This document shows positions 1 to 64,000 of a DNA stretch of 64,000 nt, piece by piece. The DNA is taken from the NCBI GenBank assembly GCA_903888345.1, contig CAISTG010000034.1, positions 6,823 through 70,822 of the forward strand. Reading direction: 5' to 3'. Every line of letters begins with the position of its first letter. The first letter of the stretch is position 1. Position numbers and translations under genes: made by a program. The DNA is from Candidatus Buchananbacteria bacterium (GTDB lineage: Bacteria; Patescibacteriota; Patescibacteriia; 2-01-FULL-39-33). The notes below the pieces were generated by a model. The model made no database searches, was not told the origin of the DNA, and saw only the letters and a list, made by a program, of their open reading frames with translations.

Positions 1-113
1 ACCACTAGTTGTTAGAGCGATCGCTCCGTAAACAACACCAATAATTATGAGAACGCCCACCACGCCGGCGACAATCCCCATAACCAATTTCTTGTTATTT
101 TTTTTCTCATCCA
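1..113 (-). CDS. Partial CDS (N-terminal 37 aa, continues beyond window): membrane-anchored protein
   Basis: rc of 1-113 reads MDEKKNNKKLVMGIVAGVVGVLIIIGVVYGAIALTTSG...; hydrophobic helix after a short basic N-terminus; ATG at 111-113. Confidence 0.3.
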
Positions 114-142
114 TATTAAAGACTTTAGTTTATTAATTATAT

Positions 143-760
143 TTAATTGGTTTTAGTTGAGATTATATCCTCAATAACTGCCCGAAATTCTGTTTCTTCA
201 TTTGCTAAATTATCTTCATTTTCATAGCCATTACCGACGCGAAAATACTTACAACCAAAGATAAAGGTCGGGATTGAACCTTCCGGATTAAAGGTCTCAT
301 AGGCAATAGTAGCACTCTCCGGCATTTTAGTTTCAACTAAAGGGGTCAGTAAATCATCTCCGGTTTCAGCGTCAAAATGATAGGCCTTGATTTTACCGGC
401 TGCAACATATTCCTCAACCACCTTATCATAAGTATCTTTAATCCACTGGCAATGCGGACACCAGGAGGCGGTAAATAAATATACCACTGGCTTGCCATCT
501 TCGCGACAAATTTCCGCATTTTTTTTAAGCTCAAAAGTATTAATGGCGGGATTAGTAATAGAGTCAGTTTCTGGCCCAGCCGAACTAACCGCGGATTTAG
601 TGGTAACTTCCGTGCCCGTTAACTTATTATTATGATTGGTTGCAGATTTTAAAAACAAAAAAACTAGTGTGACAATTAACACAATTGCCAAACCGATGAC
701 TAAACCAAAAATAAATTGTCGATCCCTCCAAAATCGCCTGTCACCTTCCATAAGTAACAA
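143..760 (-). CDS. Membrane-anchored thioredoxin-fold thiol:disulfide oxidoreductase (CPHC active site, DsbA/TlpA-like)
   Basis: N-terminal TM helix (IFGLVIGLAIVLIVTLVFLFL) followed by a soluble domain with a WCPHCQ CxxC motif. Confidence 0.7.
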   Translation of the reverse strand: MLLMEGDRRFWRDRQFIFGLVIGLAIVLIVTLVFLFLKSATNHNNKLTGTEVTTKSAVSSAGPETDSITNPAINTFELKKNAEICREDGKPVVYLFTASWCPHCQWIKDTYDKVVEEYVAAGKIKAYHFDAETGDDLLTPLVETKMPESATIAYETFNPEGSIPTFIFGCKYFRVGNGYENEDNLANEETEFRAVIEDIISTKTN

Positions 761-866
761 CTAAATTATAATAAAGTATTAATATAATACCACAAAAACA
801 AGAGACTATACAAACTAATAATTACCGTGTCTGATAATTTACTATAATACAAAACGAGTGAAATTT

Positions 867-2327
867 TTATTTCAACTCCGGTTTGGCTAGATGATAATCC
901 GTCGCCAATTGGAATTGATGACCAGCACGCAAAATCGTCTTTTCATCAAAGCGTTTGCCTAGTAGCTGAATACCAACCGGTAATTCGCTTACTAAACCAG
1001 CGGGAATTGATAAACCACATAAACCAGCTAAAGAGGCTGGGATGGTAAACACATCTTCCAAATACATTGCTAGTGGATCACCAATTTTCTCTCCTAATTT
1101 ATAGGCTGGGGCTGGAGCGACTGGCGTTAAGATAATATCAACCTGTTTATAAGCTTCCTCAAAGTCCTGGCGTACCAAAGTTCGTACTTGCATCGCTTTT
1201 TTGTAATAAGCATCATAGTAGCCAGCTGATAAGGCATAAGTACCGATCATAATGCGGCGCTTCACTTCCGCACCGAAACCCTCACGACGACTATCTAAAT
1301 AGATATCTAACAAATCTTTGCCGTCACGCTTCGACAGGCCGTAACGCATGCCATCAAAACGGGCCATATTACTAGAAACCTCTGAAGGGCAAATAACATA
1401 ATAAGCCGCTACTGCTAAATCAGTATGTGGTAAGGAAATATCAATTACTTCCGCGCCCAGTTCCTCGAATTTCTTGGCAGCGTTTAAAACTGTTTGGCGC
1501 ACCCCTTCATCCATACCTTCGACAAAATATTCTTTCGGCAAGCCGATTTTTAAACCCTTAATATCTTGTTTAATTTCTTCAGAATAATTATCAACGACAA
1601 CTGGTGGCGTGGTAGCATCTTTAGAATCAGGACCAGCCAAGTATTCCATAATCATCGCGATGTCAGCAACATTCTTGCCGAAGGGTCCAATCGTATCAAG
1701 TGACGAAGTCATGGCCATGACACCATAACGAGAAACGCGACCATAAGAAACTTTCAATCCAGATATACCACAAAATGAGGCGGGTTCGCGGATTGAGCCG
1801 CCAGTATCTGTACCCAAAGAATAAAAGCCCATATCAGCAGCCACGGCCGCAGCTGAACCGCCAGAAGAACCACCGGGAACACGGCTATAGTCCCAAGGAT
1901 TGCTGGTTGGCCAAAAACCGGAATTTTCTGTTGAGCCGCCCATGGCAAATTCATCTAAATTGGTCTTACCCAAAATTACCGCCCCGGCTTCGCGTAAAAT
2001 TTTAACGACGGTCGCATCAAACGGTGGCACGTAATTTTCTAAAATCTTGGAAGCTGAAGTGGTACGTAAATTAGTTGTGCAAAATATATCTTTAATCGCC
2101 ACTGGAATACCTTCCAGAGGATGTAAACTTTCTCCTTTAGCGATCTTCTGATCAGCGGCATCAGCTTGTGTATATGCCTCAGCTTCGTTGAGTGTCAAAT
2201 AAGCCTTAATCTTATCATCGTATTTTTTAATTTGTTCAAAACAAGCTTCGGTCAATTGGTGTGATGTGAATTTCTTATCACGTAAACCTTGAAAGGCCTC
2301 GAGTAAAGTTAATTTATGTAATTCCAT
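867..2327 (-). CDS. gatA: Glutamyl-tRNA(Gln) amidotransferase subunit A
   Basis: 486 aa; amidase signature GGSSGGSAAAVAA, catalytic Ser-cisSer-Lys context; sits immediately downstream of gatC. Confidence 0.9.
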   Translation of the reverse strand: MELHKLTLLEAFQGLRDKKFTSHQLTEACFEQIKKYDDKIKAYLTLNEAEAYTQADAADQKIAKGESLHPLEGIPVAIKDIFCTTNLRTTSASKILENYVPPFDATVVKILREAGAVILGKTNLDEFAMGGSTENSGFWPTSNPWDYSRVPGGSSGGSAAAVAADMGFYSLGTDTGGSIREPASFCGISGLKVSYGRVSRYGVMAMTSSLDTIGPFGKNVADIAMIMEYLAGPDSKDATTPPVVVDNYSEEIKQDIKGLKIGLPKEYFVEGMDEGVRQTVLNAAKKFEELGAEVIDISLPHTDLAVAAYYVICPSEVSSNMARFDGMRYGLSKRDGKDLLDIYLDSRREGFGAEVKRRIMIGTYALSAGYYDAYYKKAMQVRTLVRQDFEEAYKQVDIILTPVAPAPAYKLGEKIGDPLAMYLEDVFTIPASLAGLCGLSIPAGLVSELPVGIQLLGKRFDEKTILRAGHQFQLATDYHLAKPELK

Positions 2328-2332
2328 AGGTA

Positions 2333-2626
2333 TTATTTATTTTCGAAAATCTTCGGGATCACGACATAACCATCCTGGTGCTGTGGTGCACAAGCAACCA
2401 ATTCTTCGCTGATGCCGCTTTCAATAATTTCATCTTCACGAGTAACATTAGTTAGGCCAGTAACCTGAGAAGTTGGCTCAATATTAGCTGTATCAACCGC
2501 CGCTAACTTTTCGACATATTCCAAAATACCAGACAATTGTCCAGCATATTTTTCAGTTTCTTCAGAAGTGACACGTAAACGCGCTAATTTAGCGATATGT
2601 TCGACTTCTTCTTGTGAGAGTTTCAT
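2333..2626 (-). CDS. gatC: Asp/Glu-tRNA amidotransferase subunit C
   Basis: 97 aa acidic protein 5 nt upstream of gatA; MKLSQEEVEHIAKLARL... is typical of GatC. Confidence 0.8.
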   Translation of the reverse strand: MKLSQEEVEHIAKLARLRVTSEETEKYAGQLSGILEYVEKLAAVDTANIEPTSQVTGLTNVTREDEIIESGISEELVACAPQHQDGYVVIPKIFENK

Positions 2627-2646
2627 AGTTAATTTAGTTAAAAACT

Positions 2647-2672
2647 GACGGTTTTAGCCGTCCGTTGTTTAA
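2647..2672 (-). terminator. Rho-independent terminator downstream of the sensor kinase gene
   Basis: Minus strand reads GACGGCUAAAACCGUC hairpin followed by AGUUUUUAAC. Confidence 0.5.
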
Positions 2673-2741
2673 TTTCCGATAACGAAATTCTAACATTATT
2701 CGTTATTTTTTTCAAGCCTGCCCCGGCACTGGCTATTTTAC

Positions 2742-4943
2742 CTATTTAGGGATCTTTAATTTAATCGTAAAGGTTGTACCCTCCCCCTCTTTACTAGTAA
2801 AAACTAGGCTACCACCATCATGGGCCTCGACAATTTGTTTAGCAATAAACAGACCCAGGCCTGTCCCATCAGTATACATATTAACCGCATTTTTGGCGCG
2901 AGAAAACTTGTCAAACATTTTTTTCTGATCCGCCTCAGGAATACCGATGCCAGAATCAACAACTTTAACGGTTAAGTAGCCTGGTTCTTCACTTAATAAT
3001 TCCAATTTAACAAAACCTTGTTTAGTATACTTGATGGCATTATCAACTAAATTATAAATAGCCTGCTCAAGGAAATCGGCACTAGTCATAATGGGTGCCG
3101 CTTTCTTTGGTAATAAATTTAATTCTAATTTAATGCCCTTGCGTTCCGCTAATTCTTTTAAGTCACTGTAAACTGATTGTAACAATTCTTCTAATTGTAC
3201 TTTTTTACTACTAGCGGCATCAATCTTAAATTCTTCACTTTCAATTTCTGAGGCACGCAGAATATCACTAATAATTAAATTAAGCTTTTCTGTTTTTTGA
3301 TAAATATTATCAAAAAATTTCTTTTGTTCGGCTTCTGGTAACTTATCCATCGAACCGTCACGGAACATTGAAATGGTGCCACGAATAACGGAAACGGGAG
3401 TCTTGAGTTGATGGCTGGCAATATCCAAAAATTCCTCGCGCATTTTCAATAATTTTTCCAAATGCAAAGCACGCGTTTTTAGCTCATTAGTTTGTAAATC
3501 AACTTTCTCCTGCAAGACCTTATTGAAATTCTTGGTTTCCGAATAGAGTCGCGCGTTATCGATCGCAATGCCTGCCTGGCTTGATAAGGTGGTCAATAAT
3601 TCTAGATCTTCCTTTGTAAAGGGGTCGCCAGAATTCTTGGCACCCAAAACGATAATTCCCTTAAGTTCCTTATTGCTTAACAGTGGCAAACAAAGCGAAG
3701 CCTCAATGTGCTGCATCTCCTTTTCTAAATTCAAGAAAGATTTTTTTTCTGCTGGACTAACACTACCATTAGCAATAAAAGACATTTCTTCCCGCACTAG
3801 CGGCTTAGCGGTTTTCTTGAGATAACGGGTTAAAAAATTATCTTTTACTAAAGAAATACCATTAGTAATATCAAAGCCAATCACTTTAAATATTTTATAA
3901 TGAATCTCAGAACCCTCTTTGTTAATTAATAATACACCCGCTCGATTAAGACCCATTGTGGCCTTAATTGTATCAACGATCAGGTCTACTACTTTATTTA
4001 AGTCATTATAATTACTTAACTCGGCCGTTAGCTTAATAATCGTCTGCCGATAATCATAAAGCGAATAAAAAAAGTACTTATCAATTAATCGGGTGATGAT
4101 TTTGTTAAAATTGAATAGGCCATAAACAAAAGCGGGGGCCACGATTACGCCCGTTAATAGCGCATAAGGATGCCAGACATTACCCCAGAGATAAATATAA
4201 AACCACACCAAACTATTAAAAAAAACATACACGATTACTGCGTCAATTATATAGATTAAAACAATTCTCGCTACCTGGCGCAAATCCATTAAGCGATATT
4301 TTAAAATAGCGTAAGAAATAATCACGACGAAAAATAACCCAGACAAATAGGAAAAAGGGTAAATACTGACACCATAAGCCGGTAAATAAGCGGTTGGCCC
4401 AATAGTGAACAGGATCAAAAAAGCGATAAAATAATACTTGATCTGATAGCGGACTAAAGTTGATTCAGTGTGACGATACTGCTTATAGACAATAAAAAAC
4501 CAAGCCAGAACATAAGAGCAAAAATAAATCAAGAACAAGTGGTGCAATGGGCCAGCTTTAGTATGAACCCCCCATTTATATACAAATAGATCGTGGACAA
4601 AATAATTTGTCGGAATTGAAATTAAAAAGAAAATTGACAAGAAATATGCAAAATATAACCAAAAATCGGCCTTGCGGTTAGTTAAGGCCAAACAAAAATA
4701 ATACATGAAGGCCGGAATAAACACCACCGCACCATAAATGAAACGATCCCAAAAAATCGCCGCTTCACGATCACCGCCATTACTAAACATCATGAAGGTT
4801 CCAAATAACCACAAAGTAATCACGAGTGCAAACAAAGCAAAAGCGACATTCAAACGATTTTTAGGATTCCGCCAAAAAACCATGCTGCCTTGTATAAAAA
4901 CAAGTAGTGCACTAATTAATGGAAAATAAACAATTAACGACAT
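2742..4943 (-). CDS. Sensor histidine kinase with a large polytopic membrane N-terminus, GAF-like domain, HisKA and HATPase_c
   Basis: 733 aa; more than 8 predicted TM helices, then H-box ASHQLKTPVSVI and G-boxes DSGIGIP / GTGLGL. Confidence 0.8.
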   Translation of the reverse strand: MSLIVYFPLISALLVFIQGSMVFWRNPKNRLNVAFALFALVITLWLFGTFMMFSNGGDREAAIFWDRFIYGAVVFIPAFMYYFCLALTNRKADFWLYFAYFLSIFFLISIPTNYFVHDLFVYKWGVHTKAGPLHHLFLIYFCSYVLAWFFIVYKQYRHTESTLVRYQIKYYFIAFLILFTIGPTAYLPAYGVSIYPFSYLSGLFFVVIISYAILKYRLMDLRQVARIVLIYIIDAVIVYVFFNSLVWFYIYLWGNVWHPYALLTGVIVAPAFVYGLFNFNKIITRLIDKYFFYSLYDYRQTIIKLTAELSNYNDLNKVVDLIVDTIKATMGLNRAGVLLINKEGSEIHYKIFKVIGFDITNGISLVKDNFLTRYLKKTAKPLVREEMSFIANGSVSPAEKKSFLNLEKEMQHIEASLCLPLLSNKELKGIIVLGAKNSGDPFTKEDLELLTTLSSQAGIAIDNARLYSETKNFNKVLQEKVDLQTNELKTRALHLEKLLKMREEFLDIASHQLKTPVSVIRGTISMFRDGSMDKLPEAEQKKFFDNIYQKTEKLNLIISDILRASEIESEEFKIDAASSKKVQLEELLQSVYSDLKELAERKGIKLELNLLPKKAAPIMTSADFLEQAIYNLVDNAIKYTKQGFVKLELLSEEPGYLTVKVVDSGIGIPEADQKKMFDKFSRAKNAVNMYTDGTGLGLFIAKQIVEAHDGGSLVFTSKEGEGTTFTIKLKIPK

Positions 4944-4992
4944 GTTGTTTGATAAAATAGTTACTATTATTATAACACAAAACTACAGAAAT

Positions 4993-5023
4993 AAAAAACC
5001 GGCTACTCTTTTAGAGTAGCCGG
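4993..5023 (-). terminator. Rho-independent terminator (10-bp stem CCGGCUACUC/GAGUAGCCGG + U-run on minus strand)
   Basis: Plus strand reads aaaaaaCCGGCTACTCttttaGAGTAGCCGG; on the minus strand the hairpin is followed by UUUUUU. It terminates the Aar-like gene and bounds the GC-rich island. Confidence 0.65.
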
Positions 5024-5040
5024 ACAATAAACAAATAACC

Positions 5041-6087
5041 TTAAATTTCTGGTAGAGCAAAGCCTAAAGCTTGTGCCGCCTGCCAGGTTAGTTCCAGCCG
5101 ATCGATATCAACCGGTCCCACCTCGTGTTCGCTCCAGCCTTCGGCAGCATGGACAAATGTTCCGGCATGGCAAGCATATGTTAATCCGGGCTGCAAACGC
5201 ATAGTAAAGTGCAGGTCTGTCAGAGCCGGATCATAACACAGCAATCCACCTTCGTAATTGCGAATGTCGGGACGAGAATTGATGTCGTGCCGAGTCAAGG
5301 GATTGGGAACAGCGAAATTCAAGATAATCGTTCCCTTAGGCACACGATTAAGTAATTCCGTGCTAGCCGGAATCGCTTTACCAGTCACCCATAAGGCACA
5401 ATCATGACCTTGCGTTAGCGAATCAGCATGAATCAGATTATCAGCATACTCACCGGCTTCGGACCGAATTTTTTGGAATCGATCCTGATCCTGAGTATAC
5501 ATAATAACCTTAACGCCCTGTCGCGCTAAATACAAAGCCACCGCTCGTCCGATTTTCGATGTCGACCCAGTCAGAAAGACTGGGCTAGTAATCCGAAACT
5601 TGGCAAGCAGTCCCAACACCTGCTGAATGACGACCATCGCCGTTAACGTATCGCCGTGGACAACCCACGCATGCAACCGATCACCAAGCTGGTCGACAAT
5701 CCATTTACCGCCCTGTGTAATTCGCTCATCCTTAATGAGGGCACCCAATCCAATAACATCGTTATGTTCTTGCGCATACAAAACAGCGTCAAGAATCTTC
5801 TGTCGAATCCGATCCCGTTGCTTCGGGATCACAAAGTGCCAACCAAAAGTACGAGTCAAGATGGTCATTCCCTGAACTTCTAAACCGTTGACACCATGAA
5901 AAACGAATCGATCAACAACATCATAAGACTTCTTGCCGAACAAGTAAATGATCGACATTAAAGCACACAGTGGCCAGAGCCAAAAAAAATACTTACGGTG
6001 ACTAGGATGGCGATGCAAATCACCAATCCACCAAAACAACCAATTCGAATTTTCTACCCAGTGAGCAATGAATGTCATCCGCTTCAT
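5041..6087 (-). CDS. Aar-family (acyl-ACP reductase-like / shikimate-DH-like Rossmann) oxidoreductase with N-terminal membrane segment
   Basis: Blocks align by eye with cyanobacterial acyl-ACP reductase: AQEHNDVIGLGAL, HGDTLTAMVVIQQV, TGSTSKIGRAVALYLARQGVKV nucleotide-binding motif, C-terminal GW..E block. GC-rich. Strong SD AGAGGAGG. Confidence 0.55.
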   Translation of the reverse strand: MKRMTFIAHWVENSNWLFWWIGDLHRHPSHRKYFFWLWPLCALMSIIYLFGKKSYDVVDRFVFHGVNGLEVQGMTILTRTFGWHFVIPKQRDRIRQKILDAVLYAQEHNDVIGLGALIKDERITQGGKWIVDQLGDRLHAWVVHGDTLTAMVVIQQVLGLLAKFRITSPVFLTGSTSKIGRAVALYLARQGVKVIMYTQDQDRFQKIRSEAGEYADNLIHADSLTQGHDCALWVTGKAIPASTELLNRVPKGTIILNFAVPNPLTRHDINSRPDIRNYEGGLLCYDPALTDLHFTMRLQPGLTYACHAGTFVHAAEGWSEHEVGPVDIDRLELTWQAAQALGFALPEI

Positions 6088-6196
6088 AACAATAACCTCC
6101 TCTGGCTATTTGCCGTTTCTTGATTAAAAAATTGGGTTGAGCTCGTTGCCACAAAGCAACAGCTAATTTTTAAAGTGCTTAATCAATCTTCACCAG

Positions 6197-6259
6197 ATTA
6201 TATCATAACAATATGTTTTTGTCAATGCTATTGACAAAAAATATATAATGTTGTATAGT
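6197..6259. promoter_or_regulatory. Back-to-back divergent sigma70 promoters sharing a palindromic -35 (TTGTCAAtgctaTTGACAA)
   Basis: Plus strand: TTGACA(6231-6236)-17 nt-TATAGT(6254-6259). Minus strand: TTGACA (rc of 6220-6225)-17 nt-TATAAT (rc of 6197-6202). Confidence 0.6.
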
Positions 6260-6346
6260 GACATATTGGAATTGTCTTTCCAATTAAATTGTACCAACAA
6301 CAGCCAGCGGCGATCAATCTGGATCGCTAAAAAAAAGGAATCCGCC

Positions 6347-6574
6347 ATGAAAAAGCTTCTGTCCCGCGTCATCGAAAGCGTCCTTAGCTCCATTTTTGGC
6401 CTAGGCTTGCTAATTTTCTTCATTTATGGCAGCATTACTGAGTATTTTCGCTGCTGGCTTGGCTGGAAAGACCTAGCCAGCACCATGCTCGGCTGGGCAT
6501 TCTTTGCCTCCATTGCCATCCCGCTATTCACCTTTGCTGCCGCCCGCTACATTTTAACCGGTGCTGAATACTAG
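6347..6574 (+). CDS. Small hydrophobic membrane protein (75 aa, 2-3 TM)
   Basis: Internal ATG of the 108-aa ORF preceded by AAGGAA; sequence MKKLLSRVIESVLSSIFGLGLLIFFIYG...; lies downstream of the plus promoter and is followed by a terminator. Confidence 0.45.
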   Translation: MKKLLSRVIESVLSSIFGLGLLIFFIYGSITEYFRCWLGWKDLASTMLGWAFFASIAIPLFTFAAARYILTGAEY

Positions 6575-6590
6575 CCCGCCCCGAACCTTC

Positions 6591-6620
6591 GCCGCCAGGT
6601 CCCACCTCGCGGCTTTTTTT
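6591..6620 (+). terminator. Rho-independent terminator (GCCGC...GCGGC + T7)
   Basis: gccgccaggtcccacctcgcggcttttttt lies directly after the small membrane protein gene. Confidence 0.6.
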
Positions 6621-6656
6621 AATTAAAAAACCGGTACCCTTTCGAGGATACCGGCG
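6621..6656 (-). terminator. Rho-independent terminator for the OMP gene
   Basis: Minus strand reads CCGGUAUCCUCGAAAGGGUACCGG hairpin followed by UUUUUUAAUU. Confidence 0.6.
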
Positions 6657-6669
6657 GTTAAACAAAGTG

Positions 6670-7848
6670 CTAGAACTTCCAACAGGCCGAAACGCCGGCC
6701 GTGGCCACCTTAGTCGATATTTCACGACCGTAAACTTCATTAAGGCCCCAGCCGTAGCTGAGAGAAGTAATGACGCTAAAGCTGTCAGTCGGCGAATACT
6801 TGACGCGCCCACCAACTGCCCAGCCATTGGCATCGGGAGTCATGAAATCGGCGGTCTTGGTGATGGCCTTATTCATATACGTTACCCCGCCACCAACTGT
6901 CCAGCGCTCGTTAATGACATGGCTAGCCCCAACATTGATGGCGATATTGTCTTGCCAATTGAGGCTGACCAGTTTCACGATCGGCAACTTGTCAAAGTGA
7001 ACCTGTGCCGTGTTCAGACTGGTTTCGGAATAACCGAAGTAAGTCAGCTGTGCGACAAGCAGCCAATCAGCTCGCGGCTGATAACCAACCGAGAAATCAA
7101 GCTTCTCCGGAAACTCATACTTCAGCTTCACGTTGTCGCGGACACTGATTCCAGCATTGACCGAGCAATGCCCACGCAAATCAACTGTAACCTTCGACAA
7201 GTAATTCATGCCGACAGCGACCTGATCCGTTACCTGATACATAGCGCCGATCTGAAATCCATAGCCAAAGCCAATGGTCTGCATGTCAACACGTATCGGC
7301 AGCGGCACCCGATTGATGTCGAAGGGGCCGCTCCAGTTCATCATACTCATAACAAGTACTGGACCAGCACCAATCGACAACTTGTCAGTTAACTGTTTGG
7401 ACAGGTACGGCTTAATATAGGTTCCCGAAACCAAAGTCCGCGAATCCATGCCATACCAGATGTCTTTAAAAGACGCACCGATACCAAAGTTGGTATGGAT
7501 ATCCACGCCCCAGACCATGTCGTCGCCCAGTTTTCGGGCGTATGAAACAGCCGGCAAAATATGGATCATATCCTTGGAGGTGAACTCCTGACGCCGACTG
7601 TCTTTGTAACCAAACTTGGGGCCCATGGCCTCCATGCCGATCTCAAGATAGTTATTCGAGTCAAGCAGCTGAAACTGTCGCAACTGAAGCTTGCTGCCGA
7701 GATTGTGCGGGAACTTCGGGCCATCCGGGTCAGAGCCCAGCCCGATATCTGTGGTTCCGGTCGCCGCAATACGGCTCAAACCGCCAGCCAGTGCCACCTG
7801 ACAGACACCAAACGCCAAAATAACCAGCATCAAAGTCAGCTTCTTCAT
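6670..7848 (-). CDS. Outer-membrane beta-barrel protein, FadL/OmpP1-like (hydrophobic-compound channel family)
   Basis: Signal peptide MKKLTLMLVILAFGVCQVALA; alternating amphipathic beta-strand pattern, aromatic girdle and C-terminal ...CWKF terminal Phe. GC-rich; strong SD AAGGAGAG. Confidence 0.55.
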   Translation of the reverse strand: MKKLTLMLVILAFGVCQVALAGGLSRIAATGTTDIGLGSDPDGPKFPHNLGSKLQLRQFQLLDSNNYLEIGMEAMGPKFGYKDSRRQEFTSKDMIHILPAVSYARKLGDDMVWGVDIHTNFGIGASFKDIWYGMDSRTLVSGTYIKPYLSKQLTDKLSIGAGPVLVMSMMNWSGPFDINRVPLPIRVDMQTIGFGYGFQIGAMYQVTDQVAVGMNYLSKVTVDLRGHCSVNAGISVRDNVKLKYEFPEKLDFSVGYQPRADWLLVAQLTYFGYSETSLNTAQVHFDKLPIVKLVSLNWQDNIAINVGASHVINERWTVGGGVTYMNKAITKTADFMTPDANGWAVGGRVKYSPTDSFSVITSLSYGWGLNEVYGREISTKVATAGVSACWKF

Positions 7849-7930
7849 GTTATCTCTCCTTGTTGTTTAGCCTTGCGGCTATTGTTAAGTACACTTTAGC
7901 TATGGACAATCTCGTCCAGGCCAATACATA

Positions 7931-7959
7931 TTTATATCATACTTTTATAATTTTGTCAA
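7931..7959 (-). promoter_or_regulatory. Sigma70 promoter for the OMP gene (TTGACA-17-TATAAA)
   Basis: rc reads tTTGACAaaattataaaagtatgaTATAAAt about 80 nt upstream of the SD. Confidence 0.5.
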
Positions 7960-7975
7960 ATATAGCCGGAATCAA

Positions 7976-8006
7976 ATAAAAAAGCTCACAACCGAAGTTG
8001 CGAGCT
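7976..8006 (-). terminator. Rho-independent terminator downstream of 8326..9033
   Basis: Minus strand reads GCUCGCAACUUCGGUUGUGAGC hairpin followed by UUUUUU. Confidence 0.45.
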
Positions 8007-8325
8007 GAGAGAGTATTTACTTTAGATTGGGAGTCAGGCCTAAAAAGAACAGGAATGATTGGCTACGGCATAGAAAAAGAATCAACCAAACTAAAGATGC
8101 TGTTACTGAAAGTCATAATTTTACTCCTGCGGTTGCAGTGCCGTTTAAGATATTAATAATACCAATAAAACGCATAACTCAACGCATCGAGCAAAGCATA
8201 AAACAAATCATAAAACATCCCAAAAATCACATCGAGAAAAGACATGACATCATCTCCTGTTGGTTGTTGGCTCGTGGCGCAACTCTAATTAAAAACAAGT
8301 ACAATAATTAGGAACTGGAAACAGC

Positions 8326-9033
8326 TTAAGAACCAAACAAAATTAATATCACGGCCAAGACTAAGGGCAAGGTGAAATTATCGTCAGGATAAATAACAGT
8401 GATGAACTTCGGTAAGACCAAAGTCATTCCCGCCGTTATCGATTTCAAATACTGCCAAACGCTTCCCGTGTAGGCCTCAATAGCCGCTGTAACTAGACTA
8501 GCAATAATTATCGCCAGCCAATTGATACCGCCACCATAAAAAGAAAATATCAGCGCCACCAATAAACAAGTGGCTACCGCAAAGGCCAGGAACCCAAAAA
8601 ATCGAAAATTTGTTATGCCAAGCTCATAAGACAAAAGTCTTACTAATGCTGCCAGCGGATCAGCTATAGCTATTACGACTATCGCCGAAACTAAAATTAC
8701 TTCACTAACTAAACCGCAATATAAGCCAGTAATCAAAATGGCTACTGCCAGAAAACAATAGGTTGAGGCGTTATAACCGAAATGCTCATGTGCTCTCAGG
8801 ATTGACCCATAAAACGGCAACCGTTTAAAGGCCTGATTGGCAGCCGGACGATAAAGACGAATAATATCAATCGTGACACAAATTCCCGCCAACAGCCAAG
8901 CTAATCCCAAAAGACAAATTAGCCAATAATCAAAATAGTTAATCCCCCGCCATAAAAAGTAAACCGGCAACATCGATAAACAACCGCAAATATGCCACAA
9001 CTTTCGCTTAGTATTCCAGGCTTCTTGATCCAT
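8326..9033 (-). CDS. Polytopic inner-membrane protein (possibly CTP-dependent polyprenol/diacylglycerol kinase-like, CdsA/DolK family)
   Basis: 235 aa with 6-7 TM helices; the family call rests on weak pattern similarity only. Confidence 0.4.
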   Translation of the reverse strand: MDQEAWNTKRKLWHICGCLSMLPVYFLWRGINYFDYWLICLLGLAWLLAGICVTIDIIRLYRPAANQAFKRLPFYGSILRAHEHFGYNASTYCFLAVAILITGLYCGLVSEVILVSAIVVIAIADPLAALVRLLSYELGITNFRFFGFLAFAVATCLLVALIFSFYGGGINWLAIIIASLVTAAIEAYTGSVWQYLKSITAGMTLVLPKFITVIYPDDNFTLPLVLAVILILFGS

Positions 9034-9096
9034 GTTATTGTCTCCATTGTAAAGAACCTAGGTCAAAACTAACATATTTATTCTATTTTGGCAAAC

Positions 9097-9120
9097 TAAA
9101 AAGATGGCTGATCGCCATCT
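9097..9120 (-). terminator. Rho-independent terminator for 9242..10030
   Basis: Minus strand reads GAUGGCGAUCAGCCAUC followed by UUUUU. Confidence 0.5.
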
Positions 9121-9241
9121 CCTTAGTTTAATACGATTGTTTTCGGCGCCCCAGCGTTAAGGATCAGCTAAATTAATATCCAAGCAGCGCCTTTCTAATA
9201 AATAAATTAATTATGATATATGAATCAGCTATTTTAGTTTT

Positions 9242-10030
9242 CTAAAATCCAAATAACTTTTTAAAGAAACCGCCCATTTGACCAAAGAAACCAAAATGGT
9301 TTCCGTTCTTAACTTCAGTGCCTGCTCCGATACTCGCGACCACCGGTTTATTCTGATCAATCACCGAGCTGGCAGTAATCGACGTGCCACTAGTTAAACC
9401 CTGAACAACTACCGTATCGCCAACCATCACATTCGCAAGGGAAATAGTAGCTTGTCCCTTAACAATCTTAGCACTCGCCGTATCGACAGTATATTGAATG
9501 CCGCTTCTGGTAGCAACGGTTATGGTCGCACCACTAATAGCAGTCACGCTACCAGCTACCACCGGCTGTCCATTACCCGTAATTGCCGGAATAGTTGATG
9601 AGCCAAAACGTTCACCCTTACCATTAGTTCGCATTCCTTGTGGCCCACCATTAGAATTAAATCTGATGGAAGTAGCTGCGATATTGGTGCCACTGATCGT
9701 CCCTTCAATTCTTAGGCTATTGCCCACCGCTAAAGTACTGAGGCTACTGGCAACATTATCTTTAAAAACTTTGGCCGCGCTAGTATCAACAGTATAAGTG
9801 ATGGCCGTGCCAGCGTTACCAAAACCCTGGCGACCACTGACCATTAAGTTGGTGCCATTAATCGCCGTAATGGTGCCGCTGACGCCATTTTGTCGTTGCT
9901 GCAGCTGACCGCGACCGAATCGCTGTCCCGTTTCCACGCCAGTGGTCGCTGCCAAGGCAGGTGCTGTCGCCAAGATACCGGCACCAAAGACTAAGATAGA
10001 AATGATTGAAAGACTAGTTTTAGAATTCAT
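9242..10030 (-). CDS. Secreted protein with two internal ~95-aa repeats and a Gly/Phe-rich C-terminal tail
   Basis: Signal peptide ...ATAPALA. Repeat 1 ITAINGTNLMVSGRQ...ITYTVDTSAAKVFKD matches repeat 2 VTAISGATITVATRS...IQYTVDTASAKIVKG. Tail HFGFFGQMGGFFKKLFGF. Confidence 0.6.
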   Translation of the reverse strand: MNSKTSLSIISILVFGAGILATAPALAATTGVETGQRFGRGQLQQRQNGVSGTITAINGTNLMVSGRQGFGNAGTAITYTVDTSAAKVFKDNVASSLSTLAVGNSLRIEGTISGTNIAATSIRFNSNGGPQGMRTNGKGERFGSSTIPAITGNGQPVVAGSVTAISGATITVATRSGIQYTVDTASAKIVKGQATISLANVMVGDTVVVQGLTSGTSITASSVIDQNKPVVASIGAGTEVKNGNHFGFFGQMGGFFKKLFGF

Positions 10031-10254
10031 ATGTTTTGGTTAATTAATTATCGTTCTGTTATAAATACAATTGAGGTAACAGAAATATTCCAAAATAATT
10101 ACCCAAAAAAATATAATTAAAAATACCTAAAATGAGGCAAATATTTTATCAACACCATAATTGAAAGATAACCTCCAACATTAATGTATAATTTAATGTG
10201 TGTTATACTATAATTACGTTTAGAGACTACTAACCAGTAATAATCGGCTAACTT

Positions 10255-11016
10255 ATGAAAAATATATTCCACGTAAAATTACGGTTCAAAGTCTTAAGTT
10301 TTTTATTGCTCTTTACAATTGCGTTTTATTTTTTCCGTAGCAGCAACTACTATAACTATAAAATTTTGGCTGCCGATCTCGGAAGCATCCCCTGGCTATA
10401 TTCGACCATCGGCTTAATTTTCGGTGTTATCTCTGCTTTCATTATCCAAAAAGAATGGCAACAATGGAATGATCTAGTTGATGCTATTAAAGGTGAAAAC
10501 AATGCCCTATATGAATTATGGTTGTGGTCTGAACGCCTACCCCAAAACATCCATGCGAAACTTAAACAATCAATTATCACTTACTTAACGACAATGATTG
10601 GCGAAGGTTGGCAAAAAACTGAAGCAGGAGAAATTAGCGATGAGCTTGATGCCAATATCCGAGAGATGCATAATATTGTCGCCGATCTAAATGAAACGCA
10701 GCCAATCATGTCTTCGATTGCCTTTTCATTACTCAGTAATGTCATGAGCTATCGTGAAAAGAGAGTCCGTTATGGCTCGAGCCATATGCCCAGTATTCTG
10801 CTTTCAACTTTACGTTTTGCCACCTTTCTGATGATTGCCCTTTGTCCGTTAATCGTCGTTAAAGACTTCGAATTGCATTATATCTTTAGTATTAGTATTG
10901 CTTTCCTCTCTTATATCGTCTACCTAGTGTCTTATGACCTTGATCACCCACTACGACCTGGTGGCTGGCATCTGACCATGAAAGACTACCAGAAATTACT
11001 CGCGAAATTATCCTAA
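10255..11016 (+). CDS. Hypothetical membrane protein (TM helices at both ends)
   Basis: 253 aa ORF; one of the rare plus-strand genes. No recognisable catalytic motif. Confidence 0.5.
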   Translation: MKNIFHVKLRFKVLSFLLLFTIAFYFFRSSNYYNYKILAADLGSIPWLYSTIGLIFGVISAFIIQKEWQQWNDLVDAIKGENNALYELWLWSERLPQNIHAKLKQSIITYLTTMIGEGWQKTEAGEISDELDANIREMHNIVADLNETQPIMSSIAFSLLSNVMSYREKRVRYGSSHMPSILLSTLRFATFLMIALCPLIVVKDFELHYIFSISIAFLSYIVYLVSYDLDHPLRPGGWHLTMKDYQKLLAKLS

Positions 11017-11100
11017 AATTTATAATTAACAAAAAAACACCAGCCACGACTGATGTTTTTTTGTTCATAGCTATTTAATCCCCATCAACTGACATTTTCG

Positions 11101-11742
11101 TTAAAGCAACAACCGAAAATTTTTTTTAAAAATATAATGAAAAACCAGCCACGCCAACCCGATTCCGCCAATAATATCTGGCAAATAATGCTGTTTAATC
11201 AAAACCGTCGAGATGACAATCAAGCAGGTCAGTGGTAGTAACAACAATGCAAATTTACGACTCATTCGCATCAAGCAAAGATTAGCCAAAACCGTAAAAG
11301 TTACATGTTCACTAGGAAAAGAATTTTGCGCGGTATCCACTGAATAGATAAACAAAACTAGTTTATCAAAAATATTTACCGGTAAAACATCACCTCTGAT
11401 CATCATGGTCGGCAATAAAATAAAACAAAGATTGCAAATTAGTGCTGCCCAAAAAAATGATTTGGCGGTTGCCAAAAATAGTCTTTTATCTCGAGCAGCC
11501 AGAACAAACACCAGAATTAATACCGCTAAATATAAAATATATGGAACAATAAATATAGCAACAAAAGGAATCTTATCGTCCCAAGGAAATTTAAAAATAT
11601 AACCGCTAACAAAATTCCACTGAATTAGCTTATAGACTAAGGTGATTTGTAAGAGAAATAAAATAAAATAGATCTGCGCCTGATATTTTCTCCACATATT
11701 GTTCGGCATTAATATTGGGATTAAACTTGCCTCTAACTTCAT
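11101..11742 (-). CDS. PAP2-superfamily membrane phosphatase-like protein
   Basis: 213 aa, 5-6 TM helices; PSEH (like PSGH motif 2) and H-x3-D (HYLPD) near the C-terminus (motif 3). Confidence 0.45.
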   Translation of the reverse strand: MKLEASLIPILMPNNMWRKYQAQIYFILFLLQITLVYKLIQWNFVSGYIFKFPWDDKIPFVAIFIVPYILYLAVLILVFVLAARDKRLFLATAKSFFWAALICNLCFILLPTMMIRGDVLPVNIFDKLVLFIYSVDTAQNSFPSEHVTFTVLANLCLMRMSRKFALLLLPLTCLIVISTVLIKQHYLPDIIGGIGLAWLVFHYIFKKNFRLLL

Positions 11743-11761
11743 TATATTCTCTTTTCATAAT

Positions 11762-11797
11762 AAAACATACTCTCGGCCTAGGCCGAGAGTATGTTTT
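11762..11797. repeat. Perfect 36-nt palindrome (17-bp arms, 2-nt centre)
   Basis: AAAACATACTCTCGGCC ta GGCCGAGAGTATGTTTT; it lies between the PAP2-like gene start and the rpmG terminator. Confidence 0.8.
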
Positions 11798-11868
11798 ATT
11801 GGCACGGGATGGAGGTGCCGCCCCCCCGCTAGCGGTTTTGGAGACCGCTGTACTACTGTTATACGAAT

Positions 11869-11893
11869 CCCGCAAAAAAGCGCTAACAAGCGC
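11869..11893 (-). terminator. Rho-independent terminator of rpmG
   Basis: Minus strand reads GCGCUUGUUAGCGC followed by UUUUUUGCGGG immediately after the rpmG stop. Confidence 0.7.
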
Positions 11894-12049
11894 CTATTTG
11901 GTTTCTTTATGAGGAGTATGCTTTTTGCAATGTTTGCAATATTTGCTCATTTGCAATCTTTCTTTGAGCAATTTTTTATTTTTACGAGAAAAATAGTTAA
12001 TCTTTTTGCATTCAGTACACTCGAATTTGATCATGTTATCTTGGGACAT
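11894..12049 (-). CDS. rpmG: 50S ribosomal protein L33
   Basis: 51 aa, absent from the ORF track (<60 aa). [51 protein letters not shown] carries the C4 zinc ribbon and the HKETK C-terminus typical of L33. Confidence 0.8.
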
Positions 12050-12079
12050 ATCAGTAACTTAATTTATTGTTATTATTTA

Positions 12080-12151
12080 AGCCGGCCATCAGAATCGAAC
12101 TGATAACCTACCGCTTACAAGGCGGTTGCTCTACCATTGAGCTAGGCCGGC
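12080..12151 (-). tRNA. tRNA-Thr (anticodon UGU)
   Basis: Manual cloverleaf: acceptor GCCGGCC/GGCCGGC, D-stem GCTC/GAGC, anticodon stem ACCGC/GCGGT with loop CTTGTAA, T-stem ATCAG/CTGAT, T-loop TTCGATT. No encoded CCA. Confidence 0.85.
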
Positions 12152-12221
12152 ATTACCGCCAATTCGTAAATAGTATGGGTAAATACTAACATAAAACTAA
12201 CAAAAAGGCAAGTAGCTGAAT

Positions 12222-13484
12222 TTAAGCCAATTTTCCACTTAAAACAAAGGATTTAGCGTCAATAATCTTAACCTTGACAAATTGCCCAACTAGCGACTTT
12301 TTACCACTAAACGCCACAATTTTGTAGCTAGCGGTCTTGCCAAAACAACGGCCATTTTTATAGCCGTCAACCAGTAAAAGCTCCGTCTGACCCAGATACT
12401 TTTGACTATTCGCCAAGGCAGTTTCTTTTAGTAGCTTATTTAATCTCTCTTCGCGCCGCTTTTTTTCTAGCTTAGAGACATTATCTTTAAGTTGAGACGC
12501 GGCGGTACCAGAACGAGATGAATAACGATTAAGATAGGCCATATCAAAACCAATCATTTGCATTAATTCGGCCGTATGTTCAAATTGCTGTTTCGTCTCA
12601 CCCGGAAAACCAACGATGATATCGGTCGAAACGGTCAGGTTTTTAATTTTCTTCCTGGCCTGAGTGATTATTTTTTGATAATGCTCTGCAGTATAACGAC
12701 GATTCATTTTTTTTAGGATGTCATTATCACCGGATTGTAAGGCTAAATGCAGATAAGGTGTCAGATGTTTTCCTTGTGCCAAAACATTAATCAAGTCCAG
12801 TGAAAAATCCTTCGGATGGGAAGTTAGAAACCGCACCCAAAATTCACCCTCGATTTTATTCAGCGCCGTTAGCAACTTAGGAAAATTATAACGACCGCTC
12901 TGGTAAGAATTTACATTTTGGCCAAGTAAAACTATCTCTTTGTAGCCCTGAGCTACTAATTGCTGACATTCAGTAATAATACTTTTAGCAATTCGAGAAA
13001 CTTCCCGGCCGCGAGTGTAAGGCACCGCACAATAGGAGCAGAAATTATTACAGCCATTACTAATTGGCACGTAAGCAGTGAAAGTTGACTCGTGGTGCGC
13101 TGGCAGACATAAATAATCAGTCGTCGTCAGGACTGACTGCGATTCGATAATTTCAGGCAATTGATTTATTTCTTTGGCAGTAATAATCAGGTCAAATTGC
13201 AGGCCCAGCTTCTTTTTATCTTTAGTTAGTACGCAACCGGTCAAAATAGCTTGTAAGTGACCGGCTTTCCGCCGAGTCTGCCATTGGCGCGCCTTACCAT
13301 AAATCCGATCAATCGCCGATTGACGCACTGAGCAGGCCACCGCAATAATCAAATTTGCCTCGCGTTCACTATCAGTTTTTTTCCAACCCAAATTCAAAAG
13401 AATCATTTCGATTCTTTCGGCATCAGCCTGATTCATTTGGCAGCCTAAAACCAATAACAGGAATTTTTTAGTTGATTGCTTCAT
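12222..13484 (-). CDS. MiaB-family radical-SAM methylthiotransferase (MiaB/MtaB/RimO-like)
   Basis: 420 aa; N-terminal MTTase Cys cluster, radical-SAM CSYCAVPYTRGRE motif and C-terminal TRAM-like domain. Confidence 0.85.
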   Translation of the reverse strand: MKQSTKKFLLLVLGCQMNQADAERIEMILLNLGWKKTDSEREANLIIAVACSVRQSAIDRIYGKARQWQTRRKAGHLQAILTGCVLTKDKKKLGLQFDLIITAKEINQLPEIIESQSVLTTTDYLCLPAHHESTFTAYVPISNGCNNFCSYCAVPYTRGREVSRIAKSIITECQQLVAQGYKEIVLLGQNVNSYQSGRYNFPKLLTALNKIEGEFWVRFLTSHPKDFSLDLINVLAQGKHLTPYLHLALQSGDNDILKKMNRRYTAEHYQKIITQARKKIKNLTVSTDIIVGFPGETKQQFEHTAELMQMIGFDMAYLNRYSSRSGTAASQLKDNVSKLEKKRREERLNKLLKETALANSQKYLGQTELLLVDGYKNGRCFGKTASYKIVAFSGKKSLVGQFVKVKIIDAKSFVLSGKLA

Positions 13485-13625
13485 GAAAATTAACTTATCT
13501 AATTATTGATCGATCTGAATTAGCCCTAGATTCCCGCTTCTGCCTGACGACAGACAAGTGCGCAGAAATAACGAAGCAAGATCTTCATCCCAAAATCATA
13601 CCTTAAAACAACAAAATTTTCAAGA

Positions 13626-13652
13626 TAAAAAAAGTGGCCACTAACGACCACT
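13626..13652 (-). terminator. Putative terminator (AGUGGCCACU palindrome + U-run on minus strand)
   Basis: rc reads ggaGTGGTCGTTAGTGGCCACttttttt; it lies downstream of the small ORF 13670..13801. Confidence 0.35.
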
Positions 13653-13669
13653 CCAATTAAAGTAATAAT

Positions 13670-13801
13670 TTATCGTGCCACAAATAAAGTCAAAATTACC
13701 CCAATCGCAGCTGAGGCCAAGAGCATCATACCAGTCATGGTCACCACTCTTTGCGTCGAGGAAGTGCTTCTAACTACTTTTACTAATGTTTGCTTTGCCA
13801 T
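13670..13801 (-). CDS. Possible small membrane peptide (43 aa)
   Basis: MAKQTLVKVVRSTSSTQRVVTMTGMMLLASAAIGVILTLFVAR. The start lies 3 nt after the stop of 13804..14910, there is no obvious SD, and a terminator-like element follows. Confidence 0.25.
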   Translation of the reverse strand: MAKQTLVKVVRSTSSTQRVVTMTGMMLLASAAIGVILTLFVAR

Positions 13802-13803
13802 AT

Positions 13804-14910
13804 CTACTGAATAATGATTTTTATTCGTTTGCTATCGTTAGGGGTAGTATCGCGCCAATAAGGAGAAATTATGACTTCAATATTATTAATGACACCAGTT
13901 TGTGCCGCCCACGTGCGAATTTGTTGAGCAGTTTTTCCGGTAAAATTACTCTTATTAAGAGTGTCATTACCTTCGGTTAAATATGCCTTTAAAGGATAAC
14001 TAACTTTAATGATAATACTATTAGGGTTTTTGGAATCTAAAACCGTATATTTAATCTGACTAACGTCAATCGTTGTAGCCGAGAGGCCCTTGAGATCCAT
14101 CTTTTGGGTTTTCCGTGTTATTAATGCGGCTAACTGCGTTTCATCCGCCTTAACGATCTTTAAGCGAACAACCGCCGTTAAGGTGAAGGTCTTAGCCACA
14201 TCACCCAACTTCTTATCAATTTCATAACTGACTAGTTCGCCCTTAACATTAGTATTGGTCGAAGAAACGGTGGTCAAATAATCATCAACCGCTTTAGTGA
14301 CAATTTCTTTTTTGGCGAGATTAATATCGCTATCAGCAATATAGTAAGAATCGCCGCCAGTTGCCACCGCCAAAGGTTCCGCCACTTGACCGTAAATTTT
14401 ATCCTGTAACGTTGTTGCCAGCTTAATGATTGTCAGCTTACCACTAACTACTGACTGAAAGCTGGTTCCCTCTTTTGGATAAACATCAACCATAACACTG
14501 CCGCCAGCCGGAACATTAACCTCACTATTGGTGCGAACAATCACACCATTCTCAGCCTGAAATTGAGTTGTTTTAACTAACTTCTGACTCTTGGAATAGC
14601 TATTAACTACTTTAATGCGACCAACGAGGTTAGTGCCAGTAACTGGCTTCGTACTAGATGTATTATAAACAGCTGAAACCGTCGAACTAATTGTCTCAAT
14701 TATTCCACCCACAGCATCTTGATCAGCTAATTCAGCTGAAGTCGATGAGGTTCTAATCTCGGTGACAAAATTTAAATTAACCGTCTGAGCATCTGCCGTA
14801 ATCACTATAGTTGCCTGTGAATAAAACATTAAAAAAACAGCACACAAAATCATCGCCGCAAAAACGATAAAGGTGATGGAAATATTGCGATAAAGATTAA
14901 GTCGGCCCAT
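13804..14910 (-). CDS. Hypothetical membrane-anchored protein (N-terminal TM, extracytoplasmic Thr/Ser/Val-rich domain)
   Basis: 368 aa ORF downstream of dnaE; no recognisable motif. Confidence 0.55.
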   Translation of the reverse strand: MGRLNLYRNISITFIVFAAMILCAVFLMFYSQATIVITADAQTVNLNFVTEIRTSSTSAELADQDAVGGIIETISSTVSAVYNTSSTKPVTGTNLVGRIKVVNSYSKSQKLVKTTQFQAENGVIVRTNSEVNVPAGGSVMVDVYPKEGTSFQSVVSGKLTIIKLATTLQDKIYGQVAEPLAVATGGDSYYIADSDINLAKKEIVTKAVDDYLTTVSSTNTNVKGELVSYEIDKKLGDVAKTFTLTAVVRLKIVKADETQLAALITRKTQKMDLKGLSATTIDVSQIKYTVLDSKNPNSIIIKVSYPLKAYLTEGNDTLNKSNFTGKTAQQIRTWAAQTGVINNIEVIISPYWRDTTPNDSKRIKIIIQ

Positions 14911-15035
14911 ATTGCAAGTTAATGAGAAGAAGCCAATTTAATAAAAAACTATCAAAATTCGCTGAACTATGCTTCTGCTGTTTATTATAACACAAATTCA
15001 ATAAAAGACCTACTAATTGTGGATAAGTTTAACCA

Positions 15036-18000
15036 CTAAACCTTGACCGTTCCCGGCCCTAGCAATTGTTCAATCTCCTTTTGGAAGCTCTCGGTATAAT
15101 TAATACGAAAGGTGGTCCGAATTTTTTCACTACCCTGTTCCTTATTAACCAAAAATTCAACAAGATGATTACCCGGGTGCCGTAAAATTAACCCTTTTAG
15201 ATTTTTTGATAAATCATAAAGCAACGGATGACCTAGACTAATGGTGATAATTTTGTCGACAATGACTGGTTCTTTCTTGGGTGTGTTTTTTTCAAATCCT
15301 CCCGCCGGTCGAAAGCGACGGTTATTATTACTGCTCGCCTCACGTGAGGCAATCAAAAATTGATCTAAAGTTTCCTTTAAATTCTCCTTATTAATAACAA
15401 CGGCTAGGTCACATAGCACCTTACGTTCACCATCTTTATCGGAAATCACTCCAGAACAAATAATTAAATTATCTGGCTGCCAAAGATGAGGATTTTTTTC
15501 TAACACTTTGGGGAAAACTAAAATTTCAATATCGCCAGTAGTATCTTCAACTTTAACAAACAACATCGCATCACCTTTTTTGGTATAAATTTTTTTTATT
15601 GTCGAAATAACTCCAGCAACACGCACTTGTGAACCATCAGCGCAACCCTTTAAAGTTAAACAAGCAGCGGCATAATTTCGAACTTGTTTTTCAATATCCG
15701 ACATGGGATGCTCTGATATATATAATCCCAAATACTCTTTTTCCCAAGTTAACTTCTGACGCTTATCTAGCATTGCCACCTTATCTAAGCGCAACCGCGT
15801 CAAATTAATTTGTGCCGTAGAAGCAAATAAACTATCCTGACCATTACCCGCGCCCTGATTAATTTCATTGGAAAAAGTCAGCAACTTATCCATATTCGCC
15901 AGAATATGATTTCGTTCTGCCAGTGAATCCATTACACCAGTTTTGGCCATTGCCTCGAGTGAGCGTTTATTTAGATCCTTGCTTTTAACGCGCGACAACA
16001 AATCTTCCAAATCAGAATACTTGCCACCTCGTTTGCGCTCTTCAATAATTTCCTTAACGATATTCTCACCTAAACCCTTAACTCCCAATAAACCGAAGCG
16101 AATACGCGGTCGGCCCGTCTCTAAACTTTCAGCCACCACACCAAAATCAGAAAATGACTCATTAATATCGGGCGGTAAAACATCAATACCCATCTGACGA
16201 CATTCTTCGACTTCAATCGCGACGCGATCAAGATTAGTCTGATCGGACGTTAAAAGTGCCGCCATGAATTCAGCCGGATAATTCGCCTTTAACCAAGCGG
16301 TTTGATAGGCTATCAAGGCATAACAAGCCGCATGGGAACGATTAAAGCCATAGGAGGCAAACGGCAAAATAAATTCCCAAATCTTTTTAGCTACCGGACG
16401 TTCAATACCACCAGCAATCATTCCATCAATTAACTTGACTTCTTGTTCATCTAATAATTCTTTAATTTTCTTACCGACCGCTTTACGTAAAACATCGGCC
16501 TGACCATAAGTAAAGCCAGCCAAACTGCGTGCGATTTGAAAAATCTGCTCTTGATAAATCGCTACACCATAGGTTTTTTCTAAAATAGGCTTAAGTTTAG
16601 GATGCAAATAAACTGGCTTTTTACGACCATATTTACCGGCAATATAATCGGGAATATATTCAAGCGGACCCGGGCGATATAAAGCTACCATGGCGATTAA
16701 GTCTTCGATATCAGTTGGCATTAACTGCTTTAAATAGCGCTTCATGCCGGCACTTTCAAATTGAAACACACCAGTAGTACGACCATCTTGAAAAATTTTA
16801 TATGATTTCTTATCATCCAGCGGAATGGTATCAATATTAACATCAAGATTATGAATTTTCTTGACTACCTTTAAGGCCTGTTCAATAATAGTTAAGTTAG
16901 ATAGACCCAAAAAGTCCATTTTAAGTAAGCCCAATTCTTCAACCATTTTTCCCTCATATTGAACGATGATAGTTTCGTTGCTACCAAACTGACGCGGCGC
17001 ATAATGATCGATCGCCTCCGGCGTAATCACTACTCCGCAAGCATGTGTCCCCGCATGACGACAAACACCTTCCAAGCGTTTGGCGATGGCGATTAATTTC
17101 GAGCCATCGTCATCACTCAAAATATCTTTCAATTCGGGCACCGCTTCACAAGCCTCGTCTAAATCCATACCCATGGGAATCAATTTAGCCACGCGATCAC
17201 AATAATTATAAGGAATGCTCATCGCTCGTCCCACATCACGTATCGCATTACGCGCCGCCATCGTTCCAAAAGTAATAATTTGAGCGACATGATCGCGGCC
17301 GTATTTTTCGGCGACATAATTCAAAACATCATCGCGGCGCGAATCAGCAAAATCAGTATCGATATCAGGCATCGAGATGCGCTCGGGATTTAAAAATCTC
17401 TCAAAAATCAAATCATACTTAATCGGATCAATATTAGTGATCTTAGTTAAATAAGCCACAATGGAGCCAGCCGCTGATCCACGTCCTGGACCGACCACCA
17501 CGCCATTATTTTTGGCCCAAATAATAAAATCAGACACGATTAAAAAATAGCCGGCGTAACCAGTCTTCTCAATAATTCCTAACTCATAATCCAGCCGCTC
17601 CTGAAGTTCAGTGGTAATTACCTCGCCATAACGTTCCGTTAATCCCTGCTGACATAATTCGCGTAAATAGCTATCAGAGGTCATGCCAGCTGGTAAATCA
17701 AAAATCGGCAAAATATTTTCACCCAAAGTTAATTCTAAATTACATTGCTCGGCCACCTTTAGGGTATTGGTAATTACTTCGGGATGATCAGCAAAAGCCG
17801 CCAGCATATCGTCACCCGACTTGAAAGACAAATCAAAGCCGATGTATTTCATGCGATCCGTATCTGACAAAACTTTTTTGGTTTGAATACAAAGTAAAAC
17901 GTCCTGTGCATAATCATCATCCTTATTTGGATAATGAATATCGTTTGTCGCCACGACCGGCACACCAGTTTCCGCCGCCAAGGCAAACACTGCCTCGTTA

Positions 18001-18560
18001 ACTTGATTTTGTTTGGCAAAATGTGGGTGCGATTGCACTTCCAAATAAAAGTTTTCGGCTCCAAATAATTCCCGATATTTCGTAATCATTTCTCTGGCAG
18101 CAGCTAAATCATTATTTAAAATATGATTAGCCAATTCGCCAGCCGTGCAGGCCGTCGAGCAAATAATTCCCTCGTGATATTGCTCCAACAACTCAAAATC
18201 AATGCGCGGTTTATAATAAAAACCCTCTAAATGAGCAATTGTCGTCAGTTTCACTAGATTCTGATAGCCAATTAAATTTTTGGCTAATAAAATCAAATGA
18301 TAAGGCCGCTCATCAAGCTTGGGACGCTTATTCAGGTGACCGTTACGTGCGACGTAAGCTTCAACGCCGACGATCGGTTTAATACCGGCCTTCTTCGCTT
18401 TTTTATAAAACTCAATTGCCCCATACATAACACCGTGGTCGGTTAAGGCCATCGCTGGCATTTCGTATTGCTTAGCCAATTTTACAAGTTCATCAATCTT
18501 ACCCAAACCATCAAGGAGTGAGTAATGCGAATGGGTATGCAAGTGGACAAAAGGAGTCAT
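15036..18560 (-). CDS. dnaE: DNA polymerase III alpha subunit
   Basis: 1174 aa; N-terminal PHP domain (HLHTHSHYSLLDG), polymerase core and OB-fold regions. Confidence 0.95.
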   Translation of the reverse strand: MTPFVHLHTHSHYSLLDGLGKIDELVKLAKQYEMPAMALTDHGVMYGAIEFYKKAKKAGIKPIVGVEAYVARNGHLNKRPKLDERPYHLILLAKNLIGYQNLVKLTTIAHLEGFYYKPRIDFELLEQYHEGIICSTACTAGELANHILNNDLAAAREMITKYRELFGAENFYLEVQSHPHFAKQNQVNEAVFALAAETGVPVVATNDIHYPNKDDDYAQDVLLCIQTKKVLSDTDRMKYIGFDLSFKSGDDMLAAFADHPEVITNTLKVAEQCNLELTLGENILPIFDLPAGMTSDSYLRELCQQGLTERYGEVITTELQERLDYELGIIEKTGYAGYFLIVSDFIIWAKNNGVVVGPGRGSAAGSIVAYLTKITNIDPIKYDLIFERFLNPERISMPDIDTDFADSRRDDVLNYVAEKYGRDHVAQIITFGTMAARNAIRDVGRAMSIPYNYCDRVAKLIPMGMDLDEACEAVPELKDILSDDDGSKLIAIAKRLEGVCRHAGTHACGVVITPEAIDHYAPRQFGSNETIIVQYEGKMVEELGLLKMDFLGLSNLTIIEQALKVVKKIHNLDVNIDTIPLDDKKSYKIFQDGRTTGVFQFESAGMKRYLKQLMPTDIEDLIAMVALYRPGPLEYIPDYIAGKYGRKKPVYLHPKLKPILEKTYGVAIYQEQIFQIARSLAGFTYGQADVLRKAVGKKIKELLDEQEVKLIDGMIAGGIERPVAKKIWEFILPFASYGFNRSHAACYALIAYQTAWLKANYPAEFMAALLTSDQTNLDRVAIEVEECRQMGIDVLPPDINESFSDFGVVAESLETGRPRIRFGLLGVKGLGENIVKEIIEERKRGGKYSDLEDLLSRVKSKDLNKRSLEAMAKTGVMDSLAERNHILANMDKLLTFSNEINQGAGNGQDSLFASTAQINLTRLRLDKVAMLDKRQKLTWEKEYLGLYISEHPMSDIEKQVRNYAAACLTLKGCADGSQVRVAGVISTIKKIYTKKGDAMLFVKVEDTTGDIEILVFPKVLEKNPHLWQPDNLIICSGVISDKDGERKVLCDLAVVINKENLKETLDQFLIASREASSNNNRRFRPAGGFEKNTPKKEPVIVDKIITISLGHPLLYDLSKNLKGLILRHPGNHLVEFLVNKEQGSEKIRTTFRINYTESFQKEIEQLLGPGTVKV

Positions 18561-18694
18561 GAAATTTAGTTTGAGCCTTTATTTAGCAATTAAAGACAAA
18601 AACTCCCCAAGGCTAGAGAGTTTTGTTTATTGAGTAAAATGTGATTGTACCATTACCATTATACAAAAAAATGGACTTAAAAACAAACTGAAAA

Positions 18695-19780
18695 TTACTT
18701 TAAAGTAACAGCTACCGTGAGATCTTGCCCGCCACGGTTCACTAACAATTCAACGCGATCATTTGGTTGATAATTACTAACCGCTTCCGCTAAACCGACA
18801 AAGTTATTAAGCTCAATATCATTAACTTTTTTGATAACATCGCCCTTTTTTACTACGCCATACGCCGCAGTATCTTTCAGTGGCTCATAAACAACATAAG
18901 CCCCCTTATCACCAAAAGCAATCAAACCGTCGATTTGCGACAAATCAAGATAGTCAACGCCTAAAGTTGCCCGAGTTATTTGTTGTTTAGAAAGAACTTG
19001 AGTCATAACAGTACTGAAATAATCTGCCGGAATAGCGCTTCCGCCAGAAATAATACCGATAACTTCACCCTTAAAATTAACCAGTAATCCCCCTTCAAAG
19101 TCGTCGGACAACGTTTGAGCTAAATAAATTCGTTTACGTAAATAATCAGAATTTAGCGCTAAATCTTTATTCTGGCGTAAGTCATAACCAATTTTTGCAA
19201 TCGTTGTTAGTGATAATTGATTACGACCAGAAACAACGACCACTGTCTGTCCCAGATGCAAGTCGCTGGACCTGCCAATCTTCGCAACTGATAAGTTGCT
19301 AGCTGCCATATGGCCAAAAATAACACCAGTCGCATTGTCCAATAAAAAATTATCTAAAGCATACTTTTTATTTTGATATCCAACAGCAGAATACTGGCCC
19401 TTGAGATTACTAATCGCTTTCGCAGTCGAGATCACCCAACCATCGGCTGTCAAAACAAAGCCACGACCCAAAACATCACTTTGTGTATAAGCGGATGAAA
19501 GTGGATCGGTCGATTTATTGGTCCGATATACATTAATAACGGTCGGCAATAAATCATTTTCTATTTGCTGGATTTGGGTATCTTGCTCTAAAACCACTGA
19601 GCGCGGCTGCTGAATTACGATGTTACTATCCAAATTTGAGCCAGCATAATTAATGGTCCCAACAAAAGGAATTTTAAAATTTCCCGTGCCAATAATAATA
19701 AAACCCAAGATACCTGAAAGTGCCCCAAAAAAAATCGCCAGAATAATAAAATAAAAGGAGTTGCTAAATTTGATTGCCAT
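18695..19780 (-). CDS. HtrA/DegP-like trypsin-fold protein with C-terminal PDZ domain, catalytic triad apparently degenerate
   Basis: N-terminal TM helix. The region matching the GNSGGPLVN catalytic-Ser motif reads DDFEGGLLVN (Ser to Glu), and the His region reads TADGWVISTAKAI with no His. PDZ domain at KKGDVIKKVNDIELNNFVGL.... Confidence 0.65.
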   Translation of the reverse strand: MAIKFSNSFYFIILAIFFGALSGILGFIIIGTGNFKIPFVGTINYAGSNLDSNIVIQQPRSVVLEQDTQIQQIENDLLPTVINVYRTNKSTDPLSSAYTQSDVLGRGFVLTADGWVISTAKAISNLKGQYSAVGYQNKKYALDNFLLDNATGVIFGHMAASNLSVAKIGRSSDLHLGQTVVVVSGRNQLSLTTIAKIGYDLRQNKDLALNSDYLRKRIYLAQTLSDDFEGGLLVNFKGEVIGIISGGSAIPADYFSTVMTQVLSKQQITRATLGVDYLDLSQIDGLIAFGDKGAYVVYEPLKDTAAYGVVKKGDVIKKVNDIELNNFVGLAEAVSNYQPNDRVELLVNRGGQDLTVAVTLK

Positions 19781-19810
19781 ATAATTGATTAAATTTTTGT
19801 TTAAATTAAA

Positions 19811-20575
19811 TTAGGTCCAGGCAGCGGTCAAAAAAATAGCTAACGCCACTACCGTACACCAAATAATGTAGCGCCACAAAAACCTGCTAGTCAATTGATT
19901 TTTTAAGGCCGCTAAAGTGACAGCTGACAAGAGATAGTAAATTAAGGAAACCACTGCTGCTGCCACATAAAAACTCGTTGGCAAATACATTAATGCTGTT
20001 AAAATTTCTATTAAGATCAGAGCAAGAATTGATGAATATATCCACGCCTCGTCTCGATTAATCTTTTGTCTGGTGAGAGCAAAATTAATGATAATAAGAT
20101 AAGACAAACCCAACATTAACAATATCCCCACTTCCGACCAGTTCAAAAAAATATAAAAACTAATAAGTGAACTAGTTAAGAAAAAAATAATCAAAATATT
20201 AGCATACAAGGAAACGTTCTGCAAATTAATAATATGTGTTCGGTTCGTTTCATAAAATTCATGAAAAACGGCTTCCAAATAAAGCCAAAAAATTAACGAC
20301 CAGGCCACAAGAAAAATATTGATTATTTGAGGATTTTCCAAAACCAGAAAATACGCTAAACCAGCCAAATAATATGTAACCGCAAAAAACATTAGGCCCA
20401 AGATTGGTTTTTGACGATTTTTTAATTTTAGTAAGATAAAATTAGCCACTGTCAGTGCCAAACCTAAAACCAAAAAACCCAGCCAATAATCTGGATAATA
20501 AGCAGTGGCCTTGGCTAAACCAAAGAAAGTTAACGGTATAAAATATGGTAAAAATCTGACCAGTAAAAAAATCAT
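19811..20575 (-). CDS. Polytopic membrane protein (hypothetical)
   Basis: 254 aa with 7-8 TM helices; no recognisable motif. Confidence 0.5.
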   Translation of the reverse strand: MIFLLVRFLPYFIPLTFFGLAKATAYYPDYWLGFLVLGLALTVANFILLKLKNRQKPILGLMFFAVTYYLAGLAYFLVLENPQIINIFLVAWSLIFWLYLEAVFHEFYETNRTHIINLQNVSLYANILIIFFLTSSLISFYIFLNWSEVGILLMLGLSYLIIINFALTRQKINRDEAWIYSSILALILIEILTALMYLPTSFYVAAAVVSLIYYLLSAVTLAALKNQLTSRFLWRYIIWCTVVALAIFLTAAWT

Positions 20576-20579
20576 AGGA

Positions 20580-21035
20580 CTAGTTCTTTTCGAATAATTG
20601 TCTCAAATCGTTGATTTTCTTATCAGCGTTTTTGGGGTTGCCATTGGAGATTAGGTCGGCGATTTCTCCCAACAGTAAAACTTCGGCTAAATGCCGTGCC
20701 TTATACTGCGCTGGTAATGTTAAATTCAATAAACTTGCTTGGGCGGTATGAGACAGGACTGCCAGGTTAGGGTTGGTGGAGCTAGCTACAGCTAAATATT
20801 CGGTAATAATTTGTGATGACTGAGATAAATAGTCTTCATTTAGTCGTTCAACGTCAATTGGCTTTTGTGTGGCCAGAATCGGATTCTTAACAACAAGCTG
20901 ATTAACGTCGGAAATAACAACTAAATAACGCCAGGCGCAATACCAAACTAATCCCAGCAAAACCAAACCGAGGACGCTAATGGCGACAATTCTAAAAATA
21001 ACACTAGTTTTTGAAATCGAGACCATAAGGTTCAA
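20580..21035 (-). CDS. Membrane-anchored hypothetical protein
   Basis: 151 aa; single N-terminal TM helix. Confidence 0.45.
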   Translation of the reverse strand: MNLMVSISKTSVIFRIVAISVLGLVLLGLVWYCAWRYLVVISDVNQLVVKNPILATQKPIDVERLNEDYLSQSSQIITEYLAVASSTNPNLAVLSHTAQASLLNLTLPAQYKARHLAEVLLLGEIADLISNGNPKNADKKINDLRQLFEKN

Positions 21036-21048
21036 TCAGATTAGCTGT

Positions 21049-21408
21049 TTAAATTAAAGTGGTCAAGGCCGCACCCAAAAAGACTAAAGTAAAAATAACG
21101 AATATTGTGGCCGCCGTTGCCAAAAAAGCATAGAGCGCTTCTTGGTATTTTTTTTCAATAAAATAGTAAGCGGGCCAAGCAAAAACCAAAACCCCAGCGA
21201 TTGCCACGCTCAAAACCAACAAAGACAAGAAAGCGATGATACCAAAAATAATTGTCGCGGGATTAGCAGTCGCAAATAATGATTCGGTAGCAACCATAAA
21301 AATGGCGACTAAAACAATGTAAGCAACTTCCATAATACCAGCTATTACTCCCTGGCCCACCGGTGTTGCTAGTTTGTCTCGACCAAAAAATGCTTTGAGT
21401 TTAATCAT
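21049..21408 (-). CDS. Small membrane protein (hypothetical)
   Basis: 119 aa with 3 TM helices. Confidence 0.45.
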   Translation of the reverse strand: MIKLKAFFGRDKLATPVGQGVIAGIMEVAYIVLVAIFMVATESLFATANPATIIFGIIAFLSLLVLSVAIAGVLVFAWPAYYFIEKKYQEALYAFLATAATIFVIFTLVFLGAALTTLI

Positions 21409-21429
21409 ATAGTTTGATTAGTTAGTTGA

Positions 21430-21978
21430 TTATATTTTACCATTATTTAGACTAAACTCACAACCACAATATTTCTGACGATAAAAACCCTGCTCTTTAG
21501 CAAATTCCGTCGCTTTTCTAAAACCGTCATTAACCCTAAAATCATCAGCCAAAAATTTGAGACTATACTTTTGCGCCAAGGCTTGGCCAATGTTTTTAAT
21601 CGCTTGATCATTCTTGTAAGGAGAAATAGACAAGCTGGTAGTAAAATAATCAAACTGGTGCTCGGCGGCATACGTGGCTGCTGCCTTCAAGCGATAATGA
21701 TAACACAACTTACAACGTTTGCCCTGTTCTGGCTCCCCTTCCAAGCCCACGGTTAACTTTTTCCAGTCAGCATAATTTTGGTCAACCAAGATAAATTCTA
21801 CGTTTTGTGCTTTAAAATATTTTTCAGCTTCCTGGGCACGCTTCTGAAATTCGCTCTCCGGCCAAATATTGGGATTATCAAAATAAACCGTGACTTGAAA
21901 ATCCTGAAGCAACCGCTGCGACAGTAAACCACTACAGGGCGCACAGCAGATATGAAATAATAATTTCGGTTTAATCAT
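21430..21978 (-). CDS. queH: Epoxyqueuosine reductase QueH (DUF208 family)
   Basis: 182 aa; N-terminal LLFHICCAPCS and C-terminal YCGCEFS cysteine motifs characteristic of QueH. Confidence 0.65.
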   Translation of the reverse strand: MIKPKLLFHICCAPCSGLLSQRLLQDFQVTVYFDNPNIWPESEFQKRAQEAEKYFKAQNVEFILVDQNYADWKKLTVGLEGEPEQGKRCKLCYHYRLKAAATYAAEHQFDYFTTSLSISPYKNDQAIKNIGQALAQKYSLKFLADDFRVNDGFRKATEFAKEQGFYRQKYCGCEFSLNNGKI

Positions 21979-21981
21979 AAA

Positions 21982-22440
21982 CTACTTGCGGTTGGCAATA
22001 AAACTTTCGGCTTCGGTCAGAATTTCCTTAAGATTTTTGAATTTTAAATATTTACTAGCGACTTTGTAGGGTAGCCAAGCATAACCATTAACTTTCTCGC
22101 CTTCACCCTCATTAACCAATAATTTAACCTGTTGCCCCGCTGGTAGCTCAGCTAAATACAAGACCAAATCTTTTTTGATAAACTCACCGCTTTTGGTCCC
22201 ATGTTTCTCTTTAAACATAAACTGAGTTTGTTGACGCCAGCCATCGATTACTTGCGTACCGCTAATTCCTGTTTCCTCACGTAATTCTCTAACTGCGGTT
22301 TCCGCCTCGGACTCACCAACCTCCATGTGACCCTTGGGCACATTCCAATAATCACCACGAAGATACAACATTAAATATTGAATGCCCTCTTGCGCATCTT
22401 GGCGATACAAGATAACACCAACTGATTTTTCGTATATCAT
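21982..22440 (-). CDS. NUDIX hydrolase
   Basis: Nudix box GHMEVGESEAETAVRELREETGI. Confidence 0.85.
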   Translation of the reverse strand: MIYEKSVGVILYRQDAQEGIQYLMLYLRGDYWNVPKGHMEVGESEAETAVRELREETGISGTQVIDGWRQQTQFMFKEKHGTKSGEFIKKDLVLYLAELPAGQQVKLLVNEGEGEKVNGYAWLPYKVASKYLKFKNLKEILTEAESFIANRK

Positions 22441-22484
22441 AATATTAATATTTACAAATTTGACATGATTAATTAATTTATCAT

Positions 22485-23747
22485 CTAGATTTCTCGGAGA
22501 TACTTACGTCCTTTTATTTTAATTGGCAAATACTCTTGCTGTTCTTGATAATCATGATCGGGGCTATATTTATAATCCTTACCATAACCGAGATTTTTCA
22601 TTAACTTGGTCGGCGCATTACGCAAATGAATTGGCACCGGTTCATCAGCCGTTTCTTTAACATCTTTCATGACTGCATTTATCGCCTCATAAAGCTCATT
22701 TGATTTCTTGCATTTCGCTAAATACACCACGACTTGCGCCAAAATAACGTTGCATTCCGGCATACCGATAAAGTGGCAAGCCTGATATCCGGCGACCGCC
22801 TGTTCCAGTGCCTTAGAGTTAGCTAGCCCGACATCCTCGCTCGCAAAGCGAACTAACCGCCGTGCAATATATAATGGATCTTCGCCACCAGCGAGCATTC
22901 GTCCTAACCAATACAAGGCCGCATCAGCATCACTACCACGCAAAGATTTGTGCAAGGCCGAAATAATATTATAATGCTGATCGCCGGTCTTATCGTATAA
23001 ATGCGCATTTCGCTGCAATGACTCCTTAATTAGCGCTTGAGATAATTTAATTATACCAGATTTCAGTGGTTTCGTCGCTTTGACAGAAATCTCTAACACG
23101 TTCAGCGCCGTCCGCGCATCACCATTAGAGAGTAACGCCAAATAACTAATCGCCTCTTCATCGATTTTAATTTTTAAGTAACCTAAGCCCCGCTCCTTAT
23201 CAGCGACAGCCAACTTGATGATATTAGCAATATCAGCTTCGGCTAATTGTTCTAACACAAAAACGCGCGAGCGTGATAATAACGCGGAGTTAACTTCAAA
23301 GGAAGGATTCTCTGTCGTCGCCCCGATTAAAATTACTGTACCATCCTCAACATGCGGCAATAAAGCGTCTTGTTGCGCTTTATTCCAACGATGAATTTCA
23401 TCAATAAATAAAATAGTGCGGCGTTGCTGGAATTTTAACTGTTCTTTTGCTTCGCTGATTAGTTTTTTTAATTCCGCCACGCCCGAGCTGACCGCCGAAA
23501 AGGAAACAAAAATTGAACCGGTAGCGCCAGCAATAATTCGGGCCAAAGTAGTCTTGCCTGTACCTGGCGGGCCCCAAAAGATCATGGACGGGATTTGATC
23601 ACTTTCAATTAAGCGCTTGAGTAATTTGCCCTCACCTACAATTTGCTCCTGCCCAAAAAACTCGGCTAAATTCCGAGGTCTAATTCGATCCGCCAAAGGC
23701 CCTTCTTTGGCCTGTAACGCCTCCAAATTAGCGTCAAATAAATCCAC
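22485..23747 (-). CDS. rarA: Replication-associated recombination protein A (AAA+ ATPase)
   Basis: Walker A GPPGTGKTT, Walker B ILFIDEIHR, and MgsA C-terminal domain. Confidence 0.9.
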   Translation of the reverse strand: MDLFDANLEALQAKEGPLADRIRPRNLAEFFGQEQIVGEGKLLKRLIESDQIPSMIFWGPPGTGKTTLARIIAGATGSIFVSFSAVSSGVAELKKLISEAKEQLKFQQRRTILFIDEIHRWNKAQQDALLPHVEDGTVILIGATTENPSFEVNSALLSRSRVFVLEQLAEADIANIIKLAVADKERGLGYLKIKIDEEAISYLALLSNGDARTALNVLEISVKATKPLKSGIIKLSQALIKESLQRNAHLYDKTGDQHYNIISALHKSLRGSDADAALYWLGRMLAGGEDPLYIARRLVRFASEDVGLANSKALEQAVAGYQACHFIGMPECNVILAQVVVYLAKCKKSNELYEAINAVMKDVKETADEPVPIHLRNAPTKLMKNLGYGKDYKYSPDHDYQEQQEYLPIKIKGRKYLREI

Positions 23748-23874
23748 GGTAACTGATTATGACTAATACCCTAATCATACTTCAATTCGAGTTTTTAGTA
23801 AAATTATGATAATTTATTTTATCTAAATTTAGATAATTTTAATCTAACTAAAAATGTTACAGTGGATAAGTATC

Positions 23875-23903
23875 TTGACAAAATTTGATATATATGATAT
23901 AAT
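23875..23903 (+). promoter_or_regulatory. Perfect-consensus sigma70 promoter (TTGACA-17-TATAAT)
   Basis: ttgaca aaatttgatatatatga tataat. An upstream DnaA-box-like AGTGGATAA (rc TTATCCACT) ends 5 nt 5' of the -35. Confidence 0.65.
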
Positions 23904-24013
23904 TATAATTATCGAAAGAGTACCTTCCCAAGCACTTCGACCAGACAGTTTCTGGCTAGAAGCAAATCAACTATCACCTGGCAGCAAAAATGCCAGACCA
24001 CAGGGAGAAAGAA

Positions 24014-24511
24014 ATGAAGCAGAACAACGAACTCCGCCATGCCCTGACCATCGTGACCGTCATCATGACTGGTTTGCTGTTTATTGGGAAGTTCTTCCCG
24101 ATCAACCAGCACCCGGAACTCCAATGGCTGCAACACGATATCACGCTGTTTGGCTGGATGCTGAGCCCAATCGTCCTGATGCTGTTCTCGGCCTGGAGCT
24201 TCCAGTTCCTGACCGAGAGCTGGAGCGTGGTTTTGCGATACGGTGCCAAGAGCTTCCAGCTGTCCCCACCTTGGTGGCTTGGCCTGATCGCGGGACTAGT
24301 CATAATTGTGCTGACGCTGGTCAACGCAGCTCAGCTAGCCTTGCGAACAATCAACCTTGATCCGGTATCTCAGCAAACCGGGGGGGTTGTTCCGATTTTG
24401 GCAGTTGATGCCCTACTCATCGTCGGGCTCTCACTTGGTTGGTCGCTGTTTAAGACCAATGCGGAAATTGCCAACTTCCTCCATCCCGAAAACCCGCCCT
24501 TCAATATCTGA
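24014..24511 (+). CDS. GC-rich 4-TM membrane protein of unknown function
   Basis: 165 aa from the ATG with SD GGGAGA; an alternative ATG at 23990 gives 173 aa. About 58% GC versus about 38% in flanking genes. It has its own promoter and terminator. Confidence 0.55.
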   Translation: MKQNNELRHALTIVTVIMTGLLFIGKFFPINQHPELQWLQHDITLFGWMLSPIVLMLFSAWSFQFLTESWSVVLRYGAKSFQLSPPWWLGLIAGLVIIVLTLVNAAQLALRTINLDPVSQQTGGVVPILAVDALLIVGLSLGWSLFKTNAEIANFLHPENPPFNI

Positions 24512-24534
24512 GGGCACCATTCAAAGCACACAAA

Positions 24535-24590
24535 AGCCGTCCCCCACCAATCTTCACAGATTGCCACGGGACGGCTTTTAAAATTTTATT
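24535..24590 (+). terminator. Hairpin terminator (AGCCGTCCC...GGGACGGCT + T-rich)
   Basis: Follows the cassette gene. Reading the other strand, the same hairpin follows the stop of 24593..24964. Confidence 0.5.
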
Positions 24591-24592
24591 GA

Positions 24593-24964
24593 TTACTTTT
24601 TCTCTAAGCGCGTATTAACCAACTTCACCACCTCATCTAATTTCCAGTTAGACTTAATCAGATATTCAAAAACTCCTCGCTCTAATGCTTCGGCCGTTTT
24701 ATCCGCCTCCGATAAGTTAGTTAAAATAATCACGGGCACTTTTTCCCCGAGCGGGTCTTGTCGCAATAGCTTCAACATCGTCAACCCATCCATGATGGGC
24801 ATCACAATATCTAACAGAATTAAATCTGGTAGAAACTTTTTAAAAACTGTTAAACCCTCTTGACCATTTTTGGCTACCTTAACATTAAACCCTCTTTTAA
24901 TAAACTTGGCCGATAGGACGCCCCTTAATGATTTCTCATCTTCTACAATTAAAATTTTTTTCAT
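24593..24964 (-). CDS. Stand-alone response-regulator receiver domain (CheY-like)
   Basis: 123 aa; acidic pocket ILIVEDE, phospho-acceptor region DLILLDIVMP, conserved K near the end. Confidence 0.85.
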   Translation of the reverse strand: MKKILIVEDEKSLRGVLSAKFIKRGFNVKVAKNGQEGLTVFKKFLPDLILLDIVMPIMDGLTMLKLLRQDPLGEKVPVIILTNLSEADKTAEALERGVFEYLIKSNWKLDEVVKLVNTRLEKK

Positions 24965-25023
24965 ATCAATTTAAGTCAAATAATCTTATTACTAATCAAA
25001 TACTACCAAACCTTAAAACGCAA

Positions 25024-25470
25024 CTAGTCCTTAGAGGCGTCATTTTTCCGATTATGCAGCACTCCCTTCAAGTCAGAAATAATCTTCTCTAAACGAAAAT
25101 CTGATTTAGTATAATACTTTTCCACACCCAATCGAAGATAACCAGCAACCTTATCGGGCGAAGCCGTATTAGAAACAACAAAGATTGGAATTTTTTTCCA
25201 CTTTGACCCATCCTCCTTCATCTTAATTACCAAATCCAAACCATTTTCTTTACCTAAGAGATAGTGATCAAGCCAAATCGCATCAATCTTCACCCCTTCA
25301 GTCAAATACTGCAAGGCGGCATTAACTGATCGGGCTGAGACAGTACTAAATCCATTCTTTTCCAATTTTAATTTAATCGCCTCAGCCAAAGGACGCTCAT
25401 CCTCGATAATTAAAATATTATGATTGTTTGTCGCCAATTTAATTGTGGCTGCTGACTGTTTCATATACAA
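25024..25470 (-). CDS. Stand-alone response-regulator receiver domain
   Basis: 148 aa; ILIIEDERPLAE...IDAIWLDHYL receiver pattern with no output domain. Confidence 0.8.
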   Translation of the reverse strand: MYMKQSAATIKLATNNHNILIIEDERPLAEAIKLKLEKNGFSTVSARSVNAALQYLTEGVKIDAIWLDHYLLGKENGLDLVIKMKEDGSKWKKIPIFVVSNTASPDKVAGYLRLGVEKYYTKSDFRLEKIISDLKGVLHNRKNDASKD

Positions 25471-25491
25471 TTTAAAATTAATTAAAGCTAC

Positions 25492-27822
25492 TTATTTCGC
25501 CTTACCTTTAGCTTCCATCCCAGCTAATGGTAACAAAATATAAAATTTACTACCTTTGTTTTCATGCGACTCGAACCAAGCCTTACCCTTAACCTCATCC
25601 ATAATTTCTTTGACGATATATAAACCTAAGCCGGTACCCTCAGTATCCATACTTTTAACATTATCAGCGCGAAATAATTTTTGAAAAATCTTCTCTTGTT
25701 GACACTTAGGAATACCATAACCAGTATCTTCAACTGAAAATAAGATGCCTTTTTTATCCCAAGTCATCGAGAGCTTAATTTTACCTTTCTCGGGCGTATA
25801 CTTAACAGCATTAGATAAGTAATTCTGAAAGATCATACGCATTAATTTTGGATCAACATTAACTTGCGGCAAATCATCGGCATAAGTGGCGGTAAAAGAT
25901 AACTTTTTTTCATTAATACCGACCAATTGCTCCTTGACCACCTCTTCTGAGAGTAACTTCAAATCGGTTGGTTGCGGTTCAATAACAAAAGTTCCCAATT
26001 CTAAACGCGAGACATTCAATAAGGTATTAACTAATTCAACCATGCGTTGATTACCGCGATAAATCTCTTTAATGTAATCCTTTTGTTCAGCCGTCAATTT
26101 TCCCGCATCACCATCTAATAGCATTTCCGCGTACCAGTTAATAGCCGAGAGTGGCGTGCGTAATTGATGTGAGGCCAAAGAAACGAATTCTGTTTTCGCT
26201 TTATCGATTTGTCTTTCCTTGGTGATATCCATACTGATAACGGAAACCCCAATAACCTTACCGGCGGCGTTTTTGATGGGCGAGGCAGAAATCGAAACTT
26301 CAACTAAACTGCCATCTTTCTTTTTTCGAACAGTCGCAAAATGTTCAACTGGGTGCCCTCGACCAATCATCACTGAAATTCCTTCGATCTCGGAATATTT
26401 TTCGGGAGGAACAATAATCTTAATTGATTTACCAATAACTTCTGCGGCAGTATAACCATAAAGATTAACCGCTCCATTATTCCAGCCAGTTATTATACCA
26501 CTAAGATCCTTACTAATAATCGGTTCCTCAGCATCACGAACAATCGCTGCCACCTGCTCAGCCTTAACCTTTTCTTCTTCGACATCTTCTAGAATATTTA
26601 AAATCGCCCCTTTTTGATTAATAGCATCCTGTTGCCTCGCTAGTAACTCTTTCGTCTGCTCCTGCACTTTTTGATCGATCTCAGCCTTAGCTTTTTTAAT
26701 GGCGGTCACCATTAAATTAAATGAATTAGCTAAATCACCAATTTCATCCTTGGCTTTAAAGTCAATCTTAAAGTTAAAGTCACCATTTTTTACCTTATTA
26801 GTAAAATGTGACAAAACACTAAGTGGCTTAGTAATCCTGCCGGCTAATATATTGCCCATCACTAACAGCAGCAGGACAATAATTAGACAAGCCACCACAA
26901 TAAAAATAATTAAATTAAACCGATAGGAAAATATCTCCGAAACATCTGCCTTAGTAATTAAACACCAACCAGTTTCCGGAATATAGGCGTGGGTACCAAC
27001 AACTTGAACGCCACGGTAGTCTGTTGCTTGAAGAATTCGTGAATGCTTTTCAATTTTGGCTAACCCACTATAACCATTGGTTTTAACGTAGGCCATTTCT
27101 GCCGGATCAAAACAATTAATGGAATTTTGTGTCTCAACTTTTTGTTTTAAAATAACTTGACCAACCAAAAATATCGACGGTGTAATAAAAAATCTATCAC
27201 TATTAATTAGAAAATTTTCTTCGGTCTTACCGAGTCCATTTTCGTTAAAAACCATTGCATAAAAATCATTAGAGTAATAACGCAAAACTGACACACCAAG
27301 AAAAGTACCGTCGCTATCGAGGATGGGAGCTGAAATAGCATAAGCAAATCCCTTAACCTGTGTGGAAACATAAATACTCTTAAAATACACTCCACTGGTG
27401 GCGTTAACGAAATAATCATCCCGTGACTTGTCCAGACCAACCTCCGACTCAATGGAGGAGGCGACAATTTTTCCCGTCTTATCTATGACCAAAGTCGAAT
27501 GCAAACCGGGATCAGCCAGTAGGGTTCGAGTCAAACGCTTATCAACTTTATCCTTAATAACTCGGTACTGATTGGAAGTGGTTGGTTCTTTTAAAAAATC
27601 AAGATAAACTGAAGCCGAAGCCAAAATAACGGCAGCTATTTCTTTTTGCTGAATATATGTTCTGATGTGCTCCGCCCTTGCCCGATTACTCGAGATCAGA
27701 TAAGCATTTATATCACCCTTAACCAAATTATTAGCATAAATTTCAAAACCGACACCCACTAAAAGTATGCCAATAACAAAAATAGTAAAAAAACTTAAAT
27801 TGATTTTATTTCTAATTTTCAT
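25492..27822 (-). CDS. Sensor histidine kinase: TM - periplasmic Cache-like domain - TM - HAMP - PAS - HisKA - HATPase_c
   Basis: 776 aa. H-box SLASHQLRTPLSAI; N/G boxes NYLSNAVKYT, DTGYGIP, GTGLGL; PAS region IISKDLSGIITGWN. Confidence 0.85.
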   Translation of the reverse strand: MKIRNKINLSFFTIFVIGILLVGVGFEIYANNLVKGDINAYLISSNRARAEHIRTYIQQKEIAAVILASASVYLDFLKEPTTSNQYRVIKDKVDKRLTRTLLADPGLHSTLVIDKTGKIVASSIESEVGLDKSRDDYFVNATSGVYFKSIYVSTQVKGFAYAISAPILDSDGTFLGVSVLRYYSNDFYAMVFNENGLGKTEENFLINSDRFFITPSIFLVGQVILKQKVETQNSINCFDPAEMAYVKTNGYSGLAKIEKHSRILQATDYRGVQVVGTHAYIPETGWCLITKADVSEIFSYRFNLIIFIVVACLIIVLLLLVMGNILAGRITKPLSVLSHFTNKVKNGDFNFKIDFKAKDEIGDLANSFNLMVTAIKKAKAEIDQKVQEQTKELLARQQDAINQKGAILNILEDVEEEKVKAEQVAAIVRDAEEPIISKDLSGIITGWNNGAVNLYGYTAAEVIGKSIKIIVPPEKYSEIEGISVMIGRGHPVEHFATVRKKKDGSLVEVSISASPIKNAAGKVIGVSVISMDITKERQIDKAKTEFVSLASHQLRTPLSAINWYAEMLLDGDAGKLTAEQKDYIKEIYRGNQRMVELVNTLLNVSRLELGTFVIEPQPTDLKLLSEEVVKEQLVGINEKKLSFTATYADDLPQVNVDPKLMRMIFQNYLSNAVKYTPEKGKIKLSMTWDKKGILFSVEDTGYGIPKCQQEKIFQKLFRADNVKSMDTEGTGLGLYIVKEIMDEVKGKAWFESHENKGSKFYILLPLAGMEAKGKAK

Positions 27823-27827
27823 TTTAT

Positions 27828-29102
27828 TTATTTAGACTTTATATCACCAGTATTTTTTTTCAGGGCGGCAATCTCTTGTTTGAGACGAATCATCTCAAGT
27901 TCCCGTCCCACCATCAATTTATTCAACTTTTCTGAATCGATTAAATTTTTCTTTAAACTATTTTCTGATAATTCCAATTTCTTGGTCTTTTCTTTAACTT
28001 TTTTATCTAAATTTTTATACAAATCATCCAATTTTCCCGCCATATCATTAAATGATCTAGCCAAAACGGCAGTTTCATCGGTAGCCTTAAGTTCCGCCTC
28101 ACTTAACTTAATATTAAACTTACCGCCAGCAATTTCTTGAGTAATCTTGCTCAGTCGAGTAATCCTGGTGGTGATCCTACTAACAAATAAAAAAACGATA
28201 ATAATTGTTAAGATAATCGCGGTGACGATCGCCAGAATAAGCGTCAAATTCATGGTCTGTACTAAAGACAACAAGGTGCGCGCTGATTTTTCATAAACGA
28301 CAGTTACTGAACCATTAAATTTATAGCCGACAAAATTATCGCTATCACGAAAACTTCCCTGATTATTATTACCAGCTAAACCAATCGCAATTTTTTTCAA
28401 TTCTATTTCTTCATGATCGGTTGAACTACTGATGCTGGTGATTTTTTCTTCGGTATTTAAGAACATTAGGCCATGACGATCCAATAATTCAACCTTACTA
28501 GCTTGGCCTTGCTGTAAATCCCACAAATAGCCTCGCAATTCGGATAAATCGATAGTGCCGATAATATTCCCAATGACCTCACCCCGGATATTTTTGACTG
28601 GCACCGCTAAACCCAATACCGGATTATTACTAATAGCACTTAGATAGGCTGACGATAGATAGGTTGCTTTAGTTTTAACTACCCCCTGACAATAATCTCT
28701 ACTAGAAAAATCCTTACCAATAAATGGCGCTGAAGCTTGATCACCTCCTACTAAGATGCAAGTCGATCCCTTAATTTCATCTAAACCGATATTTTCAATT
28801 GTCGTAATCGTCTCATTAACGTCCGTAATTTTTTTGGTTACTTGCGCCAGAATAACTGGATCTTTTGTTTCTAAAGCCTCAATAATCAGTGGATCATTAG
28901 CCAAGCTGGTCAAATTATTTTCGGCACGATCAACATAAAAATTAACTAGCTGGGTAACCTGATCAACAGTGTTGGTGATATCAGAATTAAGATGTGCTGT
29001 AATCACGCGATTATTTTGCCAATAAATAAAAGCTCCCATTGCTAAACCGTCGATCAACAAGATCGCGACAATAATTAAAGTTAATTTAAATTTTATCGAC
29101 AT
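27828..29102 (-). CDS. Output-less sensor: TM - Cache-like periplasmic domain - TM - HAMP - coiled coil (chemoreceptor-like but no MA domain, no kinase)
   Basis: 424 aa, 5 nt upstream of the kinase gene. HAMP region ITRLSKITQEIAGGKFNIKL...FNDMAGKL. Ends in the coiled coil ...EKLNKLMVGRELEMIRLKQEIAALKK. Confidence 0.7.
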   Translation of the reverse strand: MSIKFKLTLIIVAILLIDGLAMGAFIYWQNNRVITAHLNSDITNTVDQVTQLVNFYVDRAENNLTSLANDPLIIEALETKDPVILAQVTKKITDVNETITTIENIGLDEIKGSTCILVGGDQASAPFIGKDFSSRDYCQGVVKTKATYLSSAYLSAISNNPVLGLAVPVKNIRGEVIGNIIGTIDLSELRGYLWDLQQGQASKVELLDRHGLMFLNTEEKITSISSSTDHEEIELKKIAIGLAGNNNQGSFRDSDNFVGYKFNGSVTVVYEKSARTLLSLVQTMNLTLILAIVTAIILTIIIVFLFVSRITTRITRLSKITQEIAGGKFNIKLSEAELKATDETAVLARSFNDMAGKLDDLYKNLDKKVKEKTKKLELSENSLKKNLIDSEKLNKLMVGRELEMIRLKQEIAALKKNTGDIKSK

Positions 29103-29107
29103 AGCAA

Positions 29108-30124
29108 TTATTGAGTTAGATTCCGCATAAAGCTAGCGTTAATAATATCCAAGGAATCAATTTTTTGAGTGATTACTTTGCGCTCGAATAAATAGTCGTT
29201 AATCTTACTAATAGCTCCATGAATCGAGCCAAGATTAGGACCGTAAGTAAAAATAGTTAGGTTGTCTTTCAAGCCGATTATCCGATCAGTTGCTGCTAAA
29301 GCCGCTACCTCTTCGGGATAAATATTGTGAATCTGTGCAATAATTGCATAGGCCGCCTGTGGATTGGCTATAATAAACTCCGTGGTTTTATTCCAAACGC
29401 CAACAAAAGCTTGGACATCTTCCGGCCGCGCCTCAATAAAACTACGTTTAAAAACCCAATTACCGAAATTGATCCCCGGCATCTGAGAAGAATCAAAGAT
29501 AATTTTACCCTTACCTTTGTTGGCGGCCTCAGACAAATTCGGTTGCCAGTCGACAATAGCGTCATACTTACCAGAGATAAATCCCGTAACCGCCTCTTCC
29601 GGGGTGGTGTCAATCTTAATAATATCCTCTGCCGGATTTAAATCGTTATTAATCAAAACAACATTTAAAATGTAATCCAAATATGTACCCACAGTGACTG
29701 CAACTTTTTTACCCTTGAGACTTTTGATCGTATTCAAGCCAGTTTTGGCGACAATACCATCAGCGCCAGAAGAAAGATCTGAAGTGAAAACAATATTGAG
29801 GTCTGCACCCTTAGCATTATACTGGATCAAATCAAAGGGCGGAAAGTTAACCGTATCAAGCTTGCCATCAGCTGTATCTTTTAATGATTGGTTATAATCA
29901 GTATTAGTATCAACTAGTTCAACATTGAGCCCAGCCTCCTTAAACCATCCTTTTTGATTGGCGATTTCAACCCAATATGACCCCGGCCAATAATACTTAG
30001 CCACGCGAATTACCTGGCCAGAAGTATGTGGTTGTGATTGCTGAAGGATAAACCAACCGCCAGTTGCTATTAGAGCAAGCATCAAAATAGCACCAACACC
30101 CACAATGATAAATTTATTTCTCAT
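29108..30124 (-). CDS. Membrane-anchored periplasmic substrate-binding protein (NMT1/SsuA/TauA-like)
   Basis: 338 aa; N-terminal TM anchor then a two-lobe SBP fold; 5 nt from the neighbouring gene. Confidence 0.65.
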   Translation of the reverse strand: MRNKFIIVGVGAILMLALIATGGWFILQQSQPHTSGQVIRVAKYYWPGSYWVEIANQKGWFKEAGLNVELVDTNTDYNQSLKDTADGKLDTVNFPPFDLIQYNAKGADLNIVFTSDLSSGADGIVAKTGLNTIKSLKGKKVAVTVGTYLDYILNVVLINNDLNPAEDIIKIDTTPEEAVTGFISGKYDAIVDWQPNLSEAANKGKGKIIFDSSQMPGINFGNWVFKRSFIEARPEDVQAFVGVWNKTTEFIIANPQAAYAIIAQIHNIYPEEVAALAATDRIIGLKDNLTIFTYGPNLGSIHGAISKINDYLFERKVITQKIDSLDIINASFMRNLTQ

Positions 30125-30180
30125 ATTATATATGATAAACCAGAAACGATCAGTTTAGTATAATGAATCGGCTAAACTTA

Positions 30181-31167
30181 TTACTTTTTTTCTGATTGTT
30201 TTTTTAATCTTTCAATCGTATTCTTTAAATCAATCATTTTTAGCTCCCGACCAACTAATAATTTATTTAATTTTTCTAATTCTTCTAGCCGCGCCTTTAA
30301 TTCATTTTCAATTTCCTTTCGTTTTTCAATATTTTCAATTTCCGTAACAAAATATAATGGTTTCTGGCTACTATCCCGTACCAAGCTTGTATGTAAAGAA
30401 ACCCAAATTGTCTTTCCTGCCTTAGTAATATACCTTTTTTCGACATCATAGTTGTTCATCAAACCCGACACCATATTTTTTAAAGCGCCTAAATCTCGCT
30501 TAACCTCATCTGGATAAGTAATTGCCTTAAAATCCAAATTCAATAATTCTTTAGCAGAATAACCCAGTATAGCGCAAATAGCTGGATTAACCTGAATCCA
30601 CTTTCCCGTCGGCGAAACCAATGCCATGCCCAAGGATGAACTATCAAATGCATTCTTAAACTTCTCTTCGCTTTCCTTTAAGCGGTTGGAAACACGCTTC
30701 TCTTCGGTAATATCATGAATAATCCCTACTAAAATTTTATCGCCTTGATCATTTTTATAGACGTTTTTTTTAGTAATAATGGTGTGAGTTTGCCCCTTAG
30801 CATCTGTAAAACACTCTTCATTAATATTATTTTTACCACTTTTTAAAACCTCTTCGTCTTTCGCCCAAAAAACTTCCGCCTCCTTTTTCGGAAAAAAGTC
30901 GAAATCAGATTTGCCAATCAACTCTTCGCGACTGTGACCCTTAAATCGACAAAAGGCATCATTTAACAAAATCCAATGATGTTTACTATTCTTAACGAAG
31001 ACTGGATCACTAATCGCATTAAAAATATCATAAAGAATCTCATCTCTAATAAAAGCTGGATCAATCGACTTAATTGGCTTATTTTTTTTCAAACCCAAAA
31101 TAACTGATTTTATTGCATGGGCAGGATTATGTGATCTGGACTTAGTAACGACCGACTTGTTGACCAT
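30181..31167 (-). CDS. Cytoplasmic tandem-PAS protein ending in the same coiled-coil motif as 27828..29102
   Basis: 328 aa; two PAS-like regions; C-terminus ...EKLNKLLVGRELKMIDLKNTIERLKK. Confidence 0.65.
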   Translation of the reverse strand: MVNKSVVTKSRSHNPAHAIKSVILGLKKNKPIKSIDPAFIRDEILYDIFNAISDPVFVKNSKHHWILLNDAFCRFKGHSREELIGKSDFDFFPKKEAEVFWAKDEEVLKSGKNNINEECFTDAKGQTHTIITKKNVYKNDQGDKILVGIIHDITEEKRVSNRLKESEEKFKNAFDSSSLGMALVSPTGKWIQVNPAICAILGYSAKELLNLDFKAITYPDEVKRDLGALKNMVSGLMNNYDVEKRYITKAGKTIWVSLHTSLVRDSSQKPLYFVTEIENIEKRKEIENELKARLEELEKLNKLLVGRELKMIDLKNTIERLKKQSEKK

Positions 31168-31193
31168 ATTTAATTATTAAATTTACAAAAAAA

Positions 31194-31658
31194 TTAACGA
31201 ACAACACTAATTGTAGAACTATTTTCGGCACGCGGCGCGCAGAGTGTAACACGATTAGTGGTAGCGTTTTTATAAATTTGGTAAGCCGTGCCATTAGTAC
31301 TGGTGGTCGTAGGATCAATTGGCATTGATTCTAAATATTTGGCTGTGGTTGAAACTAAATAATAGCCAACATCCGTTAAGCCACTACAAGATCCGCCGGT
31401 CTTACAAATCTCCTGAGCCGCAACACCACAGGCAGTACCATTAATAATCGTCGGCGGCAAGGAACCATTATTGTCGATCGCGTACTGATAAACAGCATTC
31501 AGAATCGAATTAAGATCAGAGCGACGATCAATATTACGAGCATCACCAAATTGTTTAGTGGGATTTAAAGCCATAACAGCAATACCAGCCAAAATAGCAA
31601 TAATAGCAATCACTAGCAATAACTCTACTAAAGTAAAGCCTTGATTTTTAGATTTCAT
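31194..31658 (-). CDS. Type IV pilin / pseudopilin
   Basis: MKSKNQ G|FTLVELLLVIAIIAILAGIAV class-III signal peptide with E+5. Confidence 0.75.
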   Translation of the reverse strand: MKSKNQGFTLVELLLVIAIIAILAGIAVMALNPTKQFGDARNIDRRSDLNSILNAVYQYAIDNNGSLPPTIINGTACGVAAQEICKTGGSCSGLTDVGYYLVSTTAKYLESMPIDPTTTSTNGTAYQIYKNATTNRVTLCAPRAENSSTISVVR

Positions 31659-31735
31659 GTTTTTGAATTAGTTTCAAGCTACAATTTTTAGCCTTTACTA
31701 TTTTATTATAACATACTTGAGTGCGGCCAGCCAAA

Positions 31736-32148
31736 TTATGGTAGCTCTTGCCAAGTAGAACTAATGGTCGGATTAACCGCGGAAACAGAAACCGTTACTC
31801 GTCGAACAACGCCACTAAAAGTACTACTCGCCGTAACGGTTTTGGGTAAGATGCCAGTAACGGCGTAATCACAACTACCTCCATTAATACTCAGACTACC
31901 CGATCCTGTATAACTGGTATTTTCTCGAATCTGCTCCAGTGCGGTCTCAACGCAAGTATTAACTCCGGCTTTTGCTTTATTGGAAGATTGATAAGAAATA
32001 GCGCTTTTAGAACCGCCAGTGCCCAAAAATAATAAAGCTATCGCTACGGAAGCTGCAATAGCTCCGACGATAATAACACTAATTAGCAAGATAAAACCCT
32101 TAGCGCAAGGTAGCCGAACCGCTAAAGTTTTGGGTGTAATTATACTCA
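31736..32148 (-). CDS. Minor pilin-like protein lacking Glu+5 (GspK/PilX-like); start trimmed to the internal ATG
   Basis: MSIITPKTLAVRLPCAKG|FILLISVIIVGAIAASV. The ORF-track start at 32242 would overlap the upstream pilin gene by 142 nt; start 32148 overlaps it by 49 nt. Confidence 0.4.
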
Positions 32149-32606
32149 TTGGTAGTAGACGAAGTATTAAGTTTACTAAGAGTGAATTGAATGCGAATGG
32201 AACCATTGGCAAAGTTAGAAAATGTCGTATTAGTGATAGCAACGTGACTATCAGTCAAATTAATTGGACTAGCTGTTCCCTCTTTAATTCTTAGGGTTCC
32301 GCTGGCTACATCAAAGACCGTGGGCGAATTAACTCCGGTGGGCACAGTAATAGTCAATGAGGTTGAAGTCGCACCACTGATCGGTGTAGTAATAGCGGTA
32401 GCATTCCTAATGATTTGTGTCATTTTTGTTAAAACCAAAGTACCTTGCTGTTCGACTTCCGCCACGGACTGCGCCTTGACTCGAACCGATAAAGCTAAAG
32501 AAAAAAACTGTGACAGCGCCAATAAAATAATGGCAGCGACAGCTACATAGATCAAAAGTTCCACCAGCGTAAATCCCGATTGTTGATTTTTATTAATTAT
32601 CTTCAT
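32100..32606 (-). CDS. Type IV pilin / pseudopilin
   Basis: MKIINKNQQSG|FTLVELLIYVAVAAIILLAL prepilin leader. Confidence 0.75.
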   Translation of the reverse strand: MKIINKNQQSGFTLVELLIYVAVAAIILLALSQFFSLALSVRVKAQSVAEVEQQGTLVLTKMTQIIRNATAITTPISGATSTSLTITVPTGVNSPTVFDVASGTLRIKEGTASPINLTDSHVAITNTTFSNFANGSIRIQFTLSKLNTSSTTNEYNYTQNFSGSATLR

Positions 32607-32609
32607 AAA

Positions 32610-34391
32610 TTAATTACGCCACCAAGCAAATGAATAGGGACTATTAATAGATTGCGGCAAACTAAGTTCAATTGCAGCGCCATCAGAATTAGTCCAAGTA
32701 AAAGTCGGCGTAGCATTCATGACTAAGCGCTTACAAAACAAATCGCTCGCATTATCAGAAGTACAAAACATCAATTGATCTTTACTTAAGGGATTTGTGG
32801 TAATTTGGTAATGTTTTTGCGGATTAGCAAAAACTGGAGCCGGTACAAAAACAGTCGGATTAGAACCATTAGTTGGTGCCCAAGTGTTACCAGTTGGATT
32901 ATATTGACGGTAATTAATGCCGGTAGTCCCACTATCGTTATAAACAACGATCGCCCTGGTGGTAGCTCCAGAAATTAGCCAGCCAGTCGCCACTAATTCC
33001 GACCCAGCGACCGGAATTTGCGCCGAGGTATCCGTATTAGCTGAATTCGTCCAAGCCGAACCGTTCCAATAACCAACTTGTAGATCGCTTTGGTTAGTAC
33101 CAATCGAGGCAAAGATCATTTCATCACTATTCGGATTGGCAGACAAATCGAGATTGACCGAATCATCGGCAAAAGTAGCTGGAGTCGACGTAGCCCCCCA
33201 AGTACAGGTCGCAGTTCCGCCAGTACACGCGCGATAACGGACACCATTAATATTAGCGGCAACAGTAGTACCCCAAATCATCATCAAGTCACCCGACACC
33301 GATTCATATTCTAGGTCAAAATCATCCACGTCTTGAGCTGCCGTCACAAAATCAAGATTGGCATCAGAAACCGCTGATGGCTCATTACCCCAAGAAGAGC
33401 CGCTCCAAATCATAGCCGATAAACCAGCATTAGCATCCGCCCACTGAGCCGCAATTAAATTTTGACCAGCCCGTCGATCCCAAGCCATTTTAATCCACTG
33501 AATAACGCCAGTCGTTCGCAGAACGCTATAATTAGTATTAACTGACCAGTTAGCCGAACCGCAGCCAGTATTACCGGCCTTGGTACGATAACCAAGCTGG
33601 GAACTGCTGCCACCGACATTATTACTAAATAAAACCAGGGCATCACCAGTGGCCGTTTCATAAGCGATATCAAAACGACGAGTTGTGCCAGTGCCACCGA
33701 CAGTAGTTGTCCATTCTTGATGCCAAGAACCATCATAACACAAAACATTCAAGACCCCGGCAGCTGTTACGAATCCGGCAATGGCCTCCTGATTAAGTGG
33801 AGAGGTGCGAACAACAAAGGTATTTCCACTAGCATTAGCTGTAATCGCCGCTTCCGTACCAAAATTATTTAAAGTTGTATTATAAGCGCGGTATTTCGTG
33901 CTGGTAGTGCCGTCACCATAAAGCAGGAGGCCACCTAGGGCCGCAATTGTTCGCTGCCAATTTGTTAGCTGTGTAGTCAAAGAAAAAGTCGAGGTTCCTA
34001 GTCCGGTATTATAACTGACGGTACTAGTAATAATTTTTGTATAGGAGCCAGAGTCAGCAACATCTAAATGGCGATTAAAGATCCCATTATTATCGGAAGT
34101 TCCCGATAAAGCCCAAACGCCTGCCGCGGTTAAACCGTAGGTTCCAGCCGTCAGGCTACTATAAGAAGTATCTCGTAGACTCCGAGCTGCTTCTAAACCC
34201 TCTTCGGCTAATAACATCGCCCGAGAATTGGCACCAGCGACCTGAACACTCTGCACGGCATAAGCTAACGCTCCCACCAAAACTGCGGCAATCAACATGA
34301 ATATCCCCAACGCTAAAACAGCCTCAACCAAAGAGAAGCCAGAAAGATTGTTGCTATTTTTATCGGGGCTAGACACAAACTGCTTCATCAA
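32610..34391 (-). CDS. Large prepilin-type protein (593 aa; candidate tip/adhesin minor pilin)
   Basis: N-terminal SG|FSLVEAVLALGIFMLIAAVLV methylation motif followed by about 550 aa of Thr/Ser/Gly/Asn-rich beta-rich sequence. Confidence 0.7.
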   Translation of the reverse strand: MMKQFVSSPDKNSNNLSGFSLVEAVLALGIFMLIAAVLVGALAYAVQSVQVAGANSRAMLLAEEGLEAARSLRDTSYSSLTAGTYGLTAAGVWALSGTSDNNGIFNRHLDVADSGSYTKIITSTVSYNTGLGTSTFSLTTQLTNWQRTIAALGGLLLYGDGTTSTKYRAYNTTLNNFGTEAAITANASGNTFVVRTSPLNQEAIAGFVTAAGVLNVLCYDGSWHQEWTTTVGGTGTTRRFDIAYETATGDALVLFSNNVGGSSSQLGYRTKAGNTGCGSANWSVNTNYSVLRTTGVIQWIKMAWDRRAGQNLIAAQWADANAGLSAMIWSGSSWGNEPSAVSDANLDFVTAAQDVDDFDLEYESVSGDLMMIWGTTVAANINGVRYRACTGGTATCTWGATSTPATFADDSVNLDLSANPNSDEMIFASIGTNQSDLQVGYWNGSAWTNSANTDTSAQIPVAGSELVATGWLISGATTRAIVVYNDSGTTGINYRQYNPTGNTWAPTNGSNPTVFVPAPVFANPQKHYQITTNPLSKDQLMFCTSDNASDLFCKRLVMNATPTFTWTNSDGAAIELSLPQSINSPYSFAWWRN

Positions 34392-34420
34392 TCAATTAAT
34401 ATTTATTCAGATTGTTTAGT

Positions 34421-34846
34421 TTAGTAATCAACCAAACCCTTAGCATTGACACTTATGATCTTACGATCACCTGAATCTGAACTCAAGGTAATGGAAGTCG
34501 AGGCTACCGGTTCTCCAGTAAATTTTGAGAAGTTAATATCAACAACAGTCGAAGTAACGCTAGCCGGCAGACTGTAGGGCTCATCATAGTTACTGTTGCG
34601 TGAACCAAAACTAGCACCGACATAAACAGTAATACTAGAGGTAGAAAAATAGGTACCCCAATTATTATCTTGCTCCATATTAACGGCTAACAATTGCGCT
34701 CGTCGTAGTGACCGCACTCCCGCCTCGGTAGCTAAACCGAATTCATTATTTGTTTGGTAAGAAAAATATACCGGTGTCGCCAAACCGATCAAGATGGCCA
34801 TAATCGCCACAGATAGCACCATTTCTACTAAAGTAAAACCACGCAT
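34421..34846 (-). CDS. Type IV pilin / pseudopilin
   Basis: MRG|FTLVEMVLSVAIMAILIGLATPVY. Confidence 0.75.
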   Translation of the reverse strand: MRGFTLVEMVLSVAIMAILIGLATPVYFSYQTNNEFGLATEAGVRSLRRAQLLAVNMEQDNNWGTYFSTSSITVYVGASFGSRNSNYDEPYSLPASVTSTVVDINFSKFTGEPVASTSITLSSDSGDRKIISVNAKGLVDY

Positions 34847-34863
34847 TGCAAATCATTTAATTA

Positions 34864-35964
34864 TTAAAGGCTACCGACAAGACTATAAATCGGCAAGATA
34901 ACAGCAATCGCCACCGCCAACACAACCAAACCAACCATTAATAATAAAAACGGCTCCAGAATTACTGAGATGTTTTTAGATGTCATCTCCATTTTTACTT
35001 CATAAATAGCGCCAACCTTGACTAAGGTATCAGCTAAATTGCCGGATTGTTCGCCAGCAATGATTAATTGTTTTACTGTCGACGGTATTAGGATGTTGGC
35101 TTTTTTCATCGACTCGAAACTACGTCGTAATGATTTACCCTCTTCAATATCTGCCGATAGTCTACGATAAAACCTTTTATAGGGAGCATAATTAACCGAT
35201 TCGACTAATGCATCAAGCGCTTCAACAATTGGCAGACCAGCATTGAGCAAAGTACCGAAAATAAACCCAAAACGCGCGACTTCTGCTTGTCGCACCAACC
35301 GCCCTGAGCCAGGCAAATATAGTAATAAATTCTGACCAATAAATTTAGTGAAACGAAAAAAGAAGAAAAAATAAATCAGGGCCACTAACGCCAAAAATAC
35401 ACCGGGCACAACAATCAAACCATAAGCAGTGACAAAATTACCAACATTAATCATGATACGAGTAACTAGAGGTAATTCAACGTGCAATGAAGAAAAAACT
35501 TTAGCGAACTTAGGAATAATAAAAACGGTTACGCCCACTCCAACAACGCTAGCCACTGTTAAAACTACTAGTGGATACATCATCGCTGATTTTATGTTAG
35601 ATTGAAAGCTGCGATTTTTTTGTTGTTGCAGGGCGACCACCTTTAGATTATCTATCAAGCGACCAGAACGCTCGCCCAGGTTAATTAAGGCTAACGCCTG
35701 ATTATTAACCAAGCCAGTACCAGCAAAAGCTTGATATAAGGACGAACCACTTTCAATTTCTGCCACCAAATAATCAATAAACTTAATCATACGTCGTCGC
35801 ACCGTTTCTTCGCGCACAGCTTTAATAGCGGACAAAACATCCATGCCGGCAGTAAGCAACATGAGAAGATTTTCAATAAAATTTTCCCGGTCTTCGGTAT
35901 AACCAAAGCCGGGTAAACGAACTTTTTTAGTATTAGATTTCTTACTGTTAGTTTTACCAGCCAT
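34864..35964 (-). CDS. pilC: Type IV pilus / T2SS platform protein (GspF/PilC family)
   Basis: 366 aa; two T2SSF repeats, 3 TM helices. Confidence 0.85.
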   Translation of the reverse strand: MAGKTNSKKSNTKKVRLPGFGYTEDRENFIENLLMLLTAGMDVLSAIKAVREETVRRRMIKFIDYLVAEIESGSSLYQAFAGTGLVNNQALALINLGERSGRLIDNLKVVALQQQKNRSFQSNIKSAMMYPLVVLTVASVVGVGVTVFIIPKFAKVFSSLHVELPLVTRIMINVGNFVTAYGLIVVPGVFLALVALIYFFFFFRFTKFIGQNLLLYLPGSGRLVRQAEVARFGFIFGTLLNAGLPIVEALDALVESVNYAPYKRFYRRLSADIEEGKSLRRSFESMKKANILIPSTVKQLIIAGEQSGNLADTLVKVGAIYEVKMEMTSKNISVILEPFLLLMVGLVVLAVAIAVILPIYSLVGSL

Positions 35965-35968
35965 AAAA

Positions 35969-37627
35969 TTACTTTTTGGGACTAAGTATGATTGGCGTGG
36001 CGACTCTAGTCACCTCCTCAATGGTAGTTGTTCCGGTCAACACTTTGGCAATACCATCTTCAAACATCGAGATACTACCCTGTTTTTGGGCCAACTGCCA
36101 AATCTGTAACGACGAAGGATGGGTCAAAATTAATTCTTGTAACTCCGGTGTAATAGAAATGATTTCAAATAAAGCAACACGCCCCGTATAACCAGTACCA
36201 TGACAAATCGGACAGCCCTTACCCTGATATAACGTCAAATCACCAGACTTGAAAAAGCCCCTGACTTGTGGATATTTAGCTACTAACTGTTCAGTCTTGA
36301 CCTTGTAACTAACACGGCAATTCTCGCAAATTTTTCGTGTCAGACGCTGGGCCATAATCAACTGTAAAGTCGAGGCTAACAAAAATGGTTCGGCACCCAT
36401 ATCCAATAAACGCGGAATACCGGTGGCGGCATCATTAGAGTGAAAAGTGGATAACAATAAATGACCGGTCAAAGCGGCGTTAATAGCAATATCGGTAGTT
36501 TCGGGGTCGCGTATTTCACCAACCATAATAATATCAGGGTCCTGACGAACTATCGAACGTAAACCCTTAGCAAAAGTTAAATTGGTGGCTGTATTTACTT
36601 GAATTTGATTAACGCCAGAGATTTTATACTCAACTGGATCTTCAATAGTAGTAATATTGACGTCGCGGCTATTAATTTTCTTAAGAATCGCATAAAGCGT
36701 AGTGCTTTTGCCGGAACCGGTCGGCCCAACCGTTAAAATCATGCCAAATGGCTTTTCCGAAGCGGCTTCAATAACTTTTTGATCACGCAAAGACAAGCCT
36801 AAATCACTTAAACCATAACCACGAACATAGTGTGATAACAAACGAATAACGATTTTCTCGCCGTCTAAAATCGGCACAATCGAAACGCGCATATCCGCCG
36901 CAATACCTTCACGCTCATAAAACATTGATCCGTCTTGGGCAGCATAATGTTCATCAGTACGCAAGCGACTTTTTACTTTAATACGGTTAACGATACCCTC
37001 ATAAAATTCTTTGGGCAAACGTCCCGCCTCGGCTAAAATGCCATCAATACGGAATCGCACCACCACCTCATAAGGCTCGGGCTCAAAGTGAATATCCGAA
37101 GCACGGTAAGTAATCGCGTCAGAAAAAATTTCATCAACAATTTCAGGAGCAATCCGATGTTTTTCTTTAATAATTTGAGAAAATCTCGTCGCTAATTCCT
37201 GACGATAGGAAACCAAAACAGTATTAATGTCTTCAGTTAGCGAGTAGGCAATTTTAACATTTTTACCATACGCCTTAATTAAAACTTCTTTCAATTCTTT
37301 ATTGTCCGGCTGATCTGTAGTAATTACAAGACTTTTCGGAGTTTTCTTAAATAATACAATGCGATATTTAATGGCTAAGTCTTCAGTCACCAATTTAACC
37401 TGCTCCGCGTCAGGCATATTCGAATTCAAGTCGGCGTAAGGTACGCCAAAAAATTCCGCCATGGCCTGGCCGAATACATCTTTATCTAATAAGCCCTCGT
37501 CAAATAAATAGTCAATGATTTCAATATGCCGCCTAGCTGTTTCCGCTTCCGCGGTGAGCCAGTCAGCTTCTTCCAGGTACCCTCCTTCGACCAGGATTTT
37601 TTTGAGTTGTTGTTGATTTAATTCCAT
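35969..37627 (-). CDS. pilB: Type IV pilus assembly ATPase (GspE/PilB family)
   Basis: 552 aa; N-terminal GSPII_E_N domain, Walker A GPTGSGKSTT, Asp box, His box, and tetracysteine CENC...CPIC. Confidence 0.9.
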   Translation of the reverse strand: MELNQQQLKKILVEGGYLEEADWLTAEAETARRHIEIIDYLFDEGLLDKDVFGQAMAEFFGVPYADLNSNMPDAEQVKLVTEDLAIKYRIVLFKKTPKSLVITTDQPDNKELKEVLIKAYGKNVKIAYSLTEDINTVLVSYRQELATRFSQIIKEKHRIAPEIVDEIFSDAITYRASDIHFEPEPYEVVVRFRIDGILAEAGRLPKEFYEGIVNRIKVKSRLRTDEHYAAQDGSMFYEREGIAADMRVSIVPILDGEKIVIRLLSHYVRGYGLSDLGLSLRDQKVIEAASEKPFGMILTVGPTGSGKSTTLYAILKKINSRDVNITTIEDPVEYKISGVNQIQVNTATNLTFAKGLRSIVRQDPDIIMVGEIRDPETTDIAINAALTGHLLLSTFHSNDAATGIPRLLDMGAEPFLLASTLQLIMAQRLTRKICENCRVSYKVKTEQLVAKYPQVRGFFKSGDLTLYQGKGCPICHGTGYTGRVALFEIISITPELQELILTHPSSLQIWQLAQKQGSISMFEDGIAKVLTGTTTIEEVTRVATPIILSPKK

Positions 37628-37764
37628 CTTAACCGCATGAGTTAGTTTACCCTGTAGAATAAGCTATCGGATATGCTTTAAATTATTGCGCTAGTAGTGC
37701 CAATAATTAGAAAAACAATCGCATTCGAGCCACTATTCTACTGGATTAAGACAAAAGGATAAAT

Positions 37765-38136
37765 TTAAACGAGCGTTTTGACTTTATTAACGATGTCTTG
37801 GATTTGAGTGTTTGATTTGACAATGTAGTCAACCGCCCCCAAACCCTTAGCGCGCTTTATGTCCTCCTCCTGTGATAAATTTGATGTTACGATAACTTTA
37901 ATCTTTATTTTCTTTTCTTTGATTTTTTCTAAAACACCAAAGCCGTCAAGCTTAGGCATAATCAAGTCCAATAAAAGAAGATCAAATGATGATTTTTCTA
38001 GGGCCGCAATTGCTTCCTCGCCATCAAAAACCAGTGTCGGATCAAAGCCTGATTTCTGGAATTTCAAACCCATGGCCTTGGCCATAGACTTTTCGTCTTC
38101 GGCAATAAGGATTTTTGGCTCACTTTTACTTGGCAT
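37765..38136 (-). CDS. Stand-alone response-regulator receiver domain
   Basis: 123 aa; ILIAEDEKSMAK...DLLLLDLIMPKLDG receiver pattern. Confidence 0.85.
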   Translation of the reverse strand: MPSKSEPKILIAEDEKSMAKAMGLKFQKSGFDPTLVFDGEEAIAALEKSSFDLLLLDLIMPKLDGFGVLEKIKEKKIKIKVIVTSNLSQEEDIKRAKGLGAVDYIVKSNTQIQDIVNKVKTLV

Positions 38137-38330
38137 AATTTTTATAACCAGTTACTATAGTTATCTATATTCTACCACAAATATAATAAAACAGCAAAAC
38201 ATATCAAGGCTATATATCAATAAATAATATAACCACCACAATTAAACCAAAATTAACTAATTGATTGCGAGATTAATAAGTAATTAACCGCAATTAACAT
38301 AATAGGAGTTGTTTCTTGATGTCGGGCTGG

Positions 38331-38388
38331 GCGGAATTGAACCGCCGTCACGCGAACCTTCACCCTGGTAAATAGGTGTCGGGATGAC
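38331..38388 (-). pseudogene. tRNA 3'-half-like fragment (variable region + T-arm GGCGG/TTCAATT/CCGCC + acceptor 3' strand CAGCCCG-A); no 5' half found
   Basis: Abuts the 3' end of tRNA-Pro. The sequence differs from the tRNA-Pro and tRNA-Thr 3' halves, and the cloverleaf cannot be completed. Confidence 0.35.
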
Positions 38389-38461
38389 CCGATTTGAACG
38401 GGCGACCTCGTCGTCCCGAACGACGCGCGCTACCATCTGCGCTACACCCCGAAAATTTAAC
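38389..38461 (-). tRNA. tRNA-Pro (anticodon CGG)
   Basis: Manual cloverleaf: C1:G72 pair typical of bacterial tRNA-Pro, D-stem GCGC/GCGC, anticodon stem CGTCG/CGACG with loop TTCGGGA, T-loop TTCAAAT. Confidence 0.85.
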
Positions 38462-38506
38462 AGGGCGGGTCGCGTATAATGCCGTTATACCACAGCCCGA
38501 AATTGA

Positions 38507-38959
38507 TTATTTGGTCAGCTCATAGGCTGCGATACCATAAGCGACTGACACATTTAAACTTTCCTTAATCCCCTGCATCGGAATCTGCACGGCAGCGTCA
38601 CAGCGCTTGAGTAAAGCCGGTGTTACGCCGGTGACTTCATTGCCAAGAACGATCGCTAAAGGATATTCAGATTTAAATAGCTTAATATTTTTACTCTCTT
38701 TTGTCAATTCTAAAGCAATCACTTTGAAGCCCTGCTTCTTTAACTTTTCTACGACCCGCCAGGACGACTTGGCTTGTTCCCAAGCCACCGAATTCTCCGC
38801 CCCCAATGACACTTTGGCCAGACCAGACTGCTCCGGTGTGCCAGTTATACCGCAAAGCCAAATCTTGCTAATGCCCAAGGCATCAGAAGTACGAAAAATA
38901 GAGCCGACATTATAGAGGCTCCTAATATTATCACAAATTACGTGAACTTCTTTATTCAT
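38507..38959 (-). CDS. SpoU-family tRNA/rRNA 2'-O-methyltransferase (TrmL/TrmH-like)
   Basis: 150 aa; NVGSIFRTSDALG and C-terminal SLNVSVAYGIAAYE SPOUT knot motifs. Confidence 0.8.
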   Translation of the reverse strand: MNKEVHVICDNIRSLYNVGSIFRTSDALGISKIWLCGITGTPEQSGLAKVSLGAENSVAWEQAKSSWRVVEKLKKQGFKVIALELTKESKNIKLFKSEYPLAIVLGNEVTGVTPALLKRCDAAVQIPMQGIKESLNVSVAYGIAAYELTK

Positions 38960-39119
38960 AAAACAAAAAAATGGATTCCAAGCTTCCTTCGTGTCATTCC
39001 GGCCCTGCCTACCGGCAGGCAGGCTTGAGCCGGAATCTGAACTCTTGCTTCTGACGCAAACGAAGATTCCGGGTCAAGCCCGGAATGACGTCGATAATTC
39101 GTACTTAATAATTGATCGC

Positions 39120-40457
39120 CTAGTATTGTAAAACAGTCTTAAATTTCTTTGTTTCTTTGGTCTTACCAAAAACAATCTTCTCGATATTATAAGTACCGTA
39201 TTTCGGCGCTTCAATAAAACCCGCCATCGCTGCCTCGGCTAACCAACCAGAATGCAACCAATCACAAAGCCATTCACCAGTATATTTGGGATCATCCTGA
39301 TCAATTCCCGCCCCAATTAATTGTAACCACTTCTGATTAAATTTTTCTTGACTGCCAACCGGTGGCGCCATAATAATCGGTAAACCTAAAGCACAATAAA
39401 AACATAATTCCGATGGCTTAGTCCAAAGAATATCTGATTCACGCAGCGCCTTATTAAAAGTTTTGAAATATTGATGCTTATTAGATTCAAAAATTATATT
39501 AATACCCTTACCCAACTCTCGAGATAATTTTAATTTCTTTAGTTCCTCTTTAAAATATTCAGCTACTTGCTGATTAGTACCCGCCACCAAATTTAAGCGC
39601 ATCTTACCATCCAAAATATACTTTTTAATACTGAAGGCAACTTCGACCCCCAATTCACGTTGAGCGCCAGCACCGCCAACGGCAAAAGTAATGGTTAAAG
39701 GCCGTGATTTATGTAATTTAAAATTAGACCCCAAATGAGAATGAATTGAGGGTTTGAATTGATTAATATATACGCGTCCCGGATCCAAATTAATTAGACG
39801 CTTCCCCAGATCCGCTTTCAAAATTTTTAAATTAACGCCAACATTTTCCTGAGGCAAGGGGAAACCAGTCAAAATAATCCGATCTTCCGTCACGCCATAC
39901 AACTTTAGGCGATCAGCCACCCGCCGATTAGAAGCAAAGTAAATAATCCGGCTATCTTGAGGCTTAGGCGGTACCCAGGCACGTGAAATATCCGCATCAC
40001 ACAAAATACAATAAATTTCTCCAGGATAATCGAAATACTCTGCCATCATCGCCGTCACAAAAAACGTGGTAATAAATGGGAGTGGCGTTTTCGCTAATTT
40101 AGAAATCAGATGCTTGCCCCAATCACCTTCCTCAAAAAATTTATAAATCTGTTTTAATTGCAAATTAGAAGTCGATAAATCACGCTTCGGATAAAAATTC
40201 GGAATGGCCTGCAATTTATCGTATAAACTAAAAACTCGATCACCAATAAGTGGTACCATTTTAAACCGCGAGACAAATTCATAAAAGCCACGCGAGTTCT
40301 CCCAAATAAATTTGTCTTTTTCGGGAATGCCAACATAAGTATTAGCGGTAATAATACCCTTGTAGGCAATATTCTTTAAGGGGTAGGCAGCGCGTTGATG
40401 ACCATAGCCCATATCAACTGTCACCACCCACGCTTTTTGTGGAAGTTTAGAAGTCAT
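39120..40457 (-). CDS. GT-B fold glycosyltransferase (MGDG-synthase/UgtP-like, GT28-like)
   Basis: 445 aa; N-terminal VDMGYGHQRAAYPL resembles the G-x-GH motif of MGDG synthase / YpfP. Motif similarity only. Confidence 0.45.
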   Translation of the reverse strand: MTSKLPQKAWVVTVDMGYGHQRAAYPLKNIAYKGIITANTYVGIPEKDKFIWENSRGFYEFVSRFKMVPLIGDRVFSLYDKLQAIPNFYPKRDLSTSNLQLKQIYKFFEEGDWGKHLISKLAKTPLPFITTFFVTAMMAEYFDYPGEIYCILCDADISRAWVPPKPQDSRIIYFASNRRVADRLKLYGVTEDRIILTGFPLPQENVGVNLKILKADLGKRLINLDPGRVYINQFKPSIHSHLGSNFKLHKSRPLTITFAVGGAGAQRELGVEVAFSIKKYILDGKMRLNLVAGTNQQVAEYFKEELKKLKLSRELGKGINIIFESNKHQYFKTFNKALRESDILWTKPSELCFYCALGLPIIMAPPVGSQEKFNQKWLQLIGAGIDQDDPKYTGEWLCDWLHSGWLAEAAMAGFIEAPKYGTYNIEKIVFGKTKETKKFKTVLQY

Positions 40458-40529
40458 AGTTAATTCAAGTATAACATAAAACCCTGCTTAGTTAAAAGCA
40501 GGGTTTTATTAATTCGAATCAAATAATAA

Positions 40530-40817
40530 TTATTTGCCTAAGCAAGATTCTTTAGCAGCTTTAGCGACGCGGAATTTAACCACAGTCTTAGCTGGGATCT
40601 TGATAGTTTCACCAGTAGCTGGGTTTCTACCTTCACGAGCTTTACGAGCAACTTTAACTAACTTACCGAAGCCTGGTACTACAAATTCACCATTCTTCTT
40701 TACTTCTGAATAAGCCAATGTAGTTAGGGTATCCATTAACCCAATTACATCTTTCTTTGCCAAGCCGGTCTTCTCAGCTAAGGCGCTCATAAGAGCTGAT
40801 TTAGTCATTTTAGCCAT
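40530..40817 (-). CDS. hup: HU family DNA-binding protein
   Basis: 95 aa; ...GFGKLVKVARKAREGRNPATGETIKIPAKTVVKFR arm motif. Confidence 0.85.
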   Translation of the reverse strand: MAKMTKSALMSALAEKTGLAKKDVIGLMDTLTTLAYSEVKKNGEFVVPGFGKLVKVARKAREGRNPATGETIKIPAKTVVKFRVAKAAKESCLGK

Positions 40818-40979
40818 AATCTTAAGATTATTTAATTATTAATTTTTAAAAACCTTATTTTCATTGGGGGTTTTATCCACACCCTCAATTCAATATAATC
40901 ATTATATAGTAAAAACAAAGAAAAGGCTAATATTTTGTCAATGTTTAATTCCAGCCTCAAGGCATTAAACTAACCCGAC

Positions 40980-41008
40980 TTGACATTTTGCTAATTTTTT
41001 GCTAAAAT
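40980..41008 (+). promoter_or_regulatory. Sigma70 promoter (TTGACA-17-TAAAAT) for the plus-strand paralog operon
   Basis: cTTGACAttttgctaattttttgcTAAAATagcgg lies about 70 nt upstream of 41079. Confidence 0.5.
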
Positions 41009-41078
41009 AGCGGGAAGTGTCTGATAGTAAATCAGGCCAAAAGGACCTTGAAAATTCAACGGAAAAGGAACTGCCATA

Positions 41079-41606
41079 ATGGAAGCAACTAGCGATGTCA
41101 GTACTGGTCGGATTTCTACATTGCGCCTGTACAGCGACACGGCCGCCAAGATCAATCAGCGCAAGTTTAATCTGATTATATCCTATCTAGGCGAACAACT
41201 AGCCGATGCTCTGGCAATAATTGGAATTCTCGCTTTGTCCTGGTTCTATCAACCAAGTGACTTGAGTGAATTAATTCCCTGCCTGATCACTGCTCTCTTG
41301 ATGGTTATGCCACTAGGGACCACGTTATTGATACTTAGGTCGGCGCGAAAATCAAAGAAACTCAAGCAAGAACTGGAGACACTTTTGCCAGCGATGCTAA
41401 TCGAAACGCGCGATTTATTTCTACGCGACGAACAAAGCAAGCAAGACACGGACTTGGTCTTAATTGAACCCGGTCTTCATCCGCTCGAGGATCTCGACGG
41501 TACCAGATTCATCATCAAAGGAACTGAAATATACGGTGACTGGAAAGAACTTAAACGCCATGACAAAATTCAAAACGGCGGCATTCGCTTGATCGAAAAA
41601 CTGTAA
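41079..41606 (+). CDS. Paralog 1 of a 2-TM membrane protein family with conserved PGL(H/Y)PLE motif
   Basis: 175 aa; ...LIEPGLHPLEDLDGTRFIIKGTE. Region is GC-richer (~50% by eye). Confidence 0.5.
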   Translation: MEATSDVSTGRISTLRLYSDTAAKINQRKFNLIISYLGEQLADALAIIGILALSWFYQPSDLSELIPCLITALLMVMPLGTTLLILRSARKSKKLKQELETLLPAMLIETRDLFLRDEQSKQDTDLVLIEPGLHPLEDLDGTRFIIKGTEIYGDWKELKRHDKIQNGGIRLIEKL

Positions 41607-41629
41607 TTCAACCAACAGGGAGAAAAACC

Positions 41630-42160
41630 GTGGGTATTTGGAAAAACGCGAAGTGGCTAAATTTTGAACAGAGATTCATCAATATCTCAGAGCCGGGTGA
41701 GATCCTAACAGCGCGGCTTTATGATGATGTCGTTGCTAGCAACCTGAAGCAGCACTACGACAATTGGCGGCTCTGCTTCAAGCTTATGTTCAGTATTATT
41801 GTTGCGGCAATTATATTGCTGGTACTATGCTTTCAGTTTCATTGTGTTTCCATCTGGCTCGTTCTAATTATCATTATGACCTTCGTGCCGATCCAATGTA
41901 TTGCCTCGCAAAATGCCATTCAGTACCGCTGCTTACTGGAACCGCAACTACCAGCATTGCTAGTCAACACACCAAGAATTCTCTTGGGCGAAGAAAACAA
42001 TCGTGGTGCTGGCGAAGTCATCGTCGGTCCCGGCCTCTACTCGTATATGCCGACTGACGATCCTTCGGTTTTCCGATTTAAGCGTGGCACACTAGTTTTT
42101 CATGCGAACATCGCTGCTGGTGCTGGATCGCAACTTAAATTGATCACCAAAATCTGGTAA
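41630..42160 (+). CDS. Paralog 2 (GTG start) of the same family
   Basis: 176 aa; SD AGGGAG 8 nt upstream of GTG; ...LLEPQLPALLV...VIVGPGLYSYMPTDD. Confidence 0.5.
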   Translation: MGIWKNAKWLNFEQRFINISEPGEILTARLYDDVVASNLKQHYDNWRLCFKLMFSIIVAAIILLVLCFQFHCVSIWLVLIIIMTFVPIQCIASQNAIQYRCLLEPQLPALLVNTPRILLGEENNRGAGEVIVGPGLYSYMPTDDPSVFRFKRGTLVFHANIAAGAGSQLKLITKIW

Positions 42161-42186
42161 TCAGCCACCAGCAAGAAAGGCAAGCA

Positions 42187-42657
42187 ATGAACGACTCAAA
42201 GATATCCGACGGCCAACTCAAGACAACGACCTACTTTTCTAGCCAACAGGCTCGGGAATGCAAAAGAAAATATGATGAAATAATCAATTGTCGCTCTTAT
42301 GCGAGACAATTAGTATTGACCCTCGCACTAGCTTCCGGAATCTTGCTATTCTCTCCTACTATTATTGGCGCCAAAATTTTGATTGGCGTGTCAATCTTAT
42401 CAATTGGCATGTATTCCTTCTTCCGCAGTGCCGTTGCCAAACGCGAAGCTGAGCTCAAGCCGCTCTACCCCGCACTGCTGGTTAGAGACGATACTTGTCT
42501 CCGATTTTCCGGGGAAGCGATTACTCTGAAGCCGGGATTATACCCGCTAGAAGAAACCGGCATGGAAACGATCACGATTAGCGGCACCAAACGCACTATG
42601 TTGCGAAGTGAGCTGGGGCAGATTATCAAGCTCAATACCGTGACTCTACTGAATTAA
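42187..42657 (+). CDS. Paralog 3 of the same family
   Basis: 156 aa; RSAVAKREAELKPLYPALLVRDD...ITLKPGLYPLEETG aligns with paralog 1. Confidence 0.5.
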   Translation: MNDSKISDGQLKTTTYFSSQQARECKRKYDEIINCRSYARQLVLTLALASGILLFSPTIIGAKILIGVSILSIGMYSFFRSAVAKREAELKPLYPALLVRDDTCLRFSGEAITLKPGLYPLEETGMETITISGTKRTMLRSELGQIIKLNTVTLLN

Positions 42658-42714
42658 CTCTGAACTTTCAAAATAACCCCGAACGCCTAACAGCGTCCGG
42701 GGCTTTTTATTTTT

Positions 42715-43470
42715 TTAATATTTTTTATTACCAATGTTCCAGAAATAATCGTAAATACTTTTGACGCTACCGACAATTGCTTGATGATGGCAAGCGACGA
42801 CAAACGGCGGCTTGCCCGAAAATAAAACCAGCAAATTTCCGACAAACCAAATTGAAGCGGTAAAATTAATTTCTTTTGGCAACTCCCTGATTTCAATATT
42901 TTGTGCCGATAATTTTTTATTATCAATTCCAGCAAATGTTCCGATTGGTACTAAAGTCTTAGTAATAATCCCCTGCTTTTTCTTTAAACTTAAAAGCACT
43001 CGGTTAAAATCTTCCGAAAATATTTTTTGATAATTGCCCTGATGTGGGGCATCAATCGTATAAATAACCGACTTAGCCGGCAAATTAATCAATAACTTTT
43101 CAATAAAATTCTTAATCCCTTTTTGCGTATCATAAATATTAGCAAAAGGAAAATTTGCCTCGGAACGATACAACTCCGACAACGATTCTTCAAGTGAACT
43201 TGCGAGTGTTCGTTTATGATCAAAAATAGTTTGTAAAGTCTTCGGCGACTCCACCCAATAATAAGTCATCCCCTTGTAATGATTGGTCGACAAATAATTC
43301 TCACTAGCTAAGTGTTCCAAATTATCAATGGTCGTCGTTCGCGGCAAGCCGACTTTCTTAGCAACTCTAGAGGCTGGTGCCTCGCCGAGCTCAGTTAAGG
43401 CCAAATAGACCTTAATGGCATTATCCTTTAAACCTAACTCTTTGAGGATTTTTTTGAGTTGAACTGGCAT
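42715..43470 (-). CDS. TrmB-like HTH transcriptional regulator
   Basis: 251 aa; N-terminal winged HTH (LKDNAIKVYLALTELGEAPASRVAKKVGLPRTTTIDNLEHL) plus a C-terminal effector-like domain. Confidence 0.55.
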   Translation of the reverse strand: MPVQLKKILKELGLKDNAIKVYLALTELGEAPASRVAKKVGLPRTTTIDNLEHLASENYLSTNHYKGMTYYWVESPKTLQTIFDHKRTLASSLEESLSELYRSEANFPFANIYDTQKGIKNFIEKLLINLPAKSVIYTIDAPHQGNYQKIFSEDFNRVLLSLKKKQGIITKTLVPIGTFAGIDNKKLSAQNIEIRELPKEINFTASIWFVGNLLVLFSGKPPFVVACHHQAIVGSVKSIYDYFWNIGNKKY

Positions 43471-43669
43471 AAATATGGGTTATTTCGCTGTTGCTGTCGG
43501 AAAAATCCGACAGTAGTAGCCGTATTTATTATCTAAATTTAAATAAAAAAATAATATGACTTCTTGACTTTCCCGAGAATTTCAGCTAAAATAATCAATC
43601 ACTGCTATTATTATAGCAGTAAATGATTGAACATTAAAAACGGTCTAAAACCCGAAAAGGAACAGCGTT

Positions 43670-44722
43670 ATGAAAAAGAACCTGATCGTCTTCCCTGGAA
43701 CCTTTTGCCCACCCACTTACGGTCACCATGAAATCGTCAAAATGGCCGCGGAAATTTTCCCTTGTGGCGTTACGATTATGGCTTCGGCCAATCCCGATAA
43801 AGACAACTGGTTTACTCAAGAAGAACGCGCCGCCATGTGGCAAGCTTATGACCTGCCCAGTAATGTTCGCGTAACGACCCTAGATCAGATGCAACGTGAA
43901 GAAGTTGATTTTACTACTATGGTCATGGTTCGCGGTATTCGCAATCAAGACGACTATATTCATGAGCAATCCGTCATGGAACTAAATTTTAATGGTTATG
44001 GAATTAGCAAATACTTCTATATCATGACCACCGGCGAATTCCGCGAGCTGTCCTCATCGAGAGCCCGCGCTGCCGCCAGTGAACTGCGCTTAGCTGATCT
44101 AGCCAAGTATGTGCCACCGCAGATTGCAGGACAACTACTTGAATACGTCTTGCAAGCCAAAAATATTTTCTTGGTCGTCGGACGACCGGGATCAGGTAAG
44201 TCAACTTGGTTAAAGTCAGTGGTTGAAGTTGATCCTTCTGCCTACCATCTTGATGGCGATCAACTGAATAAAGAGCTGCGACCCGAACTAGTAGCAGCCT
44301 TCCCTGGCGTCGACCTGATCGAACTGGCTATGACTAACGAAGCCGCCTTGCTCGAAGTATTGGCCCCCAAATGGCTGGCACTACTGGGCGAACGGCTGAA
44401 ACAAGTACCGCCTGGTCGCAACGTCTACGTTGAAGCCGCTTATGGACTTGAAGCCAACAAACAACTTTACCGCTATCTCGGCAGTAAAGTCATTCATGTT
44501 GGTTGCCAAGATCCGGCAGTGAATCAAGAGCGGATTGCCGCTCGTGGCACCAGCCGACATCAAGCCTTCGTCGAGAAGATTCCTGATCTTTGCGAGTCGG
44601 TTATGATCGCCGCTTCCGAAAAGCTATCCCTCAAACTCGTGGACACTTCCGGCAGTCTGGAAGATCTCAAACAAACTACCAAAGACTTTGTCAGCGACCT
44701 CCATCAAGGAACCTCATCATGA
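43670..44722 (+). CDS. Fusion protein: cytidylyltransferase-like nucleotidyltransferase (HxGH) + P-loop kinase domain (NadR-like NMNAT/nucleoside-kinase or PPAT-kinase)
   Basis: N-terminal LIVFPGTFCPPTYGHHEIV (G-x-F-x-P-x-H-x-GH Rossmann motif); C-terminal Walker A VVGRPGSGKSTWL. Confidence 0.6.
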   Translation: MKKNLIVFPGTFCPPTYGHHEIVKMAAEIFPCGVTIMASANPDKDNWFTQEERAAMWQAYDLPSNVRVTTLDQMQREEVDFTTMVMVRGIRNQDDYIHEQSVMELNFNGYGISKYFYIMTTGEFRELSSSRARAAASELRLADLAKYVPPQIAGQLLEYVLQAKNIFLVVGRPGSGKSTWLKSVVEVDPSAYHLDGDQLNKELRPELVAAFPGVDLIELAMTNEAALLEVLAPKWLALLGERLKQVPPGRNVYVEAAYGLEANKQLYRYLGSKVIHVGCQDPAVNQERIAARGTSRHQAFVEKIPDLCESVMIAASEKLSLKLVDTSGSLEDLKQTTKDFVSDLHQGTSS

Positions 44723-45387
44723 AAACTGAAATCAAAGCCAGGTTGAAACAGCGCTTTGCGCTGCTGTGTAAAAGATTTGCGGAAGCCAAGCAACTTACCG
44801 ATACTGATGCCAAGATTGAGAAGTGGTGGAAAGTTCTGGATGAATGTTATAGTGCTAGCCAGCGTGCTTACCACAATTGGGAACACGTTGCCGCGTGCTT
44901 AGAGGAGTTCGATCGGGTCATTCACCTGTTCGATAATCCCCTTGCCGCTGAAGCCGCAATATTCTTCCATGACGCGAAATACGATCCTTTCGCCACCGAC
45001 AATGAAGCCGTTAGTGCGGAAATGCTCGGAGAATTTTACGCTGACTTTGGTTGGCCGGACACTATTGCCAAGAAACTGGTTAATAGCACCGACCATAAGG
45101 CGACCAGCAAAGATAACGACGAGCAATTGCTCTGCGATATCGACCTGGCAATTCTGGGTCAGCCGTGGCCTCGCTACATCTGTTACGCCCAGGATATTAG
45201 AAAAGAATATCAAGCGGTACCTCTGGCTGCTTATCGCACCAAACGGATCGAGGTTTTGAAGAAACTTCGCGACCGTGAACCACTATTTCAGACGGAATAT
45301 TTCCAGCGCCAGTATAAGCTGAACGCCGAGAGCAATCTGACTGCCGAAATCATGGCCCTGGCGCATGAGCAGTTCCCTAACTACTAA
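44719..45387 (+). CDS. HD-domain metal-dependent phosphohydrolase (start overlaps upstream stop, ATGA)
   Basis: 222 aa from MKTEIKA; HNWEHV and FFHDAKYD motifs (H...HD...D); translationally coupled to 43670..44722. Confidence 0.55.
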   Translation: MKTEIKARLKQRFALLCKRFAEAKQLTDTDAKIEKWWKVLDECYSASQRAYHNWEHVAACLEEFDRVIHLFDNPLAAEAAIFFHDAKYDPFATDNEAVSAEMLGEFYADFGWPDTIAKKLVNSTDHKATSKDNDEQLLCDIDLAILGQPWPRYICYAQDIRKEYQAVPLAAYRTKRIEVLKKLRDREPLFQTEYFQRQYKLNAESNLTAEIMALAHEQFPNY

Positions 45388-45479
45388 GCGCACCTTTACG
45401 TCCCGAACAACAAATTTGTTCGGGACTTTTTATTTACAAAAAAACCGAGCCTCGCGGCTCGGTTTTTCTTATATAGCTA

Positions 45480-47276
45480 TTAATTACCTTTTCTACCCGA
45501 TCGAATACGATCAGTCTCGGTTAAAAATTGTTTGCGTAATCTGATGGAATTCGGTGTGATTTCTAAGTATTCATCATCATTCATCACTTCCATACCGCGC
45601 TCTAAGTTAAGCTCCCAAGCTGGAGTCAGTTTTAACGCTTCATCCGCGCCAGAAGAACGCATATTAGTTAAGTTCTTGCCCTTGATTGGGTTAACTGTTA
45701 AGTCGTTGCCCTTAGTAACATTACCAATAACTTGGCCTTCATAAACTTCAACAGCACCATTAACATATAAGATGCCACGATTTTCTAAGTTAGCTAAGGC
45801 ATAAGCAGCAGTCTTACCGGTTGCCATAGAAATCATGGAACCAGAATCACGCTTCTCAACTTCACCAGCATATTTCTTGAAACCGACAAAACGAGAACAA
45901 AGAATTCCTTCACCACGAGTATCAATTGTAAATTCACCACGATAGCCCAATAAACCACGGGTCGGAGTTTCAAATACAATTCTCGTTTGATCGGCTTCCT
46001 GTTTCATGTCGATAATCATGCCCTTACGCTTAGACATCTTTTCAATGACGGTTCCAGAATAATCTGTCGGTACATCGATAGTTACTTCTTCAAACGGTTC
46101 CAATTTAACGCCGCCTTCTTCCTTAATAATTACCTGCGGTTGAGAAACTTGAATTTCATAACCTTCGCGACGCATATTTTCCAGTAAAATCGCAATATGT
46201 AATTCGCCACGGCCATAAACTTTACAAAATTCAGTATCAGAAAATTCAACTTTAAGTCCAACATTAACTTCTAATTCTTTTTCTAAACGCTCTTTAATTT
46301 GCTTCGAAGTGACATATTTACCCTCACGTCCAGCAAACGGAGAATTATTAACCAAGAAATTCAAAGCGATCGTTGGCTCATCAACAGAAATAGCTGGCAA
46401 TGGTTCTTGATCTGCAGTCAAACAAATCGTATCACCGATCCAGATATTAGGAATACCAGCGATCATCGCGATATCACCGGCGCCGACTTCAGTGGTTTCT
46501 TCCCGCTTCAAACCTTTAAAAGTAAACAATTTGGAAATTTTAGCATTAGTAATACTGCCGTCATATTTTCTGACAATCACATTATCGCCAGTCTTAACCT
46601 TACCTTCATAAATTCTAGTAATCGCCAAGCGACCCAGAAAATCATCATAAGCTAAGTTGAATGGTTGAGCGCGCAAGGGACTTTCGGAATCAGTTTTAGC
46701 CGGAGCAACTTTAGCAATAATCGTCTCCAGTAACGGGGTTAGATCATGGCTCAAATCTTCTGGTTGAAATTTAGCGATACCTTCGCGAGCAATCGCATAA
46801 ACAGTCGTGAAATCTAATTGCTCATCATTAGCGCCTAAATCCAAAAATAGTTCATAAACTTCTTCTTGTACCATATCAATACGGGAAGCCGGCTTATCAA
46901 TCTTGTTGATAACTACAATCGGTCGCAAGCCCAACTCTAATGACTTCTTCAAAACAAAACGCGTCTGAGGCATCGGGCCTTCTTGGGCATCAACTACGAG
47001 TAACACTGAATCAATAGAACTCAAAACACGCTCTACTTCAGAACCGAAGTCCGCATGACCTGGCGTGTCGACGATATTGATCTTGGTGTCTTTATAAAAA
47101 AACGAGCCGTTTTTAGAATAAATAGTAATGCCGCGTTCTTTTTCTAAGGCATTTACGTCCATAGAAAAATCATCAGCCACCATGTGTGTCTGTTTTAAAA
47201 TAGCGTCAGTCAGGGCGGTCTTGCCATGGTCAACGTGAGCGATAATCGCGATATTACGGATTTCCATTTGTGTCAA
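45480..47276 (-). CDS. typA: Translational GTPase TypA/BipA
   Basis: 598 aa; G1 AHVDHGKT, G3 DTPGH, G4 NKID, EF-G-like domains. Confidence 0.9.
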   Translation of the reverse strand: MTQMEIRNIAIIAHVDHGKTALTDAILKQTHMVADDFSMDVNALEKERGITIYSKNGSFFYKDTKINIVDTPGHADFGSEVERVLSSIDSVLLVVDAQEGPMPQTRFVLKKSLELGLRPIVVINKIDKPASRIDMVQEEVYELFLDLGANDEQLDFTTVYAIAREGIAKFQPEDLSHDLTPLLETIIAKVAPAKTDSESPLRAQPFNLAYDDFLGRLAITRIYEGKVKTGDNVIVRKYDGSITNAKISKLFTFKGLKREETTEVGAGDIAMIAGIPNIWIGDTICLTADQEPLPAISVDEPTIALNFLVNNSPFAGREGKYVTSKQIKERLEKELEVNVGLKVEFSDTEFCKVYGRGELHIAILLENMRREGYEIQVSQPQVIIKEEGGVKLEPFEEVTIDVPTDYSGTVIEKMSKRKGMIIDMKQEADQTRIVFETPTRGLLGYRGEFTIDTRGEGILCSRFVGFKKYAGEVEKRDSGSMISMATGKTAAYALANLENRGILYVNGAVEVYEGQVIGNVTKGNDLTVNPIKGKNLTNMRSSGADEALKLTPAWELNLERGMEVMNDDEYLEITPNSIRLRKQFLTETDRIRSGRKGN

Positions 47277-47413
47277 TTTAGATTATTTAATACCACAATA
47301 TTCTATCACATTTTTATTATTTTGTCAAAAAAACTCCCCGATAAATCGAGGAGTGAGTACAAAAAACATAGCATACGGTGCTTTTTTTACAATAATTACG
47401 CTTGGCCACCCGC

Positions 47414-48217
47414 CTATTTTTTTGGTTTAGGTGGATTTGCTGCTGCTAATGGCGGCATTTGAAAGCCACCATCATCAGGACCAAAAGCATTATCGAAATT
47501 GGAGTCACTGGGACCAAAAGCACCATCAAAGATCGGCATTTCTCTGCGTCGATCATGCGGACTAACTGGTGGCACCTGAAAGCCCCTACTTGTCGGCCCG
47601 AAATCAAAGTTGGAGTCACTAGGGCCAAAGGCACTATCAAAGACTGGAGTCTCTGCCGGTCCCCGACCCAAGTCACCCCCAAAATCCGGGACCACAATAC
47701 CGGGCTTGGCGGGCGCAGCATCTTCACGTTTTCGTGCCGGGCCAAAGGCCCCGTCAAAGATCGGTGTTGCTGACTCGCCCAAACCAAAGCCAGTATCGGG
47801 ACCAAAATCCGGAACCATAATTTGACCATCCTTATTAGCTGGCCTAAAACTAAAATTTGGCAGACCATAATCATGACCAGGAACAGGAAAACCATCATCT
47901 AGATTTGGTCCAAAAACCGGATTTTCCATAAAGAAATCATCACGATCAAACAAATCATTGCCACAAGCCGGACAAATACAAAAAGCATAACGAACAGGAT
48001 ATTGACATTTGGGGCAAGGAAAAATATCGGCTTCTGTGTGCGATCCACCGACTGGCTCACTTGATGCCCGGGAGGTCTTCGCTGGTACTTCACACTCTTT
48101 TTTGGTAGTAGTCGTTTTAGAAGCTCTGCCAACATAATATCCAGTTGCAAAAATCATTAGTGCCAGCAGTAAAACTAATGGTCCCATCTCGTTTTCTCCT
48201 TTGAGCATTTCTGCCAT
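47414..48217 (-). CDS. Membrane-anchored zinc-ribbon protein with degenerate FGP/FD(G/S)AFGP tandem repeats
   Basis: N-terminal TM helix; CPKCQ...CPACG zinc ribbon; at least 3 repeats of ...VPDFG(P/G)D.G.G...TP(I/V)FD(G/S)AFGP...; Pro/Lys-rich C-terminus. Confidence 0.6.
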   Translation of the reverse strand: MAEMLKGENEMGPLVLLLALMIFATGYYVGRASKTTTTKKECEVPAKTSRASSEPVGGSHTEADIFPCPKCQYPVRYAFCICPACGNDLFDRDDFFMENPVFGPNLDDGFPVPGHDYGLPNFSFRPANKDGQIMVPDFGPDTGFGLGESATPIFDGAFGPARKREDAAPAKPGIVVPDFGGDLGRGPAETPVFDSAFGPSDSNFDFGPTSRGFQVPPVSPHDRRREMPIFDGAFGPSDSNFDNAFGPDDGGFQMPPLAAANPPKPKK

Positions 48218-48383
48218 TGTGTTATTGAGGTGCTATTTAACAAACTTAAGTTATAAAGAACCGCATTAAACAATACAATCATCTGACTCTCTATTTTAGC
48301 AGATTTTAGTAATTTGTCAAGACACAAAAGCTGTCGGAAAAATCCGACAGCCTGTTAAATATTGGCTAATTTTAGATTAAATA

Positions 48384-48737
48384 TTATTGCGCCTTCTTAA
48401 ACTTTACCGTAAATAATGGGTCATACTCTACCTCATACTCATCAACCACCTTAACTGTCTCCCCTTTCATGAGCTGAGTCAAAGCTAAATCAGAAATCAT
48501 TTCCATGTCCGAATCAATATCAATCTTTATATCCTCCAGCTTCGTAAATTCCGAAGTAAACTGACCCTTAACATCAGACTCGATCTGTTTCTTTTTAACC
48601 TTCAAATCATTGAGCTCATCATTTACTTCTTTGTAAGATGGCGAATTGGCAAGCGCATCGCGATAAGCTTCTTTTAATTTTTTCTGCTCTACCTTATTTT
48701 TTCTAATGCGTAAAAATACTTCTTGCAGGTTGGACAT
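48384..48737 (-). CDS. Hypothetical coiled-coil protein
   Basis: 117 aa, highly charged with heptad periodicity. Confidence 0.45.
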   Translation of the reverse strand: MSNLQEVFLRIRKNKVEQKKLKEAYRDALANSPSYKEVNDELNDLKVKKKQIESDVKGQFTSEFTKLEDIKIDIDSDMEMISDLALTQLMKGETVKVVDEYEVEYDPLFTVKFKKAQ

Positions 48738-48771
48738 AACTAAAAGTTTTATTTTTATAATTTTTAATTTT

Positions 48772-50064
48772 TTATTGCGCGCTAGCTAACTCATTACCAT
48801 CTAAAATTTTCTTCACAATATTATTGCGTTGATCCAAGGAATAGGCGTGAAAAACTATAATCACTTTCCCCTCTTTCATAATTACGGCATTACGCTGCGC
48901 TTCTACCAAATAACCAGACTTCGAGGCAATCGGATTAAATGCCAATAAACTATAATTGCGATTAACGACATTAACGTCTCGAGGCGTACCATCGGCTTGT
49001 TCAACGGTAAAAATATAACTTGTATATCGAGTACCAGCCGCAATCGTCTCATTGCTAAAAGCCAACTTAACGACTTTAGCAAATTCCTCCGCCGTGGAAA
49101 TATTATCCGCCGACAACCCAGACATTTCCACAAATCTCGTCTTAACCAAACCTAACGACTTCGCCTTGTCATTCATTTTTTGGACAAATTCAACTGGAGT
49201 CAAACCAGAATTATCAGCTAAAATCTTGGCCGATTGATTGGAAGAGGCCGTTAACATTGCCGCCCATAAATCCTTAATCTTAACCTTATCACCCGCTTTT
49301 AAATTAACTTCACTCGTCGAACCGCAAGCTTGCAAAGTGCAAGGATAATGAATTTCCGCCGGCGTAATTTCCACCACCTTTTCCCAGTCAGGATTAGTGT
49401 CGAAAAACACCAAAGCCGTCATCACCTTACTTACTGAAGCTAACGATAAAATCCGCTGACTTTCCTTACCGTAAGAATAACTCTGTCCATCATATTGCAC
49501 CTGGGCCGTTCCATAATAAACTGGGTCATAAGTCAGTTGCCGAGAATTCATTGGGAGCTGACGCAATAACGCATCAGTCGCTCCCAGACCAATTACTTGA
49601 GCCGTCTTATAAAAATCAGCAAAATCATCCATCATGTAAATGATGTTATCGGCAGGATTAAAATAGTAGGGCGTACTGGTATGGCTAGGATTAATAATAA
49701 TCCGACCGCTGTACTTTTTAATTAACGCCGCTGTTGTTTTGGTTTTCTTGTTCTGAGCTAGCTTCGCAAAATCTTTAACGGTAGGTTTGACACCCAAATT
49801 ATCCGCCAAAAACTGTAAATCAGCATCGTTATGTAAATAATATCTTAGCTTAGTGGTCGGATCGATATACCATAATTTATTTTCGCTTTGATACTGTAAG
49901 ACCAAACGACCCAATAAATCCTTAGTCGTTGGCACGGGCACCTTTTTCTTGACCACTGTCTTCGCCACAACTTTCTTGGTCGTTGCCGCACTAACACTAA
50001 CCGGTAAGATTACCGGCAATAAAACTAATAACAAAATTATACTGAAGATTTTTTTCTTAGTCAT
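48772..50064 (-). CDS. D-alanyl-D-alanine carboxypeptidase (PBP5/6-like, peptidase S11) with N-terminal extension
   Basis: 430 aa; signal/TM anchor; active-site SxxK (ASVSKVMT) and later SxN/KTG-like blocks. Confidence 0.7.
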   Translation of the reverse strand: MTKKKIFSIILLLVLLPVILPVSVSAATTKKVVAKTVVKKKVPVPTTKDLLGRLVLQYQSENKLWYIDPTTKLRYYLHNDADLQFLADNLGVKPTVKDFAKLAQNKKTKTTAALIKKYSGRIIINPSHTSTPYYFNPADNIIYMMDDFADFYKTAQVIGLGATDALLRQLPMNSRQLTYDPVYYGTAQVQYDGQSYSYGKESQRILSLASVSKVMTALVFFDTNPDWEKVVEITPAEIHYPCTLQACGSTSEVNLKAGDKVKIKDLWAAMLTASSNQSAKILADNSGLTPVEFVQKMNDKAKSLGLVKTRFVEMSGLSADNISTAEEFAKVVKLAFSNETIAAGTRYTSYIFTVEQADGTPRDVNVVNRNYSLLAFNPIASKSGYLVEAQRNAVIMKEGKVIIVFHAYSLDQRNNIVKKILDGNELASAQ

Positions 50065-50140
50065 ATAATAACGTTATTATAGCAGTTTGCGCCGGACAAA
50101 TCAAAAGGCCGAATAACTCTCGTTATTCGGCCAGCAGTTC

Positions 50141-50602
50141 TCAAATGACTATCTCTTCGAAGTCGTTAATATGCAATTTTAACCGCACAATCGCCCGCTC
50201 ACGCTGTACGTCTGACAATTCCGATAGAACGTAATTATAGAAACGCGGATTTGCCGGATCGCCGTAACAAATTACCAGCGTGTGTTTGTCAGGTTGTAAC
50301 CAACGCTTAACAGTCTCAACTCGAGCATAATTGATATCTTTCCAGGTGATATACATAATTATTCGTCCCCGAAAAGTTTCGGTAATGGCAGCGACACACA
50401 GTTCTAAGTCGGTCAAATAGCGATCAAGGACTTGATAAAGATGAACCACAGCAATAACGGCAATCACAGCGGCTAATACTTGGCAATCACCAATGAAAAA
50501 ATTGCCGAAATACAAACCAATAAATAAAGCTGGTAGCCACATAACCCAGAGTAAATGATGCAAAAAAATATAAAGATCCGGTTTAAACTTAAGTAGTTCC
50601 AT
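50141..50602 (-). CDS. 2-TM membrane protein with C-terminal bacterial-PH-like domain (hypothetical)
   Basis: 153 aa; no recognisable catalytic motif. Confidence 0.45.
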   Translation of the reverse strand: MELLKFKPDLYIFLHHLLWVMWLPALFIGLYFGNFFIGDCQVLAAVIAVIAVVHLYQVLDRYLTDLELCVAAITETFRGRIIMYITWKDINYARVETVKRWLQPDKHTLVICYGDPANPRFYNYVLSELSDVQRERAIVRLKLHINDFEEIVI

Positions 50603-50701
50603 CTCTGTCTCCTTTACCAGTAATTACACCGGTTGGCGATAATTAAAAATGAGCTAAAAGTTTAGCTCATTATAACTAAATCTGATTTTTTTGTCAATGG
50701 T

Positions 50702-51544
50702 CTAAGAAGAGGCCGGTGGCATGATGTTGTTCGCGTCTAGATAATTAATTTCCGGCAAAACCTCGACTGTATCGGCCTGAGAAATTGCTTTAGTCCAATT
50801 CAGTTCAATTGTTCGCTGCTCCCCCGATTTAAATTGGGGAATCGTCGTAAAATTAACACCAACTGTGCTGCCACCATTAGACAAGAGAATCACTACGCCC
50901 GCCTCCCAATAACTATAAGAAGAATCATTTTTGATAGTAAAGCGGACCCGCGATGGATCGCCAATTTGTGGTGCTGGTAAAAACTCGGTATTTTCAATTG
51001 TAAAACGTTCACGAACATTTCTAATAGCCAAATAATCAGTAATCTTTTGCCACTTCACATTACTCACTTCTAATTGTGCAGCGGCCATTGAACGTCCTAA
51101 ATCTAATAATACTTTATGTTGTCCCGGCAAAACAAAACTAGAAAATTTAGTTGCGGTAGCATTACCACCAGCAAAAGTATAATCAAAGGTAGCGAACCAG
51201 CTAGAATTGGGGTTAACGACGTCAGCCATTAAATCATAAAGATTACCATTACCACTAAAAACCTCAACGCTCGATAAATTTAACGGTTGTGGCTTCATCG
51301 CTTCAAGCGTCGACAAGACGCCTGAGTCCGAGAACATTAAACCCTGCGTTTGTTTAGTTAGACGATCATTATCAAGTGCCCACGACGCTAAGCCAGCTAT
51401 GGAATAGCCCCAGAACACGCAGTTTATAATAACTAATAACAAAACCAGCAACTTACGTAAAAGCAGTTTATTGCTGACATAAAAATAACTCAATTTTAAT
51501 TGCCAATCGGACAAGCCCGAAGTTGGCGGCATAGCATCTGGCAT
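50702..51544 (-). CDS. Membrane-anchored protein with extracytoplasmic beta-rich domain (hypothetical)
   Basis: 280 aa; single TM near the N-terminus. Confidence 0.45.
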   Translation of the reverse strand: MPDAMPPTSGLSDWQLKLSYFYVSNKLLLRKLLVLLLVIINCVFWGYSIAGLASWALDNDRLTKQTQGLMFSDSGVLSTLEAMKPQPLNLSSVEVFSGNGNLYDLMADVVNPNSSWFATFDYTFAGGNATATKFSSFVLPGQHKVLLDLGRSMAAAQLEVSNVKWQKITDYLAIRNVRERFTIENTEFLPAPQIGDPSRVRFTIKNDSSYSYWEAGVVILLSNGGSTVGVNFTTIPQFKSGEQRTIELNWTKAISQADTVEVLPEINYLDANNIMPPASS

Positions 51545-51591
51545 ATAAGTTTATTATACCAAAAAATATCACAAACCAAAAGAAAAGCGCC

Positions 51592-52161
51592 TTAGGCGCT
51601 CGTCAGAATTTTTTTTAATGCCGGTAAACTATGTAGTTGTTTATCGGTCGCCTCTTGAACTAACGTCACCATTTTTAGTGACAATTCCGCCTGATTATTA
51701 ACCACTAGCGGTGGTTCATAGCCGGAGACAGCTAACAATTTAAATAAACTTTTATTAAAAACAATAACAGCACCACGTCCACTAGCGATCGTTTCTAATT
51801 GTTCCAAAAATTCGGCGACTAGATTATACACCCGTTCCTCGCGTTCTTTTTCTAATAATAAGAGATCAACTAATTCAAAAAAAATGTTCGCTAAGACCGA
51901 CTTAAATAAATTACGATTCAGATTTTTGTTGCTGTCTTTAATTTTTGCTCCGGCTAAACGATAAAAGCTGGCGCCAGGCGCAATCATTACTTCTACCGTG
52001 CCGAATAATTCTAAATGCGGCGCTAATTTTGAACTGATTTTAGAAGCGCTTTTAGCTAGTACTCTAACCTTGCCTAATTCTTTAGTCAGCAACACATACT
52101 GGCGATCAAAATCACCGCGTAAACTCTTTTTTAAAACAAAGGCTTCAGTTAAAACTGTCAT
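51592..52161 (-). CDS. recO: DNA repair protein RecO (short form)
   Basis: N-terminal OB fold; AFVLKKSLRGDFDRQYVLLTKELGKVRVLAKSA resembles the RecO N-terminus. Overlaps ruvX by 4 nt. Confidence 0.55.
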   Translation of the reverse strand: MTVLTEAFVLKKSLRGDFDRQYVLLTKELGKVRVLAKSASKISSKLAPHLELFGTVEVMIAPGASFYRLAGAKIKDSNKNLNRNLFKSVLANIFFELVDLLLLEKEREERVYNLVAEFLEQLETIASGRGAVIVFNKSLFKLLAVSGYEPPLVVNNQAELSLKMVTLVQEATDKQLHSLPALKKILTSA

Positions 52162-52547
52162 ACGTCCGGATTAGCATCAAGATAGCTTTGTAACATAATC
52201 ATAGCGGCAACATCATCATCGCGCTGTCCCGCCCCCATTTTCTGTGCTTGTTGTGAGGAAAAGCGCTCGTCAAATAAATCTAAATCCATACCTAAAACCT
52301 TTTGTAATTCCAGCGCGAATTTTCGCGTAGCCTCCGTCTGATTAGATGATTCAGAACGAGTGTTGAGCGGCAAACCCACCACGATCATTTCCACATTTTC
52401 AGCCTTAATAACATCCGCTAAATCCTGAAACAAAGTTGTCCAGCCAGAATTCTTGATAATTTTGTACGGTAACGCCAAATTCGACTCGCTATCACCAATA
52501 GCCAGCCCCACCTTCGAATCACCATAATCGATGCCTAAGTATTTCAT
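52158..52547 (-). CDS. ruvX: Holliday-junction resolvase-like protein YqgF/RuvX
   Basis: 129 aa; MKYLGIDYGDSKVGLAIGD RNase H-like start. Confidence 0.85.
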   Translation of the reverse strand: MKYLGIDYGDSKVGLAIGDSESNLALPYKIIKNSGWTTLFQDLADVIKAENVEMIVVGLPLNTRSESSNQTEATRKFALELQKVLGMDLDLFDERFSSQQAQKMGAGQRDDDVAAMIMLQSYLDANPDV

Positions 52548-52560
52548 TTCATTAGTATTA

Positions 52561-52728
52561 CCCGTTCCCAGGTGCGACCATTTGAAAATATTGTGCTGAT
52601 TTTATGCGAGAACGACTCAAAAATTATCGCAAGCGATGGCGTCAGATAATTTTTAGGAGTGAAGCATAAAATTCAGCCATGATTTTCAACCGGTCGCGAT
52701 TCTTGCTCCACTTCTTCTAAAGAAGTGG
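52561..52728. repeat. Copy A of a ~170-nt structured repeat (between map stop and ruvX start)
   Basis: About 85% identical to copy B; closing helix GGTGCGACC...GGTCGCGAT; terminal hairpin CCACTTCTTctaaAGAAGTGG. Confidence 0.75.
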
Positions 52729-52740
52729 AAAGATAAATTA

Positions 52741-53511
52741 TTATTTCGTTAAAATCTTAAAACCATCGTCAGTCACTGCTACCGTATGTTCAAAATGCGC
52801 CGACAAGGATTCGTCAGCCGTGACAATCGTCCAACCATCGTCGAGCGTATCAACCTCCCAGCCACCAGCATTAACCATCGGTTCGATCGCAATTACCATA
52901 CCAACCTCTAAGGTCAAATCGCGAGTATCATAAGCTGGCCAATAATTAGGAACCTGTGGATCTTCATGCGCCGCAAAACCAACACCATGACCACACAATT
53001 GCCGCACCACCGTGAAACCATTCTTTTCGACGACTGACTGAATGGCTTTACCGATATCTGATAATTTGTTACCTGGTTTTACCTTTTTAATGCCAGCGCC
53101 AAGCGCTTCTTGAGTGACTGACATTAATTTCTTGGCCGCCGGAGAAATTTTTCCCACGGCAACCGTCCGAGCCATGTCAGTAAATAATCCTTTATACTTT
53201 AAACCACAATCCAAACCAACAATATCACCAGCTTCTAATTTTCTATCAAAGGTTGGTATACCATGAACCACTTCATCATTAACCGAAACACAAAGCGCGG
53301 CCGGATAAACGCTCTCGGCCCAAGCCGCTTCATAATTCTTAAAACTACCCTCAGCCCCAGCCGCCTCAATTAACTTTTCGGCATAATCATTAAGCTCACC
53401 GGTAGTAATCCCCGGCTTAACCTTTTCGATGACTAAATCCATAATCTTCGACAGGATCTTCCCGCCCTCAGCAATGGTCTTTATTTGTTCTTTAGTTTTA
53501 TATTTAATCAT
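52741..53511 (-). CDS. map: Methionine aminopeptidase type I
   Basis: 256 aa; metal ligands in the conserved D...D...H...E...E pita-bread fold. Confidence 0.9.
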   Translation of the reverse strand: MIKYKTKEQIKTIAEGGKILSKIMDLVIEKVKPGITTGELNDYAEKLIEAAGAEGSFKNYEAAWAESVYPAALCVSVNDEVVHGIPTFDRKLEAGDIVGLDCGLKYKGLFTDMARTVAVGKISPAAKKLMSVTQEALGAGIKKVKPGNKLSDIGKAIQSVVEKNGFTVVRQLCGHGVGFAAHEDPQVPNYWPAYDTRDLTLEVGMVIAIEPMVNAGGWEVDTLDDGWTIVTADESLSAHFEHTVAVTDDGFKILTK

Positions 53512-53601
53512 AAGGTTTACCCTATGGAATGGTGTAATATTATTCCTATAGGGTTATTATAATCTATTCTATAGTTTATTTCCACCTCTTTAGACTTAAT
53601 T

Positions 53602-53773
53602 CCCGCTCCCGCTCCCAGGTGCGACCGTATGAAAATATTGTGCCAATTTTTAGTGGGAACGACTCGAAAATTATCGCAAGCGACAGCGTCAGATAATTTT
53701 CAGGAGTGAAGCTAAAAATTTGGCCATGATTTTCATCAGGTCGCGATTCTTGGTTACTTCTTCTAAAGAAGTG
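53602..53773. repeat. Copy B of the ~170-nt structured repeat (upstream of map)
   Basis: cccgctcccgctcccaggtgcgaccgtatgaaaatattgtgcc...ggtcgcgattcttggttacttcttctaaagaagtgac aligns colinearly with copy A. Confidence 0.75.
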
Positions 53774-54028
53774 ACAAAAGGATATTTCTTGCTCTTGTCA
53801 CTTTTTTCTAGAAAAAAGTAACCAAAAAAGTCGCGACGGCATAAAACATGGCCAAATTTTAAACTTCATTCACTAAACCAAAAACGCTGTCGCTGTTTTG
53901 GTTTGCCCTAACGGGCCGTTCATTCCCGTTTAAAATTGGCACAAGTTTTATTCATGTCGCAAGACGGGGACGGGAACGAAAAAAGTGTCTAAATTTAAAC
54001 AAAATAAATAATATTGTGGATAAACTAC

Positions 54029-54057
54029 TTGACAAAATATAATAGCCGTGCTATACT
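54029..54057 (+). promoter_or_regulatory. Sigma70 promoter (TTGACA-17-TATACT) with perfect DnaA-box-like TGTGGATAA ending 5 nt upstream
   Basis: tgtggataaactacTTGACAaaatataatagccgtgcTATACT; same arrangement as the promoter at 23875. Confidence 0.6.
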
Positions 54058-54163
54058 TATTTATTAACCTAATGACATTAGTCAAAGGGTTTATGGCTCA
54101 AAACGGTTAAGTTGACCGTTAAAAGCCCCGAAAACAGTACCTACAACCCAAGGAGACAGTATC

Positions 54164-54553
54164 ATGGCACCGAAGAACCAGAAGAGCGACAGCAAGGACG
54201 GCAAGGGCAAGGGCGAAGCGAAGCGCAGCGTTTTCGATGGAAACGCACCGCGCGAAAGCAAGTGCCTCACCCCCAAACCGGCGTACAGCCTGGAGAGCGT
54301 GATGCGCGAACTGCGGCGGCGGAAGAACGTTGCCCAGGCCGTCGTCCCGGTCCCCAAGAGCGACCGGACCCTTACAGTCATCTTTCACACACCCAAGGCT
54401 TTGGGCATCCGGATGCTCGGCGGCCTCGACTATCTCGCCAAGGCCCACGGCTACGGTTCGCTCCTGATCAGCCAGGAGGAGTTCAATGACCTGGTCAAGG
54501 CCAAGAAGATCAAGCCGTTCGTCGCGTTGAAGGATGCGACGGCCGCCGACTAA
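54164..54553 (+). CDS. GC-rich small basic protein of unknown function (129 aa, Lys-rich disordered N-terminus)
   Basis: Strong SD AAGGAGA 8 nt upstream of ATG; about 60% GC; own promoter and terminator. Confidence 0.55.
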   Translation: MAPKNQKSDSKDGKGKGEAKRSVFDGNAPRESKCLTPKPAYSLESVMRELRRRKNVAQAVVPVPKSDRTLTVIFHTPKALGIRMLGGLDYLAKAHGYGSLLISQEEFNDLVKAKKIKPFVALKDATAAD

Positions 54554-54574
54554 TCCCAAGCGTCCGCACATATA

Positions 54575-54616
54575 CGCCCCGAGCTAGCAATAGCCCGGGG
54601 CGTCATCTTTTTATTT
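54575..54616 (+). terminator. Rho-independent terminator (GCCCCG...CGGGGC + T-run)
   Basis: cgccccgagctagcaatagcccggggcgtcatctttttattt. Confidence 0.6.
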
Positions 54617-55298
54617 AACTTTTATTCCAATCTATCTTACTTCTCAAGTCAGTCACCAATAATTTAATTATTTGTTGCTGAACCTTTTCAATTGATTGCT
54701 CGCCATTAATCTTGCTTAACAATCCCTGCTCTTCATAAAACTTGACGATAGCGTCAGCCTCACGATGATAAACCTCTAATCGTGATTTAACGGTTTCTTC
54801 TTTATCATCATCACGTTGAAATAATGATTCACCGCAAGTATCGCAAATCAATTGATCTTTTGGTGGTGAATATTTCAAATGCCAAGTATGGCCATTTTTA
54901 CAAACCCGGCGCCCGGACATCCGTTCAACGATGGCCTCATCAGAAACATTAATTAAGAAAACTCGGTCAACAGTCGTGATCTGGCTCAGATATTGGGCCT
55001 GTTCTAAAGTCCGTGGAAAACCATCCATCGCATAGCCAAGACTGCAATCATCTTTTTTAATTCTGTCGGCCACCAAACGATTAACTAATTCGGTCGGCAC
55101 TAATTTCCCATTATCCATATATGAGGCCACCTCTTGAGCTAAGGGATTGTTGGTTTCCGCTTTTATGTTTTGTAAAATAACACCAGTAGAAATATGAGGA
55201 ATATCAAAAGTATTAGCGACTAATTCAGTCTGCGTCCCCTTGCCAGAAACTGGTGGTCCCAAAAAAATAAGTTCGAACGGTTTGTCATTTAAAGGCAT
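54615..55298 (-). CDS. adk: Adenylate kinase (long, zinc-lid form)
   Basis: P-loop GPPVSGKGTQ; lid with CKNGH...CDTCG zinc ligands. Confidence 0.9.
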   Translation of the reverse strand: MPLNDKPFELIFLGPPVSGKGTQTELVANTFDIPHISTGVILQNIKAETNNPLAQEVASYMDNGKLVPTELVNRLVADRIKKDDCSLGYAMDGFPRTLEQAQYLSQITTVDRVFLINVSDEAIVERMSGRRVCKNGHTWHLKYSPPKDQLICDTCGESLFQRDDDKEETVKSRLEVYHREADAIVKFYEEQGLLSKINGEQSIEKVQQQIIKLLVTDLRSKIDWNKS

Positions 55299-55484
55299 AG
55301 CTAAATAAATTAAGAATTAAGAATTACGAATTACGAATTTGATTAATGCACAATTCTTAATACTCCAATTATTGTAATTATATTAACCTATTTTACAAAA
55401 TTAATCCATACAAAAAAGACTGATTTAATTCAGTCTTTTTTGTATATATAAATCGTAATTTTTAATTCGTAATTCGTAATTCAC
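55299..55484. repeat. Intergenic inverted repeat (19-bp perfect arms GAATTACGAATTACGAATT) flanking a bidirectional terminator hairpin
   Basis: Arms at about 55317-55335 and 55461-55479. Central hairpin aaaaaaGACTGAtttaattCAGTCtttttt at about 55413-55446. Confidence 0.6.
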
Positions 55485-56765
55485 CTAGATTTCTTCGTAA
55501 TCTCTCATTGATAATTGAGCATTAATCTGATTAACAGTTTCAATAACTACGGACACCACAATCAATAAGGAAGTACCACCGATAACTAGAGATTTAGTTC
55601 CAGTTAATTGAGCAGTGACGAGCGGCAAGATAGCAATCAAGCCCAAGAATATAGCACCAGTGAAAATAATCTTACTGACGATTGCTTGCACATAATCGGC
55701 AGTGGACTTACCCGGGCGAATACCTGGGATGAAACCGCCCTGCTTCTGTAAGTTTTCGGCAATTTGGTCGGGATGGAAAATAACAGCGGTGTAGAAATAA
55801 GTGAAAGCCACTACTAAAGTGAAATAGGAAATGCCATAGAATAACTGATTCTGGAATAAGCGGACAATATACTGAGCACTTTGAGCGACCCAAGCACTTT
55901 TGACATTAATAAATAACTGAGCAAAAGTCGGTGGCATTAAGATGATAGAAATGGCGAAAATGATTGGAATAACACCAGCCATATTTACGCGCAATGGTAA
56001 ATGAGTCGTCACGCCACCAATCGTGCGGTTACCACGAATTTGACGGGCATACTGCACTGGGATATTGCGTTGTCCTTCAGTAATAACGACGACAGCCGCG
56101 ATAGTGATCAAGGCGATAATCGCAAAAATTATCAAATTAACTAATTCTGATACATTATAATTCAAGAACATTTTGGTAGCAGCTGATGGAATACCAGAAA
56201 CGATACCGGCAAAAATCATGAGGGAAATACCGTTGCCAATTTTCTTTTCGGAAATAAGTTCGCCGAGCCACATAATGAAGATAGTACCAGCCGTAGCCAC
56301 AACCATCGCGATTAGCAGATCATAAGTATGGAAATTGCTAAAAATTATGGAGCCACCCTGAGAGTTCTTTAGTAATTGGATCATGCCAAAGGCTTGCATC
56401 GCGGCCAAAGGAATCGTTAACCAACGAGTCCACATATTGATCTTATTGCGGCCATACTCACCTTCTTTGGATAATTCTTCGAGTGATGGAACCACCATTG
56501 TTAACAACTGAAAAATAATCGAGGAAGTGATGTAAGGTCCAACGCCAAGCATAACAACAGAAAAGTTAGCCATAGCGCCACCAGAGAAAATATTCATCAA
56601 TCCAAGAATCTGATTAGAAGCGAATAATTGTTTAAGACCAGCAGCATCAATACCAGGCAATGGGATAATCGCAGCAATTCTAGAAATAACTAAAAGACCC
56701 AAGACGAAAAGAATGCTATTCCGTAAATCCTTGAGCTTCCAAATTTGAGAAAGTTTATTAAGCAT
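55485..56765 (-). CDS. secY: Preprotein translocase subunit SecY
   Basis: 426 aa with 10 TM helices, in the conserved position downstream of rplO. Confidence 0.9.
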   Translation of the reverse strand: MLNKLSQIWKLKDLRNSILFVLGLLVISRIAAIIPLPGIDAAGLKQLFASNQILGLMNIFSGGAMANFSVVMLGVGPYITSSIIFQLLTMVVPSLEELSKEGEYGRNKINMWTRWLTIPLAAMQAFGMIQLLKNSQGGSIIFSNFHTYDLLIAMVVATAGTIFIMWLGELISEKKIGNGISLMIFAGIVSGIPSAATKMFLNYNVSELVNLIIFAIIALITIAAVVVITEGQRNIPVQYARQIRGNRTIGGVTTHLPLRVNMAGVIPIIFAISIILMPPTFAQLFINVKSAWVAQSAQYIVRLFQNQLFYGISYFTLVVAFTYFYTAVIFHPDQIAENLQKQGGFIPGIRPGKSTADYVQAIVSKIIFTGAIFLGLIAILPLVTAQLTGTKSLVIGGTSLLIVVSVVIETVNQINAQLSMRDYEEI

Positions 56766-56865
56766 AATAATAAATTGTTTTTTTGTTAAATTGTTTATTG
56801 TTAAATTATTGTCACCCTACTAATACCAACAATTTAACAATTTAGCAATTGCGCAATTTTATACC

Positions 56866-57300
56866 TTATTTAACTTCAGTTTTGCCACCGGCAGCTTCAA
56901 TAGCTGCTTTAGCGGTAGCGGAGAAAGAGTTAGCAATGACGGTCAATTTCTTTTCTAATTTTCCATTGCCTAAAATCTTGATGGTTTTATAGCGTTTGTC
57001 TAATAAGCCGGCTTGGATCAACTTTTTGTAGTCAACGATAGCACCTGCTTCAAACACATTTAAATCAACCAAATTAACCACTGGGGTTTTGGCATACATT
57101 GATTTGAAACCGCGAGACTTTGGAGTAGAAAGCATCATTTGCTTTAAACCTAAAGCCTTCAACCCGGACACGCCGCTACGGGATTTCTGGCCCTTCATAC
57201 CTTTGCCGGAATAAGTTCCACGTTTGCCGCCGCGACCGATTTCTTTGGCTTTTTTCTTAGAGCCCTGAGCCGGTTTTAAATTTGATAGATTGACTGACAT
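56866..57300 (-). CDS. rplO: 50S ribosomal protein L15
   Basis: Gly/Lys-rich N-terminus ...GRGGKRGTYSGKGMKGQKSRSG. Confidence 0.85.
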   Translation of the reverse strand: MSVNLSNLKPAQGSKKKAKEIGRGGKRGTYSGKGMKGQKSRSGVSGLKALGLKQMMLSTPKSRGFKSMYAKTPVVNLVDLNVFEAGAIVDYKKLIQAGLLDKRYKTIKILGNGKLEKKLTVIANSFSATAKAAIEAAGGKTEVK

Positions 57301-57325
57301 AATTGTAATTAGTTTTTTTCCTTAT

Positions 57326-57377
57326 TGTCATTCTCGGAAAATCCGTAAACGTAGTGGGAGGATTTATCCGAGAATCT
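57326..57377. repeat. 52-nt nested hairpin element, copy 1 (rplO-rpsE spacer, where L30 would normally be)
   Basis: gtcATTCTCGGaAAATCCgtaaacgtagtgggagGGATTTaTCCGAGAATc; nearly identical to copy 2. Confidence 0.7.
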
Positions 57378-57406
57378 TTTCCTAAATGATAAATTTATCT
57401 ACTTAA

Positions 57407-57946
57407 CTATTCGCTTTTAGCTTCAGCCTTGGTTTCTTTCTTGGCTGTTTTCAATTTCTTCAAGCTAGCTAAAGCGTGTAAAGTTGCTTTGATATTATTA
57501 ACCTTATTATTGGAGCCGAAAACCTTAGAAACAATATTTTCTACGCCAGCAAGTTCCAAAACGATACGAACCGCACCGCCAGAAATAATACCAGTACCAG
57601 CTGGAGCAGGTTTCAACATGATTCTCGCTGCACCGAATTTGGATCTGATTTCATGAGCAATAGTACCTTCGCGTAAAGGAACTTTGATTAAGTTCTTTTC
57701 TGCTTGGCGCACCGCTTTTTGTACAGCCATTGGCACGTCTTTAGCCTTAGCTAAACCCATGGCCACACGGCCCTTTTTATCACCGATGACTACACAAGCG
57801 CGAAAACTGATACGTTTACCGCCGGCCATAACACGAGTAACTCTAGCGATTTCCACGATGGTTTGTTGGAATTCACTGACTTCACGTTTTGGTCGCTGAC
57901 CTTTTCTGTCTCGTCTGTCTTTATTAGTATTGGTATTAGGTTTCAT
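57407..57946 (-). CDS. rpsE: 30S ribosomal protein S5
   Basis: S5 dsRBD plus C-terminal domain, with a basic N-terminal extension. Confidence 0.85.
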   Translation of the reverse strand: MKPNTNTNKDRRDRKGQRPKREVSEFQQTIVEIARVTRVMAGGKRISFRACVVIGDKKGRVAMGLAKAKDVPMAVQKAVRQAEKNLIKVPLREGTIAHEIRSKFGAARIMLKPAPAGTGIISGGAVRIVLELAGVENIVSKVFGSNNKVNNIKATLHALASLKKLKTAKKETKAEAKSE

Positions 57947-57953
57947 AAGATTA

Positions 57954-58307
57954 TTAAATAGTTAATCCATTTTCTCGAGCGCCTTCGGCCACCGCTTTAA
58001 CACGGCCATGATAACGGAAAGAACCGCGATCAAAAACGGCAGTTGAGATTTTTTTAGCTTTAGCTTTTTCAGCTAATAACTTGCCAACTTCAAAAGCTTT
58101 TTCGGTTTTAGTTTTACCGGTTTTGATTTCAGTATCCTGAACGCTAGCTAAAGTTACTCCAGTAGTGTCATTAATCAACTGAGCATAGATATGATCTAAG
58201 CTACGATAAACTGACAAGCGAGGCTTAAGCTCCGTGCCGGTAATTTTGGCGCGGACACGTTTGTGTCTTCTTTCGACCCTGGCGTTATTGTTTCTGACTT
58301 TATTCAT
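57954..58307 (-). CDS. rplR: 50S ribosomal protein L18
   Basis: 117 aa in the conserved spc-operon position. Confidence 0.85.
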
Positions 58308-58333
58308 AATATTTATTAGACTTTATCATTAGA

Positions 58334-58384
58334 TGTCATTCTCAGAAAATCCGTAAACGAAGTGGGAGGATTTATCCGAGAAAC
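58334..58384. repeat. 52-nt nested hairpin element, copy 2 (rplR-rplF spacer)
   Basis: gtcattctcagaaaatccgtaaacgaagtgggaggatttatccgagaaa; 3 substitutions relative to copy 1. Confidence 0.7.
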
Positions 58385-58398
58385 TATTCAATTATTTA

Positions 58399-58944
58399 TT
58401 ATTTGCCTTTGGAAGCAGTCTTACCAGCCTTACGGATAAAGATTTCACCAAGATACTTAATGCCTTTACCTTTATACGGTTCAACTTTCTTGATTTTTCT
58501 GATTTGAGCAGCAATTTCACCGACTACCTGCTTATCAATACCGGCAACAGTCATAATATTTCCTTCAACAGTAATAGTGATTCCGGCTGGAATAGCGAAT
58601 TCAACTGGATGAGAAAAGCCAACGTTTAAAATGACTTTATTACCAACAACAGCATATTTCATACCAACGCCGCTGATCTCTAGTTTTTTGATAAAACCTT
58701 CAGTCACGCCCTTGACCATATTTCTGAGCAAGCTACCAAAAAGACCCCACAAAGCACGTTGGCTCTTATCGGTTTCATCTTTAATGGTGACCTGGATGTT
58801 ATTGTCTTTAACTTCAACCATAACCTGAGGATGGATTTCCTGTTTTAAAACGCCTTTCGGGCCCTTAACAGTAATTTCACTTCCTTCAACCTTTACTTCG
58901 ACTCCAGCAGGAATAACGATTGGATTTTTACCTATTCTAGACAT
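58399..58944 (-). CDS. rplF: 50S ribosomal protein L6
   Basis: Two L6 alpha/beta repeats; 181 aa. Confidence 0.85.
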   Translation of the reverse strand: MSRIGKNPIVIPAGVEVKVEGSEITVKGPKGVLKQEIHPQVMVEVKDNNIQVTIKDETDKSQRALWGLFGSLLRNMVKGVTEGFIKKLEISGVGMKYAVVGNKVILNVGFSHPVEFAIPAGITITVEGNIMTVAGIDKQVVGEIAAQIRKIKKVEPYKGKGIKYLGEIFIRKAGKTASKGK

Positions 58945-59008
58945 AGTATTATATCAATTTTTAAGTTCAGCCGAAGCTGGGCTTAAATTTATTTTATTGG
59001 ATTAAATA

Positions 59009-59410
59009 TTAGTAAACTTCACAAACTACTTCTCCACCCAAACCAGCTTTCTTGGCTTGGCGATTAGTCATCATACCGGAGGAAGTGGAAATAATGGCGA
59101 TACCATAATTATTCAAAACTACCGGCAATTCATCTTTAGAGACATATTGGCGTTGACCTGGTTTGGAAACCCGGTTAATAGTATTAATAGCTGATTGGCC
59201 TTCGTCGTATTTCAAAGTCACTTCCAAACCGCCGAACTTATAACCTTCGGTGTCTGGTTTGATTTCAGAAAAGTCCGCGATAAAGCCTTCGCGCTTCAAA
59301 ATTTTGGCGATTTCTAATTTTACCTTAGAAAAAGGAATGAAAACCTTATCCTTCTTGACTTTAGAAGAATTCCGGATTCTGGTTAACATGTCGGCGATGG
59401 TATCGGTCAT
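59009..59410 (-). CDS. rpsH: 30S ribosomal protein S8
   Basis: MTDTIADMLTRIRN start is typical of S8. Confidence 0.85.
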   Translation of the reverse strand: MTDTIADMLTRIRNSSKVKKDKVFIPFSKVKLEIAKILKREGFIADFSEIKPDTEGYKFGGLEVTLKYDEGQSAINTINRVSKPGQRQYVSKDELPVVLNNYGIAIISTSSGMMTNRQAKKAGLGGEVVCEVY

Positions 59411-59451
59411 ATATGAATATAATTTATCTGTATTTATTTAACAATTAGAAA

Positions 59452-59637
59452 CTACCAGGAAGACTTAGAAACTCCCGGAATCTGGCCATTGTTGGCTAAT
59501 TCTCTAAAACAAATTCTACAGAGTTTGAAATCTCTCATGTAGCCGTGTCTTCTGCCGCAACGCCAGCAGCGATTGACCTTTCTGGTTGAAAATTTTGGTT
59601 TTCTGTTTGATTTGGCGATTTGTGCTTCGGTAGCCAT
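59452..59637 (-). CDS. rpsZ: 30S ribosomal protein S14 type Z (zinc-binding)
   Basis: 61 aa; CRRCGR...CRICFRE C4 motif. Confidence 0.85.
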
Positions 59638-59760
59638 AGTAATATATTAGTTGAAAGTCTATAAGGTCTAAAATCTAGAAAGTCAACTAAAGAGTTTCTT
59701 TTTGACTTTAGGGACTTTAGGGACTTTTGACTATGTTTTATTTAATCTTAATTAATTTTT

Positions 59761-60309
59761 TTAATCTTTCTTCTGCATTGGGAAGCCTAACAGCTTGAAC
59801 ATTTCTTCGCCGACTTCTTTAGTCCCAGCATTAGTAGAAATATTGATCTGTAAACCATGAATGCGATCTACTTCGTCATGACGAATTTCGGGAAACACGA
59901 TATGTTCTTTGAAGCCAATCGAGAGATTGCCTTGCTTGTCGATATTCTTTGGTGAGATACCGCGGAAATCGCGAATACGAGGCAAGGAAACATTGACTAA
60001 CTTATCTAAGAAATCATACATCATAGCGCCGCGTAAAGTTACCATAACACCAACCACCATATTCTCTTTCACTTTGAAAGCAGAAATAGCTTGTTTGGCC
60101 TTACAGCGAACCGGCTTTTGTCCAGTAATTCTCTTGAGAGTGCTTTCAACTGCGTCGAGTAAGCCACTATCCGTGTTACGGGAATTGATGCCGACATTAA
60201 GCGTAACTTTCATCACCTTTGGTACGGACATGATATTTTTGTAGCCGAACTTTTCTTTTAGAGCCGGTACGACTGCTTTAGTATATTTGTCTTTTAATCT
60301 AACATTCAT
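59761..60309 (-). CDS. rplE: 50S ribosomal protein L5
   Basis: 182 aa in the conserved position. Confidence 0.85.
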   Translation of the reverse strand: MNVRLKDKYTKAVVPALKEKFGYKNIMSVPKVMKVTLNVGINSRNTDSGLLDAVESTLKRITGQKPVRCKAKQAISAFKVKENMVVGVMVTLRGAMMYDFLDKLVNVSLPRIRDFRGISPKNIDKQGNLSIGFKEHIVFPEIRHDEVDRIHGLQINISTNAGTKEVGEEMFKLLGFPMQKKD

Positions 60310-60330
60310 AAAATTAATAGTATAAAAACC

Positions 60331-60636
60331 TTAAATAGTTTCTTTGCATTTTGCGCAAACTCTGGATTTCTTGCCAGCTTCGACTTTAAAACTGACTCGG
60401 GTCGGTTTGCCACACTTTGGGCAAAGCAAAGCTACCTTAGCAATGTTAACGGCGGCTGGAAATTGAATTCGTTGGCCTTTTTCACCGCTCTTGCGGGCTT
60501 TTTGATGCTTGATCAGCAAATTCAAACCCTCAACGACGATACGTCCTTCTTCGGTCATGACCTGAAGAACCTTACCGCTTTTGCCTTTATCTTTGCCGGC
60601 TTGCATTGTTACTTTGTCTCCTGATTTTATTTTCAT
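60331..60636 (-). CDS. rplX: 50S ribosomal protein L24 (C-terminal CxxC...CxxC variant)
   Basis: KOW motif ...GKDKGKSGKV; C-terminus CPKCGKPTRVSFKVEAGKKSRVCAKCKE. Confidence 0.8.
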   Translation of the reverse strand: MKIKSGDKVTMQAGKDKGKSGKVLQVMTEEGRIVVEGLNLLIKHQKARKSGEKGQRIQFPAAVNIAKVALLCPKCGKPTRVSFKVEAGKKSRVCAKCKETI

Positions 60637-60750
60637 ATTTACCCTGTTAAATAATATTTCGAATTGAACCTATATTAATTTGATTCTTGTTATCCCCTAT
60701 TTTCTCCCTCTTAATTCAATCTCTTGAAAAATTTAACAGGGTGAAATTAG
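60637..60750 (-). promoter_or_regulatory. 5'-leader of rplX: 12-bp long-range helix (ACCCTGTTAAAT / ATTTAACAGGGT) pairing the ACAGGGUAAA start-site motif
   Basis: Arms at 60641-60652 and 60731-60742; the mRNA reads ...AACAGGGUAAAU AUG. Confidence 0.5.
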
Positions 60751-60762
60751 TTGGTAGCTTAT

Positions 60763-60820
60763 TAGCTTGTAGCTTGTAGATTCTTAGAATACTTTCTAAC
60801 AAACTACGAGCTACAAGCTA
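60763..60820 (-). other. 17-bp near-perfect stem-loop 3' of rplN (no U-run)
   Basis: TAGCTTGTAGCTTGTAG...CTACGAGCTACAAGCTA with one G.U wobble; candidate RNase III site or stabiliser. Confidence 0.4.
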
Positions 60821-60835
60821 CAACGCCTAAATTAT

Positions 60836-61204
60836 TTATAATACTTCCGGTGCTAAGGAAATTATTTTTTGATAGCCAAGATTACGTAATTCTCTGGCAA
60901 CTGGCCCGAAGATACGGGTGCCACGCATTTCTTTTTTGGCATCAATTAATACGACAGCATTATCATCAAAACGAATATAAGAACCATCAGCGCGGCGAGT
61001 TTCTTTTCTAGTTCGCACCACGACACCTTTAACAACATCACCCTTTTTGACTTGGGAATGAGGCACGGCTTCTTTAACTGACATCGTGACGATATCACCG
61101 ACTCGGCCATAGCGTTTGCGATAACCGCCAGCGACATTAAACACAGCTAATCTCTTAGCTCCGGTATTATCAGCGGCTTTAACAATTGATCTTAATTGAA
61201 TCAT
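60836..61204 (-). CDS. rplN: 50S ribosomal protein L14
   Basis: [17 protein letters not shown] start is typical of L14. Confidence 0.9.
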
Positions 61205-61236
61205 ATAATTAAACTTCTATATCTAAATAATATTTA

Positions 61237-61479
61237 TTATTCGGCGGAATAAACAACTCTCCATTTTTTATCTTTGGACAGTGGTCGACATTCGACAAAA
61301 TTAACGACATCGCCAGTCTTGAATTGGTTCTTTTCATCATGAACTTTATACTTGCTGCTGACTTTATAGCGCTTCTTTAATTTCGAATGCATTTTGAAAG
61401 CATCGACTTTGACGACGATGGTTTTGGACATTTTGTCGGAAACCACAGTGCCCTTAAATTTTCTTAAAATCTTTTCCAT
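61237..61479 (-). CDS. rpsQ: 30S ribosomal protein S17
   Basis: 80 aa OB fold in the conserved position. Confidence 0.85.
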
Positions 61480-61509
61480 ATTATATTTAGCTTTTTATTG
61501 AGAGGATTG

Positions 61510-61695
61510 TTATTTAGCTTCTTTAGTAGCCATCAAAACTCGAGCGATGTTTTTTTTGATCACTCTGATTTCTCTGACGCTCTTCAGCTGGCCTTGATGT
61601 GCCTTAAATCTCAACTCATCGAGCTGCTTGCGCAAATCGTTGAGGATGGCTGAAAGTTCGCCCTTTTCTTTAAGTCTTAATTCTTTAATATTCAT
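61510..61695 (-). CDS. rpmC: 50S ribosomal protein L29
   Basis: 61 aa; MNIKELRLKEKGELSAIL. Confidence 0.85.
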   Translation of the reverse strand: MNIKELRLKEKGELSAILNDLRKQLDELRFKAHQGQLKSVREIRVIKKNIARVLMATKEAK

Positions 61696-61717
61696 ATAAT
61701 TAAATGATGCCTAACAA

Positions 61718-62126
61718 TTATTTAGAAACAAATTTTGCCTTAACTGGCAATTTATAAGCGGCGAGTTCCATCGCTTCGCGAGCCACAACCTCAGTAACGC
61801 CATCAATTTCGAAAATGATAGTTCCTGGTCGAATCGCCGCAACATAATACTCAGGTGCGCCTTTACCGCCGCCCATAGTGGATTGAGAACCCTTGTTAGT
61901 AATAGCTGCATGTGGGAAGATTCTGATCCAAACCTTACCGCCGCGTTTCACGAATTTAGTGATAACACGTCGAGCCGATTCGAGTTGCTGAGCTTTAACC
62001 CAACCACCAGTGGTCGATTGCAAGCCATAATTACCGAAGGCCAAATAATGACCCTTAGTCGCTGGGCTCTTGCCACGGACATCCGGTCGATGTGGTTTTC
62101 TTCTTTTTAGTTTCTTAGGCATTAAC
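61718..62126 (-). CDS. rplP: 50S ribosomal protein L16 (start placed at MLMPKKLKRRK; the ORF track extends to 62161)
   Basis: Conserved L16 N-terminus M-L-x-P-K-(R/K)-x-K-(F/R)-R-K. The upstream 11 codons are not conserved. Confidence 0.8.
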
Positions 62127-62233
62127 ATATATAGTAGATAGATTATGTCGTTATTTGTCATCCCGATTTTTTCGCCTTAAGCCGTTAGGCGTTGCGGAAA
62201 AAGAGGGATCTATTCTTTATTATTTGCTTAAAA

Positions 62234-62908
62234 TTATTTAGCGGCTTCCTTCTCTTTAAAAATATCACCCTTATAGATCCAAACTTTGATACCAATAGTT
62301 CCATAAATGGTTTGAGCGATTCCTCGAGCATAATCAATATCAGCGCGCAAGGTATGCAATGGTACTTTGCCATAAAGGAAAAGTTCGCGACGGGCAATTT
62401 CCGCTCCGTCCAAACGTCCAGAAATCAAAACCTTAACACCCTTAGCTCCAGCCTTTTCGGCTCGTCCCATCGCTTGTTTAACCACGCGGCGGAAAGGAGT
62501 TCTTTTTTCGATATCAGTGGCCATTGATTGGATCAAGACAGCTGAATCGATGTTTGGGTTAGCTACTTCAATGATATTAACATTGATTGCTTTGATGGCT
62601 TTCTTTCGAGAAAAAGCATCTTTAAGAAAATTCTCTTTGATTTCATTTCTCAAGTCTTCAACTCCAGAACCGCCACGACCGATGATTACACCAGGTCGAG
62701 AAGCATGCAAATTCACGGTTACTCCGTTAGGCGTACGCTCAGTTTCGATCTTGGAAATTCCTTGGTTTCTGAATTTCTTCATGATATACTTTTTGATTTT
62801 GACATCCTGTTTTAGATATTCAGCAAAATCAAATTCGGTAAACCATTTGGCATCCCAGGTTTTGTTGACTTTTAATCTAAATGCTTTGGCATTAACTTTT
62901 TGACCCAT
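62234..62908 (-). CDS. rpsC: 30S ribosomal protein S3
   Basis: KH domain plus S3 C-terminal domain; 224 aa. Confidence 0.9.
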   Translation of the reverse strand: MGQKVNAKAFRLKVNKTWDAKWFTEFDFAEYLKQDVKIKKYIMKKFRNQGISKIETERTPNGVTVNLHASRPGVIIGRGGSGVEDLRNEIKENFLKDAFSRKKAIKAINVNIIEVANPNIDSAVLIQSMATDIEKRTPFRRVVKQAMGRAEKAGAKGVKVLISGRLDGAEIARRELFLYGKVPLHTLRADIDYARGIAQTIYGTIGIKVWIYKGDIFKEKEAAK

Positions 62909-63055
62909 ATTTACCCTGTTAAATAAGATTTTTATTTTATTAAACTTCTTATATTATTTAATTAGTTCGTATTCGCCGTCTGTTAAAGGAATTCATTTGT
63001 TCCAATCTTAATTTCAAATTTGAATTTGAAATTATTTAACAGGGTGAATAATTAG
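62909..63055 (-). promoter_or_regulatory. 5'-leader of rpsC with the same ACCCTGTTAAAT / ATTTAACAGGGT long-range helix as the rplX leader
   Basis: Arms at 62913-62924 and 63034-63045; the interior differs from the rplX copy; the mRNA again reads AACAGGGUAAAU AUG. Confidence 0.5.
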
Positions 63056-63070
63056 TTTTGTCTTTTCAAA

Positions 63071-63601
63071 TTATTTAGAACCAGTCTTTCTATTTAAGAC
63101 CTTACTGGCAAAGCCCTGTTTAGGAGCTGTCTTTTTAACTTTAGAACCTTCTTTTTCTTTGACTTCTTTCTTGTCAGCAATATCTTTAATTTCATCAAAT
63201 TCGCCAGTACCGACTTTAATAATATCAGAATCATCGGTTTTCTTTACCTTCTTAGCTTTGCCGGAAGCAACGATTTCAGTCAGTGTTAAAGTAACATGAG
63301 AAGTTCCTTTGCGTAACGGAGTGGCACGGCCTTGAGCGCGAGGCATCCAGCGTTTTAAAACTGGGCCACCATCAACAGTGACGGTTTTAACTTTCAAATT
63401 AGCCTCGTCGATTTCGTAATTCTCTTTGGCGTTAGCAATGGCCGAATTTAAAATCTTCAGCAAATTATTGCTGGCGAGCTTTGAGTTAAAAGTCAATTGC
63501 CACTTGGCCTTTTCCACGTCCATACCAGCAATCAAATTGGCAACCAATCTGACTTTGCGGGGAGACATGCGGATATATTTTCCTCTGGCGATAACATCCA
63601 T
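63071..63601 (-). CDS. rplV: 50S ribosomal protein L22 with long Lys-rich C-terminal extension
   Basis: L22 core over the first ~110 aa, then a ~65-aa K/E-rich tail. Confidence 0.8.
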   Translation of the reverse strand: MDVIARGKYIRMSPRKVRLVANLIAGMDVEKAKWQLTFNSKLASNNLLKILNSAIANAKENYEIDEANLKVKTVTVDGGPVLKRWMPRAQGRATPLRKGTSHVTLTLTEIVASGKAKKVKKTDDSDIIKVGTGEFDEIKDIADKKEVKEKEGSKVKKTAPKQGFASKVLNRKTGSK

Positions 63602-63683
63602 ATATTTAATTCAATTCAATGTTTAGTTATGATCCACTTCTGCTACAAACAGCTAGCGGAGCTATAGTTATTAATTTTAAACT

Positions 63684-63971
63684 TTATTTCTTAGACGCTT
63701 CGATCGCTTTTTGGATCTTACCGCCATGTCTGACGAATTTTCTAGTCAAAGAGAATTCTCCCAACTTATGGCCAACCATATTTTCGACCACAAAAACTGG
63801 CAGATGATCTTTGCCGTTATGGACGCCGAAAGTCAAACCAACCATCTCAGGAGTAATGGAGGAATTGCGGGCCCAAGTCTTAATAATGGTCTTGGATCCT
63901 TTAGGTGTGTTTTGGACTTTTTTGAGCAATTTTGCATCGACAAATGGCCCTTTCTTTAAACTTCTAGACAT
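63684..63971 (-). CDS. rpsS: 30S ribosomal protein S19
   Basis: [12 protein letters not shown]...[22 protein letters not shown] is canonical S19. Confidence 0.9.
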
Positions 63972-64000
63972 AATATAGTTAGTTATAAGGTCTGTAAAGT

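Follow-up and report, generated by a model that had tools for sequence, protein, structure and literature searches.

Two sensor proteins which seem to have no output domain share a conserved C-terminal sequence, predicted to be helical, which we call the tail. In related proteins from Bacteria and Archaea the tail nearly always lies at the very end of such sensors, and it is often encoded right next to a histidine kinase carrying a second, unannotated repeat motif. We suggest that the tail is a plug and the repeat a socket, by which separate sensors are attached to one kinase. The functional partnership is well supported by comparative genomics, whereas direct binding is only inferred. We consider this explanation more likely than not.

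Two sensors with a shared C-terminal motif

The window analyzed here is a stretch of 64,000 nucleotides from Candidatus Buchananbacteria bacterium. On its minus strand it encodes a membrane sensor of 424 amino acids (27828..29102) and a cytoplasmic sensor of 328 amino acids (30181..31167). According to Pfam, the first protein has a dCache_1 and a HAMP domain and the second has two PAS domains, and neither has an output domain. The C-termini read EKLNKLMVGRELEMIRLKQEIAALKKNTGDIKSK and EKLNKLLVGRELKMIDLKNTIERLKKQSEKK, respectively, and both conform to EKLNKL[ML]VGREL[EK]MI.LK..I..LKK. Pairwise BLASTP aligns 48 residues at 56% identity (E = 3e-9), and this is the only significant similarity between the two proteins. 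The original prediction had stated 17 identities in 20 residues and a similarity extending to the DNA. We find 19 of 26 identical residues, and 15 within the first 20. The DNA similarity is weak, as only 51 of 78 nt are identical and only 9 of the 19 identical residues use the same codon. Thus, the peptide is conserved and a recent DNA duplication can be rejected. The match is nevertheless well beyond chance. A hidden Markov model of the motif built without the sequences of the window hits only these two proteins in the six-frame translation of all 64 kb (E = 1.4e-16 for the PAS-PAS protein and 3.3e-15 for the dCache-HAMP protein; next best E = 0.8).

In the PAS-PAS protein the tail comprises amino acids 285-326 (EIENELKARLEELEKLNKLLVGRELKMIDLKNTIERLKKQSE; 30190..30315, minus strand). 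Its core VGRELKM lies 17 residues before a TAA TAA stop, which is followed by 56 nt before the next gene. The V of the core lies 26 residues after NIE, the residues occupying the position of the PAS "DIT" motif. In the dCache-HAMP protein the tail comprises amino acids 378-419 (LSENSLKKNLIDSEKLNKLMVGRELEMIRLKQEIAALKKNTG; 27846..27971, minus strand). Here the core VGRELEM lies 20 residues before the TAA stop, and the ATG of the kinase gene follows 5 nt later. AlphaFold2 in single-sequence mode models one unbroken helix of 82 residues from HAMP AS2 to the C-terminus (model residues 48-129, pLDDT about 95).

The kinase (25492..27822, minus strand; 776 amino acids) is complete, with the order dCache-HAMP-PAS-HisKA-HATPase. 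It is the next gene after the dCache-HAMP gene and the third after the PAS-PAS gene. Between its HAMP and PAS domains it carries one copy of the second motif, the LNILED unit (amino acids 399-426, DAINQKGAILNILEDVEEEKVKAEQVAA; 26545..26628, minus strand), with AILNILED at amino acid 406. A model of this unit built without the window's own row hits only this open reading frame in the six-frame translation of the window (E = 2.5e-8; next best 4.6). The closest relatives of the kinase, in two of the loci collected here, L020 and L002 (54% and 46% identity), are likewise directly preceded by tail genes. Between the two sensors lies a gene for an NMT1/THI5-like solute-binding protein with an N-terminal membrane anchor (29108..30124, minus strand; Pfam NMT1, E = 5e-20), probably a ligand-binding co-receptor, although this role is inferred. 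Similar genes lie next to HAMP-tail genes in loci L003, L011, L016, L027, L059 and L061. The kinase gene is followed by two genes for stand-alone receiver proteins (25024..25470 and 24593..24964, both minus strand; Response_reg, E = 2.5e-24 for the latter), the first of which is the probable phosphoryl acceptor of the kinase. One or two such genes follow the kinase in most related loci. A Patescibacteria orthologue set (locus L035) keeps the same four genes with the same stops at 36-46% identity. Therein the PAS-PAS protein is 46%, the dCache-HAMP protein (411 amino acids) 40%, and the solute-binding protein 36% identical.

Distribution of the tail and its association with the LNILED repeat

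A first protein search returned only short fragments, which were useful as seeds but are biased in length. The profile finds 17,113 cluster representatives (50% identity level) at E <= 1e-3 and 4,194 at E <= 1e-10 across Bacteria and Archaea. In the best 150 together with the seed sequences, the last core motif lies a median of 24 residues from the C-terminus, and within 40 residues in 163 of 176. The same holds for 80 genome loci from at least 12 phyla. V, G, R, E, L and M of the core are invariant in an alignment of 26 sequences, and the consensus of the tail is ELE[RK][FL][NQ]KLxVGRELKMIELKKEI..L. Of 115 long members 102 have PAS, 17 REC, 5 HAMP, 4 GAF, 4 PocR and 4 dCache domains, and none of the true members has a kinase core. 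The distance from the PAS "DIT" motif to the V of the core is 26 residues in 138 cases and 33 residues in 26 cases.

We then analyzed the gene neighborhood. A kinase is the very next same-strand gene for 38 of 84 tail genes, compared with 37 of 896 for other genes (Fisher p = 1.5e-24). The start and stop codons usually overlap; the gap is -17 to +50 nt in 36 cases and 147 and 234 nt in the other two. A kinase lies within four genes for 62 of 84 tail genes. We note, however, that the remaining 22 have no kinase within this distance (21 with neighbors to inspect and one at a contig end).

The LNILED unit has the consensus tQ[RK]AxLNILEDxxxEKxxL and occurs in one to seven 21-residue repeats in these kinases and in three HD-GYP enzymes. 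It is found in 44 of 54 downstream kinases, thus 10 lack a recognizable unit, and in 3 of 29 other kinases of the same loci (p = 2e-10). All three of the latter lie in tail loci. Among other genes it occurs in 2 of 887, both HD-GYP genes directly downstream of tails, and it occurs in 0 of 85 tail genes. The repeats are spaced exactly 21 residues apart in 30 of 31 cases. In 9 of the 12 short kinases measured, the last repeat lies 38, 45 or 52 residues from the phospho-acceptor His, and in the other three 47, 56 and 70 residues. In short kinases the unit is at the very N-terminus, so that both motifs flank the gene junction.

As a reciprocal test, a metagenome scan using only an LNILED pattern returned 80 loci, of which 74 had enough upstream sequence to test. 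Across all 80, 71 had a tail-encoding open reading frame ending at the start of the LNILED gene. Many of these loci are, however, orthologous operons from a few lineages, and the associations are partly non-independent. One protein (P0039) is a natural fusion in which the tail, a 20-residue Pro/Gly linker and LNILED follow each other in one chain. Otherwise the two motifs never share an open reading frame in 163 loci, and a search with the fusion segment found only one unrelated hit. In a minimal case, a protein of 74 amino acids which is little more than the tail is encoded directly upstream of a 285-residue kinase with two LNILED units.

Proposed assembly and alternative explanations

We suggest that in the window both sensors, the membrane dCache-HAMP protein, probably working with the NMT1-like binding protein, and the cytoplasmic PAS-PAS protein, dock through their tails onto the single LNILED unit in the HAMP-to-PAS stalk of the adjacent kinase. 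Together they would form a split, multi-input kinase which phosphorylates the two stand-alone receivers. The tail is in fixed heptad phase with the sensor domain and the LNILED unit with the phospho-acceptor His. Helix movements driven by the sensor could therefore pass across the junction much as through an ordinary intramolecular signalling helix. The tail core is net basic (+0.9 per 14 residues), the LNILED unit is net acidic (-2.1 per 21 residues), and both helices carry conserved hydrophobic residues off the a/d seam. Physical evidence is lacking, and both motifs are too conserved for covariation analysis. AlphaFold2 on the natural fusion, in single-sequence mode, gave a helix-loop-helix without confident packing (pTM 0.33). 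The window has two tails but only one LNILED unit, which leaves the stoichiometry unexplained. Moreover, LNILED stalks also occur fused directly to PAS with no tail (loci L092, L103 and L111), and the repeat therefore has a role as an ordinary signalling stalk as well. These results support the original prediction of a portable docking or dimerisation helix that lets either sensor pair with a partner, possibly the adjacent kinase. Its remark that a DHp domain would normally begin at this point is only loosely right, because profile comparison finds no relationship to DHp.

Alternatively, the tail could be only a homodimerisation zipper or a leftover signalling helix from the fission of a longer kinase gene. 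Its co-occurrence with LNILED would then reflect inheritance of one ancestral operon, and the sensors would act on the kinase through PAS-PAS, HAMP-HAMP or membrane contacts, or not at all. Indeed, the C-terminal half of the tail has a clean a/d heptad seam (positions +6, +9, +13, +16 and +20 from the core V), the only similarities in the PDB are designed coiled coils, and, as mentioned, many loci of the reciprocal test are orthologous and LNILED stalks exist without tails. However, a plain zipper needs neither an invariant V-G-R-E-L-x-M with Arg at a core position nor conserved hydrophobic residues on the opposite face (V0, L+4 and I+7). The association also holds across unrelated sensor types (PAS, HAMP and REC), two effector classes and both bacterial and archaeal phyla, and a protein that is essentially the tail alone is kept upstream of an LNILED kinase. 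In our view this explanation is unlikely.

Still more doubtful is that the tail mimics the H-box helix of a DHp domain with the His replaced, acting as a pseudo-substrate or as a DHp-intercalating inhibitor or activator, and binds the DHp or catalytic domain or the receiver rather than the LNILED stalk. The core (GRELKMIEL) may superficially resemble H-box strings such as SHELRTPL or RIARELHD, the tail sits where a DHp would follow in a full kinase, and kinase and receiver genes are commonly nearby. However, there is no His in the core, and a search of the tails against Pfam finds no HisKA family at E <= 10. With hhalign, a profile of 241 tails against a DHp profile from 72 kinases gives a probability of 0.3% and does not align the core to the H-box. 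LNILED against DHp gives 1.8%, and tail against LNILED shows no similarity. Nor does this model explain why LNILED tracks the tail so tightly. Finally, truncation of two kinase genes by sequencing error, frameshift or pseudogenisation is for practical purposes refuted, although output-less sensors upstream of a kinase could in principle arise from a broken gene, since the clean stops leave no remnant sequence, the downstream kinase has its own membrane anchor and sensor domains, the orthologues keep the same stops, the motif is C-terminal in nearly all of the best 150 representatives and no true member has a kinase core.

Relation to known systems and biological meaning

No Pfam or NCBIfam model covers either motif, and both are thus currently invisible to annotation. 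There is no tblastn match to PLSDB plasmids. In the literature searched no paper contains the motif strings, the few LNILED-like strings are unrelated, and nothing describes this system. Only sub-threshold hits to bZIP_1 and bZIP_2 were found (E = 0.04-1.2, far below the curated cut-offs), and there is no basic region N-terminal of the zipper. If the signalling helix (Anantharaman, Balaji and Aravind 2006) is taken as a coiled coil with an ERT-like signature joining two domains within one protein, the tail does not conform, as it is terminal and its conserved core is GRE. A segment resembling a signalling helix (KVKEKTKKL) lies just before the tail of the dCache-HAMP protein and is distinct from it. 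In split histidine kinases such as CheA3/CheA4 and Hik36-Hik43 (PMC3591291, PMC7656254) one kinase function is also distributed over two polypeptides encoded close together, but the split lies between the DHp and the catalytic domain. Here the partner kinase has both HisKA and HATPase_c, the tail proteins have neither, and the split lies between sensor and transmitter. Short LOV and PAS-only proteins with C-terminal J-alpha helices and archaeal REC-(PAS/GAF)n regulators without outputs (PMC5847659) likewise have sensor domains followed only by a helix and are presumed to signal by protein-protein interaction. Galperin and co-authors note that such architectures are abundant in archaea and that their targets are unknown. 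In the parts of that work consulted here, no conserved terminal motif or cognate partner motif is described for them.

Tentatively, one could go further and regard tail and LNILED as a universal code, by which any sensor module (PAS, HAMP, Cache, GAF or a phosphorylatable REC) ending in the tail can be plugged in trans into any effector whose stalk carries LNILED units. The number of units (1 to 7) would set how many sensor dimers one kinase can integrate. This would give a function to thousands of output-less PAS and REC-PAS proteins and to sensor-less soluble kinases with repeat-rich N-termini, and would provide a portable connector for building synthetic multi-input kinases.

Genomes, especially those of archaea, Patescibacteria and many environmental bacteria, encode large numbers of PAS, HAMP or REC-PAS proteins with no recognizable output as well as soluble kinases with no recognizable sensor. 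How either class signals is an open question, noted for archaea (PMC5847659). If the tail and the LNILED repeat are a cognate docking pair, both classes are explained together as halves of split, multi-input kinases, and partners could be predicted from sequence. In the window the system sits directly downstream of a type IV pilus cluster, which suggests that pilus-related behavior in a Patescibacteria-like organism is controlled by at least three sensory inputs converging on one kinase.

Gene order and the shared C-terminal tail

The genes studied here are encoded on the minus strand. The first gene codes for a PAS-PAS protein (31167..30181, 328 aa) and is followed by genes for an NMT1/THI5-like binding protein (30124..29108, 338 aa), a dCache-HAMP protein (29102..27828, 424 aa), a complete dCache-HAMP-PAS-HisKA-HATPase kinase (27822..25492, 776 aa) and two stand-alone receivers (25470..25024, 148 aa, and 24964..24593, 123 aa). 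The operon lies directly downstream of a type IV pilus cluster (31194-37627, minus strand), which comprises a T2SSE ATPase with an MshEN domain (35969-37627), a T2SSF platform protein (34864-35964), three proteins with the N-terminal methylation motif and a 593-aa protein with a pilin-like N-terminus. The roughly 850-nt stretch between the last receiver gene and the MgsA-like AAA+ gene (22485-23747), that is, 23748-24592, holds only overlapping plus-strand open reading frames, one of which is hydrophobic and 173 aa long (23990-24511), without a Pfam match. Rfam finds nothing in this stretch.

The PAS-PAS protein and the dCache-HAMP protein have no output domain. They end in EKLNKLLVGRELKMIDLKNTIERLKKQSEKK and EKLNKLMVGRELEMIRLKQEIAALKKNTGDIKSK, and BLASTP finds this as the only significant similarity between them (27 of 48 identical, E = 3e-9). 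The original prediction stated that 17 of 20 residues match and that the similarity extends to the DNA. The count is slightly off, as the identity is 19 of 26 residues and 15 of the first 20. The DNA similarity is only 51 of 78 nt and only 9 of the 19 identical residues share a codon. Therefore selection acts on the peptide, and there has been no recent duplication. Both genes stop cleanly: one has TAA and then 5 nt to the kinase ATG, the other has TAA TAA and then 56 nt to the next gene.

We then asked how widespread this C-terminal motif, hereafter the tail, is. A word-index search with the two tails returned 37 short proteins, all sharing ELE[RK][FL]N.L.VGRELKM[IV]ELKKE. With a profile of these proteins we searched 1.84 billion cluster representatives and found 17,113 proteins at E <= 1e-3 and 4,194 at E <= 1e-10. 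Although the lengths of the best 150 proteins range from 59 to about 1,000 aa, the match almost always ends at the C-terminus. Across all 183 sequences collected, the last core motif lies a median of 24 residues from the end, and within 40 residues in 163 of 176. The main exceptions are four Patescibacteria tail proteins (L005:7623-8333, L009:7578-8357, L020:7188-8354 and L060:7158-8336; the prefix L denotes our numbered loci) which continue for about 65-90 residues after the tail with a conserved, helical-looking extension (...D.S..HE..L..L..YEN.K). Of 115 long members, 102 have PAS, 17 REC, 5 HAMP, 4 GAF, 4 PocR and 4 dCache. The only sequence with a kinase core is a 4,799-aa protein that matched through its PAS linkers and lacks the core motif. 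Thus, the finding named in the original prediction as speaking against it, a helix routinely followed by HisKA/HATPase, is not observed. No Pfam or NCBIfam model and no PDB chain covers the motif, and none of the papers searched contains its sequence.

The tail is in fixed heptad phase with the sensor domain. The distance from the PAS 'DIT' motif to the V of VGRELKM is 26 residues in 138 cases and 33 in 26 cases, which differ by one heptad, and in the PAS-PAS protein of the window the equivalent 'NIE' is 26 residues upstream. AlphaFold2 (single sequence) models the last 82 residues of the HAMP protein of the window as one unbroken helix from HAMP AS2 to the C-terminus, with pLDDT about 95. Column statistics show a normal a/d seam in the distal half (+6, +9, +13, +16, +20). 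The invariant Arg (+2), however, falls on a core position, and conserved hydrophobic residues (V0, L+4, I+7) lie on another face. This is more than a plain dimer zipper requires.

Neighbouring genes and a second motif in the kinases

A scan of one genome per species returned 80 loci from Patescibacteria, Gamma- and Deltaproteobacteria, Bacteroidota, Planctomycetota, Acidobacteria, Actinobacteria, Nitrospirota, Omnitrophota, methanogens, Thermoplasmatota and DPANN archaea. We called the open reading frames ourselves and classified them with iterated HMMs seeded from the kinase core and the receiver of the window. Of 84 tail genes, 38 are followed immediately by a same-strand kinase gene. The gaps are -17 to +50 nt in 36 of the 38 (147 and 234 nt in the other two), and many are 4-, 8- or 11-nt overlaps. 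A kinase within four genes is found for 62 of 84, usually followed by receiver genes. For all other genes in the same loci the figure for an immediately following kinase gene is 37 of 896 (Fisher p = 1.5e-24 against the 38 of 84). The locus L035, from a Patescibacteria genome, has the same four genes in the same order as the window at 36-46% identity, with each protein ending at the same place. A membrane-anchored NMT1/THI5-like solute-binding protein gene, as found in the window at 29108-30124, recurs next to HAMP-tail sensor genes in Patescibacteria (L003, L011, L016, L027, L035, L059 and L061), and L059 has four of them around one HAMP-tail gene. This suggests a binding-protein co-receptor for the dCache/HAMP sensor. 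Prepilin-like genes occur within six genes of the tail gene in 13 of 75 loci, mostly Patescibacteria, although this count comes from pattern matching only.

The downstream kinases share a motif that we had also seen in the kinase of the window, tQ[RK]A-x-L-N-I-L-E-D-x-x-x-E-K-x-x-L, hereafter LNILED. In short soluble kinases (284-495 aa) it forms two to six N-terminal tandem copies, and up to seven in the metagenome loci described below, with a spacing of exactly 21 residues in 30 of 31 cases. In 9 of the 12 short kinases measured the last copy lies 38, 45 or 52 residues from the phospho-acceptor His, again in heptad steps; the other three lie at 47, 56 and 70. In Patescibacteria-type kinases there is one copy between HAMP and PAS, which in the window is DAINQKGAILNILEDVEEEKVKAEQ at aa 399-423. 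Pfam sees only HisKA and HATPase in the short kinases and nothing over the repeats.

The motif tracks tail-adjacent effectors closely. In the genome loci it is present in 44 of 54 kinases that are first downstream of a tail gene, but in only 3 of 29 other kinases, all three of which lie in tail loci (p = 2e-10). It is further found in 2 of 887 other genes and in 0 of 85 tail genes. The two other genes code for PAS-HD-GYP proteins directly downstream of tail genes, and a third such HD-GYP protein carries the variant AMLYILED. These PAS-(GAF)-HD-GYP phosphodiesterase genes (L022:348-2465, L062:8138-9190 and L067:1729-3345), which overlap the tail gene by 4 nt or follow it with a gap of +4 nt, carry LNILED-like units (AMLYILED, AFFNMLED). 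The motif is therefore not restricted to kinases. Within the window, HMMs built without the window sequences hit only the two tails and only this kinase in the six-frame translation of all 64 kb.

Reciprocal search, fusions and minimal forms

We also searched in the opposite direction. A metagenome scan with the pattern [QE][RK]Ax[LV]N[IML]L[ED]D returned 80 loci which were selected without any reference to the tail. In 71 of the 80 loci an open reading frame encoding ...ELE[RK]FQKLTVGRELKM[IV]ELKKE... ends at or a few nucleotides from the start of the LNILED gene. At least 250 nt upstream of the first repeat are present in 74 loci, and of the nine loci with no tail five have fewer than 250 nt. 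Three (L092:1967-3751, L103:443-2152 and L111:349-2574) are unsplit relatives in which a PAS domain runs straight into three or four LNILED repeats and then the kinase core, with no tail upstream. We note, however, that these 80 loci are dominated by one subfamily and so are not independent events. Even so, together with the forward search they show the association from both sides.

The two motifs never share an open reading frame in 163 loci. One cluster representative, P0039, has PAS, then the tail, then a 20-residue Pro/Gly-rich linker, then LNILED, then PAS-PAS and a second tail. AlphaFold2 in single-sequence mode gives helix-loop-helix for the tail-linker-LNILED segment, but the pTM is 0.33 and nothing can be said about packing. 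The representative P0100 likewise has an internal tail followed by further sensor domains and a second, terminal tail, and others (P0040, P0045, P0054 and P0060) carry two tails in tandem, separated by 40-60 residues. At the other extreme, P0012 (L161:5001-5225) is a 74-aa protein with no sensor domain that is little more than the tail. It overlaps the start of a 285-aa kinase with two LNILED units (L161:5203-6060), which is followed by a receiver and a receiver-kinase hybrid. Receivers fused to the tail (REC-tail or REC-PAS-tail) are found in L015, L039 and L074 and in 17 of 115 representatives, and in L039 a 198-aa REC-tail gene follows two kinase genes. Such fusions would make docking phosphorylation-dependent and could link kinases into cascades.

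A proposed plug-and-socket connection

We suggest that the tail and the LNILED unit form a plug-and-socket connection. In this best-supported reading the tail is the output module of sensors that have no enzymatic domain, and the LNILED unit is its receptor in the stalk of the effector. In the short kinases plug and socket flank the gene junction. This is the arrangement expected if a helix-loop-helix was split at the loop, and it would favour assembly during coupled translation. Both helices are in fixed heptad phase with their domains, PAS or HAMP on one side and the phospho-His or a PAS on the other. A bundle formed between them could therefore carry conformational signals as an intramolecular signalling helix does. 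The charge is mildly complementary, with +0.9 for the tail core and -2.1 for the LNILED unit. Conservation, position, helix prediction, adjacency and two-way co-occurrence make the functional partnership very likely in our view. Direct docking of the tail to LNILED is inferred and only somewhat more likely than not, and the stoichiometry (two plugs against one socket unit in the window) and the sign of regulation are likewise inferences.

A plain dimer zipper or a fission remnant without contact to a partner appears unlikely. It would not explain the invariant G-R-E, the second conserved face, the spread across unrelated sensor and effector types or the stand-alone tail peptide. More doubtful still is that the tail mimics an H-box and acts on the DHp or CA domains. 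We considered this possibility because of a string resemblance, but profile-profile comparison gives it no support (0.3%). Truncation or pseudogenisation is excluded for practical purposes.

The proposed system works like an accessory co-sensor of a kinase, and in its logic it resembles the docking domains of modular synthases. The tail is probably not an S-helix in the strict sense, as it is terminal and not inter-domain, nor is it a DHp. It also differs from the known split kinases, which are split between DHp and CA (PMC3591291, PMC7656254). A review of archaeal two-component systems notes abundant REC-(PAS/GAF)n proteins without outputs and proposes protein-protein interaction, but does not describe this motif in the passages we consulted (PMC5847659). 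Within the limits of the literature searched we found no description of either motif. Thus, while trans-acting sensors of kinases are already known, the connector is apparently new and very widespread. For the window, this reading means that the dCache-HAMP sensor, probably with the NMT1-like binding protein, the PAS-PAS sensor and the kinase's own dCache and PAS domains converge on one kinase and two receivers.

What the first reader, a model, noticed from the sequence alone, without database searches (positions are those of the whole stretch)
40930..42657. Plus-strand, GC-richer operon of three tandem paralogous 2-TM proteins
Three genes of 156-176 aa, 23-26 nt apart, share the C-terminal signature RSA..K..L..L.PALLV..D..L....PGL(Y/H)PLE....I.GT. 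They lie on the minority strand in a ~50% GC stretch, with a TTGACA-17-TAAAAT promoter and canonical SDs (one with a GTG start). A divergent TrmB-like regulator lies immediately downstream. Tandem triplication of a small membrane protein next to a regulator suggests a diversifying surface, immunity or transport family of unknown function.
Basis: seen in the sequence. Interest (0 to 1): 0.5.

Follow-up and report, generated by a model that had tools for sequence, protein, structure and literature searches.

The report
Orphan trio of small membrane proteins
Three neighbouring genes in an uncultured bacterium encode related small membrane proteins from a family seen almost nowhere else; the operon is real and dispensable, but nothing ties it to a known function, so it is a modest curiosity rather than a discovery.

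Summary
The core observation holds. Three co-oriented + strand genes (175, 176 and 156 aa, gaps 23 and 26 nt) lie behind a near-consensus promoter and ahead of an intrinsic terminator. They are true paralogues. Their soluble N- and C-terminal parts alone score far above shuffled controls, so the similarity is not a transmembrane-composition artefact.

Three details need correcting:
- GC is 45.9% (GC3 about 50%), not about 50%.
- The raised GC covers the whole 40.8-45.5 kb block, not just the trio.
- The TrmB-like regulator is convergent, not divergent.

Each protein is predicted to be an N-in/C-in helical hairpin with almost no external loop and an ~80-aa cytoplasmic beta domain. A diversifying surface role is therefore unlikely.

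An exhaustive HMM search of 1.84 billion representative proteins found only the three genes plus one fragment from another metagenome. Close relatives have the same backbone genes but lack the trio, so it is an accessory cassette in a variable slot.

Best guess, at low confidence: a hetero-oligomeric inner-membrane accessory complex. Interest is low to moderate.

The parts
40980..41008 (+). Sigma-70-type promoter TTGACA-17 nt-TAAAAT with TG extended -10. The heptamer TTGCTAA occurs twice in the spacer/-10 region.
   Evidence: Consensus scan, 11/12 matches, best site in 40400-43700; sequence read directly. Function inferred, not shown.
41009..41078 (+). About 70-nt 5' leader with a small hairpin (GTCTGAT...ATCAGGC) and the SD-like AAAGGAA 9 nt before the ATG
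   Evidence: Sequence; RNA fold -13.4 kcal/mol. No Rfam family in the window other than two tRNAs.
41079..41606 (+). Gene 1 (175 aa). N-terminal cytoplasmic region of ~38 aa, TM hairpin (~39-57, ~65-86), C-terminal ~85-aa beta domain.
   Evidence: ORF; hydropathy; charge distribution. AF2 of the C-domain gives pLDDT 80.8, pTM 0.68: six strands, a helix, a strand. The exact protein occurs on 8 contigs.
41630..42160 (+). Gene 2 (176 aa, GTG start, SD GGGAG 7 nt upstream). The most divergent paralogue, with the same layout.
   Evidence: ORF; BLASTP to g3 E=4e-4. Leave-one-out HMM of the C-domain scores 22.2 bits against a shuffle maximum of 7.8. The N-terminal motif aligns with g1 and g3, which supports the GTG start.
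42187..42657 (+). Gene 3 (156 aa). Same layout, with a 6-aa shorter C-domain.
   Evidence: ORF; BLASTP to g1 E=5e-9. AF2 full length gives pLDDT 68.7: helices 19-55 and 59-93, then a beta domain.
42677..42716 (.). Intrinsic terminator: CCCCGAACGCC-loop-GCGTCCGGGG followed by CTTTTTATTTTTTT. It sits between the convergent gene 3 and the regulator gene, so it probably acts in both directions.
   Evidence: Sequence; fold -16.7 kcal/mol. The simple scan missed it because of one stem mismatch.
40844..42714 (.). Segment present in the window but absent from the syntenic relative L013, where the regulator stop and the HU start are 90 bp apart. This is the accessory cassette (promoter, three genes, terminator).
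   Evidence: L013 ORFs. BLASTN homology to L013 ends at window 40843 on one side and inside the regulator gene on the other. No flanking direct or inverted repeats.
42715..43470 (-). Neighbour, not shown to belong: a TrmB-like HTH regulator convergent with gene 3
   Evidence: PF01978 E=1.2e-9. It is conserved next to the PPAT/AAA gene without the trio in L005 and L011, and next to HU in L013.

Best explanation
Shown by tool results:
- This is a real, co-oriented three-gene operon with its own strong promoter and terminator.
- It encodes three anciently diverged paralogues of an orphan protein family.
- It sits as an accessory cassette in a variable slot of an otherwise conserved backbone (TypA ... 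HU-DUF6938-SpoU).
- No catalytic-type residue is conserved. The invariant positions are Leu, Ala, Pro, Gly and Thr, which points to a structural or binding domain.

Predicted:
- Each protein inserts in the cytoplasmic membrane as a helical hairpin with both ends in the cytoplasm and an external loop of only 2-7 residues.
- A conserved N-terminal helix and an ~80-aa C-terminal small beta-barrel-like domain (six strands, a helix, a strand) lie under the membrane.

Inferred:
- The three are translated from one transcript in roughly equal amounts, and all three have been kept despite 70-75% sequence divergence.
- They therefore most likely assemble into one hetero-oligomeric inner-membrane complex. 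The cytoplasmic beta domains would pack side by side beneath a bundle of six or more TM helices.
- This is the unfused counterpart of the (2 TM + beta domain) x3 layout of YdbT-type proteins.

Speculative:
- The complex serves a dispensable envelope function such as protection against, or handling of, a membrane-active peptide or other membrane stress. It is not a surface-exposed or enzymatic function.

The confidence of 0.35 applies to the inferred hetero-oligomeric complex reading. The shown parts alone would rate about 0.85-0.9, and the speculative function well below 0.35.
For: Gene reality and operon structure:
- ORFs, spacing, SD motifs, promoter and terminator.
- No competing ORF longer than 66 aa on the other strand.

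Paralogy outside the TM segments:
-.
- A fourth member (P0004) from a different organism matches the profile over its C-domain (5.7e-11 against 1.84 billion proteins), so the domain is under selection.

Topology and fold:
- Hydropathy, helical hairpin in AF2, positive-inside counts, C-domain model with pLDDT 80.8.

Accessory status:
- L013 has regulator-HU-DUF6938-SpoU in the same order with only 90 bp where the trio sits.
- L026 is the closest relative found (TypA 88%, DUF6938 81%, HU 95% identity). There, and in L034, TypA lies 201 and 155 bp from HU.
- Six-frame HMM searches of all 37 loci find the family only in copies of this locus and in L004.

Architectural analogy:
- YdbS is 2 TM + 1 PHb domain. 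YdbT is 6 TM + 3 PHb domains (PMC8657885).
- DUF304, DUF1200 and DUF2244 proteins carry two N-terminal TM helices and an intracellular PHb domain that lacks strand beta1, giving six strands plus a helix. They are proposed to form oligomeric rings (PMC2817789).
Against: - No direct evidence of complex formation, expression or phenotype.
- The only comparative data are one population (all contigs 100% identical) and one 94-aa fragment.
- The AF2 models rest on a four-sequence alignment. The full-length model is only moderate (pLDDT 68.7).
- Homology to bPH families was tested and not found, so the functional analogy rests on architecture alone.
- There is no toxin, bacteriocin, ABC transporter or phage gene next to the trio to support a protective role.
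- Three paralogues could equally act independently.
Confidence: 0.35

Rival explanations
1. The three proteins are true but extremely divergent members of the bacterial PH-domain membrane proteins (the DUF304/bPH_2 YdbS-YdbT superfamily). On this view the resemblance is homology, not analogy, and they work as those proteins do, for example as YdbS/YdbT or DdE/DdF in export of, or resistance to, leaderless bacteriocins.
For: - Same layout: two TM helices, then an intracellular beta-rich domain of ~75-85 aa ending in a helix.
- The modules come in tandem, and YdbT fuses three of them.
- Six strands plus a helix matches the 'PHb lacking beta1' description for DUF304, DUF1200 and DUF2244.
- The hhalign test has limited power. 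The DUF304-DUF2244 link proposed in the literature also scored only 0.3%.
Against: - No Pfam bPH model hit at E ≤ 10 for full-length proteins or C-domains.
- hhalign of the family against DUF304, DUF1200 and DUF2244 seed alignments gives probability ≤ 1.3%. The positive control DUF304-DUF1200 gives 92.5%.
- There is an extra strand after the helix.
- There is no adjacent bacteriocin or ABC transporter gene.
Confidence: 0.2
2. The trio is an array of independently acting, diversified protective (immunity-type) membrane proteins. Each would neutralise a different membrane-targeting toxin or peptide from competitors, as orphan immunity gene arrays do.
For: - Tandem, highly diverged paralogues of a small membrane protein.
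- Accessory, patchy distribution in a variable genomic slot.
- The family diverges faster than its neighbours: P0004 is 39% identical to its best paralogue, while the adjacent regulator is 61% identical.
Against: - No cognate toxin gene, secretion system or polymorphic-toxin marker is adjacent.
- The conserved parts are the cytoplasmic domains, not the membrane or external parts where a membrane-acting toxin would be met.
- No copy-number variation was seen. Every contig that spans a junction between two of the genes shows the same order and sequence.
Confidence: 0.2
3. The trio is a membrane-disrupting defence or toxin-like module of the abortive-infection or holin type. The cytoplasmic domains would sense a trigger, and the TM hairpins would oligomerise to depolarise the membrane.
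For: - Small TM-hairpin proteins with cytoplasmic sensor-like domains are common effectors of defence systems (own knowledge).
- Location in a variable slot, absent from close relatives.
Against: - No PADLOC model hit for any of the three.
- The only PHROG 'holin' match is E=0.44, over a TM segment of g2.
- No endolysin, nuclease, NTPase or other partner gene.
- No relatives in phage, plasmid or IMG/VR collections.
- A near-consensus, apparently constitutive promoter would be hazardous for a lytic effector.
Confidence: 0.1
4. The operon is the regulated target of the adjacent TrmB-like regulator, so its function is tied to that regulator's (sugar- or metabolite-sensing) circuit.
For: - Physical adjacency in the window.
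- In L004 a family member again lies just upstream of the convergent regulator gene.
Against: - The genes are convergent and separated by a terminator, not divergent with a shared control region.
- The regulator's conserved partner in L005 and L011 is the divergent PPAT/AAA-HD gene pair.
- Three relatives have the regulator but no trio.
Confidence: 0.1
5. The ORFs are not functional genes: either chance ORFs or the decaying remains of one longer three-module gene.
For: - Orphan status: four members among about 15 billion proteins.
- The three ORFs are in three different reading frames (coordinates).
Against: - Three ORFs of 156-176 aa in a 40-46% GC sequence, each with its own SD and start.
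- Protein-level but not DNA-level similarity between them.
- A homologue is conserved at the protein level in another organism, whose flanking gene is only 68% identical in DNA.
- The AF2 domain model is confident.
Confidence: 0.03

Closest known systems
YdbS/YdbT-type bacterial PH-domain membrane proteins (Pfam bPH_2/DUF304, COG3402/COG3428), including DdE/DdF of the enterocin DD14 locus and LnqC/LnqD and Orf7/Orf8 of other leaderless-bacteriocin loci
   Same: - Size: YdbS is 159 aa.
- Two N-terminal TM helices followed by an intracellular beta-rich domain of ~75-85 aa ending in a helix.
- Modules occur in tandem in one transcriptional direction, and YdbT carries three such modules (6 TM + 3 PHb).
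- Proposed to oligomerise under the membrane (PMC8657885; PMC2817789).
   Different: - No sequence relationship detectable by Pfam HMMs or by hhalign against the published seed alignments.
- No PHb structure among the fold-search hits.
- Here there is a conserved ~40-aa N-terminal cytoplasmic region before TM1, and an extra strand after the helix.
- The modules are three separate genes rather than one single-module gene plus one three-module gene.
- No bacteriocin or transporter genes nearby.
DUF2244 and DUF1200 (bPH_4) two-TM PHb proteins
   Same: A two-helix membrane anchor with a predicted intracellular six-strand-plus-helix domain (PMC2817789).
   Different: hhalign probability is 0.3-1.3%. 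Those families are widespread, whereas this one has four known members.
SH3-like small beta-barrels: bacterial SH3b cell-wall-binding domains of NlpC/P60 proteins and endolysins, retroviral integrase C-terminal domains, and eukaryotic SH3
   Different: - SH3b domains act outside the cell on peptidoglycan, whereas this domain is predicted to be cytoplasmic.
- The model has six or seven strands plus a helix, not a five-strand barrel.
Short NfeD-type proteins such as B. subtilis YuaF (own knowledge, not tested beyond Pfam)
   Same: A small protein with an N-terminal membrane anchor and a C-terminal soluble beta-barrel.
   Different: - No PF01957 hit.
- No adjacent SPFH/flotillin gene.
- NfeD has no conserved N-terminal cytoplasmic region.

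Membership tests
bPH_2 / DUF304 (YdbS-YdbT) and related two-TM PHb families (DUF1200, DUF2244) | Significant match to the family HMM (Pfam PF03703, PF06713, PF10003) | tested here: not met
   hmmscan against Pfam-A at E ≤ 1 (full length) and E ≤ 10 (C-domains) gave no bPH family. Note that HMMER's filters hide most hits above about E=0.1.
bPH_2 / DUF304 (YdbS-YdbT) and related two-TM PHb families (DUF1200, DUF2244) | Profile-profile similarity to the family seed alignments | tested here: not met
   hhalign of A4 and A2 against the DUF304, DUF1200 and DUF2244 alignments (Fig. S4 of PMC2817789) gave probability 0.2-1.3%. The DUF304-DUF1200 control gave 92.5%. The DUF304-DUF2244 control gave 0.3%, so sensitivity is limited.
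bPH_2 / DUF304 (YdbS-YdbT) and related two-TM PHb families (DUF1200, DUF2244) | Two TM helices preceding an intracellular domain of ~80 aa | tested here: met
   Hydropathy, AF2 hairpin, positive-inside charge counts. No dedicated topology predictor was available.
bPH_2 / DUF304 (YdbS-YdbT) and related two-TM PHb families (DUF1200, DUF2244) | PH-like fold: two orthogonal sheets of six or seven strands capped by a C-terminal helix | tested here: inconclusive
   [not shown]
bPH_2 / DUF304 (YdbS-YdbT) and related two-TM PHb families (DUF1200, DUF2244) | Oligomeric ring assembly of the PHb domains | not testable with these tools
   No multimer prediction was available.
SH3b cell-wall-binding domains | Confident structural match to an SH3b domain and an extracytoplasmic location | tested here: not met
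   [not shown]
Holins / phage lysis proteins | Match to a holin family and an adjacent endolysin or phage genes | tested here: not met
   The PHROG holin match is E=0.44, on a TM segment only. The neighbours are HU, a TrmB-like regulator and a PPAT/AAA gene. There are no relatives in the phage or IMG/VR collections.
Known anti-phage defence systems (PADLOC-DB) | Match of any component to a defence-system model | tested here: not met
   No family at E ≤ 1 for g1, g2 or g3.
TrmB family (the neighbouring regulator only) | N-terminal TrmB-type winged HTH | tested here: met
   PF01978 E=1.2e-9, 38.3 bits against a cut-off of 25.6, residues 9-71. The C-terminal ~180 aa have no Pfam match.

The most novel reading that the evidence does not exclude
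The trio could be the founding example of a previously unrecognised class of membrane module. It would be a three-subunit, unfused counterpart of YdbT-like proteins, in which TM hairpins tether a hetero-oligomeric ring of novel cytoplasmic beta-barrel domains. It would be confined so far to one uncultured lineage and evolve too fast to be linked to any known superfamily.
Probability: 0.15. Interest if true: 0.45.

Novelty: new variant of a known kind. Interest (0 to 1): 0.27.

Why it matters
If the heteromeric reading is right, the trio would be a natural split version of the (2 TM + small beta domain) x3 design. That could help show how YdbT-like proteins assemble and what the cytoplasmic domains do, which is still unknown for that widespread class.

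More modestly, the locus documents a hot spot between TypA and HU where related uncultured bacteria carry different lineage-specific small-protein cassettes. As it stands, this is one more orphan membrane-protein family with no phenotype, so its practical importance is limited.

Tried and rejected
1. Family libraries. Pfam, NCBIfam, PHROGs and PADLOC gave no meaningful hit for any of the three proteins.

2. PDB sequence search with profiles. The full-length profile (A1) gave only a chance GPCR match at E=0.22. The C-domain profile (A4) gave nothing at E ≤ 10.

3. Homologue searches.
- The word-indexed searches of 5.8 billion clusters returned only the three paralogues themselves and P0004.
- The exhaustive HMM search of 1.84 billion representatives added only P0004.
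- Two giant repetitive proteins (P0005, P0006) also passed. On reading them I judged them repeat and composition artefacts.

4. Fold search with the full-length model returned only generic helical hairpins. I re-modelled the C-domain alone, but its matches were weak. The AFDB libraries were unavailable.

5. bPH hypothesis. It is attractive on architecture, but Pfam and hhalign against published seed alignments did not support it. I kept it as an analogy only.

6. PilZ, NfeD and MscS-like ideas. There is no Pfam support, and none of these appears among the listed C-domain fold hits. I dropped them.

7. Mobile-element origin.
- No flanking repeats.
- No integrase adjacent.
- No relatives in phage, plasmid or IMG/VR collections.
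- The raised GC is shared with neighbouring conserved genes, so it is not good evidence of horizontal transfer.

8. The two small genes that fill the same slot in L030-L033. I tested whether they are distant relatives. hhalign gave 1.7%, so they are not.

9. Other attempts.
- Fetching a YdbS-like plasmid gene (AF447813) failed because the record is not held.
- A literature search for the sample identifiers found nothing relevant.
- An alignment-based scan of genome contigs with the family failed for lack of a conserved stretch.
Full report
**What is there**

The region holds three + strand ORFs:

| Gene | Coordinates | Length | Start |
|---|---|---|---|
| g1 | 41079-41606 | 175 aa | ATG |
| g2 | 41630-42160 | 176 aa | GTG |
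| g3 | 42187-42657 | 156 aa | ATG |

- The genes are separated by 23 and 26 nt, and each is preceded by a purine-rich SD-like motif.
- Nearly all other long ORFs of the window are on the - strand.
- No ORF longer than 66 aa competes on the opposite strand.
- A TTGACA-17-TAAAAT promoter with a TG extended -10 lies at 40980-41008. It is the best-scoring site in the scanned 3.3 kb.
- A GC-rich hairpin followed by a T-run (42677-42716, -16.7 kcal/mol) lies between g3 and the convergent downstream gene.
- Rfam finds nothing in the window except two tRNAs.

- GC of the three genes is 45.9% (GC3 0.49-0.52), against 40.3% for the window. It is not about 50%.
- The conserved + strand genes at 43670-45387 have GC3 of 0.48-0.55. 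The shift therefore belongs to the whole 40.8-45.5 kb block (44% GC) and not to the trio alone.
- The TrmB-like gene (42715-43470, - strand; PF01978 E=1.2e-9) is convergent with g3, not divergent.
- The RSA...PLE signature is complete only in g1 and g3. g2 keeps PALLV, PGLY and GT.

**Is the paralogy real?**

Yes.
- BLASTP gives g1-g3 E=5e-9 (30% identity) and g2-g3 E=4e-4. g1-g2 is not significant on its own.
- C-terminal domains scored 21.9-55.0 bits, against at most 10.6 bits in 2000 shuffles.
- N-terminal soluble regions scored 8.6-15.9 bits, against at most 10.4. No shuffle reached the real score for any member.
- There is no DNA-level repeat between the genes, so the duplications are old.
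- The three genes are in three different frames, each with its own start. They are not one broken gene.

**Anatomy of the proteins**

- Each protein has a ~40-aa N-terminal region with a conserved G-x-I/L-x-T...K-R/Q-K-Y/F-D motif.
- Two hydrophobic helices follow, then an ~80-aa C-terminal domain.
- AlphaFold2 models g3 as a long helical hairpin (residues 19-55 and 59-93) followed by a beta domain. The alignment had four sequences and the model reached pLDDT 68.7.
- The g1 C-domain alone reaches pLDDT 80.8 and pTM 0.68. It shows six strands, a helix and a final strand.
- K+R counts are 2-5 just before TM1, 0 in the 2-7-residue loop, and 1-6 just after TM2.
- By the positive-inside rule both termini are cytoplasmic, and almost nothing is exposed outside. 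This is an inference; no dedicated topology predictor was available.
- Conserved C-domain positions are Leu, Ala, Pro, Gly and Thr, with no catalytic-type residue.

**How widespread is the family?**

- It has no match in Pfam, NCBIfam, PHROGs, PADLOC or PDB sequences.
- A word-indexed search of 5.8 billion clusters with g3 alone found only g3 itself; the same search with the four-sequence profile found only the three paralogues (g2 as a fragment) and P0004.
- An exhaustive HMM search of 1.84 billion representatives found the three paralogues and one more protein, P0004. That hit (E=5.7e-11) is a 94-aa C-terminal fragment on a 990-bp JGI contig.
- Two huge repetitive proteins also passed the threshold. 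I read them as artefacts.
- All other contigs carrying the genes come from one set of ENA/Logan assemblies. They are 100% identical to the window, apart from one SNP.
- Nothing related was found in the phage, plasmid or IMG/VR collections.

**Genomic context and comparative evidence**

The backbone around the trio is TypA - [variable slot] - HU - DUF6938 - SpoU methylase.

| Locus | Relationship to the window | What lies in or near the slot |
|---|---|---|
| L026 | Closest relative found: TypA 88%, DUF6938 81%, HU 95% identity | TypA and HU 201 bp apart; window 40818-45479 has no counterpart between them |
| L034 | HU in the same ≥90%-identity cluster | TypA and HU 155 bp apart |
| L030-L033 | HU in the same ≥90%-identity cluster | Two other small orphan genes on the opposite strand, unrelated to this family (hhalign 1.7%) |
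| L013 | Regulator 61-65% identical | Regulator, HU, DUF6938 and SpoU in window order, but only 90 bp between regulator and HU; window 40844-42714 is the extra segment |
| L005, L011 | Regulator 53-60% identical | Regulator keeps its divergent PPAT/AAA-HD partners elsewhere in the genome, with no trio |
| L004 | Regulator 61% identical | P0004, then one extra small ORF, then the convergent regulator |

- The family-regulator position is therefore shared by two lineages, but the distribution is patchy. L004 and L013 have the most similar regulators (68%), and only one of them carries the family.
- The trio is thus a dispensable cassette in a variable slot, and the regulator is not specifically tied to it.
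- No terminal repeats or recombinase genes flank it.

**What does it resemble?**

- Fold searches with the full-length model return only generic helical hairpins.
- The closest known kind by architecture is the two-TM bacterial PH-domain proteins.
  - YdbS is 159 aa, with 2 TM and one PHb domain.
  - YdbT is a fusion of three such modules.
  - Relatives DdE/DdF are needed for export of a leaderless bacteriocin (PMC8657885).
  - The DUF304, DUF1200 and DUF2244 families are described as having two TM helices plus an intracellular PHb domain lacking strand beta1, possibly forming rings (PMC2817789).
- I tested membership directly. I rebuilt the three published seed alignments from that paper's supplementary Fig. 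S4 and ran hhalign.
  - The trio family scores 0.2-1.3% probability against all three.
  - The DUF304-DUF1200 control scores 92.5%.
  - The DUF304-DUF2244 control also fails at 0.3%, so the test cannot exclude a very remote relationship.
- Verdict: the trio is built like these proteins, but it is not shown to be a member of their family.

**Most likely mechanism**

- Shown by tool results or predicted from them: an accessory three-gene operon of paralogous N-in/C-in hairpin membrane proteins with cytoplasmic beta domains.
- Inferred: the three are co-translated from one transcript, and all three have been retained despite deep divergence. They probably form one hetero-oligomeric inner-membrane complex, with the beta domains packed beneath the membrane. 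This would be an unfused analogue of the three-module YdbT.
- Speculative: the complex provides a dispensable envelope function, such as coping with a membrane-active peptide or other membrane stress.
- Rivals: true remote bPH membership; an array of independently acting immunity-type proteins; a defence or lysis effector; a target of the TrmB-like regulator; non-genes. Their evidence and refutation tests are given in the Rival explanations section.

**Verdict**

The 'surface' and 'regulator-linked' parts of the interpretation are not supported.

The family is new by sequence and extremely rare. However, small orphan membrane-protein cassettes in variable slots of uncultured bacteria are common, and no evidence points to an unusual mechanism. 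Interest is low to moderate (0.27). The most novel surviving reading, a new class of split YdbT-like membrane module, has perhaps a 15% chance.

Noticed in passing
window 40818-45479: The whole block between TypA and HU (trio, TrmB-like regulator, PPAT/AAA fusion gene, HD-like gene; 44% GC against 40% elsewhere) has no counterpart between TypA and HU in the closest relatives L026 and L034, where the two genes are 201 and 155 bp apart. The TypA-HU gap looks like a hot spot for insertion or rearrangement.
   Followed up: partly
L030:4864-5829 (also L031-L033): In another relative the same TypA-HU slot holds two different small genes on the strand opposite to HU: 126 aa with one N-terminal TM, and 149 aa. 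They are weak paralogues of each other (BLASTP E=8e-4) and are also orphans (four clusters among 5.8 billion). They share a loosely similar '...GT..G.T' C-terminal pattern with the trio, but hhalign probability is only 1.7%.
   Followed up: yes
L008:1-153, against window ~40840: One 964-nt assembly contig (ERZ27313568 k141_749439) matches the window exactly from 40840 onward. Its first 153 nt are unrelated to anything held and end a different + strand ORF. The breakpoint coincides with the left edge of the segment missing in L013 (window 40843). This may be a real alternative junction or an assembly chimera.
   Followed up: partly
L004:356-529: In the only other organism with a family member, an extra small ORF lies between that gene and the convergent regulator. 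It is about 57 aa, has a hydrophobic C-terminal half and is interrupted by a run of N. There is no counterpart in the window.
   Followed up: no
window 42715-45387; L005:8778-10744; L011:4137-6747: The TrmB-like regulator, the divergent PPAT (cytidylyltransferase)-AAA_33 kinase fusion and the overlapping HD-like gene form a module. The regulator and PPAT/AAA gene are conserved in L005 and all three genes in L011 (53-60% regulator identity), in different genomic surroundings. This is probably the regulator's real partner set.
   Followed up: partly
L026:8347-10110: In the closest relative a large serine recombinase (Resolvase + Recombinase + Zn_ribbon_recom) lies just after the SpoU methylase gene. 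At that position the window has tRNA-Pro (38378-38451) and a response-regulator gene. This may be an integrated element at the tRNA in the relative.
   Followed up: no
window 6670-7848 (- strand): This 392-aa ORF has the highest GC (51.6%) and GC3 (0.62) of all long ORFs in the window, well above the mean GC3 of 0.39. It overlaps a 241-aa ORF on the other strand. It was not examined.
   Followed up: no
window 40985-41008 and 41018-41037: The heptamer TTGCTAA occurs twice, 11 nt apart, within the promoter spacer/-10 region. A short hairpin (GTCTGAT-N5-ATCAGGC) lies at the start of the leader. These may be operator or leader elements; they were not tested.
   Followed up: no
L005 (CAZEWH010000003.1): The only species-representative genome with a related regulator is titled 'uncultured Gammaproteobacteria bacterium'. 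I could not verify the label; it does not obviously fit the locus gene content (TrmB-type regulator, PPAT/AAA fusion gene) or the window's (HU-DUF6938 arrangement, many orphan small proteins).
   Followed up: no

Follow-up and report, generated by a model that had tools for sequence, protein, structure and literature searches.

A Dispersed Family of Structured Repeats in Patescibacteria with a Putative Triple Helix near the 3' End

Introduction

Triple helices of the ENE and MALAT1 type block 3'-to-5' exonucleases in eukaryotes, as REP hairpins do in enterobacteria, and the triple helix of MALAT1 comprises about 10 triples. Some repeats of the REP/BIME, ERIC/IRU, Correia, RUP and BOX types make the mRNA upstream of them more stable or serve as sites of processing or termination. 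Long major-groove RNA triplexes that guard 3' ends have so far been regarded as an invention of eukaryotes and viruses. The prokaryotic triplexes covered in a 2026 review are confined to riboswitches and group II introns (PMC13541005).

The element described here adds a structured, mobile-looking repeat to the Patescibacteria, the non-coding RNA repertoire of which is almost unexplored; in the literature on Patescibacteria we found no paper describing such an element. It occurs in three copies (A, B and C) in the window, i.e., the whole stretch of 64,000 nt that was analysed.

The putative triple helix resembles those of ENE, MALAT1, MEN-beta and PAN in being a series of U.A-U triples broken up by C+.G-C, in which two U-rich strands surround one A-rich strand close to the 3' end; the number of triples would be comparable (5–12 here), and the proposed role, blocking of 3' exonucleases, is the same. 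An ENE has two stems and, between them, a U-rich internal loop that grips a remote poly(A) or A-rich tail, whereas the strands of the element are contiguous and would be arranged like a paper-clip. Having a different architecture, the element is ENE-like in its proposed working but is not an ENE, and its host is a bacterium, whereas triplexes of the ENE/MALAT1 type belong to eukaryotes and viruses.

With the REP/BIME, ERIC/IRU, Correia, RUP and BOX repeats, the element has in common that it is multi-copy, folded and about 100–200 nt long, that it is found just after genes in either orientation, and that it varies among strains. All these repeats, however, are essentially imperfect palindromes, whereas the element is far more elaborate: its fold is strand-specific, with an asymmetry of wobble pairs, its internal loops are invariant, and it has a three-way junction in some copies and a putative triple-helix domain. 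Terminal inverted repeats with target duplications were not seen for it. It is also reminiscent of the orphan classes of structured ncRNA that comparative genomics has brought to light, such as raiA, OLE, ROOL and HEARO (lineage restriction, strong covariation and conserved loops), from which it differs in matching no Rfam 15 model and in a copy number and positional turnover much higher than in most of them.

Results

Three Copies of the Element around map

A structured element of about 170 nt on both sides of map had been reported in a preliminary description of this DNA. The duplication is real and colinear: copies A and B are 85–87% identical overall (87% between 52561-52705 and 53608-53752 in a repeat search; 84.9% in a global comparison), they contain an identical 18-nt hairpin (52710-52727 and 53756-53773, repeat search), and the long-range closing helix and the terminal hairpin ascribed to them are present in both. 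That description had overlooked a third copy as well as the mirror relation of the linker to the purine arm in the 3' hairpin (see below). The third copy, C, is diverged, lies at about 53797-53978 on the minus strand, convergent with B, and was recovered by repeat search and three-way alignment; neither mismatch-tolerant searches nor the covariance model found copies beyond A, B and C in the window. Along the minus strand, secY and adk come first; an orphan G+C-rich ORF, encoded on the plus strand, follows, and after it come C, B, map, A, ruvX and recO. Copy A occupies the whole spacer between map and ruvX, antisense to both genes, and copy B is oriented divergently from map. The features of the locus are as follows (scores in bits are those of the covariance model):

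52561..52728, plus strand: copy A, type 1 apex, 167 bits
52561-52573, plus strand: C-rich short repeats at the 5' end of copy A
52574-52579 and 52692-52697, plus strand: closing helix P1 of copy A (GCGACC / GGTCGC)
between the P1 arms, plus strand: long hairpin P2-P3 of copy A with its apex
52700-52704, plus strand: putative third-strand (Hoogsteen) tract of copy A, UUCUU
52708-52728, plus strand: 3' hairpin of copy A, CCACUUCUU-CUA-AAGAAGUGG
53602..53774, plus strand: copy B, type 1 apex, 158 bits
53600-53619, plus strand: (UUCCCG)-type repeats of copy B
53621-53626 and 53739-53744, plus strand: closing helix P1 of copy B
53747-53751, plus strand: putative third-strand tract of copy B, UUCUU
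53754-53774, plus strand: 3' hairpin of copy B, UUACUUCUU-CUA-AAGAAGUGA
53797..53978, minus strand: copy C, type 2 apex with three-way junction, 154.8 bits
53960-53956 and 53837-53833, minus strand: closing helix P1 of copy C
53830-53824, minus strand: putative third-strand tract of copy C, CUUUUUU
53822-53797, minus strand: 3' hairpin of copy C, GUUACUUUUUU-CUAG-AAAAAAGUGAC
53771..53807: hairpin common to B and C, GUGACAAAAG..CUCUUGUCAC, terminator-like by reading
54008..54035, minus strand: promoter-like site TTGTCA-16-TATTAT (10/12 match), about 45 nt upstream of the closing helix of C

Copy A is predicted to fold into a hairpin of about 130 nt followed by the 3' hairpin (-69.1 kcal/mol; z = -7.65 relative to dinucleotide shuffles). 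After the hairpin common to B and C comes UUUUUU on the plus strand and UUCUUU on the minus strand; the hairpin overlaps the basal clamp of the putative triplex hairpins of both copies. It was not flagged by a simple terminator scan, its loop being about 11 nt by reading (the limit of the scan is 8 nt). The region of the promoter-like site upstream of C also holds the divergent promoter of the orphan ORF (54164-54553). This ORF was considered as the gene of a partner protein and rejected, because Pfam gave no match, 5.8 billion proteins contained no homolog, and nothing related to it is found beside other copies.

A Dispersed Family in Patescibacteria

The window, the locus and a type 2 copy were scanned with Rfam 15, both at the gathering thresholds and at E values up to 10, and no family matched the element. 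The matches returned by these scans were tRNAs and spurious plant miRNA matches, the latter due to the palindrome between B and C.

We took a 25-nt pattern from the best-conserved part of the element and scanned a set of genomes with one representative per species; apart from one chance site, its matches were eight loci in MAGs of Patescibacteria (Ca. Buchananbacteria and relatives). A looser pattern gave 20 further true loci in metagenomes. The true homologs in the exact-pattern scans were restricted to Patescibacteria contigs, and viral, phage and plasmid collections yielded chance matches or none. With the covariance model (R1), true copies scored 65–185 bits and reverse strands about 30 bits or less. 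Altogether, the fetched loci contain 34 copies (decayed ones included), mostly from Ca. Buchananbacteria, and several contigs carry two or three of them (three being the maximum per locus). The suggestion, made at the outset among others, of a short repeat family has thereby been borne out: A, B and C belong to a dispersed family not described before, which is specific to Patescibacteria and in which conservation concerns the fold of a single strand, most likely of RNA.

The length of the element is about 165–190 nt (typically about 175 nt), and two types can be distinguished by the apex. In type 1 (copies A and B) the apex is a single hairpin (...CGCAAGC-loop-GCGUCAG...); in type 2 (copy C) it is a three-way junction formed by a GNNA-capped hairpin and a variable hairpin. 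Both types coexist in one genome, and both subfamilies are common to several genomes. Copy A is as near to the copy at L016 (84.4%) as it is to B, and the nearest relative of C is the copy at L002 (78.7%). Sublineage-specific changes are common to copies at different sites (e.g., L015 and L034).

Fold of the Hairpin Body and Assignment of the Strand

The element starts with short degenerate repeats (UUCCCG-like in the window, YAUUYG-like in other genomes), for which no covarying partner was found elsewhere in the element. They are followed by the closing helix (GCGACC/GGUCGC) and a long irregular hairpin, in which the helical sequence UUGUGC / GCCAUG is invariant and the purine-rich internal loops (GRGAAYGA / GARUGAAG, containing tandem GA) are conserved; the pairs that flank the internal loops covary (AC/GU to AU/AU, CU/AG to GC/GC). 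RNAalifold, applied to 12 sequences, found compensatory changes at 14 of the 31 pairs. For the covariation test, a model-based alignment of 28 sequences was used in which 33 pairs were written out, and the closing helix, absent from the model, was added. Pairing was observed in 93.1% of the cells (81.4% in shuffles), 18 pairs showed two-sided changes, and the covariation score was 0.373 compared to 0.150 in shuffles (reached by none of the 500 shuffles; slid controls gave at most 0.076). These values uphold the initial view of the element as structured. Many dispersed copies with target-site duplications (a simple mobile repeat), or a lack of covariation in the helices, had been named as observations against the proposal; dispersed copies were indeed found, but target-site duplications were not seen in the inspected flanks and the helices covary strongly, so that the element is not a simple palindromic repeat.

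Read in the orientation of A and B, G-U pairs are more numerous than A-C mismatches (27 versus 7). The strand that folds is therefore the plus strand in A and B, which places these two copies antisense to ruvX and map, and the minus strand in C. Judged by the covariation, the fold is real and strand-specific, and the invariant helix together with the conserved loops and their covarying flanks is, on sequence grounds, the signature of a specific three-dimensional fold or of a binding site, not of a plain palindrome. Covariation alone does not separate RNA from single-stranded DNA; we infer that the folded molecule is RNA, because the tolerance of wobble pairs, the GNNA loops, the tandem GA motifs and the sense copies inside operons favour it.

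The assignment of the strand bears directly on the earlier proposals that the element is a cis-regulatory leader of ruvX and map (a riboswitch or a leader-peptide attenuator) or a 6S-like RNA. On the locus map, A and B are placed just upstream of ruvX and map, and the element has about the size of 6S RNA, but the folded strand is antisense to both genes and the members of the family adjoin unrelated genes in both orientations, mostly after stop codons. The mini-ORFs on which the attenuator was based do exist in A and B, but they are not conserved across the family, in which the frames shift (4 to 41 codons on the minus strand, with MAKF and a stop codon in copy C, and 2 to 24 codons on the plus strand). 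There is no expression platform, as the 3' hairpin is not followed by a U tract; a central bubble is absent (only small internal loops are present), three copies lie within 1.4 kb, and no riboswitch, T-box or 6S model of Rfam matched even at E = 10. These proposals are rejected, a leader or a 6S-like RNA being, in our view, very improbable. A guide RNA of the TnpB/IscB omega type and a T-box were likewise rejected, since no gene of a transposon nuclease lies beside any copy and Rfam gave no match.

A Putative Triple Helix in the 3' Domain

The 3' domain has a constant order: the tract of the putative third strand (the linker), 1–4 nt, a clamp of 4–5 bp, the Watson-Crick pyrimidine tract, a loop (CUA or CUAG), the purine tract, and the clamp again. 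The 3' hairpin has a pyrimidine-rich 5' arm and a purine-rich 3' arm. The U/C linker matches the purine arm in parallel (U opposite A, C opposite G) and is not its Watson-Crick complement; in other words, it is a mirror copy of the 5' arm of the hairpin. Examples are listed below, with run lengths for the asymmetric tracts:

Copies A and B: linker UUCUU, purine arm AAGAA
Copy C: linker CUUUUUU, purine arm GAAAAAA
L031: linker CUCUUUCUUUU, purine arm GAGAAAGAAAA, Watson-Crick arm CUUUUCUUUCUC; run lengths (1,3,4)
L033 and L002: linker CUUUUUCUUUU, purine arm GAAAAAGAAAA; run lengths (5,4)
L035: linker UUUUUCUUU, purine arm AAAAAGAAA; run lengths (5,4 versus 6,3, approximate)
L047: linker U6-C-U5, purine arm A6-G-A5; run lengths (6,5), read by eye
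L043: linkers C-U6-C and C-U4, purine arms G-A6-G and G-A4

The strength of this match was evaluated on 16 distinct 3' domains, which were curated by hand because an automatic hairpin finder over-extended the stems. In each domain we determined the longest parallel U.A/C.G run that the linker forms with the purine arm of the same copy; these lengths add up to 124. When the linkers were permuted among the hairpins, the sum was 95.3 +/- 4.2, and 124 was reached in 0 of 20000 permutations; when the letters of the linkers were shuffled, it was 69.4 +/- 4.2, and 124 was reached in 0 of 5000 shuffles. The tract and the purine arm vary jointly across 20 distinct versions. From L033 to L031, a triple is cleanly swapped from U.A-U to C.G-C in a coordinated way, and between copy C of the window (U6/U6/A6) and strain L038 (U5/U5/A5) the three strands are shortened together from six to five. 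In a blind scan for mutual information, column 205 (linker) was linked to column 240 (purine arm) with a value of 0.81.

In all asymmetric tracts, the U runs of the linker follow the order of the A runs of the purine strand, read 5' to 3', which is the reverse of the Watson-Crick arm. Most of the purine tracts show near symmetry, so that only about five asymmetric versions bear on the parallel orientation, and L033, L002 and L031 among them are related. These patterns point to an intramolecular pyrimidine-motif triple helix (U.A-U and C+.G-C) of 5–12 triples above the 4–5-bp clamp, in which the pyrimidine strand would run parallel to the purine strand of the duplex, with isosteric covariation. 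The mirror pyrimidine tract would also be compatible with H-DNA.

Other readings of the 3' domain were rejected. An alternative Watson-Crick arm (a direct repeat) is contradicted by the mirror order in the asymmetric tracts, and pairing of the linker with the A-rich tail, which RNAfold predicts for some copies, is not conserved, as the tails vary without compensation. An intrinsic terminator does not fit, as the U tract lies 5' of the hairpin and an A-rich stretch comes after it, on both strands. Canonical terminators are used elsewhere in the genome. Among the copies, only B and C have a separate hairpin with a T run after them, which they share (53771-53807) and which is terminator-like by reading.

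The reading we favour, with a confidence somewhat short of even, is that the element is a stable structured RNA or RNA stabiliser with an exonuclease-resistant triplex end, belonging to a dispersed repeat family. It would be transcribed by read-through from the upstream gene and in some copies from a promoter of its own; the triple helix would block 3'-to-5' exonucleases, a stable structured RNA would accumulate, and in sense copies the upstream mRNA would be protected, while the hairpin body could be the scaffold that binds a protein or RNA partner. The block of exonucleases and the accumulation are suggested by analogy with the ENE/MALAT1 and REP stabilisers (PMC13541005). A wider claim, which is possible though more doubtful, is that CPR bacteria carry a multi-copy, possibly self-propagating structured RNA, the 3' end of which is sealed by an intramolecular triplex of MALAT1 length, and that this RNA arose independently and is the first prokaryotic counterpart of the triplex stability elements of eukaryotes and viruses. 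If true, the principle of end protection by triplexes would be extended to prokaryotes, the three-strand covariation across 20 versions would provide a compact, naturally varied model for the rules of triplex formation, and the element could supply a portable RNA-stabilising module. To a specialist, the triple helix is the most surprising part.

Genomic Position of the Copies

A stop codon is found at a distance of up to 160 nt in 27 of the 34 copies. In 15 copies the 5' end comes after a co-oriented gene (typically 20–35 nt from its stop codon), and in 15 a convergent gene borders on the 3' end (typically at 0–10 nt). About ten copies, like A between map and ruvX, lie in antisense orientation and take up exactly the spacer that separates two co-directional genes. 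Around half of all copies are antisense within co-directional gene arrays, and in these the folded strand may remain entirely untranscribed. The neighbours are unrelated housekeeping genes (pheS, tyrS, valS, cysS, fusA, rpsG, dnaK, trxB, rsmA, ychF and map); a search for a recurrent neighbouring protein family revealed none beyond the synteny of related genomes, and aaRS genes adjoin copies at 3 independent sites only. A single gene flanked by two direct antisense copies was observed at three independent loci (A/map/B in the window, L003, and L043 with pheS), and pairs of copies are also convergent (B/C) or divergent (L011).

Some of these positions would suit trans-acting small regulatory RNAs, with a conserved scaffold, a stabilising 3' end and a variable single-stranded 5' tail as the seed, in which the UCCC/CUCCC repeats of the window tails would pair with G-rich Shine-Dalgarno regions. 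Copies B and C lie outside any operon and have a common terminator-like hairpin after them, C is preceded by the 10/12 promoter-like site, the 5' tails differ among copies while the scaffold is conserved, and three UCCC-type motifs are present in the window tails. However, there is no general promoter signal: promoter-like sites upstream of the copies are not enriched (8.39 versus 8.10 +/- 1.0 in shuffles), and no conserved promoter at a fixed distance was found. Many copies are wedged 5–50 nt from a divergent start codon, the tails of other genomes consist of A/U-rich YAUUYG repeats with no obvious target logic, and the tail covaries with no other part of the element. Small regulatory RNAs of this kind therefore seem improbable, if less so than a leader.

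Turnover and Mobility

A membrane protein of 144 aa is encoded ahead of pheS, and through its homologs this orthologous site was traced in ten further contigs (the relatives compared have 56–84% protein identity). The element is present in sense orientation in L035 and L002 and in antisense orientation in L043, and the site is empty in L041, L045, L047, L050, L051, L052 and L055. The empty sites have a canonical terminator followed by the pheS promoter, whereas in the occupied sites the element replaces the terminator hairpin. As expected of a mobile repeat, the copies are dispersed, occur in either orientation and are present or absent at orthologous sites; the element is located directly behind genes, in either orientation, and is gained and lost rapidly. 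That orthologous sites are occupied only here and there is more suggestive of a selfish repeat than of a host function.

The main rival to a stable RNA is accordingly a selfish, non-autonomous mobile repeat (MITE-, REP- or PATE-like) without host function, which we regard as a serious but, on the whole, unlikely explanation. The strand-specific fold, as a single-stranded DNA or RNA intermediate, would serve the spread of the element by an enzyme encoded elsewhere in the genome, terminator regions would be targeted or replaced, and effects at the RNA level would be by-products. Such a repeat would account for several copies per genome in equal orientations (15 sense and 15 antisense to the adjacent gene), for the presence, absence or inversion of the element at one orthologous site, for the local clusters and the pairs around a single gene, for the changes common to different sites of a sublineage, for the end of synteny between two strains exactly at the B/C junction (see below) and for the missing enrichment of upstream promoters. 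On the other hand, neither target-site duplications nor terminal inverted-repeat boundaries were seen in the inspected flanks, no transposase, reverse transcriptase or TnpB-like gene adjoins any copy, and the element is missing from the viral, phage and plasmid collections. A strand bias of the IS200/IS605 type was considered and not seen, the orientation relative to GC skew (8 against 14) showing no strict bias. The three-way junction, the GNNA loops, the invariant loops and the putative triplex are much more complex than the hairpins that known transposases recognise, and the existence of two subfamilies common to several genomes likewise counts against a purely selfish repeat. The favoured reading of a stable RNA and that of a selfish repeat are not mutually exclusive.

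The turnover is also visible at the locus itself. Strain L038 encodes an identical Map protein and is 98% identical to the window over A, map and B; in place of C, the orphan ORF and adk, it carries trxB and G+C-rich palindromes, so that synteny breaks exactly at the B/C junction. The element marks a rearrangement hotspot in the conserved secY-adk-map region, and in the B copy of L038 a helix is damaged.

Sequences at the borders of the structured element

Directly 5' of its closing helix, the structured element carries two to six short degenerate tandem repeats, TTCCCG-like in the window's genome and YATTYG-like in other genomes, the number of which varies from copy to copy. They were found in the 5' flanks of other copies and at three sites in the window:

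53600-53619, copy B
52561-52573, copy A
53961-53978, minus strand, copy C

A covarying partner for these repeats was looked for and none was found. Where a copy is antisense, the gene downstream of it has the reverse complement of the repeats as its 5' UTR. Where the convergent copies B and C meet (53766-53807), the GUGA basal clamps of their triplex hairpins double as the first bases of the terminator-like hairpin they share, so either structure, fully formed, would weaken the other.

A diverged relative with a weak match to the covariance model (30 bits) was detected on another contig:

L047 719-889, minus strand, long hairpin plan kept (AAGAAUUUAGGC... / GCCUAAAUUCUU), closing helix GGAGAU/AUCUCC, triple-helix domain absent

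Genes next to the element

At three independent loci, two direct copies of the element flank one gene, each running antisense to it:

window 52561-53774, map
L003 3051-4726, gene of a 393-aa membrane protein
L043 10444-11884, pheS

Read-through of the first copy would produce an antisense RNA of the bracketed gene, capped at each end by a structured module.

Immediately upstream of the map start codon, within the predicted 5' UTR, lies a palindrome:

53520-53553, 34-nt imperfect palindrome (CCCTATGGAAT...ATTCCTATAGGG)

Between adk and copy C, an orphan ORF lies within an island of 62% G+C (genome, 39%):

54164-54553, plus strand, ORF of 129 aa
54029-54057, its promoter-like site (11/12 match, TG extension)

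Its ribosome-binding site is AAGGAGA. A Pfam search of the ORF gave no match, and a comparison with 5.8 billion proteins brought up no homolog but the ORF itself. The related strain L038, whose Map is identical, lacks the ORF.

The intergenic spaces of the element also house a second repeat family of G+C-rich palindromes (GTCATTCCGGGC...GCCCGGAATGAC / CTGGATTCCCGC...GCGGGAATGAC), found at the following loci:

L038 880-1030
L041 10470-10640
L050 1240-1350
L003 (about 3250), L016, L032 and L006, downstream of element copies
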